Shown: positions 1-64,000, counted from the stretch's first letter. The stretch: DNA of 64,000 bases from an uncultured Gammaproteobacteria bacterium (GCA_963748215.1 CAVVHS010000009.1:192001-256000), one strand, 5' to 3'. Notes: generated by a model not told the origin, from the letters alone. A program made the numbers and translations.

Positions 1-333
1 TATGCACAGAAGGTCAACCGCAAGATGTACCGTGCGGCCATGCGCTCGATCCTGTCCGAGCTGCTGCGCCAGGACCGTCTGCTGACGATCGAGTCGTTCG
101 ATGTTGCGGCGCCCAAGACGCGGGAACTGGCCGGCAAGCTGAAGGGACTGGGTCTGGACAACGTGCTGATCGTGTCCGACTCGGCGGATGACAACCTGTA
201 TCTGGCCGCACGCAACCTGCCGCGGGTCGCCGTGTGTGATGTGACCGATGCAGACCCGGTGAGCCTGGTCGGTTTCGACAAGGTACTGATGACCACCGGG
301 GCGTTGAAGCAACTCGAGGAGCGTCTCGCATGA
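1..333 (+). CDS. rplD: 50S ribosomal protein L4 (5' end outside window)
   Basis: [21 protein letters not shown]...NLYLAARNL...DPVSL motifs; directly upstream of rplW. Confidence 0.97.
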
Positions 334-626
334 ACCGGGAACAATTGATGAAGGTGCTGCTGGCCCCGATCGTGTCGGAGAAGAGCACACGCCTGTCCGA
401 CGCGAGTCGCCAGTACATATTCAAGGTCCTGCCCGGTGCCACCAAGCCGGATATCAGGAAAGCCGTCGAACTGATGTTCGACGTAAGGGTCAACAGCGTC
501 CAGGTCAGCAACGTGCACGGCAAGGTCAAGCGTCACGGCGCCACCACCGGAAGGCGGGCTGACTGGAAAAAGGCCTACGTGACCCTGGCCGAAGGGCACG
601 ACATCGATTTCATGGGAGCGGAGTAG
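330..626 (+). CDS. rplW: 50S ribosomal protein L23
   Basis: APIVSEKS...DWKKAYVTL; S10 operon order. Confidence 0.98.
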
Positions 627-667
627 ATTGCGCTCAGGGCGCGACCTTTGCACAAGGGAACAGTATA

Positions 668-1495
668 ATGTCACTCGTTAAAGCCAAACCAACCTCGCCC
701 GGCCGGCGCTTTGTCGTCACCGTGAGAACACCGGAGCTGCACAAGGGCAAGCCGCATGCCGCGCTGCTCGACGTGAAGCGCAAGAACGGCGGCAGGAACA
801 ATGCCGGTCGTATCACCACGCGCCACCATGGCGGCGGGCACAAGCAGCATTATCGCGTGGTCGACTTCAAGCGTGACAAGCTCGGCGTGCCGGCGAAAGT
901 GGAACGCATCGAATACGATCCGAACCGCTCGGCGCATATCGCCCTGCTGCTCTACGCGGATGGCGAACGGCGCTATATCCTGGCACCCAAGGGCGTCAAG
1001 GCGGGTGACGAGGTTCGCAACGGCAGCGACGCGCCGATCAAGGCCGGCAATGCCATGCCCATGCGCAACATCCCGGTAGGTGCCATGGTGCACAACATCG
1101 AGATGAAGCCGGGCAAGGGCGGCCAGCTGGCACGCAGTGCCGGCAGCAGCGCCCAGCTGGTGGCGCGCAGCGGCGATCACGCCACCCTGCGCCTGCGTTC
1201 GGGTGAAATGCGCAAGGTGCTTGCCGACTGCTTCGCCACCATCGGCGAGGTCGGCAACACGGAACACGGCCTGCGTTCGCTCGGCAAGGCCGGCGCCACG
1301 CGCTGGCGCGGCAAGCGTCCGACGGTGCGCGGTGTTGCCATGAACCCGGTCGATCATCCGCACGGCGGTGGCGAGGGTCGCACCTCGGGTGGCCGTCACC
1401 CGGTGAGTCCGTGGGGCACCCCGACCAAGGGTTACCGCACGCGCAGCAACAAGCGCACGGACAAGATGATCGTCAGACGGCGCAACAAAAAGTAA
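668..1495 (+). CDS. rplB: 50S ribosomal protein L2
   Basis: [24 protein letters not shown]; 275 aa. Confidence 0.99.
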
Positions 1496-1514
1496 TCATT
1501 GAGGATTCGAGACA

Positions 1515-1787
1515 GTGGCACGTTCAATCAGAAAAGGTCCGTTCATTGACAACCACCTGCAGCAAAAGGTGGACAAGGCGGTTGCCGAGCGCAACAAGCG
1601 TCCGATCAAGACCTGGTCGCGTCGATCCATGGTGATCCCGGAAATGGTCGGTCTCACGATCGCCATTCACAACGGCCGCCAGCATGTGCCGGTACTGATC
1701 AATGAAAACATGGTCGGTCACAAGCTCGGCGAGTTCGCCCTGACGCGGACGTTCCGCGGACACGCAGCCGACAGAAAGTCGAAGTAA
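1515..1787 (+). CDS. rpsS: 30S ribosomal protein S19
   Basis: [19 protein letters not shown]; GTG start. Confidence 0.99.
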
Positions 1788-1799
1788 GAGGATAGAGAG

Positions 1800-2130
1800 A
1801 TGCAGGTCAGCGCGACATTGAAACAGGTGCATATCTCGCCGCAGAAGGCCCGCCTGGTGGCAGACCAGGTGCGTGGCTTGCAGGTCGAGAAGGCGCTCAA
1901 CCTGCTGCTGTTCAGCGACAAAAAGGCGGCAGGTATCGTGCGCAAGGTGCTGGAGTCCGCTATCGCCAACGCGGAGCACAACGAGGGCGCCGACATCGAT
2001 GAACTGAAGGTTGCGGCCATCTTCGTCAACGCAGGCACGCACACTGAAGCGTTTCCGCGCGCGTGCCAAGGGCCGTGGTAACCGGATTCTGAAACGTACC
2101 AGCCACATCACCGTAACGGTGGGTGACTGA
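1800..2130 (+). CDS. rplV: 50S ribosomal protein L22 (+1 frameshift near 2040, probably sequence error)
   Basis: N-terminal [15 protein letters not shown] in one frame; C-terminal [28 protein letters not shown] in the next frame, ending TGA 2128-2130. Confidence 0.95.
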
Positions 2131-2160
2131 CAGGACTAACAGGCAGAGGCAGATAGCAGC

Positions 2161-2836
2161 ATGGGTCAGAAAGTACATCCAACAGGCATACGGCTTGGCA
2201 TCGTCAAGGACTGGACATCCACGTGGTATGCCGGCGCCGGTGACTATGCCGACTACCTGAACATGGATCTCAAGATCCGTGACTTCATCAAGAAGCGCCT
2301 GTCGCAGGCGTCGGTGAGCCGCATCCAGATCGCGCGCCCTGCACACAATGCCGTGATTACCGTGCATACTGCGCGCCCCGGCATCGTGATCGGCAAGAAG
2401 GGCGAGGACATCGACAAGCTGCGCAAGGAAGTGTCGGAGAAGATGGGCGTGCCGGTGAACATCAACATCGAGGAGATCCGCAAGCCGGAACTCGACGCGC
2501 ACGCTGGTTGCCGAAAGTGTCGCGCAGCAGCTGGAGCGCCGCATCATGTTTCGCCGCGCCATGAAGCGCGCGGTGAGCAACTCCATGCGCATCGGTGCGC
2601 AGGGGATCAAGATCAAGGTCGGTGGCCGTCTGAACGGCGCCGAGATCGCCCGCAACGAATGGTATCGCGAGGGCCGTGTGCCGCTGCATACGCTGCGCGC
2701 GGATATCGATTACGGCACCGCCGAAGCCAATACCACCTATGGCAAGATCGGCGTCAAGGTCTGGATCTTCAAGGGCGAGGTCATCGGCAAGGAAGAAGAG
2801 GCCGAGGCGGAAGGCGCGCGCAAGGCGGCTTCCTGA
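2161..2836 (+). CDS. rpsC: 30S ribosomal protein S3 (+1 frameshift near 2500, probably sequence error)
   Basis: [13 protein letters not shown]...KPELDA, then [13 protein letters not shown]...[13 protein letters not shown] in the shifted frame (ORF 2546-2836). Confidence 0.95.
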
Positions 2837-2854
2837 TAGCGGAGAGCGACAGAC

Positions 2855-3268
2855 ATGTTACAGCCCAAGAGAACAAAATTTCGCAAGCAGCAGAAGGGTC
2901 GCAACCGCGGCCTGGCGCAGCGCGGCAGCAAGGTCAGCTTCGGTGAATACGGCCTGAAGGCGACCGACCGTGGACGCATGACCTCGCGCCAGATCGAGGC
3001 GGCGCGCCGCACCATCACGCGCTTCGTAAAGCGCGGTGGCAAACTGTGGATTCGCGTGTTTCCGGACGTGCCGATTACCAAGAAGCCGATTGAGGTACGT
3101 CAGGGCAAGGGCAAGGGCAACGTCGAATACTGGATTGCCCAGATCCAGCCAGGCCGCATGCTGTATGAAATCGAAGGCGTTTCGGAAGACGTGGCACGCG
3201 AGGCCTTCAAGCTGGCGGCGGCGAAACTGCCCTTCAAGACAACCTTTGTAGCACGGACGGTGATGTGA
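2855..3268 (+). CDS. rplP: 50S ribosomal protein L16
   Basis: [16 protein letters not shown]...[10 protein letters not shown]. Confidence 0.99.
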
Positions 3269-3471
3269 TGAATGCCGCGGATATGAGAAGCAAGACAGTC
3301 AGCGAGCTGAAGCTGGAGCTGGAGAATCTGCTGCGCGAGAAATTCAATCTCAGCATGCAGCGCGGGACTGGCCAGCTGTCGCGCCCGGACCAGATCACCA
3401 AGGTACGCAAGGATATTGCCAGGGTCAACACCGTGTTGAACGAGAAAGCGAAGGCGGGCAAGCAGGTATGA
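3268..3471 (+). CDS. rpmC: 50S ribosomal protein L29
   Basis: LLREKFNL...[15 protein letters not shown]; ATG overlaps the rplP stop. Confidence 0.97.
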
Positions 3472-3728
3472 ACGAGACGAACCAGACAATCCGCACGGTA
3501 ACCGGCAGGGTTATCAGCGACAAGATGGACAAGACGGCCACCGTGCTGATCGAGCGCAAGGTCAAGCATCCGGTGTACGGCAAGTACATCCGGCGTTCGA
3601 CCAAGCTGCACATCCATGACGAGAACAACGCCTGCCGTGAAGGTGACCTGGTTACGATCCAGGAATGCCGGCCGCTATCCAAGACCAAATCGTGGAAGCT
3701 GGTCGAGGTTGTCGGACGCAGCGAATAA
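3468..3728 (+). CDS. rpsQ: 30S ribosomal protein S17
   Basis: [11 protein letters not shown]...[11 protein letters not shown]. Confidence 0.99.
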
Positions 3729-3770
3729 ACCGCGCCCGGTTAACGTAACGAGACAGAACGGAAAAACAGC

Positions 3771-4139
3771 ATGATACAGATGCAGACAATTCTTGATGTG
3801 GCGGACAACAGCGGCGCGCGCCGTCTGATGTGCATCAAGGTTCTGGGTGGTTCGCACCGCCGCTATGCGCGCATTGGCGACATTATCAAGGTCAGTGTGA
3901 AAGAGGCGATACCGCGCGGCAAGGTGAAGAAGGGCGACGTCTACAATGCCGTCGTGGTGCGTACCCGCAAGGGTGTGCGCCGTCCCGACGGATCGCTGAT
4001 TCGCTTCGACGGCAACGCGGCCGTGCTGCTGAACAACCAGCTGCAGCCGATCGGTACGCGTATCTTCGGACCGGTGACGCGCGAGCTGCGCAGCGAGCGT
4101 TTCATGAAAATTATTTCGCTGGCACCTGAAGTGCTGTAG
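3771..4139 (+). CDS. rplN: 50S ribosomal protein L14
   Basis: [16 protein letters not shown]...[10 protein letters not shown]. Confidence 0.99.
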
Positions 4140-4148
4140 GAACAGATA

Positions 4149-4466
4149 ATGAACAGAATCAGGAAAGGTGATGAAGTCATCGTCATCGCGGGCAGGGACA
4201 AGGGCAAGCGTGGCAACGTGCTGCGTGTAATGGCAGACGGCAGACTGGTGGTCGCGGACATCAATATGGTCAAGCGCCACACCAAGCCGAACCCGGGCCG
4301 GGGAGTGCCGGGCGGAATCGTCGAGAAGGAAATGCCGATCGATCCTTCCAATATCATGCTGTTCAACCCGCAGACGAACAAGGGTGATCGCGTCGGCTTC
4401 AAGATGCTCGACGATGGTCGCAAGGTGCGGTTTTTCAAGTCCACCAGTGAAGTGGTGGATGTCTGA
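4149..4466 (+). CDS. rplX: 50S ribosomal protein L24
   Basis: KOW motif [17 protein letters not shown]. Confidence 0.99.
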
Positions 4467-4483
4467 TTCGATGGTACAGAGAC

Positions 4484-5023
4484 ATGGCCAGGCTTAAACA
4501 GTTTTATACAGACTCCGTGGTTCCCGCGCTGATGCAGCAGTTCAGCTACAGCAACCCGATGGAGATTCCGCGTATCACCAAGATCACGCTCAACATGGGT
4601 GTGGGCGAGGCCGTCGCCGACCGCAAGGTGATGGAGCATGCGGTGGGAGATATGACGAAGATCGCCGGCCAGAAACCGATCGTGATCAATGCGCGCAAGT
4701 CGGTCGCCGGCTTCAAGGTGCGCGAGGGCTGGCCGGTTGGCTGCAAGGTGACCCTGCGCCGCGACCAGATGTACGAATTCCTGGATCGGCTGATCAACAT
4801 CGCCATCCCGCGTATTCGTGACTTCCGCGGCATGAACCCGAAGGGATTCGACGGGCGCGGCAACTACAATATGGGTGTCAAGGAGCAGATCATCTTTCCG
4901 GAAATCGATTACGACAAGATCGATGCCCTGCGCGGCATGGATATTACATTCACGACAACGGCAAAAACGGATGAAGAGGGACGCGCCCTGCTGGCTGCAT
5001 TCAACTTCCCGTTCAGGCACTGA
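4484..5023 (+). CDS. rplE: 50S ribosomal protein L5
   Basis: [11 protein letters not shown]...PRIRDFRG...FDGRGNY. Confidence 0.99.
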
Positions 5024-5032
5024 GGCAGAGAT

Positions 5033-5338
5033 ATGGCGAAGAATTCAATGATCGCTCGCGAGAGCAGGCGTGCACGCACAGTCAAGCGCTATGCCGCCAG
5101 ACGCGATGCGCTGAAAGCGATTATCAAGAGCCCCACGGCGTCCTACGACGAGCGCTACCAGGCGCAGATGAAGCTGCAGGAGCAGCCGCGTGATGCAAGC
5201 CCCGTGCGCAAGCGCAACCGTTGTCGTGTGACCGGTCGCCCGCACGGCTACTACCGTAAATTCGGACTGTCCCGGAACAAGTTGCGCGAGGCTGCCATGC
5301 GCGGCGACGTTCCCGGTCTGGTCAAGGCAAGCTGGTAA
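5033..5338 (+). CDS. rpsN: 30S ribosomal protein S14 (long, zinc-independent type)
   Basis: 101 aa, [25 protein letters not shown], lacks paired CxxC motifs. Confidence 0.99.
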
Positions 5339-5344
5339 ACGATT

Positions 5345-5737
5345 ATGATGACAGATCCGATTGCAGATTTTCTGACCCGTATCCGTAACGGGCAGACTGC
5401 CAGCAAGACACAGGTGAGCATGCCGTCCTCGCAGCTGAAGTGCGCGATTGCGCAGGTGCTGCAGAATGAAGGCTACATCAAGGGCTTTTCCGTCTCCGAG
5501 GCGGACGGCAAGCCGGTACTGTCTGTAGAGCTGAAATACTACAACGGCAAGCCGGTAATCGAGACTATCCAGCGTGCCAGTCGACCGGGACTGCGCCTGT
5601 ACAAGGGCAAGGAAGAGATTCCGAGTATCCAGAACGGCCTTGGTGTGGCGATCATTTCGACTTCCAAGGGTGTGATGAGCGACCGCCAGGCCCGCGAGGC
5701 CGGACAGGGCGGTGAAGTGCTCTGCTTCGTGAGTTAA
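5345..5737 (+). CDS. rpsH: 30S ribosomal protein S8
   Basis: [13 protein letters not shown]...[14 protein letters not shown]. Confidence 0.99.
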
Positions 5738-5755
5738 GCCAGGCGGGTTATAGAC

Positions 5756-6289
5756 ATGTCAAGAGTTGCAAAAATGCCGGTTGTGCTGCCCAAGGCGGTG
5801 GAAATCACCGCCAGCGGCCAGCAGGTGACGGTAAAGGGCCCCAAGGGGACGCTGTCGCATACCATTCACGACCTTGTCGAGATGGTGCGCGAGGAAGGCG
5901 AGCTGACGTTCCGCGCGCGGAACGAGTCGCAGGCAGCCAATGCGCTGGCCGGCACTACCCGTGCGATTCTGAACAACCTGGTCATGGGAGTCAGCGACGG
6001 ATTCGAGCGCAAGCTGGAACTGGTCGGCGTCGGATACCGTGCCCAGGCCAAGGGCAAGGTGCTGAACCTGACGCTGGGTTTCTCGCACCCGGTGGATTAC
6101 GAATTGCCGGAGGGCGTGACCGCCGAGACCCCGAGCCAGACCGAAATCCTGGTCAAGGGTTGCGACAAGCAGAAGGTCGGCCAGGTCGCCGCGGAAATCC
6201 GCGCTTACCGTCCGCCGGAGCCCTACAAGGGCAAGGGTGTTCGCTACTCGGACGAAGTTGTCGTCCGCAAAGAAGCGAAGAAGAAATAG
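5756..6289 (+). CDS. rplF: 50S ribosomal protein L6
   Basis: [13 protein letters not shown]. Confidence 0.99.
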
Positions 6290-6313
6290 GCATTATTCAG
6301 GCAGGCACTGGTT

Positions 6314-6667
6314 ATGGACAAGAAACAGACACGTTTGCGCCGCGCACGGCGCACCCGCTCCCACATCAAGAAACTGGGGGCAAACCGGCTGTGCATTCAC
6401 CGTACGCCGCGCCACATCTATGCGCAGGTCATCTCGCCGGAAGGCGACCGCGTCATGGTCAGCGCATCCACGCTGGACAAGGACGTGCGCAAGGATATCG
6501 GCAAGACCGGCGATACCAGCGCCGCCATTGCGGTCGGCAAGATGATCGCCGAACGTGCCAAGGGCGCCGGTATCACGCATGTTGCGTTCGACCGTTCCGG
6601 TTTCAAATATCATGGCCGCGTGAAAGCGCTGGCCGATGCCGCACGTGAAGGCGGCCTCGAATTCTGA
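6314..6667 (+). CDS. rplR: 50S ribosomal protein L18
   Basis: [26 protein letters not shown]. Confidence 0.99.
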
Positions 6668-6681
6668 TCAAGGGCTGAGTT

Positions 6682-7188
6682 ATGGCAAGGGTAGAATCAC
6701 AGGTACAGGGCGACGGTCTGCTGGAAAAGCTGGTCACCGTCAATCGTGTCGCGAAGGTTGTGAAAGGCGGACGCCAGTTCGGCTTCACCGCGCTGACCGT
6801 GGTCGGTGACGGCGAAGGACGGGTCGGTTACGGTTATGGCAAGGCGCGTGAAGTGCCGGTAGCCATCCAGAAGGCCATGGAATCTGCGCGCAAGAACATG
6901 ATCAGCGTCGCCCTCAAGGAAGGTACCCTGCAGTACCCGCTGACCGCGCGCCACGGCGCCGCCAAGGTCTACATGCAGCCGGCCTCGGAAGGTACCGGAA
7001 TTATCGCCGGGGGCGCCATGCGCGCCGTGTTCGAGGTGGTCGGGGTGCACAACGTGCTGGCCAAGTGCATTGGATCCAGCAACCCGATGAACGTGCTGCG
7101 CGCCACCATACGCGGCCTGGAGCAGATGCGTTCGCCGGAAGAGGTCGCCAGCAAGCGCGGCAAGACGATCAAGGAAATCCTGGAGTAA
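6682..7188 (+). CDS. rpsE: 30S ribosomal protein S5
   Basis: [11 protein letters not shown]...[12 protein letters not shown]. Confidence 0.99.
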
Positions 7189-7192
7189 GAAC

Positions 7193-7378
7193 ATGGCTGC
7201 AACCAAGAAGATCAGGGTAACGCAGACCCGCAGCGTCTACGGGCGCCTTCGGAGCCACCGCGACACCGTGCGCGGCCTGGGACTGCGTCGCATGCATCAC
7301 ACCGTCGAGCTGGATGACACGCCCGAGGTGCGCGGCATGATCAACAAGATCCAGTACATGCTCAGGATCGAGGACTAG
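7193..7378 (+). CDS. rpmD: 50S ribosomal protein L30
   Basis: TVRGLGLRR...[11 protein letters not shown]. Confidence 0.98.
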
Positions 7379-7381
7379 AAC

Positions 7382-7816
7382 ATGAGATTGAATACACTGA
7401 AGCCGGGTGCCGGCAGCAGGACGAATGCCAGGCGCGTCGGGCGCGGCATCGGCTCCGGGCTGGGCAAGACCTGCGGTCGTGGCCACAAGGGGCAGAAAGA
7501 GCGCTCCGGCGGTTTCCACAAGGTCGGTTTCGAGGGCGGCCAGATGCCGTTGCAGCGGCGCCTGCCGAAGTTCGGCTTTTCCACCGCCAAGTCGCGCAGT
7601 ACCGGCGAGATCCGCCTGCATGAGCTGGCAGGTGTGGATGCCGAGGTGATTGACCTGGATGCACTGAAGAAGGCGAACCTGATTGCGCGCAGCATCACGC
7701 GTGTCAAGGTATTCGCCTCGGGCAAGCTCGACAAGGCTGTGACCCTGAAGGGGCTGCAGGTGACACGCGGCGCACGTGCCGCCATCGAATCTGCCGGGGG
7801 CAGGATCGAGGACTAA
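7382..7816 (+). CDS. rplO: 50S ribosomal protein L15
   Basis: [11 protein letters not shown]...[17 protein letters not shown]. Confidence 0.99.
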
Positions 7817-9172
7817 ATGGCTACCGGTCCCTCCATCTCGGGCGCTGCCGCGGGTTTCGGTCAGCTGAAAGAGCTGCGTCAGCGGCTCTTTTTCGTCATT
7901 GGCGCCATCATCGTGTTCCGCATCGGATCCTTTATTCCGTTGCCGGGCATCGATCCGCACGTGCTGGCGGCGCTGGTCGAACAGCAGCGCGGCACCATCC
8001 TGGAAATGTTCAACATGTTTTCCGGCGGTGCGCTCGAGCGCCTGTCGCTGTTCGCGCTCGGCATCATGCCCTATATCTCGGCCTCCATTATCATGAACCT
8101 GCTGACCGTGACGGTGCCGTCGCTGGAGCAGCTCAAGAAAGAAGGGGGCGAGGCCGGCCGCCACAAGATCACCCAGTACACCCGCTACGGCACGGTGGGC
8201 CTGGCGACCATGCAGGCGTTCGGTATCTCAACCGCGCTGCAGGCGCAGCAGGTGGCCGGCAGTGGCCTGGTGCTGAATCCCGGCCCGGCTTTCGTGCTCA
8301 CCGCGGTGGTGACGCTGGTTACCGGCACGGTATTCCTGATGTGGCTCGGCGAGCAGGTCACCGAGCGTGGCGTCGGTAACGGCATCTCGATCATCATCTT
8401 TTCCGGTATCGTCGCCGGCCTGCCGTCGGCGATCGGCGGCACGCTGGAACTGGTGCGCACCGGTGAAATGAATTTCATGACCATCCTGCTGCTGTTTGCG
8501 CTGGCGCTGGCAGTGACCGGCTTTGTGGTGTTCGTCGAACGCGGCCAGCGCCGTATCACGGTAAACTATGCCAAGCGCCAGCAGGGCCGCAAGGTGTACG
8601 CCGCGCAGAGCACCCACCTGCCGCTGAAGCTGAACATGGCCGGCGTGATTCCGCCGATCTTCGCCTCCAGTATCATCCTGTTCCCGGCGACCATGGGCAG
8701 CTGGGTCGGGCAGCACGAGGGCATGGACTGGTTGCGCGATATTGCCGCGACGCTGTCGCCGGGCCAGCCGCTGTATGTGATCTTCTATGCCCTGGCGATC
8801 GTGTTTTTCTGCTTCTTCTATACGGCACTGGTGTTCAACGCCAAGGAGACGGCAGATAACCTGAAGAAGTCCGGCGCGTTCATTCCGGGTATCCGTCCCG
8901 GCGACCAGACCGCGCAGTACATCGACCGTGTGATGACCCGGCTGACCACCGCCGGTGCCATGTATATCACGCTGGTGTGCCTGATGCCGGAGTTCCTGAT
9001 TCTGTACTGGAACGTGCCGTTCTATTTCGGCGGTACGTCGTTGTTGATTATTGTCGTGGTGACCATGGATTTCATGGCGCAGGTTCAGACCCACCTGGTA
9101 TCGCACCAGTACAGCGGGTTGATGAAGAAGGCGAACCTGAAAGGCCACGGCGGAACCGGCATGCTGCGTTAG
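7817..9172 (+). CDS. secY: preprotein translocase subunit SecY
   Basis: [34 protein letters not shown]. Confidence 0.99.
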
Positions 9173-9199
9173 TGGCGGTCTCTACAAGGGTGTAATGAC

Positions 9200-9313
9200 A
9201 TGAAAGTGCGTGCTTCGGTCAAGCGTATCTGTCGCAACTGCAAGATTGTTCGGCGCAAAGGTGTGGTGCGGGTCATCTGCAAGGATGGTCGCCACAAGCA
9301 GCGTCAGGGCTGA
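9200..9313 (+). CDS. rpmJ: 50S ribosomal protein L36 (zinc-binding type); too short for the ORF track
   Basis: Manual translation [37 protein letters not shown]. Confidence 0.98.
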
Positions 9314-9404
9314 GCAGTCGCTGATATATGCAAGACATTGAAATAAATATGTATTTGAAACAAGCAACGCGGGTATCCCGGGTTCTTCCGGTGGATGTTT
9401 GTGT

Positions 9405-9433
9405 TTGATTTATTGGCCATAGGGGGTTATTCT
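9405..9433 (+). promoter_or_regulatory. putative sigma70 promoter of the alpha operon
   Basis: TTGATT-17 bp-TATTCT in the AT-rich rpmJ-rpsM gap, where E. coli has P-alpha. Confidence 0.5.
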
Positions 9434-9484
9434 TACCCGCTTTTTCGCGCCACGCTAAAACGTACTGAGTTGGAGAAGATCTAA

Positions 9485-9843
9485 ATGGCTCGTATAGCCG
9501 GAATTAATATTGCAGATCACAAGCATACGATGATTGCCCTGACCGGTATCTACGGTATCGGCCGGGTGACCGCGCAGAAGATCTGCGACGCCACGGGCGT
9601 CAAGCGGGACATGAAGATCAAGGATCTCAGCGAGCCCGAGCTTGAAAAAATCCGCAACGAGATCGCGCAAGCTACACCGTGGAAGGTGACCTGCGCCGTA
9701 CCGTGTCCATGAACATCAAGCGGCTCATGGACCTGGGCTGCTACCGCGGTATCCGCCATCGTCGCGGCCTGCCGCTGCGTGGCCAGCGGACCCGGACCAA
9801 CGCACGTACCCGCAAGGGCCCGCGGCGTCCGATCCGCAAGTAA
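9485..9843 (+). CDS. rpsM: 30S ribosomal protein S13 (net +2 frameshift at 9668-9672, probably sequence error)
   Basis: MARIAGINI...RNEIA, then YTVEGDLRR...[20 protein letters not shown] in another frame; 359 nt versus 357 nt for a 118-aa S13. Confidence 0.95.
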
Positions 9844-9882
9844 CCCATCAACGAATCGACTAGATAAAACTGGAATCCAGGT

Positions 9883-10266
9883 ATGGCAAAGGCACCTGTA
9901 CGCAAGAAGGTGAAGAAGGATGTCGCAGACGGCATCGCGCATATTCACGCTTCGTTCAACAACACCATCATCACGATCACCGATCGCCAGGGCAATGCGC
10001 TGGCCTGGGCGACATCCGGCGGATCGGGTTTCCGCGGCTCGCGCAAGAGCACGCCGTTCGCCGCACAGGTCGCCGCCGAAAAGGCCGGTGAAAAGGTGAA
10101 GGAATACGGCATGAAGAACCTCGAGGTCGAGGTGAAAGGGCCGGGACCCGGCCGCGAATCTGCCGTGCGGGCGCTGAACAACTGCGGTTTCCAGATCACC
10201 AACATAACCGACGTAACGCCGATACCGCACAACGGTTGCCGGCCGCCGAAGAAACGCCGCGTGTAA
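9883..10266 (+). CDS. rpsK: 30S ribosomal protein S11
   Basis: HASFNNTI...[18 protein letters not shown]. Confidence 0.99.
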
Positions 10267-10281
10267 GGGAAGGATAGAGAT

Positions 10282-10908
10282 ATGGCCAAGTACACCGGAT
10301 CCAAGTGTCGCCAGTGCCGTCGTGAAGGCGGCAAGCTGTTCCTGAAAGGCGAGAAATGCTTCACTGCCAAGTGCGCCGTCGAGAGCCGTCCGTTCCCGCC
10401 AGGCCAGCACGGCCAGCGCCGCACGCGCCTGTCCGACTATGCCACCCAGCTGCGCGAAAAACAGAAGGTGCGCCGCGTCTACGGCATACTGGAGCGCCAG
10501 TTCCGCAACTACTACAAGAAGGCCGCCAGCACCAAGGGCTCGACCGGTGAGAACCTGTTGCAGCTGCTGGAGGGTCGTCTCGACAACGTGGTCTACCGCA
10601 TGGGTTTTTCTGCCTCGCGCAGCGAATCACGCCAGCTGGTGCGTCACAACGCCATCAGCGTTAACGGCTCGCGCGTGAATATCCCGTCCTACCAGGTACA
10701 GCCGAACGACGTCATCACGGTAAACGAGAAGAGTCGCAACCAGCTGCGCATCCAGTCCGCCATGGACCTGGCCCAGCAGCGCGGCATCGCCGACTGGATC
10801 GATGTGGACGCAAAGAAGATGCAGGGCGTGTACAAGTCACGTCCCGAGCGCAGTGAACTGCCGGCCGATATCAACGAGCATCTGATCGTTGAATTGTATT
10901 CCAAGTAA
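10282..10908 (+). CDS. rpsD: 30S ribosomal protein S4
   Basis: [14 protein letters not shown]...LIVELYSK. Confidence 0.99.
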
Positions 10909-10926
10909 CACTTGAGGGACCTGTAC

Positions 10927-11935
10927 ATGCTGGGTAATGTCAACGAATTCCTGAAACCCCGTATCGTGGATGTCCAGGCGATCAGCAACAATCACGCCCG
11001 GGTTACGCTGGAGCCACTGGAACGCGGCTTCGGCCATACGCTTGGCAATGCATTGCGCCGTATCCTGCTGTCATCCATGCCGGGTACCGCCATCGTCAAT
11101 GCGGAGATCGAGGGTGTGCTGCACGAGTACTCCACCATCGAGGGCGTGCAGGAAGACGTGATCGATATCCTGCTGAACCTGAAGAAGGTCGCGTTGCGGA
11201 TGCATAGCCGCGACGAAGCCACCCTGACGCTCAGCAAGAAGGGCCCGGGTCCGGTCACCGCCGGCGACATCAAGCTCGACCACGACATCGAGGTCATCAA
11301 CCCGGACTTCGTGATCGCCAACCTGACCAAGGCCGGCGAACTGAGCATGACCCTGAAGGTCGCCAAGGGCCGCGGCTATCAGCCGGCCACGCGCCGCGAC
11401 GACGAGGAAAGCGAGGGCCGCACCATCGGCAGCCTGCAGCTGGACGCCTCCTTCAGCCCGGTCAGCCGCATCTCCTACAATGTCGACCGCGCCCGCGTCG
11501 AGCAGCGTACCGACCTGGACAAGCTGATCATCGACATCGAGACCAACGGCACCGTCGATCCGGAAGAGGCGATCCGTCACGCCGCGACCATTCTGCAGGA
11601 CCAGCTGTCCGCGTTCGTCGACCTGCAGGCCAGTGCCCAGGAAGCCTCGACCGCGCCGGAAGCCGACATCGACCCGATCCTGCTGCGCCCGGTCGACGAC
11701 CTGGAGCTGACCGTGCGTTCTGCCAACTGCCTGAAGGCGGAAAGCATCTATTTCATCGGTGACCTGATCCAGCGTACCGAGGTCGAGCTGCTCAAGACCC
11801 CGAACCTGGGCAAGAAGTCGCTCACCGAGATCAAGGACGTGCTGGCCACGCAAGGGCCTGTCACTGGGTATGCGTCTGGAGAACTGGCCGCCGGCCAGGC
11901 TCGCCAGCAAGAAAATCGAGGCCGTGACCGGCTGA
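10927..11935 (+). CDS. rpoA: RNA polymerase alpha subunit (+1 frameshift at 11851, probably sequence error)
   Basis: [18 protein letters not shown]; the conserved tail [15 protein letters not shown] lies in the +1 frame ending TGA 11933-11935. Confidence 0.96.
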
Positions 11936-11956
11936 AGCCACCACAGGATTTGAATC

Positions 11957-12337
11957 ATGCGTCACCGTAAGTCAGGGCGGCAACTCAACCGCAACAGTTC
12001 ACACCGCAAGGCCATGTTCCAGAATATGGCCGTGTCATTGCTGCGCCACGAGGCGATCAGGACCACGCTGCCGAAGGCCAAGGAACTGCGCCGCGTCGCC
12101 GAGCCGTTCATCACCATGGCCAAGAGCGATACCGTGCACAAGCGCCGAATCGCGTTCAACCGCCTGCGCGATCGCGAGGTGGTGAGCAAGCTGTTCAACG
12201 AACTGGGTCCGCGCTACAAGAACCGTCCCGGCGGTTACCTGCGCATCCTGAAGATGGGTGCCCGCACGGGTGACAGCGCACCGATGGCCTACGTAGAACT
12301 GGTCGACCGCCCGCAGGGCGAGACGGCTGCCGAATAG
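11957..12337 (+). CDS. rplQ: 50S ribosomal protein L17
   Basis: [20 protein letters not shown]...[10 protein letters not shown]. Confidence 0.99.
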
Positions 12338-12359
12338 GCGCTGTTGCAACTGCATCGAG

Positions 12360-12385
12360 AAAGCCGGGCATTGCCCGGCTTTTTT
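12360..12385 (+). terminator. rho-independent terminator of the ribosomal operon
   Basis: AAAGCCGGGCA-T-TGCCCGGCTTTTTT right after rplQ. Confidence 0.9.
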
Positions 12386-12411
12386 ATGTGCGGTGCGTGG
12401 TATCAAAACCA

Positions 12412-12490
12412 GTCTCGCGCCACGGCGCCAAGGCGCGAAGACGCATAGAAAAAAACACTTACCACAGAGTACACGGAGATCATGGAGCAT
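12412..12490 (+). repeat. left arm of a degenerate inverted repeat (partner at 25031-25102)
   Basis: GTCTCGCGCCA...TTACCACAGAGTACACGGAG aligns with the reverse complement of 25031-25102. Confidence 0.6.
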
Positions 12491-12666
12491 GATCCAGCCC
12501 ATCAGGGGCATGGATTGCGTTCAGGAGCGGGCGTTGACCGCGATGAAATCTCGTGTACGACTACATCGACGATGCACACCGGGAAGGTGGGGCTATTTTT
12601 TACGGGCATAGCCTCTCGACCGCTACGCGGTCTCATCTTCTCCGGAATCCCGGTGAGAAATGCGGG

Positions 12667-13638
12667 CTAGAACGCTTCCATCTCTACCTCCAGATAGGCG
12701 CGGCTCACATGCGGGCCTACCCTTATATCGAAACCTGCCCAGTTGCTGTATGCCGATAATGCTTCAGTGACGATAGGCTTCATCTCGTAATCTGCAATTT
12801 GCTGGTCATAGAGTTCCCGGACCTTCGATAGCAAGGTATCAAGATAAGTCCGGTAGTTCCGGGCTATCTCGACACCGCCGACACGCCCGTGTCCTGGCAG
12901 GTAGTATTTGAAGTTCTTTTCCATGATCATATCTATTGCAGCAATATTGCCAGCGAAACTCGCGTCGGCTTCCATAATGCCCAGCAGTCCGTTCCTGATC
13001 ACATCACCTGTGAACAGCGCATCCTGGCCGACAACCTCGATCATTATGTCACTGTCGGTGTGGGCGGGGCCTGTGTGGTAAACCCGGAAACGGGTATCAC
13101 CAACCTCGATGACATCACCGTCATTCACGACCCTGTCGGGGGCGATAACCTGTTTGCCACCCGCAGTTCCCCCGGTCAGTTTCTCAATCTGCGCAAGCCA
13201 GAACTCACCATCGGCGCCCTTCACCCTGTCTTTCATTGTCGGGTGCCCATAGATGATGGCATCAGGGTAGGCCCTTCTAATGCCTTCGTTACCGAGCCAG
13301 TGATCGCCATGGGCATGGGAATCAAAGACTGCAACAACGGGATTCTGTGTAATCGACCTGATCTTTCCGGTAACCATCTCACCTGCCCACGTGCTGCCGC
13401 CTGGATCGAACACAACAACACCGGCACTTGTAAGCACGATCACCGGATTGTTGCGAAAACCGTGATTGGTTTTATTCGGCAGATCAAACGGACCATAGAT
13501 GATGTAAATAGTATCTGTGACCTGGACCAATGGATAATCGATACCGCTATTGCCTTGTTCCTCTGCGACCCCGCCCGGCGTGTAGACGAACAGCAAAACC
13601 GCCAGGGTCAGAAAAGCTGTATAGATCGGTGTTTTCAT
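12667..13638 (-). CDS. secreted MBL-fold metallo-hydrolase (SoxH-like)
   Basis: Signal peptide; SHAHGDH, PAHTDSD, FTGD and PGHG motifs; GAGGAG RBS before ATG 13638. Confidence 0.85.
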   Translation of the reverse strand: MKTPIYTAFLTLAVLLFVYTPGGVAEEQGNSGIDYPLVQVTDTIYIIYGPFDLPNKTNHGFRNNPVIVLTSAGVVVFDPGGSTWAGEMVTGKIRSITQNPVVAVFDSHAHGDHWLGNEGIRRAYPDAIIYGHPTMKDRVKGADGEFWLAQIEKLTGGTAGGKQVIAPDRVVNDGDVIEVGDTRFRVYHTGPAHTDSDIMIEVVGQDALFTGDVIRNGLLGIMEADASFAGNIAAIDMIMEKNFKYYLPGHGRVGGVEIARNYRTYLDTLLSKVRELYDQQIADYEMKPIVTEALSAYSNWAGFDIRVGPHVSRAYLEVEMEAF

Positions 13639-13925
13639 GACGGCCCTCCTCAGGCATATCAAGCCAGGCATCTCGTCTGGCATGAAACTGGAGATCCGGG
13701 CGAACTATCCTCAAATTCGTGTTGAGGTGTTTGTACTTCAGCTGACAATGGCTGAACGCTTCCACGGCCCTTTTGTGAAACACTAGCAGCAGGAGGTACT
13801 AGAATTATGTTGAAAAAATGGCGTAATTCCGGTTTTTTTATGAACTTTTAGAAACAAGAGGTTAGCAACGGACCCCTCCGGTCAATCAGATGCTGAGGGG
13901 CGCCGGAAATGCGAGGGATGCCCGA

Positions 13926-15617
13926 ATGGACGTCAACAGACAGACTCCATTTCTGGTCGAGGGCTGGCAGGTGGATCCTGCCAGCGCTGAGATGACCCGT
14001 GATGGCAAGACCATCAAGTTGGAACCCAGGGTGATGGATGTGCTGGTTTATCTGGCCAGTCGGCCCGGGCAAGTCGTATCACGAGACGAACTGGAAGCAA
14101 ACGTCTGGGTCGGAAGAGTCATAAGCTATGATGCATTAACCAGTACAGTACAGAAGCTACGCAGGGCATTCGCTGACGATGCACGGCAGCCCAGGATCAT
14201 TGAGACCCTCTCAAAGAAGGGATATCGTCTTCTGGCACCCGTCAGTTTTCCTGATGCATCGTATCAAACTGACTCATCCAGTGAAAACGTTACACATGCG
14301 CCACGATACAGCAAGCCGTGGGTACTGGCGCTCACAGTCATCACCCTGATCATAGGGCTGGCAATGCTGGCTGCAGTCATGCGGTTTGGGCCGTGGGAAA
14401 TTCCGGCAGACCTGGCCAACCAGGTGACCATGTCCAATTCCATTGCCGTCCTGCCGTTTGACAACCTGAGTGGAGATCCCGCCCAGGAGTATTTTGCCGA
14501 TGGGATGACCGATGATCTGATCACCAGGCTGGCAAGGAATCCCGGCCTTCTTGTCATTGCGCGCGACTCATCTTTCCTTTACAAGGGCCGGTCTAATGAC
14601 ATTCGTGATGTGGCCGGGAAACTCAAGGTGCACTATATCCTTCATGGCAGCATTCGGCGAGCCGGCAAACATATGTGGTTCAATGCCCGGCTGATTGATG
14701 CTGCTACGGGCAGCTATCTATGGGCGGAACGATATGAAGGTTACGTGGGCGATATTTTCGATCTGCAGGATGATGTGATCGGCAACATACTCTCTGCCCT
14801 GTCAGTCAGGGGTGATGATGAGGAGCGATCTGCTGCCCGTCTCCGGCAAACCGGTAGTCCGGAAGCTTATGAGTATTTCCTGCACGGCCGCAATCGTTTT
14901 TTTCTGTACGCCAGCAAGGATGATAATCGCAAGGCGCGTGAACTTTATCAGAAGGCAATTGAACTCGACCCCGATTACGCCGAGGCCTATGCCATGCTCG
15001 CCTGGACCTTCACCTTTGAAGCGATGAACGGCTGGAGTGAGGTGCGCGAAGATTCGCTCGCGCAAGCCCGGGCTTTGGCCATGCATGCCATTACGATCGA
15101 TAAGGAACTGCCCGTCGCCTATTTCGTAATGGGTCTCGTCTACAGGGAAAGGGGGGAGTATATGAAGGCCCTGGTGGAAGCAGAAAAAGCCATTGCCATC
15201 GATTCAAGCTATGCCAATGCGCATGTGCTGCTCGCAACACTGCTGTACTACGCAGGACGGCCGGAAGAGGGGCTGGAAAGGATAAAGGAAGCGATGAAAA
15301 TCAATCCGCATCATCCTTACAACTATCCGTTCCATCTGGGCCAGGCGTATTTCATACTCGGACGCTATCAGGAAGCGATCGAGGCACTTGAAGCAGGACT
15401 CGGAACCAACCCATCCTCGGAGCGTATGCGAGTGTGGCTGGCAGCCGCTTATGCCCAGGACGGTCGTGAAGCGGACGCGAAATGGGAAGCCGAACAGGTA
15501 TTGGCCCTGAATCCGGATTTCTCCCTGCAGCGTATCCGGCAGGCATTTCCATTCAAGGAGTCAGCAGATATTGAACGCTTTCTTGACGGCTTGCGGAAAG
15601 CCGGGATCACGCAATAG
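13926..15617 (+). CDS. CadC/ToxR-like winged-helix regulator with TM helix, TolB-like and TPR domains
   Basis: LEPRVMDVLVYLA...IETLSKKGYRL (Trans_reg_C), hydrophobic helix, SIAVLPFDNLSGDP...YFADG, TPR repeats. Confidence 0.88.
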   Translation: MDVNRQTPFLVEGWQVDPASAEMTRDGKTIKLEPRVMDVLVYLASRPGQVVSRDELEANVWVGRVISYDALTSTVQKLRRAFADDARQPRIIETLSKKGYRLLAPVSFPDASYQTDSSSENVTHAPRYSKPWVLALTVITLIIGLAMLAAVMRFGPWEIPADLANQVTMSNSIAVLPFDNLSGDPAQEYFADGMTDDLITRLARNPGLLVIARDSSFLYKGRSNDIRDVAGKLKVHYILHGSIRRAGKHMWFNARLIDAATGSYLWAERYEGYVGDIFDLQDDVIGNILSALSVRGDDEERSAARLRQTGSPEAYEYFLHGRNRFFLYASKDDNRKARELYQKAIELDPDYAEAYAMLAWTFTFEAMNGWSEVREDSLAQARALAMHAITIDKELPVAYFVMGLVYRERGEYMKALVEAEKAIAIDSSYANAHVLLATLLYYAGRPEEGLERIKEAMKINPHHPYNYPFHLGQAYFILGRYQEAIEALEAGLGTNPSSERMRVWLAAAYAQDGREADAKWEAEQVLALNPDFSLQRIRQAFPFKESADIERFLDGLRKAGITQ

Positions 15618-15667
15618 GTATCTTGTTCATCGAATGTCTCAAGCCGGTTTTTATCGAGACCCTCGCT

Positions 15668-16435
15668 CTACTGTATGGCTCGGTTATAGATGTGGTTGAC
15701 AGTTTTAACGTAGTCACGCGTTTCGCGGTACGGCGGGATACCACCATAGCGATTCACAACATGTTCTCCGGCATTGTAGGCGGCGAGCGAGAGATCGAGA
15801 TCACCCTCGTAACGATCCATGAGCCAGCGCAGATATGCCATGCCGCCCCTCAGATTCTCAATGGGGTCCCATATATCATCGACCTCGAAGCGACTGGCAG
15901 TCGCAGGCATTAGCTGCATCAGGCCGCTTGCATTCTTCGAAGAGCGGGCACGCGGATTGAAGCTGGACTCTACCTCCACGACCGCAAGCAGCAGATTCGC
16001 ATCAAGCCCATAGCCGGGGGCCATCACGTTGATCCAGGCCTCGATTGTTGCGCGGTCCGGTTTCCCATGCCTCAGGGGGCAGCCGATATCCTTCGCCGGA
16101 TGCACGCTGGGCAGCAGGTCCTCAAGAATCCGCTGTGAATGGGAGTCGCCGTGCTTTGCGGCCAGGTGAAACCACCCTGCCGCCAGCGCCTTGTCCGCCG
16201 GCACCTCCTGGCCGCTGAAGCGCATCCATCCCAGGTGGTAGGCCGCCGCGTTATCGCCCTGCAGGACGGCGATACAATGCAGGTTATAGACACTTGCGTC
16301 ATCCAGGGCAGCGTGCTGACGGTATCGGGAACCTGTTGCATCATCCCCGGCCTCCACCGTACGCAGGGTACATGAAGCCCCTGCGAGGAGCAGTAAGACC
16401 AGTTTCCATGATAACCACCGTCGCTGCATAGCCAT
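15668..16435 (-). CDS. lytic transglycosylase (SLT) with N-terminal Sel1-like repeat
   Basis: VESSFNPRARS..GLMQLMP..LAAYNAG..PPYRET; AAYHLGWM...AAGWFHLAAKHGD. Confidence 0.88.
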   Translation of the reverse strand: MAMQRRWLSWKLVLLLLAGASCTLRTVEAGDDATGSRYRQHAALDDASVYNLHCIAVLQGDNAAAYHLGWMRFSGQEVPADKALAAGWFHLAAKHGDSHSQRILEDLLPSVHPAKDIGCPLRHGKPDRATIEAWINVMAPGYGLDANLLLAVVEVESSFNPRARSSKNASGLMQLMPATASRFEVDDIWDPIENLRGGMAYLRWLMDRYEGDLDLSLAAYNAGEHVVNRYGGIPPYRETRDYVKTVNHIYNRAIQ

Positions 16436-16620
16436 GCCGGTGCCGCCGATCTGCCTGAAACAATATTATTCTTCGTCTTGTTGTTCGTATATCCGGTACT
16501 TCCTGCCAACACTAGACCACAACACAGGATCACGCAATGTCGTGTGCTAACCGGCAGACGAAGGATGCTGGAGACAGGTGAATCACCTGGTTTTCTGCGT
16601 TCCGAGTACACCGGAATCCC

Positions 16621-16714
16621 GGAAATGGTACCTTCTGGCCGGTCCCCATCCTGCAGGATTGTCTTATATTAGATTTCGGTAAAAGGCGGGAGCCGACCCA
16701 TTCCGGAAGTTTAG
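16621..16714 (+). repeat. 94-bp imperfect palindromic repeat, copy A
   Basis: Ungapped alignment with 20584-20677 (61/94) and 23128-23221 (64/94); TGGCCG...TTATAT...GGCGGGAGCCGACCCA. Confidence 0.85.
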
Positions 16715-16820
16715 TATTTGGTTATATATATCTGTTGCTTGTATGGTTGGCCTAACAGTCAAGAAGGAAAAATTACATTCTGGCTGAATAAATAAGAATT
16801 AAATTTGCGGAGGAAACCCT

Positions 16821-16901
16821 ATGAAGAAATCACGCTTACCGGGTGCGGTGTGTATATGTATATCCGTATATTCAGTTTTTTTTTGGCGAATGCTGCGCTA
16901 G
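16821..16901 (+). pseudogene. orphan signal-peptide stub of a VPLPA-CTERM-type gene
   Basis: GGAGG RBS, MKKSRLPGAVC (cf. MKSRLIGAVC at 21612); broken at the T9 tract, with ANAALV continuing in another frame. Confidence 0.6.
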
Positions 16902-16944
16902 TTACAAGCAACCTTAAATATGATTGCTTGCTCGGGGAAGCGCC

Positions 16945-17597
16945 ATGAGATTTCAGCATTGTTGGCCGGAGATAGCCTTGTTTGTCGGCACGTTGGTCGT
17001 GTCCTCGCTTTCCAATGCTGCGCTGGTATCGCACCTGAATGGCCAGGCCGTTTACGATACCGACCTCAATATCACTTGGATGGCAGATTCGACTCTGGCG
17101 GTCAGCAATACTTTTGGTGTAAACGGTATCGGTATCACAACTGGTTCCATGGATTGGAATACAGCTCAAAGCTGGATCGGATCGATGAATGCCGCCAACT
17201 ATCTTGGCTTCAGCGACTGGCGCTTACCAACAACACTAGTGCCAGACCCGACATGTGGCGGTTTTTTCGCGAACGTCAATTGTACAGGAAGCGAATTGGG
17301 GCATCTCTTTGAAATCGAACAAGCAAGCACATCCGGCCTATTCATTACAGCCGCTGAATACTATTGGTCTGATACTGAGTGCGGGTTAAATTGCGCATAT
17401 GCCTATTTTTGGCATGGCCTTGGCGCTGGAGAGCAAGTTACATTTACGAAGGATCTTAACCCACATCCTGCCAGCTCGGTTTTAGCAGGGCTGTGCGATC
17501 CGGCGATGTCACCGTTGTCCCGGTACCCACCTCCTTCTGGCTGTTCGGCTCCGGCCTGCTGGGACTGGTCGGGGTGGCAAGGAAGAAAGCGGCTTAA
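16945..17597 (+). CDS. DUF1566/Lcl-domain VPLPA/PEP-CTERM surface protein, frameshifted near 17487
   Basis: SNAALV signal, VYDTDLNITW, GFSDWRLPT; VPVPTSFWLFGSGLLGLVGVARKKAA* is in a different frame. Confidence 0.8.
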
Positions 17598-17646
17598 TGG
17601 AACCCGCCGAAACTGTCATAAGGTAGTTAGATAGGGTAATACGCCA

Positions 17647-17793
17647 ATGAAGACAAACAATCCCAGAAAGAAAAAGTCTTCCTTGATGATCTGGATTATC
17701 GCATTGGCTGCTCTGGTACTTGTGGGGATACAACTGATTCATCCGGATGGCATACGCGGACTATTGAGAGACTTCGTAATCATGTTGATGTAA
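17647..17793 (+). CDS. small putative single-pass membrane protein (48 aa)
   Basis: Manual translation MKTNNPRKKKSSLMIWIIALAALVLVGIQLIHPDGIRGLLRDFVIMLM*. Confidence 0.5.
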   Translation: MKTNNPRKKKSSLMIWIIALAALVLVGIQLIHPDGIRGLLRDFVIMLM

Positions 17794-17839
17794 TCAATTC
17801 TGAGGTCATTTCAAACACATAGAAAGCACTGGGAGGATA

Positions 17840-18049
17840 TTAACCCTGCTTGCAGCAGTCTAGTATCTCACGCAGAAGGAATTCAGCCATCATCTGCCCC
17901 TCCCTGTCGCGATGCTCTGAATATTGCATGACGTAGCAGCCGTCATATTTTGTATGGTTCATTGTTGCCGAGAGCAGGGTTTCGTATAGCTTCCGCTCCT
18001 CGTGGATGTTGGCCAGGATTACGCGTGTTTTCATGTAGACATTGTCCAA
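17840..18049 (-). CDS. hypothetical protein or gene fragment
   Basis: 69-codon ORF with no recognised motif; its 5' end abuts repeat B. Confidence 0.35.
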   Translation of the reverse strand: MDNVYMKTRVILANIHEERKLYETLLSATMNHTKYDGCYVMQYSEHRDREGQMMAEFLLREILDCCKQG

Positions 18050-18097
18050 TATCAGAAATTGCTAAAGGACGGGAACCGACCCTAATCGGAAGTACAG
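18045..18097 (+). repeat. 3' half (53 bp) of the palindromic repeat, copy B
   Basis: TCCAATATCAGAAATTGCTAAAGGACGGGAACCGACCCTAATCGGAAGTACAG aligns without gaps to the last 53 nt of A, C and D; a further TGAAC...CGGAAGTTCA mini-hairpin at 18111-18138. Confidence 0.75.
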
Positions 18098-18258
18098 CGT
18101 TTCGATCGGTTGAACTGGCAACTGAAGTCGGAAGTTCAGGAAAGCGTGAATGGGAACTCGAGCCACCAAACGCCTATTATCGGGTGGATTTTCATGAAAT
18201 AGATAAGGTAAGCTCCCCGCCCCCTATCCTTTATGCTCCCCTAAGGAGACTCCTGACG

Positions 18259-20052
18259 ATGTTGCGTAAAATTCTGCTGCCAACTATCTTTGTCATCCTA
18301 GGCTGGGGATTTTGGGTTAGTCCTGATTTCAAGACCATCGCTGCTGGAGTCTCCATCTTTTTATTCGGGATGCTGTCTCTGGAAGAGGGGTTCCAGGCGT
18401 TCGCCGGCGGCACCCTGGAGCGGATACTCAATAACACAACCGACAAGCTCTGGAAAAGCCTCAGTTTCGGTGTCATCAGCACCACCCTGATGCAGTCCAG
18501 CTCACTGGTCTCGGTAATCACCATCTCCTTCCTCAGCGCCGGCCTGCTCGATCTTGCCTCCGGGGTCGGGATCATCTTTGGTGCGAATATTGGTACCACC
18601 ACCGGTGCCTGGCTGGTCGCCGGTTTCGGTCTGAAGGTCAAGATTTCTGCCTATGCGATGCCAATGCTGGTCTTTGGTGTGCTGTTGCTGTTCCAGAAAT
18701 CCAAGAACCTGAAGGGCATCGGTTACATCCTGGTCGGCCTCGGTTTTCTGTTTCTCGGCATCCACTACATGAAAGAGGGTTTCGATGCATTCAAGGACAG
18801 CTTCGACTTGGCCAAGTTCGCTGTCGCCGGCTATCCCGGGCTGTTCCTGTTCGCCGGCATCGGCATCGCGGCAACGGTGGTGATGCAGTCCAGTCATGCC
18901 ACGCTGGTGCTGACTATTACAGCGCTTGCTGCCGGGCAGATCACTTACGATAACGCGCTCGCGCTGGCTATTGGCGCAAATGTTGGTACCACCATCACCG
19001 CCATCATCGGCTCGATGAGCGCAAACGAACAGGGCAAGCGGCTGGCTGCCGCGCACCTCATCTTCAATCTAGTTACCGGTTTGATCGCGATCGTGTTTAT
19101 CTATCAAATGATGGCGTCAGTCGAATGGATTAGCGCCCATGTCGGCATCGCCGAGGATGACTACACCTTGAAGCTGGCGGTATTCCATACCTTATTCAAC
19201 ATCATTGGCGTACTGGTGATGCTGCCGTTGATCGGCAGACTGGTCAGCCTGCTGGAAGGCCTGTTCAAACCCAAGGCCCTCCTTGTCAGCCAACCAAAAT
19301 ATCTGAACGATGCCACCATTGACTTCCCAGACACCGCGCTTGAGGCAATCCGGTTGGAGACTCTGCGGATCTGGGACCACACCATCAACATCCTGGCCGG
19401 GACTTTTGGCTTCGAGCGCGATCAGATCTGCTCTGACACCGACCTTGCGGTGGTAGCGCAGTCCCAGCGCAGACTGCCGTATTTCGATGTGGATGAGGCC
19501 TACGAACAACAGGTAAAAACACTGTACAGCGCCATCATCACTTTCATCACCCGTGCCGGATTCTCCTGGCAGGACGAGCAGTCAGGGGGCATCCACTGGT
19601 TGCGTGAAGCCAATCAGAACATGGTCGAGGCGATCAAGGCCAGCAAACACCTGCGTAAGAACCTTGTCACCGCGGTGGCATCGACAAACGAAGAACAGCG
19701 TGCGATCTACAATAATATGCGCGTTCAACTGTCACTGTTGATCCGGGAACTGGAAGAGGTTCGATCGGAGTCCGCCGATGAGTCCCCGGTGTTGTCGCTG
19801 GACCATCTGCGCCTGCTCCTGAATGATCTCTGCGAGAAATTCAACAGGCGCATGGCCGCAGCGATGACCGAAGGCCGGATATCGGGTGAGCTGGCGGTCT
19901 CGTTACTGAACGACTCCAACTACGCTCATGAGGTCTTTAGCAAGCTCGTGGAGATGGGCGAAACCCTGTTCGTAAGGCACAACCGCAGCCTCACTGATGC
20001 CGAGCATGAAGTGCTGTTGAGCGAAGACGAACTGGCCGAGCTCGAAAGCTGA
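18259..20052 (+). CDS. Na+/Pi cotransporter family protein with PhoU-like helical C-terminus
   Basis: Two QSS / GANIGTT repeats, many TM helices; AGGAGA RBS before ATG 18259. Confidence 0.92.
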   Translation: MLRKILLPTIFVILGWGFWVSPDFKTIAAGVSIFLFGMLSLEEGFQAFAGGTLERILNNTTDKLWKSLSFGVISTTLMQSSSLVSVITISFLSAGLLDLASGVGIIFGANIGTTTGAWLVAGFGLKVKISAYAMPMLVFGVLLLFQKSKNLKGIGYILVGLGFLFLGIHYMKEGFDAFKDSFDLAKFAVAGYPGLFLFAGIGIAATVVMQSSHATLVLTITALAAGQITYDNALALAIGANVGTTITAIIGSMSANEQGKRLAAAHLIFNLVTGLIAIVFIYQMMASVEWISAHVGIAEDDYTLKLAVFHTLFNIIGVLVMLPLIGRLVSLLEGLFKPKALLVSQPKYLNDATIDFPDTALEAIRLETLRIWDHTINILAGTFGFERDQICSDTDLAVVAQSQRRLPYFDVDEAYEQQVKTLYSAIITFITRAGFSWQDEQSGGIHWLREANQNMVEAIKASKHLRKNLVTAVASTNEEQRAIYNNMRVQLSLLIRELEEVRSESADESPVLSLDHLRLLLNDLCEKFNRRMAAAMTEGRISGELAVSLLNDSNYAHEVFSKLVEMGETLFVRHNRSLTDAEHEVLLSEDELAELES

Positions 20053-20108
20053 AGCGCTTGTTGCCGATAGAAAGATAGAGTGCAGAGTCATTAACCCGAG
20101 AATCCACT

Positions 20109-20357
20109 ATGAAAGAGAATAAACTCCTTACCCGCCTGGAAGGCTACCTCAACCTCAGCGCCAAACGCCGCAAGAAAAAGGCGGACGAACTAAAGGTGCT
20201 CATCGGGAAACTCAAGAAGAAGGAAAAGGCGCTGATCGCAGAGTCTCGCAAGGCCGGTAAGGGCAAGAAGCACGAAATACTGGAAAAGCGCTGCTTGGTC
20301 CTCCATGCACAACGCAAAAAAGGCCTGAAAGCACTGAAGAATATCAATAAGAAATAA
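20109..20357 (+). CDS. small lysine-rich helical hypothetical protein
   Basis: 82 aa ORF just downstream of the Na/Pi transporter, same strand. Confidence 0.7.
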   Translation: MKENKLLTRLEGYLNLSAKRRKKKADELKVLIGKLKKKEKALIAESRKAGKGKKHEILEKRCLVLHAQRKKGLKALKNINKK

Positions 20358-20583
20358 TGCGGCGATCAAGTATGGGGGCACTCTGCGTGCCGGGCCTTTA
20401 AGCGCTCCCGCGCAACATGGACTTGGATCCGTGTGGTCTAGTCTCCACCCCTGACGGGGAAACCTGCGGCTGTGCAATCGGCAACCCAGCCAATTTTTCA
20501 TCGCCTAACTGGCCCCGGTTCGCGATGAACGATTAAGAGATGGGAGCGGCAAGTATTGCATAGCTGCCTTTCGCTGGTCGCCC

Positions 20584-20677
20584 GTATAGGTCAGGAGTTG
20601 GCCGGTTCCAGTCCTACACGAGACGCTTATATAAGATTTTATTAAAAGGCGGGAGTCGACCCAACTGAGATATTCAC
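20584..20677 (+). repeat. 94-bp imperfect palindromic repeat, copy C
   Basis: TGGCCGGTTCCAGTCCT...CTTATATAAG...AAAAGGCGGGAGTCGACCCA; aligns with A and D. Confidence 0.85.
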
Positions 20678-20864
20678 GCGCATACAACTCAGACTAAACT
20701 CATACTCTGCAAGAAAAGCCTGTATTAGTGATTTACAAACAGACACGTCATTCCTTGATCAGCATCAGTTACCCCGATCTCCGTAGCTGCTATATACAAC
20801 ACAACTAGTCAAACCAGACCAATATTAGAAGATTGGAAATAATCAGAGTTTAAAGAGGAGCATC

Positions 20865-20935
20865 ATGAAGAAAAAACGCGTCTTTTAAGAGCTTTCAGCG
20901 CCTGTTTGTTTGCTCTCGTTACAGGAGGCAAGTAA
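20865..20935 (+). pseudogene. orphan signal-peptide stub
   Basis: GAGGAG RBS; reads MKKTRLLRAFSACLFALVTGGK* only if the A6 tract at 20871-20876 is corrected. Confidence 0.5.
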
Positions 20936-20937
20936 AG

Positions 20938-21615
20938 ATGGAAAGATCACGCAAAAATGGCTATCTATTTGTTGTTCTTTCAGCTCTCTTCACGTCATCG
21001 GCACACGCGGCTGTAGTGGTATATACAGATCGAGTAGCTTGGGAGACAGCCGTATTGGCGCTTCCTAGTGGACATATTCATGGTGACGTTAACTTTGAAG
21101 GAGATCCGCCTCGTGGTTTGTCTACCGGCGCAAACGCATTAAATCTACATTTCTTAACTATTGATATTGCCGGCGATCCTGGATTTAACGCAATAGACAA
21201 CTCTGTCACACCTGATCCATTTTCGGATGTCTTGTCTCCAAACGGTTCGACGTATTATCTAGGTCATGTTGGACAAAGTGCACCATTACCTTCGCTAATC
21301 TTTATCGATCTGGAGAATTCTGTTCCAGCCTTCGCTGCTGACTGGGTTGTAGCAGGTAGCTTGTCTATTCAAATCGGAGGAACAACCGTATCGTTTGCAG
21401 ATCACTTACCGACGGGTAATGGCTTTCTTGGGTTTGTTACCGATCTGATGCCTCCCGAGGCTGCATTAATTGCAAACTTGTCTAGCTCTGGCGAAGCGTT
21501 TTTTGGCATGGATGAAGTTCTCATTGTCGGCGTACCTATACCCGCCGCTATATGGCTCTTCGGCTCCGGCCTGCTCGGGTTGTTTGGGATGGCTAGGCGG
21601 AGGAAGCAGTCATGA
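20938..21615 (+). CDS. VPLPA/PEP-CTERM sorting domain surface protein
   Basis: Signal peptide SAHAAVVVYTDR; C-terminal VPIPAAIWLFGSGLLGLFGMARRRK. Confidence 0.9.
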   Translation: MERSRKNGYLFVVLSALFTSSAHAAVVVYTDRVAWETAVLALPSGHIHGDVNFEGDPPRGLSTGANALNLHFLTIDIAGDPGFNAIDNSVTPDPFSDVLSPNGSTYYLGHVGQSAPLPSLIFIDLENSVPAFAADWVVAGSLSIQIGGTTVSFADHLPTGNGFLGFVTDLMPPEAALIANLSSSGEAFFGMDEVLIVGVPIPAAIWLFGSGLLGLFGMARRRKQS

Positions 21616-22217
21616 AATCACGTCTGATCGGTGCGGTGTGCGCTGGCTTTTTTTCCCTTATTACAACTTCATCGAATGCGGCGCTCGTCGACAACGGCGG
21701 CGGGTTGATTTACGACACTGTGCTGGATATTACCTGGTCGCAGCCAGATGCCTTAAGAACCTGGGATGAAGCGAATACTTGGGCAGCAGGACTGACGCTT
21801 GGCGGGGTCAGCGGCTGGCGGCTGCCCTACATCAGTGTGGCGGCCGGAGTGGGGCCTACTAATACCTTCGTAAACTGCAACTCGGCGAGCGAGCTTGCCT
21901 GTCGTGACAACGAGCTGGGGTATATGTTCTGGCAAAACACCGACGGCACGGGCATCAGTCCCCTGTTTCCGACTATCTCTGGGACCTTCTATTGGTACGG
22001 TACTCTGTTTAGTTCCGAGGATGCATGGATATTCTTCTTCGGTATCGACGTCGGAGGAGGTGGTACCGGCGAGGCGGCCACCGACAGCATCCTCAACACT
22101 ACCAACCTCACCTGGGCTGTTCATGCTGGCAATGTGGTACCGGTACCGGCTGCGGTCTGGTTGTTCGGCTCTGGCCTGCTAGGGCTGATTGGGATAGCCA
22201 GGAAGAAAACAACGTAA
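21612..22217 (+). CDS. DUF1566-like VPLPA/PEP-CTERM surface protein
   Basis: SNAALVDNGGGLIYD, GWRLP, C-terminal VPVPAAVWLFGSGLLGLIGIARKK. Confidence 0.9.
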   Translation: MKSRLIGAVCAGFFSLITTSSNAALVDNGGGLIYDTVLDITWSQPDALRTWDEANTWAAGLTLGGVSGWRLPYISVAAGVGPTNTFVNCNSASELACRDNELGYMFWQNTDGTGISPLFPTISGTFYWYGTLFSSEDAWIFFFGIDVGGGGTGEAATDSILNTTNLTWAVHAGNVVPVPAAVWLFGSGLLGLIGIARKKTT

Positions 22218-22272
22218 CTAGCCACATAAGGATCAGTCGGGCTGAGATAATTAGAGCTACGGAGACAGTCCC

Positions 22273-23082
22273 ATGATGGAATCACGTCTGTTGTGCGCAA
22301 TGTGTGTGTTTATCATCACACTAATAGTAAGCAATCCGGCTCTTTCTGCACCAGTATTTCCCAGCGAAATCCAAGCGTGTGTTTCCACTTCAATCTGTTC
22401 TATCCCTACACTTGTCCGGCAAGCATCCACATTCAGTGCATATTCATACTCAGATGGAGGGACAGACAAATTCTTGTTTGAATACAGCTTATGGTCTTCA
22501 TCTAACGAATCGACAAACTTCGTGACGACACAGCTAACCGGCGCAGCTTGGCTCAGCGCGAACGCGACATATGATCTGACACAGGAACGCCACTTATTTA
22601 CTCTTTACCTTGACGGTGTTACGCCGACTCCCACTAATCTCTGGGTCTTTGATTCAGATGGTTTGAACGTAGGGTTAAGCATGCCTACCTCCGATCTCCT
22701 AGCCGGTAGCAGTTTTTTTCGCATGGGTTCGGACATCGCAAGCGGAGGCTTTTTTGAAGGCGATTTGGGGACCCATGGCGATCAAGGATCAGCGTTTAAC
22801 GACCATAATTTTGTCCCATGCCTTGCACTTACTTGTGAAGTAGGAGCTACGTTAAATCTATTGAACATGCAATATCTACAGTCTGGATCGATAGCCGAGC
22901 TTAGTTTAAATCCAACAGATCAGAGAGGTATTCTTTATAGCCAATATAGGGATTATGAGCCTGATAACACATGGTATGTCTCTCAATCGTACGAAGTCGT
23001 TCCCATCCCAGCCGCCGTATGGCTCTTCGGCTCCGGCCTGCTGGGCTTAATTGGGATAGCAAGACGCAAGAAAGCAGCATAA
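22273..23082 (+). CDS. VPLPA/PEP-CTERM surface protein
   Basis: Signal peptide; C-terminal VPIPAAVWLFGSGLLGLIGIARRKKAA. Confidence 0.9.
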   Translation: MMESRLLCAMCVFIITLIVSNPALSAPVFPSEIQACVSTSICSIPTLVRQASTFSAYSYSDGGTDKFLFEYSLWSSSNESTNFVTTQLTGAAWLSANATYDLTQERHLFTLYLDGVTPTPTNLWVFDSDGLNVGLSMPTSDLLAGSSFFRMGSDIASGGFFEGDLGTHGDQGSAFNDHNFVPCLALTCEVGATLNLLNMQYLQSGSIAELSLNPTDQRGILYSQYRDYEPDNTWYVSQSYEVVPIPAAVWLFGSGLLGLIGIARRKKAA

Positions 23083-23097
23083 CCCTTCTATTAAGAG

Positions 23098-23118
23098 ACG
23101 GCCCTTCGGGGCCGTTTT
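23098..23118 (+). terminator. rho-independent terminator
   Basis: ACGGCCC-TTCG-GGGCCGT-TTT. Confidence 0.8.
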
Positions 23119-23127
23119 CGTATGAGC

Positions 23128-23221
23128 ATAAATGTCGCGCTTTGGCCGATCCCTGTCCTATATGTAACTCTTATATAACGTTTCGCTAATCGGCGGAAGC
23201 CGACCCACAACGGACGTTCAG
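23128..23221 (+). repeat. 94-bp imperfect palindromic repeat, copy D
   Basis: AAATGTCGCGCTTTGGCCG...TTATATAA...GCCGACCCACAACGGACGTTCAG; aligns with A and C. Confidence 0.85.
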
Positions 23222-23330
23222 CAGTTACAAAGTTGCCGCACCCGTCCGAATTGCTCTTGACATTTGTTAGACTATGATCAGGTTACTATTCTTTCACTAA
23301 GAAGGCTATCCATAGTCAGCGGAGGTCAGG

Positions 23331-23882
23331 ATGGACAAATCAATGATAACCGGCATTGTGATTGGCGGAATCGTAGTCACGGCTGGCGCGGCAATTGGGG
23401 GCTTCAACATGCTCAGCAAGAAAGAGCCCGCATACGCGGATGTGATCAATGTTGCCGAGGTTAAAGAGACTGTACAGACTCCGCGGGAGGTCTGTGAAGA
23501 TGTAGCTGTTACCCGCCAACAACCGGTAAAGGATGAACACAAGATTCTTGGCACCGTAACAGGTGCGGTGATTGGTGGTGTGCTAGGCAACCAGTTAGGT
23601 GGTGGCAGCGGCAAGAAACTCGCCACAGTCGCTGGTGCGGCTGCCGGAGGCTATGCGGGCAACAAGGTGCAGGGGAACATGCAGGAAAAGAACACCTACA
23701 CAGAAATAGAGAATCGTTGCCACACGGTCACCGATACCCACGACAGGGTCATCGGCTACGACGTCAGCTATCGCCTCGGGGATGAAGAAGGCAGTGTCCG
23801 TATGGACAACAAACCGGGGGATCGTATTCCGGTGGTTGATGGGCAGCTAATTCTGGAATCGCCCGACGCGGTCACGCCGTAA
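23331..23882 (+). CDS. glycine zipper 2TM domain protein (YcfJ-like)
   Basis: GAVIGGVLGNQLGGGSGKKLATVAGAAAGGYAGN; GGAGG RBS. Confidence 0.9.
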   Translation: MDKSMITGIVIGGIVVTAGAAIGGFNMLSKKEPAYADVINVAEVKETVQTPREVCEDVAVTRQQPVKDEHKILGTVTGAVIGGVLGNQLGGGSGKKLATVAGAAAGGYAGNKVQGNMQEKNTYTEIENRCHTVTDTHDRVIGYDVSYRLGDEEGSVRMDNKPGDRIPVVDGQLILESPDAVTP

Positions 23883-24022
23883 TCACACATTAGTATTTTG
23901 TTCACACATCTGCAGACTGGACTGATTCTGCAATATCCAAAGCAATGGGATAAGGGTTTTATTAGCAGATTCTTCGCGCAAAGACGAAAAGAAAGCCTGG
24001 TAGCTATTTATATGTATCAACA

Positions 24023-24046
24023 GCGGCTCCTTCGGGAGCCGTTTTT
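24023..24046 (+). terminator. rho-independent terminator
   Basis: GCGGCTCC-TTCG-GGAGCCGT-TTTT. Confidence 0.8.
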
Positions 24047-24053
24047 CATTGTG

Positions 24054-24251
24054 CTGTATGTCCGAGATTGGCCGATAGTGTTGAAAAACTCTGCTACTAG
24101 AAATCGACCGCGCACGAGAGTGAGATGCTTTGTCATTTTGCAAAATATTTCGGATTTCAGGAAACTCTCATGCACGATTTCTACTTGAACATTATGACGT
24201 CAGCAGATCATTAGAGTATTTCAACACAATAGGCCGAAAGCGGAAGTACAG
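24054..24251 (+). repeat. palindromic repeat copy E (outer arms) split by a MITE-like insert
   Basis: CTGTATGTCCGAGATTGGCCGA ... GGCCGAAAGCGGAAGTACAG are mutually complementary and match the outer arms of A, C and D. Confidence 0.75.
24076..24231. mobile_element. non-autonomous MITE-like element with GTGTTGAAAAACTC-type inverted repeats
   Basis: TAGTGTTGAAAAACTCT versus AGAGTATTTCAACACAA (15/17 complementary); internal arms TAGAAATCG/CGATTTCTA; flanked by duplicated GGCCGA. Confidence 0.6.
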
Positions 24252-24317
24252 AATTCAATAGTGCGGCGGCCATCGGGTCGGCGTTTTCTTCAGTATTCAC
24301 AACAAGCCTGTGCCGGC

Positions 24318-24725
24318 TCATTCCTTGATCGTGGCAACGTAGCGGTCGAGGCCATCTGCGATGGCTGTCCGGATCCGGCTGGAGGCAAGCTGCAGCCGGT
24401 CGCTGATCTCCTCAGGGTCACCCAGGTCGGTAAGATCCTCGGCCAGCCCCCGGTCAATTCCAGTCAGGGCACGTTCAACGACGTCCTGCAGATGCTGCAG
24501 ATCCTCGATATACAGATCGGCCGGGATTGTCTCGCGCGTGCGTGCGTCAACCTCGTCATTCGATTTGTGGGTCGACTTTGCTCGGTTTTCAATGTACCAC
24601 TGGATGCAGGGGCCCAGGTCATAAAGGTCGTGTGCGTATTTGGGCATGCCTTCCCTGGCCAGCTGGCAAATGCTGGCAGCGGGCAGATTCAGGCATTCAG
24701 CCAATACCGAATGTTCTACGATCAT
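24318..24725 (-). CDS. phage terminase small subunit Nu1-like HTH protein
   Basis: LAECLNL...QLAREGMPK...YDLGPCIQWYIE resembles the lambda gpNu1 N-terminus (LADIFG...EQGMPV...YDSAAVIKWY); GAGGTG RBS. Confidence 0.6.
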   Translation of the reverse strand: MIVEHSVLAECLNLPAASICQLAREGMPKYAHDLYDLGPCIQWYIENRAKSTHKSNDEVDARTRETIPADLYIEDLQHLQDVVERALTGIDRGLAEDLTDLGDPEEISDRLQLASSRIRTAIADGLDRYVATIKE

Positions 24726-24864
24726 GTCGTCACCTCGCCAGCTAAACCGCGTCAGGTGTATGGGTATTATACCATATAAATAACAAGGTATATTGATTGC
24801 AGGGAGAGTAATTTTTATTTCAGTGCGGTCCGCATGACACGCTCGGGAAAAAAATAATCTGAAT

Positions 24865-24900
24865 CTGAAAGGCTTCTTCCGGCCGTTTCACGAAGTACGG
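24865..24900 (+). repeat. degenerate minimal (36-bp) repeat, copy F
   Basis: CTGAAAGGCTTCTTCC-GGCCG-TTTCACGAAGTACGG has the same length and layout as copy E without its insert. Confidence 0.4.
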
Positions 24901-25030
24901 CAGTGCATTCACAGGGAATAACGAAGGGTAAGAAATGGGCTGTTCGACCTCGAATACCGGTCACTTCCTGGCAAGCCAGTAGCTGATGCAGAACAGTTAC
25001 TGGCTTCCTGCTTCACGGGAATGACAATCA

Positions 25031-25102
25031 TTCAGCTCCTGTATGCTCCGCGCCCTCTCTGGCAATTGTTTTTCTTTGCATCCTGATATCCTGGCGCGAG
25101 AC
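25031..25102 (-). repeat. right arm of a degenerate inverted repeat (partner at 12412-12490)
   Basis: Reverse complement reads GTCTCGCGCCAGGATATCAGGATGCAAAG...TTGCCAGAGAGGGCGCGGAG. Confidence 0.6.
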
Positions 25103-25163
25103 AGTGTTGTATCTGAATTTTCTGCGTCTCAGCGCGGGTTCCTTTTCGTGATTTTCCTCCCGT

Positions 25164-25661
25164 CTATAAAAAATCCTCGATGAACCAGGCCGCGAAGGCG
25201 TGCCGGCCGGTGACGCCGGACTTGCGGTAGATGCCGGAGGCCTGCGCGCGCACGGTCTTTTCCTGCGTCTGGCGCAGGGCGGCGATCTCCTTGAAGCTCA
25301 GGCCCTTGAGCAACAACAGCCCGACCTCCTGCTCGCTGTCGGTAAGGTCCCAGTCGTGGAACTGGGCCTGGATGAGGCCGCCGAGTTGCCGGCGTGCCTC
25401 GGCCACCGCCGGTGGCGGGGCGGTGGCGGGATTGCGGTGCGCGGCAAGCTCGTGCCGTAGCTGTTCCAGCTCGCGGCGCTGCCGGCGCAGGTCGGCAAGC
25501 AACCAGAGCATGAGCGCACCCGAAACCACGATGACAGTTGCCTCCTCCAGCAGGTGCAGAACGGATGCACCCTGGCCAAAATCGGTGACGAAATCATACA
25601 GGTTGCCGAGGATGATGACGGACAGCACGGCGATGAGCAGTTTTTCTTTTATGTAGAACAT
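25164..25661 (-). CDS. membrane-anchored LuxR-type HTH regulator
   Basis: Two TM helices, then LTDSEQEVGLLLLKGLSFKEIA...TVRAQASGIYRKSGV. Confidence 0.82.
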   Translation of the reverse strand: MFYIKEKLLIAVLSVIILGNLYDFVTDFGQGASVLHLLEEATVIVVSGALMLWLLADLRRQRRELEQLRHELAAHRNPATAPPPAVAEARRQLGGLIQAQFHDWDLTDSEQEVGLLLLKGLSFKEIAALRQTQEKTVRAQASGIYRKSGVTGRHAFAAWFIEDFL

Positions 25662-25810
25662 GTTGTGGGTACCGTGCGTGGCGGTTTCGTGGTGCATCAG
25701 GCATGCGGCAAATGCCCCGTACGCCACAGGATGCGGCGTTTGCCGGATGTGTTCGGAACGACTGCGTATCATACTGCCCGGCAGCGTGTTCAATTATACG
25801 GAGTTGGGTG

Positions 25811-26437
25811 ATGACTGATAATCTGGTTCGGGTCTGGGATCCGCTGGTGCGCCTGTTCCACTGGTCGCTGGTGGCCGCGTTCATCATTGCCTACCTAACC
25901 GGCGAGGAGGAGAGCCAGGTCCATATCTACGCCGGTTACTATATCCTCGGCCTGCTGGTATTCCGGGTCATCTGGGGGTTCATGGGTACCCGCTATGCCC
26001 GGTTCAGCGATTTCATCTACTCGCCGCGCCGTACCGTGCAGTACCTCAAGGGCCTGTTAGCCGGGAAGCCGGAACATTTCACCGGCCACAACCCGGCGGG
26101 CGGCTGGATGATTGTCATGCTGCTGGTGTCCCTGGCGCTGACCACCTACACCGGGCTGAAGTATTACGGCCTGGAAGGACATGGTCCGCTGGCCGCGGGC
26201 AACGTCGAGGCCACCCTGGTCGCGCCCGCCTATGCCGACGATGACGAACACAAGGGCCATGGCGAGGACGGCGAGCACTCGCCGGAGCAAGAGTTCTGGG
26301 AGGAGCTGCACGAAGTCTTCGCCAATCTCACCGTGCTGCTGATCGTGATTCATATCGCGGGTGTCGTCGTCGCCAGCCGGGTGCATGGCGAAAACCTGGT
26401 CCGGGCCATGATCACCGGCAGGAAGAACGTGCCCTGA
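25811..26437 (+). CDS. cytochrome b/b6 (Ni-hydrogenase cyt b-type) membrane protein
   Basis: VWDPLVRLFHW, GHNPAGG, ELHE, IHIAGV, ENLVRAMITG. Confidence 0.9.
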   Translation: MTDNLVRVWDPLVRLFHWSLVAAFIIAYLTGEEESQVHIYAGYYILGLLVFRVIWGFMGTRYARFSDFIYSPRRTVQYLKGLLAGKPEHFTGHNPAGGWMIVMLLVSLALTTYTGLKYYGLEGHGPLAAGNVEATLVAPAYADDDEHKGHGEDGEHSPEQEFWEELHEVFANLTVLLIVIHIAGVVVASRVHGENLVRAMITGRKNVP

Positions 26438-26473
26438 GGGGTGCGCCGGCGCGTGGCGTGATCTGCCGGGCGA

Positions 26474-28177
26474 TCAGTGCAATGCTGTCATCTGCAGCGG
26501 GCCGCGGATGATTTCCCGCTCGCGGAAGCGGAACGGTTCGCCCAGGCCGCGGATGATCGGCGGGTCACGCTCGTAGATATCACGGCTGAACAGGACCGTG
26601 CCGTCGTCGTCAACCGATGCCGTCCAGTACATCAGCAGGATGGTCACCGGTTGCTCCAGGCTGACGCTGCGTGTCTGCAGCGTATCGATGGCCCGCTCAA
26701 GGCGCCCGCGATCCCAGCCCGCGTTGCCCGCGAGCAGCAGCTCGGCCAGGTCGTAGGGGTGCTCGATGCGGATACAGCCGGAACTCAGGGCGCGTTCCGG
26801 TTTCGCGAACAGCGACTTGCTGGGTGTGTCGTGCAGGTAGACCGAATGCCGGTTGGGGAACATGAACTTGATGCGGCCAAGCGCGTTTTTCGGGCCGGGT
26901 TTCTGCCGGATCAGCCACGGGAAACTGTGGCCGTTATAGCGGCTCCAGTTGATGTTGCGTGCATCGACCGGGTTGCCCTGGTAGTCGATGACCTGCATGC
27001 CCTTCTCGGCCAGCTGGTTCGGGTTCCTGCGCAGTTCCGGCAGCAGGTCCTTGTCCAGCACGGTCGGCGGCACCGTCCAGGTCGGGTTGAGATCGAGGTA
27101 GGTCAGCGTCGACCGGAATACCGGTGACATGCGGACGGGTTGACCGACCACGGCGCGCGTTTCCCATACGACCTCGTCGTCGCGGAACAGGCGGACATTG
27201 AAACCGGCGATATCCGCCATGACGTAGGTGTCCGGCAGGTCATGCAGCATCCAGCGCGCGCGCTCGAGGTTGGCGCGGAGCTGCGCGATACGCGATTCGA
27301 CCGGCACGTTCAGCTCCGTCAGTGTCTTCTGTCCCACCACGCCATCGGCCTCGAGTCCGTGGCGACGCTGGAAGTGTTTCACGCCCGCCTCGACGGCATC
27401 GTCGAAGGCCGGCAGGAACATGTCCTGGGTGGCCAGATCGTGCGTGGCGATCAACCGAGCGCGCAGGAGCGGCACGCGTTCGTCCGACATGCCGGCCTTC
27501 AGTGTCCCTCCGTCCGGCACCGGTTGCCAGCCGCCCAGTTGCTGGTAGAGACGATAGCTTGCCAGCGCCTGTTTCAGGCGCTGGTAGATGCGGGATTGCG
27601 GCATCAGCGATTGCAGCAATGCATCGACCCGGCCGAGTTCGATGGCGTCGTCCTTTTGCAGCAGCGCTTCGAGGTCTTCGATGTAGCGCGTCATGTTCCA
27701 GTCGGAATCGAGTTCCTCCGGATCGACCTTGCCGAAGAACAGGTGGTAACCGAGCCGGATCAGGCTGTCGGTCAGCAGCAGGTCGAGGTTGGCGGTGCGT
27801 TCCGGGTTCGCATCGCCGGTTTCGTTGTTGCGCTCCAGCAGCAGCTTGAGGGTATCGAGGTTGTAATCCGCGGGGTCGAGGCCATCCCGGTCGGCCTGTT
27901 CGATGGCGCTGACCAGCTGGTGGACGGAAGCCGGGTTGGACCATACCGGTGCGTAATCGCGTTTCGCATACAGCGCCGGCAGCACGATGGCGGAAGCGAT
28001 GCTGGAGGTGTTGATGACGACGTTCTGGCCGGCGCGGATATCAGTAACGCGCGCGTGCAGGGTCTCGCTGATTTTCGTGCCGGGTGCTGCCAGTGCGGGC
28101 GTCAGCAACAGGGCTGCCAGCAGCGACAGCAGACGGCCGCAGTGGCCGGTTACAGACTGGATCGTGCAGGTTGTCAT
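26474..28177 (-). CDS. L,D-transpeptidase, YcbB/LdtD family, with peptidoglycan-binding domain
   Basis: FQRRHGLEADGVVG, NLERARW, YLHDTP...ALSSGCIR. Confidence 0.92.
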   Translation of the reverse strand: MTTCTIQSVTGHCGRLLSLLAALLLTPALAAPGTKISETLHARVTDIRAGQNVVINTSSIASAIVLPALYAKRDYAPVWSNPASVHQLVSAIEQADRDGLDPADYNLDTLKLLLERNNETGDANPERTANLDLLLTDSLIRLGYHLFFGKVDPEELDSDWNMTRYIEDLEALLQKDDAIELGRVDALLQSLMPQSRIYQRLKQALASYRLYQQLGGWQPVPDGGTLKAGMSDERVPLLRARLIATHDLATQDMFLPAFDDAVEAGVKHFQRRHGLEADGVVGQKTLTELNVPVESRIAQLRANLERARWMLHDLPDTYVMADIAGFNVRLFRDDEVVWETRAVVGQPVRMSPVFRSTLTYLDLNPTWTVPPTVLDKDLLPELRRNPNQLAEKGMQVIDYQGNPVDARNINWSRYNGHSFPWLIRQKPGPKNALGRIKFMFPNRHSVYLHDTPSKSLFAKPERALSSGCIRIEHPYDLAELLLAGNAGWDRGRLERAIDTLQTRSVSLEQPVTILLMYWTASVDDDGTVLFSRDIYERDPPIIRGLGEPFRFREREIIRGPLQMTALH

Positions 28178-28357
28178 ACCGGGTTACCACTCTGTCCGCC
28201 CGGGTCCTTGTTATTGAATCAAAGTATAGGACAGGGAGGAACAGCCTTGCCTTGTTATTAAGGTTGTGTGTTTTGTTTTACCCGTTCCCTGTCGGGATGT
28301 ACAGGGTCGATTGCAAAAAATGCGTCCCGGTCTTGCGGTAACCTGTTGAAATATATT

Positions 28358-28636
28358 CTAAAGCTTCTTCCCTGCGAGCGTCGGCACCTTGTCGGTGCGG
28401 GTTTCCAGCTTGAGATGGCTGATCAGGCGGACACTCCCCTCGGCATGCAGGGTTTCATGGATTTTTCGCACGGCGGCCAGGATATCGCCAAGTTCGCCCT
28501 CGATATCGGTGCCCGCGGCATGGGTTTCCAGGATGACGTCATACTGCTGGAGCAGGTCAATGATGCGCGTCACCTCGGCGCGGACCGAGACCCCGGTGCC
28601 CAGCGGGATGACCTGTAGTTCGGCGGTAGCTTTCAT
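28358..28636 (-). CDS. MTH1187/YkoF-family thiamine-binding protein
   Basis: AELQVIPLGTGVSV...GTDIEGE...ETRTDK. Confidence 0.85.
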   Translation of the reverse strand: MKATAELQVIPLGTGVSVRAEVTRIIDLLQQYDVILETHAAGTDIEGELGDILAAVRKIHETLHAEGSVRLISHLKLETRTDKVPTLAGKKL

Positions 28637-28650
28637 GATGCTGAACTCAC

Positions 28651-29439
28651 GTGGTTGGAAAGGGTCGACACAGTGTAGCGGCAAACAGCAGGGTGTACGA
28701 CGTGTCCGTTGTCCTCAACCGGTTGCAGGCAGCCTTGCTGCTCGTGGCGTGCCTGCCGGCGTTTGGCGAAGTGCTGGTGCTCGATAGCGGCATGCGGCAG
28801 GTCAGCCTGCTGGAACTCTATACCTCGCAGGGTTGCAGCAGCTGTCCGCCGGCCGAACGCTGGCTGAACGACTGGGTCGACGATGCACGCCTGTGGAACG
28901 AGGTCGTGCCGATCGCGTTGCATGTCGACTACTGGGATTACCTCGGCTGGCAGGATCCCTATGCAAACTCTGCCAACGGCGAGCGCCAGCGTGAACATGT
29001 CCGCGCCGGCCGCGCGCGCACCGTGTACACGCCCGGGTTCTTTCTCAACGGGCGCGAATGGCGCGGCTGGACGCTGCGCCTGCCGCCACGTGCTTCAGGC
29101 CGCGAGCCGGGCAGGCTCGGTGTCACGATCGACGGCAATACTGTCACGGCCACGTTCCCGCATAATGGAAGGAATCTGGAACTGCATGTCGCCCTGCTTG
29201 GATTCGGCATCGACACCCGCGTCTCGCGCGGCGAGAATCGCAATCACACACTACGACAGGAGTTCGTGGTGCTCACGCACGATGTGCATGCCTCGCGTGA
29301 CGGCCGGTGGCGTGTCGTGCTGCCCGCCACCGATGCCGCTGTGGCAAAACGCCTGGGCATCGCGCTATGGGTCAGTGCGGCGGGTGATGTCCGTCCGCTG
29401 CAGGCGACGGGTGGCTGGTTGCCGGATATGGCGCGGTGA
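28651..29439 (+). CDS. DUF1223 thioredoxin-like secreted protein (start uncertain)
   Basis: LELYTSQGCSSCPPA, HVDYWDYLGWQDPY, VYTP. Confidence 0.9.
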   Translation: MVGKGRHSVAANSRVYDVSVVLNRLQAALLLVACLPAFGEVLVLDSGMRQVSLLELYTSQGCSSCPPAERWLNDWVDDARLWNEVVPIALHVDYWDYLGWQDPYANSANGERQREHVRAGRARTVYTPGFFLNGREWRGWTLRLPPRASGREPGRLGVTIDGNTVTATFPHNGRNLELHVALLGFGIDTRVSRGENRNHTLRQEFVVLTHDVHASRDGRWRVVLPATDAAVAKRLGIALWVSAAGDVRPLQATGGWLPDMAR

Positions 29440-29641
29440 ACAGGGGCCGGCTGCTCACATCTGTGGCGATCCGGATATCCCGACAAGCAGCCCTGCGGCT
29501 GCCAGGAGAGCTTTGTTTTGTCGACGTGTTCCCAGTTCGCCGGTGTTACCCTTCATTTTTCATTTTTCTCGTATACGCTGGGTGTATGACTGTCAGCTAG
29601 CGACAGGATTCTCCTTTGGGTGTTCACTGGAGGATGACGAC

Positions 29642-30508
29642 ATGAAAAATGAAACACTCTCTCGGCCTGTTTGCCCGGCCGGCAGCGGATCGCCGGACAA
29701 CATGTGGCGGGGCGCTATCAGGTGTTGGTTTCGGCTGGTCCTGTTGCTGGCAGCCGGGTGTGCTCTGACAGGGAACAGCTACGCCACCATCCTGGTATTC
29801 GACCAGTCGCGGGATGCAACCGGTTCGACCGTGGTAGCGACTGCAGCTGGTTCCGATGTGCAGCAGGATTATGGCGATCGCGTAACCGGTTCGCCGATGG
29901 CTGTGGCAGGTGGCCAGTTTACCTATGGCAACGGCGGCGAGGGGTTCACGCCCAACGTTGTGGTCGATTATTTCTCGGGCGCGGACGTGGGTCTCTGGAC
30001 CGTACAGTACGGCGATCTGACCAATGTCCTGTTTGCGAGGGCTCCCCTGTCGGGTACGATTGCGGGCTCGCTGAATGTGCGCCTGACGGCAGATCCGGGT
30101 TACCAGGTGCAGTTGTATCACTTCGATCTTGCCGGCTGGCCCAATGCCGACTACACCATCGATGCGGTCAATATTTTCGGTAATGGTGCAACACTCTTTT
30201 CGCTAGCCAATGTGCTGGTCGAGGGTGATGCGAATGGACCGCGGCACACCTCCTTCGACTTCTCCAGTCCGCTGACCGCCGCGCAGCTGCTGATCCAGAT
30301 CGACATCGGCAACATCGCGGCCAGTAGCCAGGACAATATCGGTATGGACAACATCCGCTTCGGACAGACACCGCCGGCCGCAATCCCGGTGCCGGCAGCC
30401 AGTGTTCTGTTCGGTTCCGGCCTGGTGCTGCTGGCAGCGCGGTTCCGGCGCAGGCCGGCAAGGCGAGGTGCCAGGGCTGATGGCTGCCATCGTGGTACTT
30501 GTGAATGA
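29642..30508 (+). CDS. PEP-CTERM/VPLPA-type surface protein
   Basis: GGAGG RBS, signal peptide, C-terminal IPVPAASVLFGSGLVLLAARFRRR. Confidence 0.8.
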   Translation: MKNETLSRPVCPAGSGSPDNMWRGAIRCWFRLVLLLAAGCALTGNSYATILVFDQSRDATGSTVVATAAGSDVQQDYGDRVTGSPMAVAGGQFTYGNGGEGFTPNVVVDYFSGADVGLWTVQYGDLTNVLFARAPLSGTIAGSLNVRLTADPGYQVQLYHFDLAGWPNADYTIDAVNIFGNGATLFSLANVLVEGDANGPRHTSFDFSSPLTAAQLLIQIDIGNIAASSQDNIGMDNIRFGQTPPAAIPVPAASVLFGSGLVLLAARFRRRPARRGARADGCHRGTCE

Positions 30509-30524
30509 CCATTCGCTGTACCGC

Positions 30525-30890
30525 ATGTTGCCAGGCCATGCGGCAGGTACAGCCGCGGTACTCCTGAAGAGCTTTCCCATACCCTCGTTGATTCTGCTTG
30601 CCAGCCTTGCCGGTGCCGCATGGTCGCTGACCTGTGTGGCACAGGATTCCCCGCTGCTCCCCGTCACCGATGAACTGAGTTCCTGCCAGGTTTCCTCCGA
30701 TTGTGTCTCTGTCTACACCCGCTGTGACAGCTGCGGCTGCCCGGAGGCGATCAGTACGACATTCCGCGATCGGCACGAGCAGGCCCTGCAGACGCTGTGC
30801 GCCGCCTATACCGGCCCACACTGTGACAGGCTGTGCCCGCTTGAACTGCCGGAGTGCGTTGAGGGTCAATGCATGGTGGTGCCGCGATAG
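30525..30890 (+). CDS. secreted cysteine-rich protein (start uncertain)
   Basis: Hydrophobic leader, then 10 Cys in 63 aa (CQVSSDC...CDSCGC...CVEGQC). Confidence 0.6.
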   Translation: MLPGHAAGTAAVLLKSFPIPSLILLASLAGAAWSLTCVAQDSPLLPVTDELSSCQVSSDCVSVYTRCDSCGCPEAISTTFRDRHEQALQTLCAAYTGPHCDRLCPLELPECVEGQCMVVPR

Positions 30891-30969
30891 CGGGACCGGT
30901 ACGGACTACCTGATCACGCAGGCGCGGTGACCTATCTGCATATTTCGAATCAATTAGATGGATGGTTAT

Positions 30970-31224
30970 ATGTCGAAAAAATCCTCGACGCTCAAGCGAG
31001 CCAGTCAGGCGATGCCCGGTTTTGTGAAGCAGGCGCTGAACGAACGAGGCCTGATGTCGGACTACCTGGCGCGTCCGGCCTATCAGCAGAACGACTATCT
31101 CGGCTGGATCAACAGGGCGAAACAACAGGTGACCAGGGAAAGGCGGCTCCGGCAGATGCTGGATGAGCTGGAGGCCGGCGGCATATACATGAAGATGAAG
31201 CATGCACCGTCAGCGAGGCGCTGA
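30970..31224 (+). CDS. YdeI/OmpD-associated family protein
   Basis: MPGFVKQAL...RPAYQQNDYLGWINRAKQ..TRERRL.QMLDEL. Confidence 0.82.
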   Translation: MSKKSSTLKRASQAMPGFVKQALNERGLMSDYLARPAYQQNDYLGWINRAKQQVTRERRLRQMLDELEAGGIYMKMKHAPSARR

Positions 31225-31421
31225 GTACACCCGGTCGCACGGACAGACAGGCCGGCAGTCGTGCAGTCAGGTGGTGCACAAGGCCGTTGTCTGGCTGGCC
31301 AGAGCAGTGCCGGTACAGCTGAAACCGCAGTCCCGGTCGAGTTGAACCAAGCCCTCAACGGTGGTGTTTGCGCGGCTATTTCCCTAATATGGTCTCGGCT
31401 TTCTTACGGGTAATGTCAATC

Positions 31422-31631
31422 ATGAAAAACACAGCATTGCTGCAAGTCCTGGCCATCTCGCTGGCAGTTTCCGGTTGTGCGGCCAGCCTGGTGTACGATA
31501 CAGGTCGCAGCTGGAAGCAGCAGGAGTGTTACAAGCTCACGGACCAGTACGAGCGGCAGCGCTGCCTGCAGTCCTCGGCCATGACCTACGAAGAGTACCG
31601 CAGGACGCTGGCTAAAGAGCAGGCCAGGTAG
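31422..31631 (+). CDS. small lipoprotein
   Basis: Lipobox VSGC after a hydrophobic leader; two further Cys. Confidence 0.7.
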   Translation: MKNTALLQVLAISLAVSGCAASLVYDTGRSWKQQECYKLTDQYERQRCLQSSAMTYEEYRRTLAKEQAR

Positions 31632-31636
31632 TCGCC

Positions 31637-32080
31637 ATGCCCGCGATCAACCACCGCGTCGGTATCAGGGGCTCATTGCACGATGTCTACACGGCTCTGA
31701 CCACGGACGACGGCCTGTCGCGCTGGTGGACAACGGACACCCGGGGGGCAGGTGCGGCCGGTTCCGTCATCCGCTTCCGGTTCAACGGTGGCGGGCCGGA
31801 CTTCGAGGTTGTCGAGTTGCAGCCCGATACGCGGGTGCGCTGGCGCCACTCCGGTTCCATGCCGGAAGACTGGATGGGCACGGAGATTTCCTTCGAGCTG
31901 ACACCGGCGGATGACCAGGTCTTCGTGCGTTTCCGGCACAGCGGCTGGCAGGCGGAAAGTGATTTCATGGCACACTGCAGCACCAAGTGGGGCGTGTTCC
32001 TGCTGAGCCTGAAAGACGCCATCGAGACCGGTAAGGGCCGGCCATTCCCTGACGATATCCCCGTCGATCACAGCGAGTAG
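31637..32080 (+). CDS. SRPBCC/AHSA1-START domain protein
   Basis: VYTALTT..GLSRWWT...WMGTEISFEL..VRFRHSGW..CSTKW. Confidence 0.88.
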   Translation: MPAINHRVGIRGSLHDVYTALTTDDGLSRWWTTDTRGAGAAGSVIRFRFNGGGPDFEVVELQPDTRVRWRHSGSMPEDWMGTEISFELTPADDQVFVRFRHSGWQAESDFMAHCSTKWGVFLLSLKDAIETGKGRPFPDDIPVDHSE

Positions 32081-32207
32081 CCGTTGTCTTGATCACACCT
32101 GTGCAGCTTCCAATCCGGCGCAATCGGGCGTGGTGCCGCTGTTCGGCATCACCGGGATAAACAGCCGACTGCGCTTTTCGATGTAGCTTGCATTGCCGGA
32201 GACACCG

Positions 32208-32916
32208 ATGATTGTGCTGGTAACCGATTTCGGTCTGGACGGGCCCTATACCGGCCAGGTGCAGGCCGTGCTGCATCAGCAGGCCCCGGGTGTTCCGGTG
32301 ATCAGCCTGTTTGCCGACCTCGCGCCGTTCGATATCCAGGGTGCAGCCTACCTGCTGCCGCCCTATACACAGGGTTTCGCCCCGGGCACGGTGTTTCTGT
32401 GCGTGGTCGACCCCGGCGTCGGTGGCCGGCGCCCGGGCGTGGTGGTGCGTGCCGACGGACGCTGGTTCGTCGGGCCGAACGAGGGACTGTTCGCGATCCT
32501 GGCGCGGCGGGTCGGGCAAGTCGAATGCTGGCAACTGCCGGAAGCGGCACAGCCTGCGGCCAGTTTTCATGCGCGTGATGTGTTTGCGCCGGTCGCGGCG
32601 CGGCTGGCGCGTGGTGGCGGCGAGGTCGGGGAGCGGGTCGCGGCGGAGACGCTGCTGATGCCGGAATGGCCGGACGACCTGTTCCGGGTGCTGTACATCG
32701 ACCGTTATGGCAATGCGATTACCGGGGTGAGGGCCTCGGCCATTCCGGATGACGCGCTGCTGCGTACCGGTGATTACCTGTTGCCACGGGCGCGCACCTT
32801 TTCCGACGTCGTCGTTGGCGCACCATTCTGGTACCGGAATGCCAACGGGCTGGCTGAGATTGCAGTCAACCAGGGCAGGGCGGACCGGGTGCTGGGGCTG
32901 CGGGCCGGGACACCGT

Positions 32917-32927
<11 letters not shown>
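32208..32927 (+). CDS. DUF62 SAM hydrolase / halogenase-family protein
   Basis: [43 protein letters not shown]. Confidence 0.9.
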
Positions 32928-35817
<2,890 letters not shown>

Positions 35818-35892
35818 GAATCGCTACGTCTGGCTGGCCAACCTGTTAATATACGGCGTTTTCGGGACGACGGCCAAAAGGATTAGCAGATT

Positions 35893-37260
35893 ATGACGCA
35901 GGTGGGGGCAGACGAAGCCGGCATGAGTCGCCTCGAGTGGCGGGCGGCGCTGTCACTGTCGAGTGTTTATGCCCTGCGCATGCTGGGATTTTTCATGATC
36001 CTGCCGGTTTTCGCGCTGTATGCCGCCGATCTCGAGGGCGTCACCCCGGCACTGACCGGCCTGGCCATCGGCATCTACGGTGTGACCCAGGCGCTGCTGC
36101 AAATCCCGGCCGGCTTGCTGTCCGACCACATCGGGCGCAAGCCGGTGATCATCGGCGGGCTGCTGGTGTTCGCCGCCGGCAGCCTGGTCGCCGCGCTGGC
36201 GGATTCCATCTATATCATCATCCTCGGGCGTGCCCTGCAGGGTGCTGGCGCGATCGCGGCGGCGATCATGGCGCTGACCGCCGACCTTACCCGCGAGGAA
36301 CACCGCATCAAGGCCATGGCGCTGATCGGGATGAGCATCGGCATCTCGTTTGCCGCCGCGCTGGTGCTCGGCCCGGTGCTGAATCACTGGATCGGCGTGC
36401 CGGGTATCTTCGCCCTCACTGCCGTGCTGGCGCTGGGCGGGGTGCTGGTGGTGGCCTTTGTCGTGCCGCGGCCGCAGTCCCTGCGCATCCACCGCGAATC
36501 GGAGGCGATCCCCGCGCAGTTCGGGCGCGTGCTGCGGCATGGCCAGCTGCTGCGGCTGGATTTCGGCATCCTGATGCTGCATGCCATCATGACCGCGACC
36601 TTCGTGGTGATGCCGCTGGTGCTGCGCGACGAGGCCGGCCTTGCGGCGTCCGGACACTGGAAGGTCTACCTGCCGGTGCTGGTCTGTTCGGTCGCGGCCA
36701 TGGTGCCGTTCATCCTCCTGGCGGAGCGCCGGGGCCGCATCAAGCCGGTATTTCTCGGCGCCATTGCCTTGCTGGTGCTGGTGGAACTGGGGCTCTTTAT
36801 CGTGCCGGTCACGCCGGTCAACATCGTGGTGCTGCTGTTCGGGTTTTTCACCGCGTTTAACCTGCTGGAGGCAATGCTGCCCTCGCTGGTGTCGCGTGCC
36901 GCGCCGGCCGACTGCCGCGGTACCGCCATGGGGTTCTATTCGAGTATGCAGTTCTTCGGCGCCTTCTTGGGCGGTGCGCTCGGGGGCTGGTTGCACGGCC
37001 AGTTCGGTCTGCACAGTCTTTTCATGTGCGCGGCGGCAGGCGCGCTGGTGTGGCTGGGGCTGGCTGCCACCATGGTGCCGCCGCTGAAGCTGGCCAACAT
37101 CATCCACCCGGTCCACGTCACGACGCCCGACGGGGAGGCGGACCTGACCCGGCAACTGGCCGGCCTGGCTGGCGTGGCCGAGGTGGTGGTGGTGGCGGAG
37201 GAGGGCGTGGCCTATCTGAAAGTGGACAAGCGGCTGTTCGACGCGTCCAGCCTGCCGTGA
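35893..37260 (+). CDS. MFS transporter, YajR-like
   Basis: SDHIGRKP motif, about 12 TMs, C-terminal AYLKVD domain; uvrA-MFS-ssb synteny. Confidence 0.92.
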
Positions 37261-37403
37261 GGTTGACGGCAACTGGCGGCGATTCCCTACAAGTAACCCG
37301 GTATTCCGCAAGGCGGCTTTGGCTTAGAATAGCGACATCAACCCGTATGCAGACGCCCGGCACGGGGCAATGCAACCCTAACTATAGATAACAGGAGAGC
37401 ACT

Positions 37404-37844
37404 ATGGCGCGAGGCATCAACAAGGTGATTCTGGTCGGCAACCTGGGCAAGGACCCGGAAGTGCGCTATATGCCGAACGGTAACGCGGTCGCCAATATTA
37501 CCCTCGCCACGACGGAGTCCTGGAAGGACAAGCAGACCGGCGAAGCCCAGGAAAAGACCGAATGGCATCGCATAGTACTGTTCCGGCGCCTGGGCGAGAT
37601 TGCCGGCGAATATCTCAAGAAGGGTTCGCAGGTCTACATCGAGGGCAAGCTGCAGACGCGCAAGTGGCAGGACAATGCCGGCAACGACCGCTACACCACC
37701 GAGATCGTCGCCAATGAAATGCAGATGCTGGGCGGCCGGGGCGGCGGCGGCAGCGCCGGGTTCGCTTCCAGTGACAGCAATGAATCCCGTGCCCCCGCTG
37801 TTGCGGAAGGCCCGGCCGATTTCGATGACGATATCCCGTTCTGA
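37404..37844 (+). CDS. ssb: single-stranded DNA-binding protein
   Basis: [16 protein letters not shown]...DFDDDIPF. Confidence 0.99.
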
Positions 37845-37870
37845 TGCCGTCCGGATTTCGGCATTTCCTC

Positions 37871-37898
37871 AAAAAGCCTGCTCAAGCAGGCTTTTTTT
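37871..37898 (+). terminator. rho-independent, potentially bidirectional terminator
   Basis: AAAAAGCCTGCT-CA-AGCAGGCTTTTTTT. Confidence 0.9.
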
Positions 37899-37974
37899 AT
37901 GCGGCGCGACTGGCTGGGCAGGCGCCGGATTCGCTGCGTATCAATCCCCGATATAGCTAGAATTTTCTACACAG

Positions 37975-37990
37975 ACCCAATATATTGGGT
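37975..37990. promoter_or_regulatory. perfect 16-bp palindrome resembling an NrdR box
   Basis: ACCCAATATATTGGGT versus NrdR consensus acaCwAtATaTwGtgt; TATAAT at 38003-38008. Confidence 0.5.
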
Positions 37991-38197
37991 TTCAGGCAGG
38001 CGTATAATCTCCCGCCCGAGGGCCGGTACAGGTCTGTAAGGGGTGCGAAACACCAGAAAACCGGGTCAAGCTGTCAATCTACTCAAGGTATTTTGGCCAA
38101 CCTTTTGATTTCTAATTTATATGTTTTCAGCGACGGCGGGAATTCCTTGAATTTGGCCTAAGTGACTGTCCGGCTGGATATTTTCTTCAAAATTCAC

Positions 38198-38260
38198 TTG
38201 ACGAGCCAGTCCTCGCTCCCTATAGTGTCGCAAAGTGGGGCCCAGTGGTAATTTCTGGGT
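38198..38260 (+). promoter_or_regulatory. dcw (mraZ) promoter with MraZ operator repeats
   Basis: TTGACG-17 bp-TATAGT followed by GTGGG/GTGGT/CTGGG at 10-bp period (38235, 38245, 38255). Confidence 0.8.
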
Positions 38261-38285
38261 TTCAGGGGAGCCAAAGGGGGCGGTT

Positions 38286-38738
38286 TTGTTCATCGGGGGC
38301 AGCACGGTCAATCTGGATGCGAAAGGCCGCCTGGCGCTGCCTACCCGCTACCGTGGCGACCTGGCGGAGCGTTGTGGCGGCAATGTGGTGATGACCGTGC
38401 ATAGCGACCGCGCCCTGATGCTGTTTCCCCGCCCCGACTGGGACGATCTCGAGCGCAAGCTCGTGCGCCTGCCCAACCAGAACAGACTGACCCGCGAACT
38501 GCAGCTGATGTTGTTCGGCAATGCCGCCGAGCTGGAAGTGGACAAGAACGGCCGGGTGCTGATACCGCCGCACCTGCGCAAGCTGGCCGGTCTCGAAAAA
38601 CGCGTGATGTTTCTCGGCATGGGTAACAAGTTCGAGATCTGGAATGAAGAGCTCTGGGAGAAGAAGTGCGGCGACTATATGACCGGCAGCGGTGACAGTG
38701 CCGACGTGCCGGATGCCCTGCGTGAACTGACGATCTGA
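38286..38738 (+). CDS. mraZ: transcriptional repressor MraZ
   Basis: LDAKGRLALP and VDKNGRVLIP repeats; TTG start. Confidence 0.97.
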   Translation: MFIGGSTVNLDAKGRLALPTRYRGDLAERCGGNVVMTVHSDRALMLFPRPDWDDLERKLVRLPNQNRLTRELQLMLFGNAAELEVDKNGRVLIPPHLRKLAGLEKRVMFLGMGNKFEIWNEELWEKKCGDYMTGSGDSADVPDALRELTI

Positions 38739-38744
38739 TCGTCG

Positions 38745-39680
38745 GTGGGACGTGCGTACACACATCAGCCGGTACTGCTCGAGGAAGTGCTGGACGGGCT
38801 GGCGATACGGGCGGACGGCGTGTACGTGGATGGAACGTTTGGTCGCGGCGGCCACGCAGCCGCCATACTCGAAAGGCTCGGAGCAGCGGGACGATTGCTC
38901 GCCATGGACAAGGATCCCGAGGCGGTGTTGTCGGCAGGGACGCAGTTTGGAAATGATCCTCGTTTTGAAATAGTGCAGGGTGCATTCACGATGCTGAGCG
39001 AGCTGGTAGCACAGCGACAACTGTCGGGGCGAGTCAATGGCCTGTTGCTGGATCTCGGCGTTTCCTCGCCGCAGCTCGACGATGCTGCGCGCGGTTTCAG
39101 CTTTTCGGATGATGGCCCGCTCGACATGCGCATGGATCCGGACGCGGGCATCAGTGCGGCGCAATGGCTGGCAGGGGCGGGCGAGCGCGAGATCAGTGGC
39201 GTGCTGCGCACGCTGGGCGAGGAACGTTTCGCCGGACGTATCGCACGCGCCATCGTCAACTCCCGCAAGACTGCGACATTGCAGACCACGCGCCAGCTTG
39301 CCGAGCTGATTGCCGTGACGGTTCCGTCGCGTGAACAGCACAAGCATCCCGCCACGCGCAGCTTTCTGGCGATCCGCATTTTCATCAATCACGAGCTCGA
39401 TGATTTGCGCGTCGTGCTGGAGCAGGTGCCGGAGGTGCTGGCTCCGGGCGGGCGCCTGGCCGTGATCGGTTTTCACTCGCTGGAGGACCGCATCGTCAAG
39501 CGCTTTATTCGCGACGAGTATCGCGGCGAACCGCCGCCGCGCGAGTTTCCGCTGGCCGGAATGGACCATGTGCCGCGCATGAAGCCGGTCGGCAAGGCGA
39601 TACGCGCAGGTGAGGATGAGTTGCGCCGCAACCCGCGTGCCCGCAGTGCGGTGCTGAGAGTCGCGGAGCGCGTGCAATGA
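38745..39680 (+). CDS. rsmH: 16S rRNA m4C1402 methyltransferase
   Basis: HQPVLL, DGTFGRGGH, DLGVSSPQLD, NPRARSA. Confidence 0.98.
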   Translation: MGRAYTHQPVLLEEVLDGLAIRADGVYVDGTFGRGGHAAAILERLGAAGRLLAMDKDPEAVLSAGTQFGNDPRFEIVQGAFTMLSELVAQRQLSGRVNGLLLDLGVSSPQLDDAARGFSFSDDGPLDMRMDPDAGISAAQWLAGAGEREISGVLRTLGEERFAGRIARAIVNSRKTATLQTTRQLAELIAVTVPSREQHKHPATRSFLAIRIFINHELDDLRVVLEQVPEVLAPGGRLAVIGFHSLEDRIVKRFIRDEYRGEPPPREFPLAGMDHVPRMKPVGKAIRAGEDELRRNPRARSAVLRVAERVQ

Positions 39681-39946
39681 ACCAGCGGCCGGGCGGCATG
39701 CTGATCCTGTTGCTGCTGGTGATCGTGTCGGCGGTCGCCGTGGTGTATTCCAAGCACCAGGGGCGCAAGCTGTTCGTCGAGTTGCAGGCACTGGGCAAGG
39801 AACGTGACTCCATGGATATCGAGTGGGGTCAGCTGCAGCTCGAGCAGGGCACGCTGACCACCCAGGGCAAGATCGAGAAGATCGCGCGCGAGCGGCTTGG
39901 TATGGCCGGTCTCGGCGCAGACGCAATGGTGATCGTGAAACCATGA
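39677..39946 (+). CDS. ftsL: cell division protein FtsL
   Basis: TM helix plus EWGQLQLEQ coiled coil; position in dcw. Confidence 0.95.
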   Translation: MNQRPGGMLILLLLVIVSAVAVVYSKHQGRKLFVELQALGKERDSMDIEWGQLQLEQGTLTTQGKIEKIARERLGMAGLGADAMVIVKP

Positions 39947-41655
39947 ACCGTATACGCGCGAATACAGTCTATCCAGGGCGGCGTGTCTTCCTGTTGCTGT
40001 GCATGGGGCTGGCCGCCGCCGTGCTGGTCTGGCGTGCCGTCTGCCTGCAGGTGCTGGACAAGGAATTCCTGCTGAACCAGGGCCAGGCGCGGCACCTGCG
40101 CGTGGTGTCCCTGCCGGCGCATCGCGGCATCATCCAGGACCGCAATGGCGAACCGCTGGCGATCAGCACGCCGGTGGAGTCGGTGTGGGTGAATCCGCAG
40201 GAGCTGGGCAACGAGCAGCAGCGCATTCCCGAGCTGGCCCGCCTGCTGGCGCTGGACAAGTCCAGTGTGCAGAGTCTGCTGGCCAGTCGCTCCGACCGCG
40301 AATTCATCTACCTGCGCCGGCACATCGATCCGGCCACAGCGGCACAGGTCGAGGCGCTGGACATACCCGGTGTTTACCTGCAACGCGAATACCGCCGCTA
40401 TTATCCGGACGGCGAGGTCGCCGCACATGTGGTCGGATTCACCAACGTCGACGACGTCGGCCAGGAAGGGCTGGAGCTGGCCTACGAAGACTGGCTGGCG
40501 GGCGAGCCCGGTGCCAAGCGTGTCATCAAGGATGGCAAGAGTCACATCGTCGAGGACGTCGAGAGCATCAGCCTGCCGAACCCGGGCAAGGACCTGCAAC
40601 TCAGCATCGACCGCCGTATCCAGTACCTCGCCTATCGCGAACTGCTGACGGTGATGCAGGAACACAAGGCGCATGCCGCTTCCGCCGTGGTGCTGGATGT
40701 GAAGAGCGGCGAGGTGCTGGCGATGGTCAACCAGCCGTCCTTCAATCCTAACAACCGCCAGAACCTGCGCAGCAGCGACATGCGTAACCGCGCGGTAACG
40801 GACGTGTTCGAGCCGGGCTCCACCATGAAGCCGTTTGTGGTCGCGACCGCGCTGGCCAGCGAGCGCTACACGCCGCACACACCGGTCAGCACCTCGCCGG
40901 GCTGGATGCGCGTGGGCGTGAACACAGTGCGCGATGTGCACGATTACGGTGACCTCGATGTGACCGGCGTCATCCGCAAGTCCAGCAACGTGGGTATCGC
41001 CAAGATTGCACTGTCGCTGGCCGCCGAGGACATCTGGACGGAGTTGTCGGACATCGGTTTCGGCGTGCAGACCTTCAGCGGTTTTCCAGGCGAGGCCTCC
41101 GGCCTGCTGCCGCATTTCTCGGGCTGGAACGCCATCGAGACCGCCACGCTGTCATTCGGATACGGCGTGTCCGTGACCCCGTTGCAGCTGGCGCAGGCCT
41201 ATGCCGTGCTGGCCAGTGATGGCATCCGGCGCTCCATCACCTTCCTGCACGATGTACGTGTCGCGGAGGAGCGTCGCATCATGCCGGCCACGATTGCGCG
41301 CGAGGTGCGCGCCATGCTGGAACAAGCCGTCGGTCCCGAGGGCACCGCACCGGAGGCGCGTGTGCCAGGCTATCGCGTCGCCGGCAAGACCGGCACGGTG
41401 CGCAAGTCGGAGCCCGGCGGTTACTCGGACAGCAAGTATCTGTCGGTCTTCGCCGGCATGGCGCCCGCCAGTGACCCGCGCCTGGTGATGGTGGTGATGG
41501 TCGACGAGCCGGGCGCCGGCAAGTACTACGGTGGCCAGGTGGCCGCACCGGCATTCTCGCGCGTGATGGCCGGCGCGTTGCGCCTGCTGGCCGTGCCGCC
41601 GGACGATGTGCCGTTGCTGCAGACCCGCCGCAAGGACGCGGAGGAGCCTGCATGA
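39943..41655 (+). CDS. ftsI: penicillin-binding protein 3
   Basis: RGIIQDRNG, EPGSTMK, SSN, KTGT. Confidence 0.97.
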   Translation: MNRIRANTVYPGRRVFLLLCMGLAAAVLVWRAVCLQVLDKEFLLNQGQARHLRVVSLPAHRGIIQDRNGEPLAISTPVESVWVNPQELGNEQQRIPELARLLALDKSSVQSLLASRSDREFIYLRRHIDPATAAQVEALDIPGVYLQREYRRYYPDGEVAAHVVGFTNVDDVGQEGLELAYEDWLAGEPGAKRVIKDGKSHIVEDVESISLPNPGKDLQLSIDRRIQYLAYRELLTVMQEHKAHAASAVVLDVKSGEVLAMVNQPSFNPNNRQNLRSSDMRNRAVTDVFEPGSTMKPFVVATALASERYTPHTPVSTSPGWMRVGVNTVRDVHDYGDLDVTGVIRKSSNVGIAKIALSLAAEDIWTELSDIGFGVQTFSGFPGEASGLLPHFSGWNAIETATLSFGYGVSVTPLQLAQAYAVLASDGIRRSITFLHDVRVAEERRIMPATIAREVRAMLEQAVGPEGTAPEARVPGYRVAGKTGTVRKSEPGGYSDSKYLSVFAGMAPASDPRLVMVVMVDEPGAGKYYGGQVAAPAFSRVMAGALRLLAVPPDDVPLLQTRRKDAEEPA

Positions 41656-43187
41656 TGGCGGCAGAAAAAATCCAGCTGGAGCACACGCTCGCCGGGCTGT
41701 TACAGGACTTCTGCGGCCCGGCGGTACGCCGAGACATCAGGGTCACCGGGCTGGCGATCGACAGTCGCAAGGTGCAGTCCGGCGACCTGTTCCTCGCCGT
41801 CGCGGGTACGCAGACGCACGGCCTGCAGCACGCGCGCCAGGCCGTTGCGCTGGGTGCCGTCGCGGTGGCGTGGGAGCCGGTGGAAGGCAATGCCGGGCTG
41901 GCCGAGATGGCGGCGCTGCTGCCGGCGCCGGTGGTGGCAATACCGAAGCTCGGCCAGGTGATCGGCCTGATCGCCGACCGCTTCTACGGCCACCCTTCGC
42001 GCGGCATGTTCATGATCGGCGTGACCGGTACCGACGGCAAGACATCCTGCAGTCATTTCATCGCACAGGCACTGAACAGCGCGGACCGCCGCTGCGGCCT
42101 GATCGGTACGCTGGGCTACGGGTTGTACGGCGAGCTCGCAACGGCGACACATACCACGCCGGATGCGCTCACCATGCAGCAGTTACTGCTTGCCATACAG
42201 CAACGCGGCGCACGCTGTGTCGTTTCCGAGGTTTCCTCACACGCCATGGACCAGGGACGGGTCCGTGGCGTGTATTTTGATCTGGCCGTGCTGACCAACC
42301 TGTCGCGCGACCATCTCGATTACCACGGCAATGTCGAGGCCTATGCCGAGGCCAAGCGCAAACTGTTCCACGCGGACGGCCTGCGCTATGCCGTGATCAA
42401 TGCCGACGACGGTTTCGGCAGCGCCCTGCTCGACGACATCCCGCCGGGCGTCGCACCGGTTGCCTACCGTCTGGAGAATGAACCGTTCCGTACGCGCTTT
42501 CCGGCGCAATGGGTGATCGGCCGCAACCTGCAAACCGACATGCACGGCATGCAGCTGGACGTGGTCACCCCGTGGGGCAGTGGCACGCTGCGCTGCAAGC
42601 TGCTGGGGCGTTTCAATGCCAGCAACCTGCTGGCCGCGCTGGCCAGCCTGTGCGTGTCGGGCCTGCCGTTCGACGAGGCGCTGCGGCGCCTGGCCCAGAC
42701 GCGCACCGTGCCCGGGCGCATGGAGTCGTTCACTGCCGGCAGCGGTCATCCGCTGGTGGTGGTCGACTACGCGCACACCCCGGCCGCGCTGAAGGCCGTA
42801 CTCAAGTCCCTGCGCGAGCATTGCAACGGCAAACTGTGGTGCGTGTTCGGTGCCGGCGGCGACCGCGACCGCGGCAAGCGGCCGGAGATGGGTGCCGCCG
42901 CGGAGTGCCACGCCGATCATCTCGTACTGACCGATGACAACCCGCGCACCGAGGACCCCCGGCAGATCGCCAGCGATATCTGTGCCGGTATCAAGCAGCC
43001 GCGCAAGGTGCACGTCGAGCACGATCGCGCACAGGCCATCGGCTGGGCGATGCGTGCGGCCGGTCCGGACGACATCGTGCTGATCGCCGGCAAGGGCCAC
43101 GAAACCGTGCAACAGGTGGGCCACCGGATGCTGCCGTTCAGTGACCGCGAGCGCGTGCAGGCCATGGCGCGGGAATGGGCGCAATGA
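41652..43187 (+). CDS. murE: UDP-MurNAc-tripeptide ligase (meso-DAP)
   Basis: GVTGTDGKT, DYAHTP, DNPR, AGKGHE. Confidence 0.98.
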   Translation: MMAAEKIQLEHTLAGLLQDFCGPAVRRDIRVTGLAIDSRKVQSGDLFLAVAGTQTHGLQHARQAVALGAVAVAWEPVEGNAGLAEMAALLPAPVVAIPKLGQVIGLIADRFYGHPSRGMFMIGVTGTDGKTSCSHFIAQALNSADRRCGLIGTLGYGLYGELATATHTTPDALTMQQLLLAIQQRGARCVVSEVSSHAMDQGRVRGVYFDLAVLTNLSRDHLDYHGNVEAYAEAKRKLFHADGLRYAVINADDGFGSALLDDIPPGVAPVAYRLENEPFRTRFPAQWVIGRNLQTDMHGMQLDVVTPWGSGTLRCKLLGRFNASNLLAALASLCVSGLPFDEALRRLAQTRTVPGRMESFTAGSGHPLVVVDYAHTPAALKAVLKSLREHCNGKLWCVFGAGGDRDRGKRPEMGAAAECHADHLVLTDDNPRTEDPRQIASDICAGIKQPRKVHVEHDRAQAIGWAMRAAGPDDIVLIAGKGHETVQQVGHRMLPFSDRERVQAMAREWAQ

Positions 43188-44560
43188 TGGCGATGCAACT
43201 CTCGGAAGCCGCACAGGTACTGTCTGCCGGGCTGACCGGCGCCGACGTGGCGTTTCGCGGCGTGAGCACCGACAGCCGCCGGCCCATGCCGGGGGCGCTG
43301 TTCTTCGCCCTGCAGGGCCCGAACTTCGATGGCCATGCCTACGTCGAGACCGCGCGCGCGCAGGGTGCGGCCGCGGCGGCGGTCAGCAAACCCTGCGCGT
43401 CACTGCTGCCGCAGATCACCGTCAGCGACACCCGCCTCGCGCTCGGCCAGCTTTCGGCGCACTGGCGCAGCCGCTTCGACATCCCGGTCATCGCCATCAC
43501 TGGCAGCAACGGCAAGACCACGGTACGCGCCATGACGGCTGCGATCCTGGCGCGCAGCGGGCGTGCGCTGTCGACCGAGGGCAACCTGAACAACGACATC
43601 GGCCTGCCGCTGACTCTCGCGCGGCTCGATGCGGCGGACGATTACGCGGTCATCGAAATGGGCGCCAACCATTCCGGCGAGATCGGCTACCTGACCGGCA
43701 TCGCGCGCCCCACTATCGGCGTGGTGACCAATGCCGGGCCGGCGCATCTCGAGGGTTTCGGCGACCTGCCCGGGGTGGCGCGCGCCAAGGGCGAACTGTT
43801 CGCCGGACTGGCTGCTGGCAGTGTCGCGGTGATCAACGCCGATGACGACTTTGCGCCGCTGTGGCGGGAACTGGCCGCGCACTGCCGCATTGTCGGGTTT
43901 GGCCTGCGTGCCGAATGCGATGTCACCGCACGCTGGGATGGCGATGCCGCTGGCAGCGCTATCGAACTGGTCACGCCGCAGGGCAACGTCGCACTGCACC
44001 TGCCGCTGCCGGGACGCCACAACGTGATGAATGCGCTGGCAGCGGCGGCCGTGGCACAGCAGGCAGGCGCCGGGCTGGACGACATCCGGCAGGGGCTGGA
44101 AGGGCTGGCGCCGGTTGCCGGTCGCTTCAATGTGCATCATCTGCCGGGTGATATCACGCTGATCGACGATACCTACAACGCGAATCCCGGTTCGCTGCAG
44201 GTCGCCATGGACGTGCTGGTGCAGGCCGACGGCGACACCTGGCTGGTGCTGGGCGATATGGGTGAACTCGGCGCCGGGGCCGCCGACCTGCACCGGCGCG
44301 CCGGCGAGCAGGCGCGTGCCGCCGGCGTCACGCGCGTGTATGGGCTGGGCGAACTGGCGCGCGCCACGGTCGAGGGTTTCGCCGGTCCCGGTGCGGCATT
44401 CGATTCGCTCGAGCAGCTGCTGGATGTTTTGCGCGAGGAGCTGCGCGGCCCGTTGCATATCCTGGTGAAAGGTTCGCGGCGCATGCGCATGGAGCGGGTG
44501 GTCGACGCACTGCTTGCCACACTGCAACCCGATGCACCGTCATCACGGGAGAACCACTGA
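43184..44560 (+). CDS. murF: UDP-MurNAc-pentapeptide ligase
   Basis: [29 protein letters not shown]. Confidence 0.98.
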
Positions 44561-45642
44561 TGCTCCTTTCCCTGGCCGAGTACCTGAGTCAGTATCACAG
44601 CGGATTCAATGTATTCCAGTACCTGACCCTGCGCGCCATCCTTGGCGTGCTGACTGCGCTGGTGATTTCCTTCCTGATCGGTCCGGAGATGATCCGCCGG
44701 CTGGGCCGTTACCAGATCGGCCAGCCGGTGCGCGATGACGGACCGCAGACACACCTGGTCAAGGCCGGTACGCCGACCATGGGCGGCGCGCTGATCCTGG
44801 TCGCGGTGGCGATCGCCACCCTGCTGTGGGCGGACCTGACGAACCGCTACGTGTGGGTGGTGCTGCTGGTGACGCTGTCGTTTGGTGCCATCGGCTGGGT
44901 CGATGACTACCGCAAGCTGGTGCTGAAGAATTCGGCCGGCATCTCGGCGGGCACCAAGCTGGCCTGGCAGAGCCTCATCGCGCTGGCCGTCGCGGTGTTT
45001 CTCTACATGAGTGCCGCGTCGCCGGCGGAGACATCGCTGATCGTGCCCTTCTTCAAGGATATCGCGATCAACCTCGGCTGGTTCTACATCGTGCTGGCCT
45101 GGTTCGTCATCGTCGGCTCCAGCAACGCGGTCAACCTGACCGATGGCCTCGACGGGCTGGCCATCCTGCCGACCGTGCTGATCGCCGGTGCGCTGGCCGT
45201 GTTCGCCTACGCTACCGGCAACGTCAAGTTCGCCGTCTACCTCGGCATCCCCTACGTGCGCGATGCCGCCGAGATCGTCATCTTCTGCGGCGCGCTGGTC
45301 GGTGCCGGGCTCGGCTTTCTCTGGTTCAATGCCTATCCCGCCATGGTGTTCATGGGTGACGTGGGTGCGCTGGCGCTCGGCGCGGCGCTCGGCATCGTCG
45401 CCGTACTGGTGCGCCAGGAACTGGTGTTCATGGTCATGGCCGGTGTGTTCGTCATGGAAACGGTCTCGGTCATCCTGCAGGTCGGCTCGTACAAGCTGAC
45501 CGGGCGGCGCATTTTTCATATGGCGCCGCTGCATCACCATTTTGAATTGAAAGGCTGGCCCGAACCGCGTGTGATCGTGCGGTTCTGGATCGTGACCGTG
45601 ATCCTGGTGCTGGTCGGGCTGGCTACCCTGAAGATTCGCTGA
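44560..45642 (+). CDS. mraY: phospho-MurNAc-pentapeptide transferase
   Basis: [27 protein letters not shown]. Confidence 0.99.
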
Positions 45643-45732
45643 GGCGTAGCCCGGCAGGGCAGGGGTGCAGCAGGTGCGTAACAGGTATTGGTTGGCAATG
45701 AGTCGGATTTGATGGCGGTTTCGGAAACAGTT

Positions 45733-47079
45733 ATGGCGGAAATGTTTGACAAGGCGGGCAGAACGCTGGTGGTCGGTCTGGGCGAGACCGGGCTGTCGGT
45801 TGCGCGCTTTCTGTCGAGTCGCGGCGTACCGGTGGCGGTCGTCGACAGCCGTGCGCAGCCGCCCGGACTGGAACGCATGCGCAGCGGCGAGCTGGCCGAC
45901 GTGGCGTTGTTTCTCGGCGGCTTCAGCGACGAGGCCTTCGAGCGCGCCGAGTCGATCGTGCTCAGCCCCGGCATTCCGCTGGACGAGCCGCATGTCGCGG
46001 CAGCACGTGCGCGCGGCATCCCGGTCATCGGAGATATCGAGTTGTTCGCACAGGCCGCGGAGGCCCCCGTCATCGGAGTCACCGGGTCCAACGGCAAGAG
46101 CACGGTCGTGACCCTGCTGAGCGCGATGGCGCGTCGCGCCGGTATCGATGTGCGCACCGGCGGCAACATCGGCACGCCGGCGCTGGACCTGATCGAGGAC
46201 GACGAGCCGGCACTGTACGTGCTGGAGCTGTCGAGCTTCCAGCTCGAGACGGTGCACAGCCTGCGCCTGCAGGCCGCGGCCGTGCTGAATATCAGTGAAG
46301 ATCACATGGACCGTTACGATGATCTGGCCGACTACGCGGCGGCCAAGCAGGTGATCTACACCAGCGCCGACCTGCAGGTGGTGAATGCCGACGACCCGGT
46401 CGTGCTGGCACTGGCGGACCCCGCCCGGCCGCAGCTGCGTTTCACCCAGGGCGTACCGGCGGCCGGGGAATACGGGCTGGTGCAGCTGGACGGCGTGACC
46501 TGGCTGGCGCGCGGCAGCGAGCGGCTGTTGCCCGCAACCGCCATCCGGCTGGCCGGCCGGCACAACCTGGCCAATGCCCTGGCCGCACTGGCGCTGGGCG
46601 AGGCAGCGGGCCTGCCGCTGGATGCCATGCTGGAAACACTGGCCGAGTTCCAGGGCCTGCCGCACCGCATGCAGTTCGTCGCCGAGCAAGACGGCGTGCG
46701 CTGGTACAACGACTCCAAGGGGACCAACGTCGGTGCCACGCTGGCGGCGATCGAGGGTCTCGAGGGGCCGCTGGTGCTGATCGCCGGCGGCGATGGCAAG
46801 GGCGCGGATTTCACGCCGCTCGCCAACGCGCTGCGCGACAAGGCCCGCGGCTGCGTGCTGATCGGCCGCGACGCGCCGCTGCTCGAGGCGGTGCTGGCGG
46901 ACGTGGTGGCAGTCCGGCATGCCGCGGACATGGCCGGCGTCGTGCGCGAGGCGGTGGCGATGGCCATCCCGGGTGACACAGTGCTGTTGTCGCCGGCCTG
47001 TGCCAGCACCGACATGTTTCGCAACTATATCGAGCGCGGCGAGCTGTTCATGCGCGCCGTGCGGGAGTACGTCAGCTGA
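45733..47079 (+). CDS. murD: UDP-MurNAc-L-Ala:D-Glu ligase (start could be 45712)
   Basis: GLGETG, TGSNGKST, LELSSFQLE, NDSKGTN, LSPACAS. Confidence 0.98.
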   Translation: MAEMFDKAGRTLVVGLGETGLSVARFLSSRGVPVAVVDSRAQPPGLERMRSGELADVALFLGGFSDEAFERAESIVLSPGIPLDEPHVAAARARGIPVIGDIELFAQAAEAPVIGVTGSNGKSTVVTLLSAMARRAGIDVRTGGNIGTPALDLIEDDEPALYVLELSSFQLETVHSLRLQAAAVLNISEDHMDRYDDLADYAAAKQVIYTSADLQVVNADDPVVLALADPARPQLRFTQGVPAAGEYGLVQLDGVTWLARGSERLLPATAIRLAGRHNLANALAALALGEAAGLPLDAMLETLAEFQGLPHRMQFVAEQDGVRWYNDSKGTNVGATLAAIEGLEGPLVLIAGGDGKGADFTPLANALRDKARGCVLIGRDAPLLEAVLADVVAVRHAADMAGVVREAVAMAIPGDTVLLSPACASTDMFRNYIERGELFMRAVREYVS

Positions 47080-48290
47080 TGGCCGCCGCGAACCTGCAGG
47101 CAAGGCTGGTCGGGACGGGCGATGTGCGCCTGCCGCGGCTCGACTACACCCTGCTGGGGTGTGCGCTGGCACTGGCCTTGCTGGGACTGGTGATGGTGGC
47201 ATCCGCATCGATCACCATGGCCGATCGCGAACTGGGTCACCCGTTCTATTACGCGCTGCGTCAGGGCGTGTTCATCGGTCTCGGCCTGCTCGCCGGGCTG
47301 GCGTTGTTCCGGGTGCGGCTGGTCCTGCTCGACCGTATGGGCATGACATTGCTGCTCGGTGCCTTCCTGATGCTGTTGCTGGTGCTGGTGCCCGGCGTGG
47401 GTGTGAAGGTGAACGGCGCGGTGCGCTGGATCAACGCGGGCCTGTTTCGCCTGCAGGTGTCGGAGCCGGCAAAGCTGTTGTTCATTATCTACCTCGCCAG
47501 CTACCTGGCGCGGCACGGCGAAAGTGTGCGCAACCATGTATCCGGGTTCCTAAAGCCCGTCGGTCTGCTGCTGGCGATGGCCGTGCTGCTGTTGCTGGAG
47601 CCCGACTTCGGCGCCACCGTGGTGCTCGGCGCCACGGTGATGGGCATGATCTTCATGGCCGGCGTGAAACTCGTGCAGTTTTCCGGGATGCTGGGCCTGG
47701 CGGGCCTGCTGCTGGGCGGCGTGGCGGTGTCATCGAGCTATCGCATGGAACGGCTGAAGACCTTCCTCAATCCCTGGGCCGATCCCTTCGATTCCGGTTT
47801 CCAGCTGACCCAGTCGCTGATGGCCATCGGCCGCGGTGAATGGTTCGGTGTCGGTCTCGGCGCCAGTGTGCAGAAACTGTTCTACCTGCCGGAGGCGCAT
47901 ACCGATTTCGTGTTTGCCGTGACTGCCGAGGAGTTCGGCCTGCTGGGCGTGAGCGTCATTATCGCGCTGTACAGTGTGCTGGTGTGGCGTGCCTTCAGGA
48001 TTGCGGCGCAGGCCGGACAGGCCGAAAACCTGTTCGCGGCCAGCCTGGCCTACGGCATCGGCATCTGGTTCGGCCTGCAGAGCTTCATCAATATCGGTGT
48101 CAACATGGGCCTGTTGCCCACCAAGGGACTGACACTGCCGCTGATGAGTTACGGCGGTTCCAGCATGATCGTGATGTGCGCGGCCGTGGCCCTGTTGCTG
48201 CGCATCGATTATGAAACACGCTGCACCTGCGAAGGATTGCCGGCCAGCGGTACCGCGGCGGCGAAGCGCAACCGCAGGGTGGTCGCATGA
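47079..48290 (+). CDS. ftsW: SEDS peptidoglycan polymerase FtsW
   Basis: LQVSE, EPDFG, LPEAHTDF, PTKGLTLPLMSYGGSS. Confidence 0.98.
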   Translation: MAAANLQARLVGTGDVRLPRLDYTLLGCALALALLGLVMVASASITMADRELGHPFYYALRQGVFIGLGLLAGLALFRVRLVLLDRMGMTLLLGAFLMLLLVLVPGVGVKVNGAVRWINAGLFRLQVSEPAKLLFIIYLASYLARHGESVRNHVSGFLKPVGLLLAMAVLLLLEPDFGATVVLGATVMGMIFMAGVKLVQFSGMLGLAGLLLGGVAVSSSYRMERLKTFLNPWADPFDSGFQLTQSLMAIGRGEWFGVGLGASVQKLFYLPEAHTDFVFAVTAEEFGLLGVSVIIALYSVLVWRAFRIAAQAGQAENLFAASLAYGIGIWFGLQSFINIGVNMGLLPTKGLTLPLMSYGGSSMIVMCAAVALLLRIDYETRCTCEGLPASGTAAAKRNRRVVA

Positions 48291-49408
48291 TGGCCGGGCG
48301 CGCACCGAACCGGCCGGTCCTGATCATGGCCGGTGGCACCGGCGGGCACGTCTTCCCGGCGCTGGCCGTGGCCGAGGAACTGACCGCGCGCGGCGTAGCG
48401 GTGTCCTGGCTGGGCACGCGACGCGGCCTGGAGGCACGCGTGGTACCGGCGGCGGGTTACCCGCTGGAGACGGTGCGCGTGTCCGGGCTGCGTGGACGCG
48501 GACTGCTGCGCCTGCTGGCCGCACCGTTCATGCTGGCCGGTGCCCTGTACCAGGCACTGCGCATCGAATGGCGGCTGCGTCCGCTGGCCGTGCTCGGCAT
48601 GGGTGGTTTTGCCTCCGGCCCCGGCGGCGTGATCGCCTGGCTGCTGCGCCGGCCGCTGCTGATACACGAACAGAATTCGGTGGCCGGGACCACCAATCGC
48701 TGGCTGGCCCCGCTGGCGCGCACCGTGATGGTGGCGTTTCCGGGCAGCCTGGCCAGCAAGTACCGGCCGGTGCATACCGGCAACCCGATACGCGGTGCGA
48801 TTACCCGGCTGGCGGCACCGACCGAACGGTTCGCCGGGCGTGCCGGCCCCTTGCGCGTGCTGGTGGTCGGCGGCAGCCTGGGCGCCTCTGCGCTCAACAA
48901 CGTGGTGCCGGCCGCGCTGGCACAGCTGGCGGCATGTCCGGAGCTTTATCACCAGACCGGCAAGCAGGATGTGGAGCAGGTGCGCACGGCCTATGCAGCG
49001 GCCGGCATCGAGGCGCGGGTCGAGCCGTTTATCGAGGACATGGCCAGTGTCTATGCCTGGGCCGATCTGGTGATTTGCCGCGCCGGTGCGCTGACGGTGG
49101 CGGAACTGGCGGTGGTCGGCGTGGCAGCGATCCTGGTGCCGTTTCCGCATGCCACCGACGACCACCAGACCGGCAATGCGCATTTCCTCGCCGATGCCGG
49201 TGCGGCCATCCTGCTGCCGCAGGATGCACTGACGCCGGCCCGACTGACCGGCATCCTGGCTGATTTCACCGGGCAACGCGACGTGCTGCTGGAAATGGCC
49301 TGCCGTGCGCGTGCGCTGGCCATGCCGGACGCGGCGCGGCGTGTCGCCGAACTGTGCCTGCAGGCCGCCGGCGTCGACGGCCGCCCGTCTGCCGGAGGTG
49401 CGGCATGA
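48287..49408 (+). CDS. murG: lipid II GlcNAc transferase
   Basis: [26 protein letters not shown]. Confidence 0.98.
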
Positions 49409-50844
49409 GCATGCAGCAGCCGACGCGCGGCACGCATCCGCAGGGCATGGGTCGGGTACGACGCATGCATTTCGTCGGGATCGGTGGCGCCGGCATGAGC
49501 GGCATTGCCGAGGTATTGCACAATCTCGGCTACCAGGTCAGTGGCTCGGACATGCGCGAGAGCGCGGTGACGCGGCGGCTGGCGGCAATGGGGATACGGG
49601 TGATGATCGGTCATGCGGCCGACCATGTGGCCGACTGCGACGCAGTGGTGGTGTCGACCGCGATCAATGCGGACAACCCGGAACTCCTGGCGGCGCGTGA
49701 GCGGCGTATCCCGGTGGTGCCACGTGCCGAAATGCTGGCCGAACTGATGCGTTTCCGCTTCGGCATCGGCGTTGCCGGTACGCACGGCAAGACCACCACG
49801 ACCAGCCTGATCGCCAGCCTGCTGGCCGAAGGCGGCCTGGACCCCACCTTCGTCATCGGCGGCCTGCTCAACAGCGCGGCCAGCCATGCACAGCTCGGGG
49901 CCGGCCACTACCTGGTGGCGGAGGCCGACGAGAGCGATGCCTCGTTCCTTTACCTGCAGCCGTCGATTGCCGTGGTGACCAATATCGACGCCGACCACCT
50001 GTCGACCTACGGCGGCGACTTCGACCGGCTGCGCCAGACCTTCATCGACTACCTGCATCACCTGCCGTTCTACGGTCTGGCCGTGCTGTGTCTGGACGAC
50101 CCCGAGATCCGGAGCATTCTTCCCGAGGTCACGCGCCCGGTGACCACCTACGGACTCGATGCGACGGCCGATATCTTTGCCAGCGACGTACAGCAGGTCG
50201 GTGCACAGACCCATTTCAAGGTGCATCGCCAGGAACACGCGGCTCCGGTTTCCATCACGCTCAACCTGCCCGGGCGCCACAATGTGCAGAATGCGCTGGC
50301 GGCGATTGCGGTGGCAACCGAACTGGGCGTGTCGGATGCGAATATCCAGAAGGCGCTGCTGGAATTCCAGGGCATCGGTCGGCGCTTCCAGATCGCCGGC
50401 GAGATTCCCGTGGCGGCGGGCAAGGTACTGCTGATCGACGATTACGGCCACCATCCGCGCGAGCTGGCGCCGACCATCGCCGCGGCGCGTGCCGGCTGGC
50501 CCGACCGGCGTCTGGTGGTGGTGTTCCAGCCGCACCGTTACACGCGCACGCGCGACCTGTTCGACGATTTTGCGCAGGTACTGTCGGAGGTCGACGTGCT
50601 GGTACTGTGCGAGGTCTATGCCGCAGGCGAGGCACCCATCGCCGGCGCCGACGGCCGCGCGCTGGCACGCGGTATCCGCGCGCGCGGCCAGGTCGATCCG
50701 GTGTTCGTCGACGACCTGGACACGCTGCCGCACGTGCTCGGTGACCTGCTGATGGACGGCGATCTGCTGCTCACGCTGGGTGCGGGCGATATCGGTGCGG
50801 CCGCGCAGCGACTGGTCGTGGAACTGGCCGCAGGTGCAGGGTGA
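49405..50844 (+). CDS. murC: UDP-MurNAc:L-Ala ligase
   Basis: [30 protein letters not shown]. Confidence 0.98.
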
Positions 50845-50851
50845 ACAGGGG

Positions 50852-51754
50852 ATGATGGCGGCGCAACAAACACAGGCCTGGCGCGGTGACCTGCGGTTCG
50901 ACGAACCCATGGACCGTCACGTCAGCTGGCGTGCCGGCGGCAAGGCGCGGCGCTTCTTTCAGCCGGCCGACCTCGCCGACCTGTGCGCGTTTCTGCGCGA
51001 AATGGAACCGGCCGAGCCGTTGCTCTGGGTTGGGCTGGGCAGCAACCTGCTGGTGCGCGATGGCGGCTTTCCCGGCACGGTGCTGATGATGTTCGGCGCG
51101 CTGACAGGGCTGGACTGGCTGGATGCGCAGCTGTTGCGCACCGAGGCCGGGGTGAGCTGCGCCAAGGTCGCGCGTACCGCCAGCCGCAGCGGCCTGACCG
51201 GTGTGGAATTCCTCGCCGGCATCCCCGGCACCATGGGCGGTGCGCTGGCGATGAATGCCGGGGCGTTCGGCGGCGAGACCTGGTCGCACGTGGCAGCGGT
51301 GGAGACGGTCGACCGCCGGGGCAATCTGCAGACCCGCACTCCTGAGGAATTCCGCGTGGCCTATCGCTCGGTCGGCGGCAAGCCGGATGAATGGTTCGTC
51401 GCCGCCCACCTGGCGCTGGACAAGGGCGATGCCGTGCAGGCCCAGGCACGCATTCGCGAACTGCTGGCACGGCGCGGCGCCACCCAGCCGGTGCAGCAGT
51501 ACAGCTGTGGCTCGGTGTTCCGCAATCCGCCGGGTGATTACGCCGCGCGCCTGATCGAGGCCTGCGGTCTCAAGGGCAAACGGGTCGGCGGTGCGCAGGT
51601 GTCGGAGAAGCACGCAAATTTCATTATCAATACCGGCAATGCCAGCGCCGCGGATATCGAAACGCTGCTGTTGCAGGTACAGGGCACGGTCGAGCAGCAG
51701 CAGGGTGTGCGTCTGGAGACCGAGGTGCGCATCGTGGGAGAGCCGCCGGCATGA
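50852..51754 (+). CDS. murB: UDP-N-acetylenolpyruvoylglucosamine reductase
   Basis: GLGSNLLV, IPGTMGGA, GSVFRNP, SEKHANF. Confidence 0.98.
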   Translation: MMAAQQTQAWRGDLRFDEPMDRHVSWRAGGKARRFFQPADLADLCAFLREMEPAEPLLWVGLGSNLLVRDGGFPGTVLMMFGALTGLDWLDAQLLRTEAGVSCAKVARTASRSGLTGVEFLAGIPGTMGGALAMNAGAFGGETWSHVAAVETVDRRGNLQTRTPEEFRVAYRSVGGKPDEWFVAAHLALDKGDAVQAQARIRELLARRGATQPVQQYSCGSVFRNPPGDYAARLIEACGLKGKRVGGAQVSEKHANFIINTGNASAADIETLLLQVQGTVEQQQGVRLETEVRIVGEPPA

Positions 51755-52722
51755 GCGAACGTACCGATCCGCGTAGCTACGGCAAGGTTGCCGTGCTGCT
51801 TGGTGGTCGTTCGGCCGAGCGCGAGGTGTCGCTCAGGAGCGGCGCCGCAGTGCTCGCCGCGCTGCAGGCCGCCGGCGTCGATGCGCAGGCGGTGGACAGC
51901 GCGGAAGACGGCCTGCACGAGCGGCTTGTCAGTGGCGGTTACGCGCGCGCCTTCATCGCGCTGCACGGGCGCGGCGGCGAGGATGGCGTCATGCAGGGCA
52001 TGCTGGAAACGCTGGACATGCCCTATACCGGCAGCGGTGTGCTGGGTTCGGCGCTGGGTATGGACAAGTTGCGTACCAAGCAGATCTGGCAGAGCGCGGG
52101 TATCCCCACGCCGGATTTCGCCCAGCTGGAGAACGAGGAGGAGGTGGCCGCGCGGCGCGACAGCCTGCACTACCCGGTCATCGTCAAGCCGGCGCACGAA
52201 GGCTCCAGTATCGGTATCAGCAAGGTGGAGCGCGCGAGCGGATTACTGCAGGCATGGCAGGCGGCGGCGCGCTTCGACCGCAGCGTGCTGGTCGAGCAGT
52301 GGGTCGATGGTGTGGAATACACCACCGGCATCCTGGGCGAGACGGCCCTGCCGCTGATCCGGCTGGAGACGCCCCATGCGTTTTACGACTACGCGGCCAA
52401 GTACCAGGCGGATACCACGCGTTACATCATTCCATGCGGCCTTGATGCCGGCCACGAGCAGCAGTTGCAGCAGCTTTCCCTGCAGGCGTTTCGCGCGGTC
52501 GACGCGCATGGCTGGGGGCGCGTCGATTTCATGCTGGACGCTGCCGGCAGGCCCTGGTTTATCGAGGTCAACACGGTGCCGGGACTGACGGATCACAGCC
52601 TGGTGCCGATGGCGGCGCAGGCCAGCGGCGTGGCGTTCGGTGAACTGGTGCTGAAAATACTGGACAGCAGTTTCGCGCGGGACGCGACAGGACATGCGGG
52701 GGTGCAACATGCCCAGGGTTGA
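51751..52722 (+). CDS. ddl: D-alanine--D-alanine ligase
   Basis: GGRSAEREVSL, LHGRGGEDG, YDYAAKY, EVNTVPG. Confidence 0.98.
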   Translation: MSERTDPRSYGKVAVLLGGRSAEREVSLRSGAAVLAALQAAGVDAQAVDSAEDGLHERLVSGGYARAFIALHGRGGEDGVMQGMLETLDMPYTGSGVLGSALGMDKLRTKQIWQSAGIPTPDFAQLENEEEVAARRDSLHYPVIVKPAHEGSSIGISKVERASGLLQAWQAAARFDRSVLVEQWVDGVEYTTGILGETALPLIRLETPHAFYDYAAKYQADTTRYIIPCGLDAGHEQQLQQLSLQAFRAVDAHGWGRVDFMLDAAGRPWFIEVNTVPGLTDHSLVPMAAQASGVAFGELVLKILDSSFARDATGHAGVQHAQG

Positions 52723-53482
52723 GGCCGGTATCGGGACACAGCTTGCCGCGCTGCTGCGCGCCCGGGCACGCACCCTGTCCGGTCTGCTGCTGCTCGGCTT
52801 GCTCGGGGTGGCCACGCTGCAGGGCATGCGCTGGTTTTCCGATCCCTACCGCTTCCCGCTCGGTGTGGTCGAGGTGAAGGGCGACTTCCGCTACCTGCAG
52901 AAGGAGCAGTTGCAGGCGGCCGTGGCACCGCATGCGACCGGCGGATTTTTCACGGTCGACGTGGTGGCGATACGTGCCGCCGCCGAGGCCCTGCCCTGGG
53001 TTTACAAGGCCTCGGTGCAGCGTATCTGGCCGGAGACAGTGCGTGTACAGATCGAGGAACAGCAGCCGGTTGCCCACTGGCACGGGCAGGGCTTTCTGAA
53101 CCGCTACGGCGAGGCGTTTTTTCCGGAACAGGAGCAGCACGACACCGAACTGCCCTGGCTGGACGGGCCCGACGGCCAGGAGCGCAAGGTCCTGGAACGC
53201 TACCGGCAGGTCAGCGCGACGCTTTCGCCGCTGGGATTGCAGGTAGAGCGTCTGCAGGTCGACGGGCGCCGTGCGTGGGAGTTGCAGCTTGCCGGCGATA
53301 TCGCGCTGAAGCTCGGCCGCATGCAGCCCTGGCTGCGCCTGCAGCGCTTTGTCCGCGCCTGGCCCAGCGTGTTCGCGGCCAGGCTGGCGGATTTGCGTAC
53401 CGTCGACCTGCGTTACAGCAATGGATTCTCGGTGGTCTGGCAACAGACCGGCGGCAATGGTGAAACGGGCATCAAGGGTTAA
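52709..53482 (+). CDS. ftsQ: cell division protein FtsQ
   Basis: TM helix, POTRA-like LPWV...WP, VDLRYSNG. Confidence 0.95.
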   Translation: MPRVEAGIGTQLAALLRARARTLSGLLLLGLLGVATLQGMRWFSDPYRFPLGVVEVKGDFRYLQKEQLQAAVAPHATGGFFTVDVVAIRAAAEALPWVYKASVQRIWPETVRVQIEEQQPVAHWHGQGFLNRYGEAFFPEQEQHDTELPWLDGPDGQERKVLERYRQVSATLSPLGLQVERLQVDGRRAWELQLAGDIALKLGRMQPWLRLQRFVRAWPSVFAARLADLRTVDLRYSNGFSVVWQQTGGNGETGIKG

Positions 53483-53498
53483 CAGGATAAGGGTAAGG

Positions 53499-54734
53499 AT
53501 GGCGAAGAAGGCTGAAAAGAATCTGATTGTCGGTCTGGATATCGGCACCTCGAAGGTGGTGGCGATTGTCGGGGAGGTCATGCCTGACGGTGAGCTCGAG
53601 GTGATCGGCATCGGCTCGCATCCGTCGCGCGGCCTGAAAAAAGGCGTGGTGGTCAATATCGAGTCCACCGTGCACTCGATCCAGCGCGCGGTGGAAGAGG
53701 CTGAACTGATGGCAGGCTGCCAGATTCACTCGGTGTATGCCGGTATCGCGGGCAGCCACATCCGCAGCCTGAATTCACATGGCATCGTGGCGATCCGCGA
53801 CAAGGAGGTCACGCCCGGCGACGTGGAACGCGTCATCGACGCCGCACGCGCCGTGGCAATCCCGGCCGACCAGAAGATCCTGCACATCCTGCCGCAGGAT
53901 TTCGTGATCGATAACCAGGAGGGCATTCGCGAGCCGGTCGGCATGTCCGGTGTGCGCCTTGAGGCCAAGGTGCACATGGTCACCGGTGCCGTCAGTGCGG
54001 CGCAGAACATCATCAAGTGCGTGCGTCGCTGCGGACTGGAGGTGGACGACATCATCCTCGAACAACTGGCCTCGAGTTACTCGGTGCTGACCGAGGACGA
54101 GAAGGAACTCGGCGTCTGCCTCGTCGACATCGGCGGCGGTACCACCGATATCGCGGTGTTTACCGAGGGCGCGATTCGCCATACCGCGGTCATCCCGATC
54201 GCCGGTGACCAGGTCACCAATGACATCGCCGTCGCGCTGCGCACGCCCACGCAGCATGCCGAGGAGATCAAGATCAAGTACGCCTGCGCGCTGACCCAGC
54301 TGGCCAGCGCGGATGAAAGCATCGAGGTGCCGAGTGTCGGCGATCGGCCGCCGCGCCAGCTGGCGCGCCATACGCTGGCCGAGGTGGTCGAGCCGCGCTA
54401 CGAGGAATTGCTCACGCTGATCCAGGCCGAGTTGCGCCGCAGCGGCTTCGAGGACCTGGTGGCGTCAGGCATCGTGCTGACCGGCGGCAGCGCCAAGATC
54501 GAGGGACTGGTCGACCTCGCGGAAGAGGTCTTTCACATGCCGGTACGGCTGGGCGTTCCCCAGTACGTCACCGGCCTGGTTGATGTAGTACGCAACCCGA
54601 TATTCGCGACCGGTGTCGGGTTGTTGCTGTTCGGTCATCACAATCGTGACCAGCGGTCATTGGATATCGGTCTGGGCAAGGGCGTACGCGGGGTGTGGGA
54701 CAGGATGAAAGGCTGGTTTCAGGGAAATTTCTAG
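53499..54734 (+). CDS. ftsA: cell division protein FtsA
   Basis: GLDIGTSKV, DIGGGTTD, VLTGG, C-terminal amphipathic helix. Confidence 0.99.
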   Translation: MAKKAEKNLIVGLDIGTSKVVAIVGEVMPDGELEVIGIGSHPSRGLKKGVVVNIESTVHSIQRAVEEAELMAGCQIHSVYAGIAGSHIRSLNSHGIVAIRDKEVTPGDVERVIDAARAVAIPADQKILHILPQDFVIDNQEGIREPVGMSGVRLEAKVHMVTGAVSAAQNIIKCVRRCGLEVDDIILEQLASSYSVLTEDEKELGVCLVDIGGGTTDIAVFTEGAIRHTAVIPIAGDQVTNDIAVALRTPTQHAEEIKIKYACALTQLASADESIEVPSVGDRPPRQLARHTLAEVVEPRYEELLTLIQAELRRSGFEDLVASGIVLTGGSAKIEGLVDLAEEVFHMPVRLGVPQYVTGLVDVVRNPIFATGVGLLLFGHHNRDQRSLDIGLGKGVRGVWDRMKGWFQGNF

Positions 54735-54832
54735 AGTGAATGTAATTGTTGCCGTGATCGGAGAGGTTGTCACGGCGTTTGTTAATCATTTTTCAGGGCT
54801 AATTTTTGTTGTTTCTTTCAGGAGGAGACATC

Positions 54833-55999
54833 ATGTTTGAATTACTGGATTCATGCGGACAAAGTGCGGTTATCAAGGTAATCGGTGTCGGTGGCGGTGG
54901 CGGTAATGCCGTGCAGCATATGGTCGATGCCAACATCGACGGCGTGGAGTTCATCTGCGCCAATACCGATGCACAGGCCTTGCAGAACATGTCGGCACGC
55001 ACCACCTTGCAGATCGGCGGTTCCATCACCAAGGGTCTCGGAGCCGGTGCCAATCCCGATGTGGGTCGCCAGGCCGCACACGAAGACCGGGAACGCATCG
55101 CGGAGGTTATCGAGGGTGCCGACATGCTGTTCATTACCGCCGGCATGGGCGGCGGGACCGGTACCGGTGCGGCACCGGTGGTGGCACAGATCGCCAAGGA
55201 AATGGGCATCCTGACCGTGGCGGTGGTGACCAAGCCGTTCACCTTCGAAGGCAGCCGCCGCCTGCATGTCGCACACAACGGCATCAAGGAGCTGAGTCAG
55301 TACTGCGATTCACTGATCACGATCCCGAACGAGAAGCTGCAGCTGGTGCTGGGCAAGCAGATCAGCCTGCTGGCTGCCTTCAAGTCCGCCAACGATGTGC
55401 TGCTGGGCGCGGTGCAGGGTATTGCTGAGCTGATCACCCGCCCGGGCCTGATCAACGTCGACTTTGCGGACGTGCGCACGGTGATGTCCGAGATGGGCAT
55501 GGCGATGATGGGTTCCGGTACCGCGAAGGGTGACGATCGCGCACGCGAGGCCGCCGAGGCCGCCGTGGCCAGCCCGCTGCTCGAGGACATCGACCTGATG
55601 GGCGCCAACGGCATCCTGGTGAACGTCACTGCCGGCCTGGACCTGGGAATCGGCGAGTTCGAGGAGGTCGGCAACACGGTCAAGGAATTCGCTTCCGAGA
55701 ACGCGACCGTGGTGGTCGGCACCGTCATCGATCCGGACATGCGTGACGAACTGCGCGTTACCGTGGTCGCGACCGGTCTCGGCATGCAGCCGAAGCGACC
55801 CGCCGAAAAGCCCACGGGTCTGCATCTGAAAACGGTTACCCGGGAAGCAGCTGAGGGTGGCAAGGAGCCCGAGAATTACGATATTCCGACCGTGAAACGC
55901 CGGAGTGCGGCCCAGCGTGCCCAGGCGGTCGGCGGTAATTCGGCCGAGGACATGGATTATCTCGACATCCCGGCGTTTCTGCGCCGTCAGGCCGACTAG
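54833..55999 (+). CDS. ftsZ: cell division protein FtsZ
   Basis: GGGTGTG, C-terminal LDIPAFLRRQAD; GGAGG RBS. Confidence 0.99.
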   Translation: MFELLDSCGQSAVIKVIGVGGGGGNAVQHMVDANIDGVEFICANTDAQALQNMSARTTLQIGGSITKGLGAGANPDVGRQAAHEDRERIAEVIEGADMLFITAGMGGGTGTGAAPVVAQIAKEMGILTVAVVTKPFTFEGSRRLHVAHNGIKELSQYCDSLITIPNEKLQLVLGKQISLLAAFKSANDVLLGAVQGIAELITRPGLINVDFADVRTVMSEMGMAMMGSGTAKGDDRAREAAEAAVASPLLEDIDLMGANGILVNVTAGLDLGIGEFEEVGNTVKEFASENATVVVGTVIDPDMRDELRVTVVATGLGMQPKRPAEKPTGLHLKTVTREAAEGGKEPENYDIPTVKRRSAAQRAQAVGGNSAEDMDYLDIPAFLRRQAD

Positions 56000-56232
56000 C
56001 GAGTCGCGCGGTTGTGCAGGTCCCGGGCAAATCGCCCGGGATCCGGCGTGGTCCTGATAGCTACATGAAGCTGATATGTAGATAAGTTATTTTGATGACG
56101 AACTTATGCTGTATCAGACACATCAGAGTGTGACCGTATTCTAGGCAGGTTAATGAGCATGTGCTAATATTGCCGCGGCTTTCCTGGTGCTTGTCTGAGA
56201 ATAAGGCTCATTATTAGAGGAAACATAAGGCC

Positions 56233-57144
56233 ATGATTCGACAACGTACTCTCAAGAACGTGATTCGTGCGACTGGCGTGGGACTGCATACTGGCGAGAA
56301 AATCTACCTGACCTTGCGTCCGGCGCCGGTGGACACCGGTATCGTGTTTTGTCGTGTCGATCTGGAACATGTCGTGCAGATTGCAGCGCGCCCCGAGAAC
56401 GTGGGCGACACCCGTCTGTCCACGACACTGGTCAGTAACGGTGTCCGGATCTCCACGGTCGAACACCTGCTGTCGGCAATGGCCGGACTGGGCATCGACA
56501 ATGCCTACATCGACCTGAGCGCGGCCGAGGTCCCGATCATGGACGGCAGCGCCGGCCCGTTCGTATTCCTGATTCAGTCGGCAGGCATCGAGGAACAGGA
56601 TGCACCGAAGCGGTTCATCCGCATCAAGCACCCGGTGCAGGTCGAGGACGGTGACAAGATTGCCCGTTTCGAACCCTTTGACGGTTTCAAGGTGGGTTTT
56701 ACCATTGAATTCGATCACCCGGTCTTCAAGTCCAATACCCAGCATTCCGAGATCGATTTTTCCACGACCTCGTTCGTCAAGGAAGTCAGCCGGGCGCGCA
56801 CATTCGGTTTCATGCACGAGATCGAACAGCTGCGCGAGCGCAAGCTGGCGCTGGGCGGCAGCCTGGACAATGCCGTGGTGCTGGACAATTACCGGGTGCT
56901 GAATGAAGACGGTTTGCGTTACCGTGACGAATTCGTGAAACACAAGATACTGGATGCCATTGGCGACCTCTACCTGCTCGGTCACAGCCTGATTGGCGCC
57001 TTCAAGGGCTACAAGTCGGGACACGCGCTCAACAACAAGTTGCTGCGTGCGCTGGTGGCGGATGAGTCGGCCTGGGAGGAAGTGACATTTGAAGACATGA
57101 GCGAGGCGCCGATCTCGTTCCTGCAGCCGGTACCCGCCAGTTGA
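56233..57144 (+). CDS. lpxC: UDP-3-O-acyl-GlcNAc deacetylase
   Basis: [26 protein letters not shown]. Confidence 0.99.
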
Positions 57145-57158
57145 TCTGACACTCCGCT

Positions 57159-57206
57159 GCCTGCCGGTCCCGTCCTGACCCCAGGGTCAGGACGGGACCG
57201 GCAGGC
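57159..57206. repeat. perfect 23-bp inverted repeat between convergent lpxC and dciA
   Basis: GCCTGCCGGTCCCGTCCTGACCC-CA-GGGTCAGGACGGGACCGGCAGGC. Confidence 0.9.
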
Positions 57207-57310
57207 GTTAATACTGCAGTTTTCACTCCAGAGTCCGATACAGTCTGAGAGACATGCTCGTGCGGTTCACCGCCCGGGCAACCCGCCGGGCGATGTCCCG
57301 GTTGGCACGT

Positions 57311-57619
57311 CTAGGGGGCTGTTGTTTCAGGCGGACGCACCCGGATACGGATACTACGCAAGCTTACGCCGCCAGGCAGCGTAAGCTTCTTAACCAGTTG
57401 ATGCGTATGGAATCGTAGCCGGACAGCCCAGGCCGGGGAATCCGCTGCAAGTACCAGAATATTGCCATTGACGGCAAGCAGACGGCAGTGGGCCTGCAGC
57501 GGGTCGGGGAGTAACTGTTGCAGCTGTGCCTCCAGGTTCATCAGCAGGCGTGCCTGCGCGACCAGCCTGGATTGAGCATGGGCGCCAATTATTTCGTTTA
57601 TTTTTAAAGGTTTATCCAT
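57311..57619 (-). CDS. dciA: DciA (DUF721) replicative helicase loader family protein
   Basis: LPDPLQAHC...LVLAADSPAWAVRLRF; canonical position between lpxC and M23/secA. Confidence 0.85.
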   Translation of the reverse strand: MDKPLKINEIIGAHAQSRLVAQARLLMNLEAQLQQLLPDPLQAHCRLLAVNGNILVLAADSPAWAVRLRFHTHQLVKKLTLPGGVSLRSIRIRVRPPETTAP

Positions 57620-57643
57620 GCAAGCCTGGTAACGGGGTCGGCC

Positions 57644-58549
57644 ATGAACATCATACTGTTTACAAACCGGCGCGGACAGGTCTGGAATTTCGAATTCCGT
57701 CCGGTACTCGTCCTTACACTCATGGTCACGGTACTGGTGTCGATGGTGGCGGGCGCCTTCTATACCGGCCTTCATACCGGAGAGGATGAAATCGAGTATG
57801 TGTCGGAATGGCGCGAGGTGGTGCGTTCCCAGCACACGGATATCAAGGAGCTGCGCAAGACGGCACAGGCCGATATGAATGCCCTGACACTGCGCATCGG
57901 CCAGCTTCAGGGGCAGATGCTGCGACTCAACGCGCTGGGCGAACGCCTGGTCAGGCAGGGTGACCTCGATATCGCCGAATTCGACTTCGAAACGGTACCG
58001 GCAGTGGGCGGCCCGGAAGGCGCGGCAGAAGGCAGCCCGGTCGGTTTCAGCGATATCCTGACCATGCTCGACGGCCTGGATGCCGAAATGGCTGATCGCG
58101 AGCAGAAGCTGTCGGTGCTCGAATCCCTGCTGATGAGCCGCAGTCTCAGCGAACGCGTTATGCCGGCTGGCCGGCCGATCGGTGAAGGCTGGCTGTCCTC
58201 GCGATTCGGCAAGCGCAATGACCCCTTCACGGGCAAGCAGGAATTCCACAAGGGCCTTGATTTCGCCGGTAAAAAAGGTTCCGGGGTCGTTGCTGTCGGG
58301 GACGGCGTGGTCAGCTGGTCCGGACGGCGTTCCGGCTACGGCAACCTGGTCGAGGTCACGCACGGCAACGGTTACGTGACCCGCTACGGGCACAACGAGC
58401 GCAACCTGGTAAAGCTGGGTGACACCGTCAAGAAAGGTCAGCAGATTGCGCTGATGGGGTCCACCGGACGCTCGACCGGCCCCCATGTCCACTTCGAAGT
58501 ACGGCACAACGGCAAGGCGGTCAATCCGGCAAAATATCTGGGCGAGTAA
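57644..58549 (+). CDS. M23 family metallopeptidase with TM helix and coiled coil
   Basis: FHKGLDF, YGH, STGPHVHFEV. Confidence 0.95.
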   Translation: MNIILFTNRRGQVWNFEFRPVLVLTLMVTVLVSMVAGAFYTGLHTGEDEIEYVSEWREVVRSQHTDIKELRKTAQADMNALTLRIGQLQGQMLRLNALGERLVRQGDLDIAEFDFETVPAVGGPEGAAEGSPVGFSDILTMLDGLDAEMADREQKLSVLESLLMSRSLSERVMPAGRPIGEGWLSSRFGKRNDPFTGKQEFHKGLDFAGKKGSGVVAVGDGVVSWSGRRSGYGNLVEVTHGNGYVTRYGHNERNLVKLGDTVKKGQQIALMGSTGRSTGPHVHFEVRHNGKAVNPAKYLGE

Positions 58550-58686
58550 TCGCCCGGTCACGGTTGTACAAGCCGTGACCGTCTCTGCCGACGGCCCCGT
58601 CGGTTCTTCCCGCGCCACCTGCTATTTTGCAGATACATGCGGTATCATTCCCGGCTTCATCGGCGCTACCCGTTTCCCGGAAATTC

Positions 58687-61392
<2,706 letters not shown>

Positions 61393-61541
61393 GCCTGCGT
61401 ACGGTACCGGGACGCAGCCGGTACCGGATCGCGGTCATGCGTCCTCAGCGTATGCAGCAGATGGCAGGCATCGCCTGAGACATCCCTGAGTCAGAACCCC
61501 GCGTGCCCGTTACGGGCCGTTGTTATTCAAACCGTTACTAC

Positions 61542-62753
61542 ATGAAAAGCGAATCTTTGCCTGTCCTTCACCCGGTTGCCGGATTCCGGCTGGGTACCAC
61601 CAGCGCCGGCATCAGGAAGCCCGGCCGTCAGGACCTGGTGGTAATGGAGCTGGCCGAGGGTTCCGCCTGCGCCGCCGTGTTTACCCGCAACGAGTTCTGT
61701 GCTGCGCCGGTGATCGTGGCGCGCGAACATCTCGCCAGCACTGCACCGGCGTGCCTTATCGTCAATACCGGCAATGCCAATGCGGGTACCGGCGCCGCCG
61801 GGCTGGCCGACGCGCGCACATGCTGTGACGCCGCGGCGGGCCTGGCGCGGGTCAAGCCGGAGGCAGTGCTGCCGTTCTCGACCGGCGTGATCGGCGAACC
61901 ACTGGCAGTTGACCGGCTGGTCGCCGGCTTGCCGGGGGCCTTTGCACGGTTATCGGAAGATGGCTGGGCCGCGGCGGCGACCGGCATACTCACGACTGAC
62001 ACCGTGCCGAAGGGCGCCTCCCGGCGCCTCGAACTGGGCGGCCATACGGTGACGGTCACGGGGATTGCCAAGGGCTCGGGCATGATACGCCCGGATATGG
62101 CTACCATGCTTGCCTTTATCGCGACCGACGCGGCGGTCGATCCGGCTACCCTGCAGCGCTGCCTGTCGGCAGCGGTGGACAAGTCGTTCAACCGCATTAC
62201 CGTCGATGGCGACACCTCGACCAACGATGCCTGCGTACTGGTCGCAACCGGGAAGTCGCCCGCGCCGCCAATAGATGCCGACGACGCGAACCTTGCATGG
62301 TTCGGCGAGGCGGTCACCGCGGTTTGCGTCGAGCTGGCGCAGGCGATCGTGCGCGATGGCGAGGGAGCCACGCGATTCGTCACGGTGACGGTCGAACAGG
62401 GTGCCGACAGCCGCGAGTGTCTCCGGGTCGCCTACACCATTGCCCATTCCCCGCTCGTCAAGACGGCACTGTTCGCCGGCGACCCTAACTGGGGCCGGAT
62501 ACTGGCCGCGGTGGGGCGTGCCGGAATCGGCAATCTGGACATTGCCGCCGTGGAGATCTACCTGGACGATGTGTGTATCGTGCGGGATGGTGGACGTGCC
62601 GCAACTTATGCGGAGGCGGACGGCGAACGGGTGCTGTCGGGCAGCGAGTACGAAATTCGTGTCGTGCTGGGTCGGGGTGAAAGTCGCGAGCAGGTCTGGA
62701 CCTGCGACCTGTCATACGATTATGTGAAGATCAACGCGGAATACCGTACCTGA
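61542..62753 (+). CDS. argJ: ornithine acetyltransferase / N-acetylglutamate synthase
   Basis: TTDT, KGSGMI.PDMATML, DTSTND, YVKINAEYRT. Confidence 0.98.
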   Translation: MKSESLPVLHPVAGFRLGTTSAGIRKPGRQDLVVMELAEGSACAAVFTRNEFCAAPVIVAREHLASTAPACLIVNTGNANAGTGAAGLADARTCCDAAAGLARVKPEAVLPFSTGVIGEPLAVDRLVAGLPGAFARLSEDGWAAAATGILTTDTVPKGASRRLELGGHTVTVTGIAKGSGMIRPDMATMLAFIATDAAVDPATLQRCLSAAVDKSFNRITVDGDTSTNDACVLVATGKSPAPPIDADDANLAWFGEAVTAVCVELAQAIVRDGEGATRFVTVTVEQGADSRECLRVAYTIAHSPLVKTALFAGDPNWGRILAAVGRAGIGNLDIAAVEIYLDDVCIVRDGGRAATYAEADGERVLSGSEYEIRVVLGRGESREQVWTCDLSYDYVKINAEYRT

Positions 62754-62762
62754 GTGACAAGA

Positions 62763-62963
62763 CTATTGCGAGTCGTTCTCGTCAGTTAACAGCGTCGCGT
62801 CCTCCGCCGGGATGCGATGGCTTTCATCAAGCCAGCTGCCCAGATCGATCAGCCGGCAGCGCTCTGAACAAAACGGTCGCCAGGGCTGTGCCGGGCCCCA
62901 TTCGACAAGCACGGCGCAGGTCGGGCAGTTTACGGTTCGGGGACGGGTGCGCTCGGTATTCAT
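62763..62963 (-). CDS. yacG: DNA gyrase inhibitor YacG
   Basis: CPTC...[16 protein letters not shown]. Confidence 0.95.
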
Positions 62964-62972
62964 GACAGCTAC

Positions 62973-63824
62973 CTAGATGACGCAGCAGGCGAGTTCGAAT
63001 TCGACGTCCTGGTCAGTCTGTCTGGAGCGATCTTCCGCCGCGGAAAACTCCAGGAACCGTGCAGTAAAGCGGTGACGCCCGCCACTGAGTTCCGCAAAGT
63101 ACGGCACGCCGGGCGGTAACGCGATCCGGACCAGCTGGCAGGGCAGGTTGGGATCCAGGGTGCGCTGATACAGGCCGTGATTAGCCACTGCCCGCTTCAG
63201 GGGCGTGCTGTCGCGGGTCATCGACAGGATCAGCTGGATGGATTGCCCGATGGCATCGAAATTCCCCAGCCAGCGTAGCAGGTCCTGGTTGCGGGACGCT
63301 GCCGGCTGTTGCAGCCAGTAGTGGAATGCCGGCAAGTCGAAGTCACAGGTGCCTCCCGGTATCGCATTGCGCTGACGTATGCTGGTCAGGAATTCGCTGT
63401 TCTTGAGTTCGCTGGCGATCTGGCCATTGATGCCATGCATGCTGTCGATACGTCTGTTGATCCTGTCGAGTAACAGTCCGAGCTGGTCTGTGTCGACGGC
63501 CGGATTCTGGCCCAGCCGCTTCAGGTTGGCTGAATGGCGCTCGAGTTCCTTGATGACTTCGGACTTGAGATTGGTGTTGCCGAAAATATCCACGATTTCG
63601 AGGATACAGTCGAGCGTGGCACGACTGTCCCACTCGGAAGCAAGCTCCAGGTGATGACTGGCCTGCCTGAACAGATATTCGAGCCGCATGAAGGTTCGGG
63701 TGCGTTCGTTGAGGGGCTGTTCGTAGACTATCCTGCCCGTAGCCGGTGCCGGGTCCGGCTGCCGGGGCGTACCGGCGCCGGCCTTGCTGCGGTTGGCATA
63801 CTGGGTGTTGGAGCTAGTGCTCAT
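62973..63824 (-). CDS. zapD: cell division protein ZapD
   Basis: YEQPLNERTRTFMRLE, PGGTCDFDLP, SGGRHRF. Confidence 0.95.
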   Translation of the reverse strand: MSTSSNTQYANRSKAGAGTPRQPDPAPATGRIVYEQPLNERTRTFMRLEYLFRQASHHLELASEWDSRATLDCILEIVDIFGNTNLKSEVIKELERHSANLKRLGQNPAVDTDQLGLLLDRINRRIDSMHGINGQIASELKNSEFLTSIRQRNAIPGGTCDFDLPAFHYWLQQPAASRNQDLLRWLGNFDAIGQSIQLILSMTRDSTPLKRAVANHGLYQRTLDPNLPCQLVRIALPPGVPYFAELSGGRHRFTARFLEFSAAEDRSRQTDQDVEFELACCVI

Positions 63825-64000
63825 TCGATATGTCCATGAAGTGCATATGTAATTTCCGTGTCCGCTCGATCAGGACATCCACGCCGGCATCATTGACAAT
63901 GATATCGTCCGCTGCAGACAGGCGTGTTTTCCGATCGATTTGTGCGGCCATTATCCCGGCTACTACATTGTGTGACAGCCCATCGCGTGCGGCAACCCGT
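63814..64000 (-). CDS. coaE: dephospho-CoA kinase, C-terminal part (5' end outside window)
   Basis: Manual translation RVAARDG...IMAAQ...RLSAADDIIVND...*; coaE-zapD-yacG order. Confidence 0.92.
   Translation of the reverse strand, partial: RVAARDGLSHNVVAGIMAAQIDRKTRLSAADDIIVNDAGVDVLIERTRKLHMHFMDISNEH

Follow-up and report, generated by a model that had tools for sequence, protein, structure and literature searches.

ERIC/IRU and BIME/REP sequences are mosaic elements of enterobacteria, and REP sequences are known as targets for the insertion of IS elements and MITEs. Next to these repeats, pdif modules are said to have been described by Blackwell and Hall in 2017 as Xer-dependent, accretion arrays of cis-mobilisable elements were reportedly treated by Pavlovic in 2004, tycheposon-type islands are said to have been reported by Hackl in 2023 and CALINs, together with IntegronFinder, reportedly by Cury et al. 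in 2016. Here, a repeat family is compared with these systems which was identified in a window of 64,000 nucleotides, meaning the whole stretch of DNA that was analysed, from the genome of an uncultured sediment gammaproteobacterium (G000 in the following, with contig positions given as C1, C2 and C5-C8). The repeat, which is restricted to one genus, forms a family of intergenic elements with a mosaic build and an imperfect palindrome, and the reading preferred for it, held tentatively and at somewhat less than even confidence, is that its copies are junction sites of integron-independent module exchange.

The repeat is composed of a left arm (..GAAYGKC..TTGGCCG), which often directly follows a terminator hairpin, a conserved centre of ~55 nt (..TATATAAG..TAA..RAGNCGA) and a right arm (CCC..CGGAAGTTYAG), whereby both arms are mutual inverted repeats; arm-only, half and tandem half-unit forms occur as well. 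Three full copies are located in the window, namely A (16621-16714, 94 bp), C (20584-20677, 94 bp) and D (23128-23221, 94 bp), to which the model of the repeat used for scoring copies (R1) assigned 16618..16729 (82.0 bits, E 3.2e-24), 20582..20688 (79.2 bits) and 23126..23230 (81.5 bits), respectively. As had been claimed in an earlier note on this DNA, these copies align, with 61 (A/C), 64 (A/D) and 62 (C/D) identities in a gapless alignment over 94 positions, as compared to 24.6 +/- 4.7 for random 94-mers of the window. The fixed length claimed along with this is approximate only, as indels of -12 to +17 are found and the family is a mosaic including the shorter and tandem forms. Copy B (18045..18104, 29.2 bits) matches model positions 48-107 only, i.e., the centre and the right arm, in agreement with its description as a half copy, and has a short left-arm-like GTAGACATTGT directly 5'. 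It is followed by an arm-only junction ahead of the Na/Pi module (18105..18141, plus strand), consisting of a left-arm-like sequence and the right arm GTCGGAAGTTCAG. Copy E (24054..24251), itself an arm-only element, possesses the same outer arms (left 24054-24074, right 24232-24251) around a different insert, which could now be identified as a MITE of 157 bp (24075-24231) with the TIR ATAGTGTTGAAAAAC and a 5-bp target duplication, GGCCG. For F (24865..24900) the arm-only look holds by eye, making it a possible degenerate form, but neither nhmmer nor CM search supported its listing as a copy. The copies are intergenic and all on the plus strand, as noted before. A terminator-like hairpin is located 5' of copy A (16575..16589, plus strand), and hairpins of this kind also precede E, many copies elsewhere and copy D, where GGCCCTTCGGGGCC and a T run lie directly 5'. 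Rfam gave no match at gathering score in the window and none at E<=1 in 16400-25200.

In its consensus, the repeat forms an imperfect palindrome with 69% paired as compared to 31-48% when slid, and mean identity among copies is ~59%. Earlier, each full copy had been described as an imperfect hairpin, and the retained pairing, together with fixed length and divergent sequence, had been taken to suggest selection on structure as in attC sites. Neither part was borne out: single-strand folds of A, C and D were no better than those of shuffles (z +0.82, +0.14 and -0.86), RNAalifold returned 0 conserved pairs, the hand-drawn palindrome has 69.1% of its cells paired as compared to 68.9% in shuffles (241/500 shuffles equal or exceed the observed value), and no covariation supporting the hairpin was found. 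As an argument against module exchange, copies of this low mean identity that lack structural covariation could be ancient, inactive sequences. Conservation is highest in short sequence motifs (TATATAAG, CGACCC) rather than in base pairs, which fits protein binding and hence the unlikely alternative of a cis-regulatory element, i.e., a terminator/insulator, or an operator for a regulator such as a CadC-like wHTH-TPR protein, which spread with its modules. Such a role would also agree with the terminator hairpin being part of the unit even where a co-oriented upstream gene is missing (copy A) and with a CadC-like regulator adjoining arrays in G000 and G023. However, at the DNA level six other G000 arrays have no such regulator nearby, no copy contains a sigma-70-like promoter (3 sites in the region, 8.8 expected), the downstream genes are functionally unrelated, and because some copies are flanked by convergent genes (C5:98288, C7:348703) and others follow a divergent gene (A, C1:28188), the element is not consistently 5' or 3' of a gene.

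Integron arrays and CALINs resemble the arrays described here insofar as small, unrelated cargo modules alternate with short imperfect palindromes in a common orientation, the arrays are found away from any recombinase gene and the site centre varies in length while the arms are conserved. A genuine integron with canonical attC sites is present on another contig of the same genome, and a covariance model built from 8 of these sites (R2) recovered 22 sites in the C2 array, including 14 outside its training set, but no repeat copy was hit among the 182,000 bases scanned at E<=10. The RYYYAAC/GTTRRRY boxes are likewise missing from the repeat consensus (15 and 69 copies), the ends of which read ..gAAnGnC.. 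and ..GAcnTtcag. The repeat is not an integron attC site, in agreement with the earlier note, in which the boxes had been reported as absent. A highly divergent attC class that is recombined by the integron integrase, rendering the arrays CALINs, is very improbable, even though the genome encodes IntI (TIGR02249, 443.7 bits), orientation is shared within the arrays, which flank small cargo modules, RAGYCGACCC resembles AAGCCGACGCC of the genome's canonical attC sites and AAC/GTT is found near the ends of some copies. Copies with AAC/GTT are a minority, and these triplets lack covariation (pair 12-116); the IntI gene of G000 contains an internal stop, and IntI presence does not track the repeat: it was found in 11 of 23 repeat-bearing genomes (G000-G024), with four that are 95-98% complete among the 12 without it, yet the repeat-free G007 has three copies of it. 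The repeat thus differs from attC in R/L boxes, model match, covariation and IntI link, and in addition its breakpoints lie between the arms, whereas those of attC lie at the 3' R' box. Unlike integron cassettes, the modules appear to bring their own 5' regions (100-300 nt) and terminators.

Across G000, the repeat has ~20 copies (22 nhmmer hits at E<0.05, 20 R1 matches at E<=1e-3), all of which are located in islands with an ORF GC of 0.43-0.59 and grouped in about six same-orientation arrays within these low-GC islands. Thirteen neighbour pairs lie within 6 kb of each other where 0.78 would be expected at random, and orientation is shared in 13/13. A match was obtained in 22 of 24 same-genus genomes searched but outside the own family in one genome of 16, and weakly there; the repeat is essentially absent outside the genus. 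Same-orientation arrays were also identified in G023, G006, G012, G001 and G017. The arrays carry diverse cargo, with no recombinase within or beside them. Scanning G000 and its relatives with the repeat model, as had been proposed, thus revealed co-oriented arrays between unrelated modules in accessory islands, and none of three observations named beforehand as contrary was made, the family being clustered, co-oriented and at accessory boundaries instead of scattered like REP or MITE sequences, with no attC-model match.

As the main rival to module exchange, a passive ERIC/BIME/REP-like or MITE-like repeat has to be considered, a selfish or structural palindrome varying by deletion, insertion and tandem formation, which would accumulate between the genes of horizontally acquired islands and mark boundaries only as these are intergenic; this is regarded as possible, though rather doubtful. 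ERIC/IRU and BIME/REP share with the repeat the ~100-bp imperfect intergenic palindrome, the conservation at genus or family level, the property of being a target for IS insertion, the shorter forms (internal deletions), the longer forms (insertions at fixed internal sites) and the tandem sub-units. The paired consensus, the mosaic with its arm-only, half and tandem forms as in ERIC/BIME, the position after terminators, the divergence of the copies and the failure to find a dedicated enzyme all fit such a repeat, as do the centre being hit by another MITE and the IS200-like and IS1182-like elements identified in or adjoining repeat copies. The IS200-like ends are unlike the repeat arms. What speaks against a passive repeat is the confinement of ~20 copies to a few co-oriented arrays in accessory islands instead of dispersal, the lack of target-site duplications around full copies upon inspection and the recurrence of independent breakpoints at the same element base across modules and genomes; synteny breakpoints at fixed element positions are unlike ERIC/BIME/REP. 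Moreover, the arms common to two sites appear too short and divergent for RecA-type recombination. Unlike for REP, a RAYT gene flanked by the repeat was not found, as none of the 5 RAYT-like (Y1_Tnp) genes in G000 has a repeat within 700 nt (nhmmer, E<=10).

The copies of the window are found in an accessory island between the rplQ terminator and LuxR/cytochrome b561/YkuD core genes (12396..25162), with an ORF GC of 0.43-0.59 as compared to 0.60-0.67 outside, and the same site comprises 270, 823 and ~200 bp in G008, G002 and G018 instead of 12.8 kb. Its first module (12497..15646) consists of an MBL-fold hydrolase gene (12667-13683, minus strand) and a CadC-like wHTH-TPR regulator gene (13890-15617, plus strand) and has its 3' end in left-arm-like GAATGTCTCAAGCCG. 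An SLT transglycosylase gene (15668..16435, minus strand, Pfam PF01464) is the left neighbour of copy A, and its homology in other genomes stops 10-45 nt short of this copy. Further genes on the plus strand are a frameshifted Lcl_C/VPLPA-CTERM gene (16924..17634) with its sorting signal (17507-17597) in another frame, the Na/Pi module (18121..20604), which comprises the Na/Pi cotransporter (18259-20052, Pfam PF02690), an 82-aa partner (20109-20357), a 3' UTR and a left arm with TTGGCCG as its end, a module of three VPLPA-CTERM genes (20938-21615, 21612-22217 and 22273-23082), two of which score above the TIGR03370 cut-off, and a glycine-zipper gene (Rick_17kDa_Anti, 23331..23882). The gene content given earlier was recovered for all of these from the Lcl_C/VPLPA gene onward, but the 135-aa gene on the minus strand (24318..24725), earlier called 'Nu1-like', matches no Pfam or NCBIfam family. 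Modules contain 1-3 genes each and are opened by a right arm (5') and closed by a left arm (3'), examples being the Na/Pi transporter with its partner, an aldolase-Dabb module and the MBL hydrolase with its CadC-like regulator.

Considering the VPLPA-CTERM genes, it is hardly credible that the copies are leftover flanks of duplicated genes of this type, their 3' tail, terminator and downstream DNA having been copied with the paralogues. Five copies do directly follow a VPLPA-type tail and terminator (D, C8:296913, C8:297994, C8:299812 and C7:343557), and such tails are themselves repeated. This origin is, however, already contradicted by copies that have no VPLPA gene upstream, as A, B, C, C8:19944, C8:22139, C5:98288 and C1:28188 follow unrelated or opposite-strand genes; moreover, arm-only units are present in tandem arrays without genes, and in other genomes copies border Na/Pi, aldolase and MBL modules.

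In genome comparisons, all of which are between species and catch no single gain or loss event, homology breaks at the arm/centre boundaries of the repeat. For the Na/Pi module, identity amounts to 85-87% in G047 and G012 with abrupt ends, as compared to 78% for rpoA-rplQ of G012. Homology of the module with G012, G047 and the metagenome locus L191 begins at 18118-18121, and a common start base before GTACTGAAGTCGGAAGTTCAG is found in three genomes and L191, behind differing left-arm-like sequences. The 3' end of the module is located at or just past the left arm in G000, G012, L192 and L212, the closing arm being ..TTGGCCG in three of these and a variant in L212. For the aldolase-Dabb module, an identical start base (GTACTGAATCC) was identified in 6/6 genomes, after ..GTAGGTCAGGAAY or another left-arm-like sequence, with left arms up to ~100 nt downstream in G000, G018, G013 and G024 and none visible after the module in G050 and G042. 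The MBL-regulator module is flanked by two repeat copies in G023 and missing from G045, where a clean junction joins flanks of 93-94% identity. This empty site has no recognisable arm pair, which argues against the exchange reading, as do breakpoints off the arms: homology of G047, L217 and L218 ends 45-70 nt before copy C, that of G044 starts 60 nt past E, and BLAST homology of the aldolase module ends at the stop codon. Since module boundaries must be intergenic and the elements fill intergenic stretches, the coincidence of breakpoints with repeats is partly built in. For the 135-aa gene, homology with G009 begins at 24232, and in G008 ~370 bp separate a piece of this gene (window 24535-24790) from the homologue of the flank of another array.

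Alternative joins at arm/centre boundaries were also identified in metagenome contigs from two studies, i.e., 20665 to 18121 (X1, X2), 18120 to 24235 (X6), 20639 to 24069 (X1) and 17595 to 18048 (X5), all taken from assembled contigs, some with short sides (23-42 nt). At the Na/Pi arm-only junction the joins are located at 18120/18121, and within copy D an X1 variant contig joins in at 23201 while an X5 contig begins at 23202. These joins may come from related strains rather than from excision events. In metagenomes, the 18 upstream flanks of the Na/Pi gene pair fall into 10 different contexts and its 19 downstream flanks into 13, most of them without the repeat, as nhmmer gave a repeat hit in 1/32 loci and arms were recognised by eye in 4. 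Modules thus vary in presence and location, both between genomes and in natural populations, the breakpoints being at defined repeat positions, in line with the gain and loss anticipated earlier.

Taking up the preferred reading of module exchange, the boundary between the arms would be the place where modules were exchanged, inserted or lost. Crossover or insertion would then occur there in a site-specific process that acts in trans and without the integron integrase. The catalytic substrates of this process would be the repeats themselves, a role we infer; that a tyrosine or HUH-type enzyme recombines them, as put forward earlier, is hypothetical. The search for the enzyme counts against this reading, as none was found: the window gave 0 tyrosine, serine, Y1, Y2 and IS110 matches, in keeping, for these families, with the earlier statement that no integrase or transposase is encoded there, and in G000 no serine recombinase was found and the tyrosine recombinases are XerC, XerD, the broken IntI and one fragment. 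XerC and XerD being the sole intact ones recalls pdif modules/IMEX, which are likewise bounded by short sites, contain no recombinase and use a housekeeping or trans-acting one. Unlike pdif sites, the repeats are directly repeated instead of alternating and bear no likeness to the genome's dif, which is located at C6:438289 as the only dif-like site within 4 mismatches, no array containing one at <=8 mismatches. Accretion arrays and tycheposon islands are similar in that cargo modules pile up at a hotspot between repeated att-like scars, but the repeats are not tRNA or gene 3' ends and are mutually divergent, several hotspots exist per genome and no associated integrase is present here.

A bolder proposal, speculative and rather improbable as it stands, is that the arm pair (..TCCG..TTGGCC G..CGGAAGT..) is the core site of an undescribed integron-independent cassette system, with self-expressing modules of 1-3 genes, crossover between the arms and serial integration at several chromosomal hotspots in a genus of marine-sediment Gammaproteobacteria. 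Its catalyst might be a host enzyme so far not associated with such sites (an IS110-type recombinase, Xer or a RAYT-like HUH protein) or one encoded on an unassembled element and, if true, such modules would circulate within this genus. Finally, the MITE of copy E has two further copies in the genome and was found exactly in the middle of three different arm-only elements, with GGCCG or GTCCG as 5-bp duplication.

The repeat proposed in the earlier note to delimit the modules is a real family, as its three full copies align without gaps at 61/94 (A, 16621-16714, with C, 20584-20677), 64/94 (A with D, 23128-23221) and 62/94 positions (C with D), compared to 24.6 +/- 4.7 for random 94-mers of the window. 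Copy B (18045-18104) comprises the centre plus right half only, and membership of copy F (24865-24900) is without statistical support. Around 20 copies were identified in the 3.5-Mb genome of the window (22 nhmmer matches at E<0.05; 20 matches of R1, a covariance model from sequence only that was used beside the nhmmer profile). These are grouped into arrays on C9 (the contig of the window), C7 and C5 and into three arrays on C8, with single copies on C1, C5 and C6, whereby all 13 of the 13 neighbour pairs at most 6 kb apart are co-oriented, 0.78 such pairs being expected under random placement, and every array is surrounded by low-GC ORFs (0.43-0.59 vs 0.60-0.67). The repeat was found in 22 of the 24 sister genomes searched (1-26 matches per genome), with co-oriented arrays also in G023, G006, G012, G001 and G017; of 16 genomes from the class's other families, one gave a weak match. 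Mean identity among 69 distinct copies is 59%, the best-conserved blocks, TATATAAG and CGACCC, both residing in the centre. When genome contigs were scanned with an exact 16-mer from this centre, most of the matches listed were in unrelated taxa, as chance predicts for a 16-mer, and R1, run on 13 of them, identified eight loci as true members, all from Gammaproteobacteria/Pseudomonadota bins or a single-cell genome. Rfam gave no match, neither at gathering score for the window nor at E<=1 for 16400-25200, and blastn with copy A gave none among plasmid sequences. The literature searched on cassettes, attC, intergenic repeats and VPLPA-CTERM does not describe the repeat, which is no proof of its absence from print.

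The repeat is a mosaic of a left arm (..GAAYGKC..TTGGCCG), a conserved centre of ~55 nt and a right arm (CCC..CGGAAGTTYAG). The left arm often lies ~10 nt 3' of a terminator hairpin, which is present also at copy A despite the lack of a co-oriented gene upstream. Arm-only forms exist as well, namely copy E (24054-24251) once its MITE is disregarded and a tandem row of five units in G006, and centre-plus-right units are tandemly doubled at C8:22139 and C8:82982. Copy E consists of the outer arms of the family around a foreign insert, a 157-bp MITE (24075-24231) that has inverted ends (ATAGTGTTGAAAAAC) and is flanked by a 5-bp duplication, GGCCG. Further MITE copies are located at C8:301611-301779 (GTCCG) and C7:345234-345403 (GGCCG), and all copies (3/3) are inserted precisely at the midpoint of an arm-only element, a different one each time; a related MITE with ends AGGCTGTGCAAAAAC occupies the same position in the metagenome locus L188. 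Reading left arm and centre as a sigma-54 or sigma-70 promoter was rejected, as the spacing was unfit by eye and a scan found no promoter in the repeats. Genome-wide short-motif counts of the arms had too little power.

The integron-like array reading of the earlier note holds for a non-attC family bounding accessory modules, with breakpoints recurring at fixed places in the element; it does not hold for conservation of structure. The repeats are tentatively suggested, at a little short of an even chance, to be the junctions at which modules are exchanged by a process independent of integrons. The island (12396-25162) is replaced at the same place by 270 bp in G008, 823 bp in G002 and ~200 bp in G018. 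Its gene content is as previously described, except that the first VPLPA gene is frameshifted and the "Nu1-like" gene is without family support. The former (16821-17634) is broken into an orphan signal-peptide ORF at 16821, a main frame (16924-17634) and a sorting signal (to 17597) in another frame. The module of the Na/Pi transporter and its partner (18121-20604) shows 85-87% identity in G047 and G012, which exceeds that of rpoA-rplQ (78%, window genome vs G012). Its homology starts at the identical base, before the right arm, in the window genome, G012, G047 and the metagenome locus L191, with differing left-arm-like sequences upstream, and it ends at or just past the left arm in the window genome, G012, L192 and L212 (..TTGGCCG in three, a variant arm in L212). 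The module of MBL and CadC-like regulator (12497-15646) terminates in the left-arm-like GAATGTCTCAAGCCG, is bracketed by two repeat copies in G023 and is cleanly missing in G045, where the flanks are 93-94% identical. Within a C8 array, the aldolase-Dabb module begins at one common base (GTACTGAATCC) in 6/6 genomes and is followed within ~100 nt by left arms in the window genome, G018, G013 and G024, none being visible in G050 and G042. Likewise, homology of the gene after E begins in G009 at E's right arm (24232), and in G008 a piece of this gene adjoins the homologue of another array's flank. Off-arm borders were found too: homology in G047, L217 and L218 stops 45-70 nt before copy C, homology in G044 begins 60 nt after E, and no arm pair was found at the empty site of G045. 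That the repeat is a passive ERIC/BIME-like element is considered less likely than the module-exchange reading, and a regulatory element, a divergent attC and duplicated flanks share the remaining probability.

Contigs from four metagenome runs of two studies were mapped to the island. The join from 20665 to 18121 (X1, X2) has as its 40 intervening letters the G012 junction, and in that from 18120 to 24235 (X6, depth 3.2) the left side of the Na/Pi junction is continued, with the register kept, by the right arm of E. Further joins lead from 20639 to 24069 (X1, depth 8.9) and from 17595 to 18048 (X5, depth 10.3), and a variant contig of X1 joins in at 23201, the boundary of D's centre and right arm, with an X5 contig starting at 23202. 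These joins, found in assembled contigs with short sides, reflect alternative arrangements among related strains rather than events of excision. Contig depth is low across 20638-23092 in all four runs, which was not counted as absence because one contig only (X1, 20639 to 24069) bridges the stretch. In JGI metagenomes, where 26 of the 80 returned loci were analysed for Na/Pi contexts, the 18 flanks upstream of the pair fall into 10 distinct contexts and the 19 downstream of it into 13. The repeat is absent from most of these contexts (nhmmer match in 1/32 loci, arms by eye in four). In another lineage (L189, L190, L193, L242) the pair, at ~88% nucleotide identity, is trimmed tightly at start and stop codons, and in L190 direct repeats of another gene's 3' end (..HWKQGIEHQ..) lie on both sides, which suggests that this cargo can also be inserted by another route of a different kind.

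Storage and reshuffling of single-gene cassettes in bacteria is classically the work of integrons, and the C2 integron of the window genome served as internal control. This canonical chromosomal integron (C2:80000-99000) possesses an integrase gene (C2:97400-98338; TIGR02249, 443.7 bits) interrupted by one in-frame TGA and, on the minus strand, a long array of at least 22 attC sites of AAGCCGACGCC type; the small genes in between include toxin-antitoxin-like pairs. A covariance model trained on eight of these sites recovered 22 in the 19-kb stretch, 14 of them outside the training set, and gave no match to any repeat copy across window plus array loci (182 kb), even at E<=10, in agreement with the non-attC character originally claimed. 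Its sole other notable match was a canonical-type site in reverse orientation within a C8 array (C8:298169-298230, minus strand, L009 10169-10230; 22 bits, E 0.013), at the 3' end of minus-strand genes, which gives the impression of one integron cassette lying within the non-attC array. IntI is present in 19 of the 37 genus genomes without tracking the repeat: it is missing from 12 of the 23 repeat-bearing genomes, among them G014, G015, G018 and G024, which are 95-98% complete, and G007 possesses three IntI genes, with the repeat not found. On this distribution and the attC model, IntI was rejected as the enzyme. Selection on hairpin structure, as had been reasoned from the three full copies, is unsupported: the consensus is palindromic, yet its changes are uncompensated, because pairing in the hand-drawn palindrome (19 pairs) is 69.1%, versus 68.9% for column shuffles and 31-48% when slid. 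Together with single-strand folds of the copies, which are no better than shuffles, and RNAalifold, which predicted no structure, this led to rejection of the structural hypothesis.

The repeats as catalytic substrates, and an enzyme acting on them, are unproven. Among 20 ORFs scanned, no recombinase was found within or adjoining the arrays, and the recombinase set of the window genome is very small, comprising the tyrosine recombinases XerC and XerD, the broken IntI and one integrase fragment, next to Y2 fragments and two IS110-type genes; serine recombinases are absent from this genome. Two DDE transposases near arrays are simple insertions, one (DUF772 + DDE_Tnp_1; C8:80445-81881, minus strand, L008 12445-13881) cutting the copy at C8:81937 at its right arm and the second (C8:294146) lying beside another array. 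Five RAYT-like Y1 genes have no repeat in their flanks, and the host dif-like site (C6:438289) is unlike the repeat. A classical IS200 tnpA adjoins repeat pieces in two of five cases examined (G008:C9, G011:C282); in the former (L183 2955-3440) the right end of the IS abuts the repeat's centre and right arm, and a further tnpA, to the left of an array locus in G045 (C93, L184 1887-2318), lies where the window genome has the initial repeat of the C8:16509 array. An IS200/IS605 origin was rejected, as the IS termini form CCACCGGCTTTAGCCGGTGG-type hairpins that do not resemble the arms, and therefore these elements look like insertions into or near repeats.

Integron-like logic is found genus-wide: at several loci in each genome, repeats of one orientation separate unrelated cargo, and the arrays vary between species and within populations. 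Unlike in integrons, the repeats are not attC sites and their distribution does not track that of the integrase, despite the canonical integron in the same genome. Known systems with which the repeat was compared are ERIC, BIME, pdif modules, CALINs and tycheposons. Were the sites real recombination substrates, they would represent a second, independent solution to cassette accretion, whereby cassettes would carry their own expression signals. Were they passive, it would still be of interest that in abundant sediment bacteria the joints between modules of flexible islands can be marked by an ERIC/BIME-like element, which would help to demarcate accessory modules in binned metagenomes.

A separate 61-nt repeat (12610-12670) has copies of 93-97% identity at C8:281335 and C6:221316 of the window genome and at many loci in G044, G045 and G049. 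Finally, inverted GC-rich motifs of CTCGCGC..GACGC..AGAGAA type are located at both island borders (12400-12500 and 25090-25160) and in the short intergenic stretch of G008 (L045), and may represent yet another repeat family.
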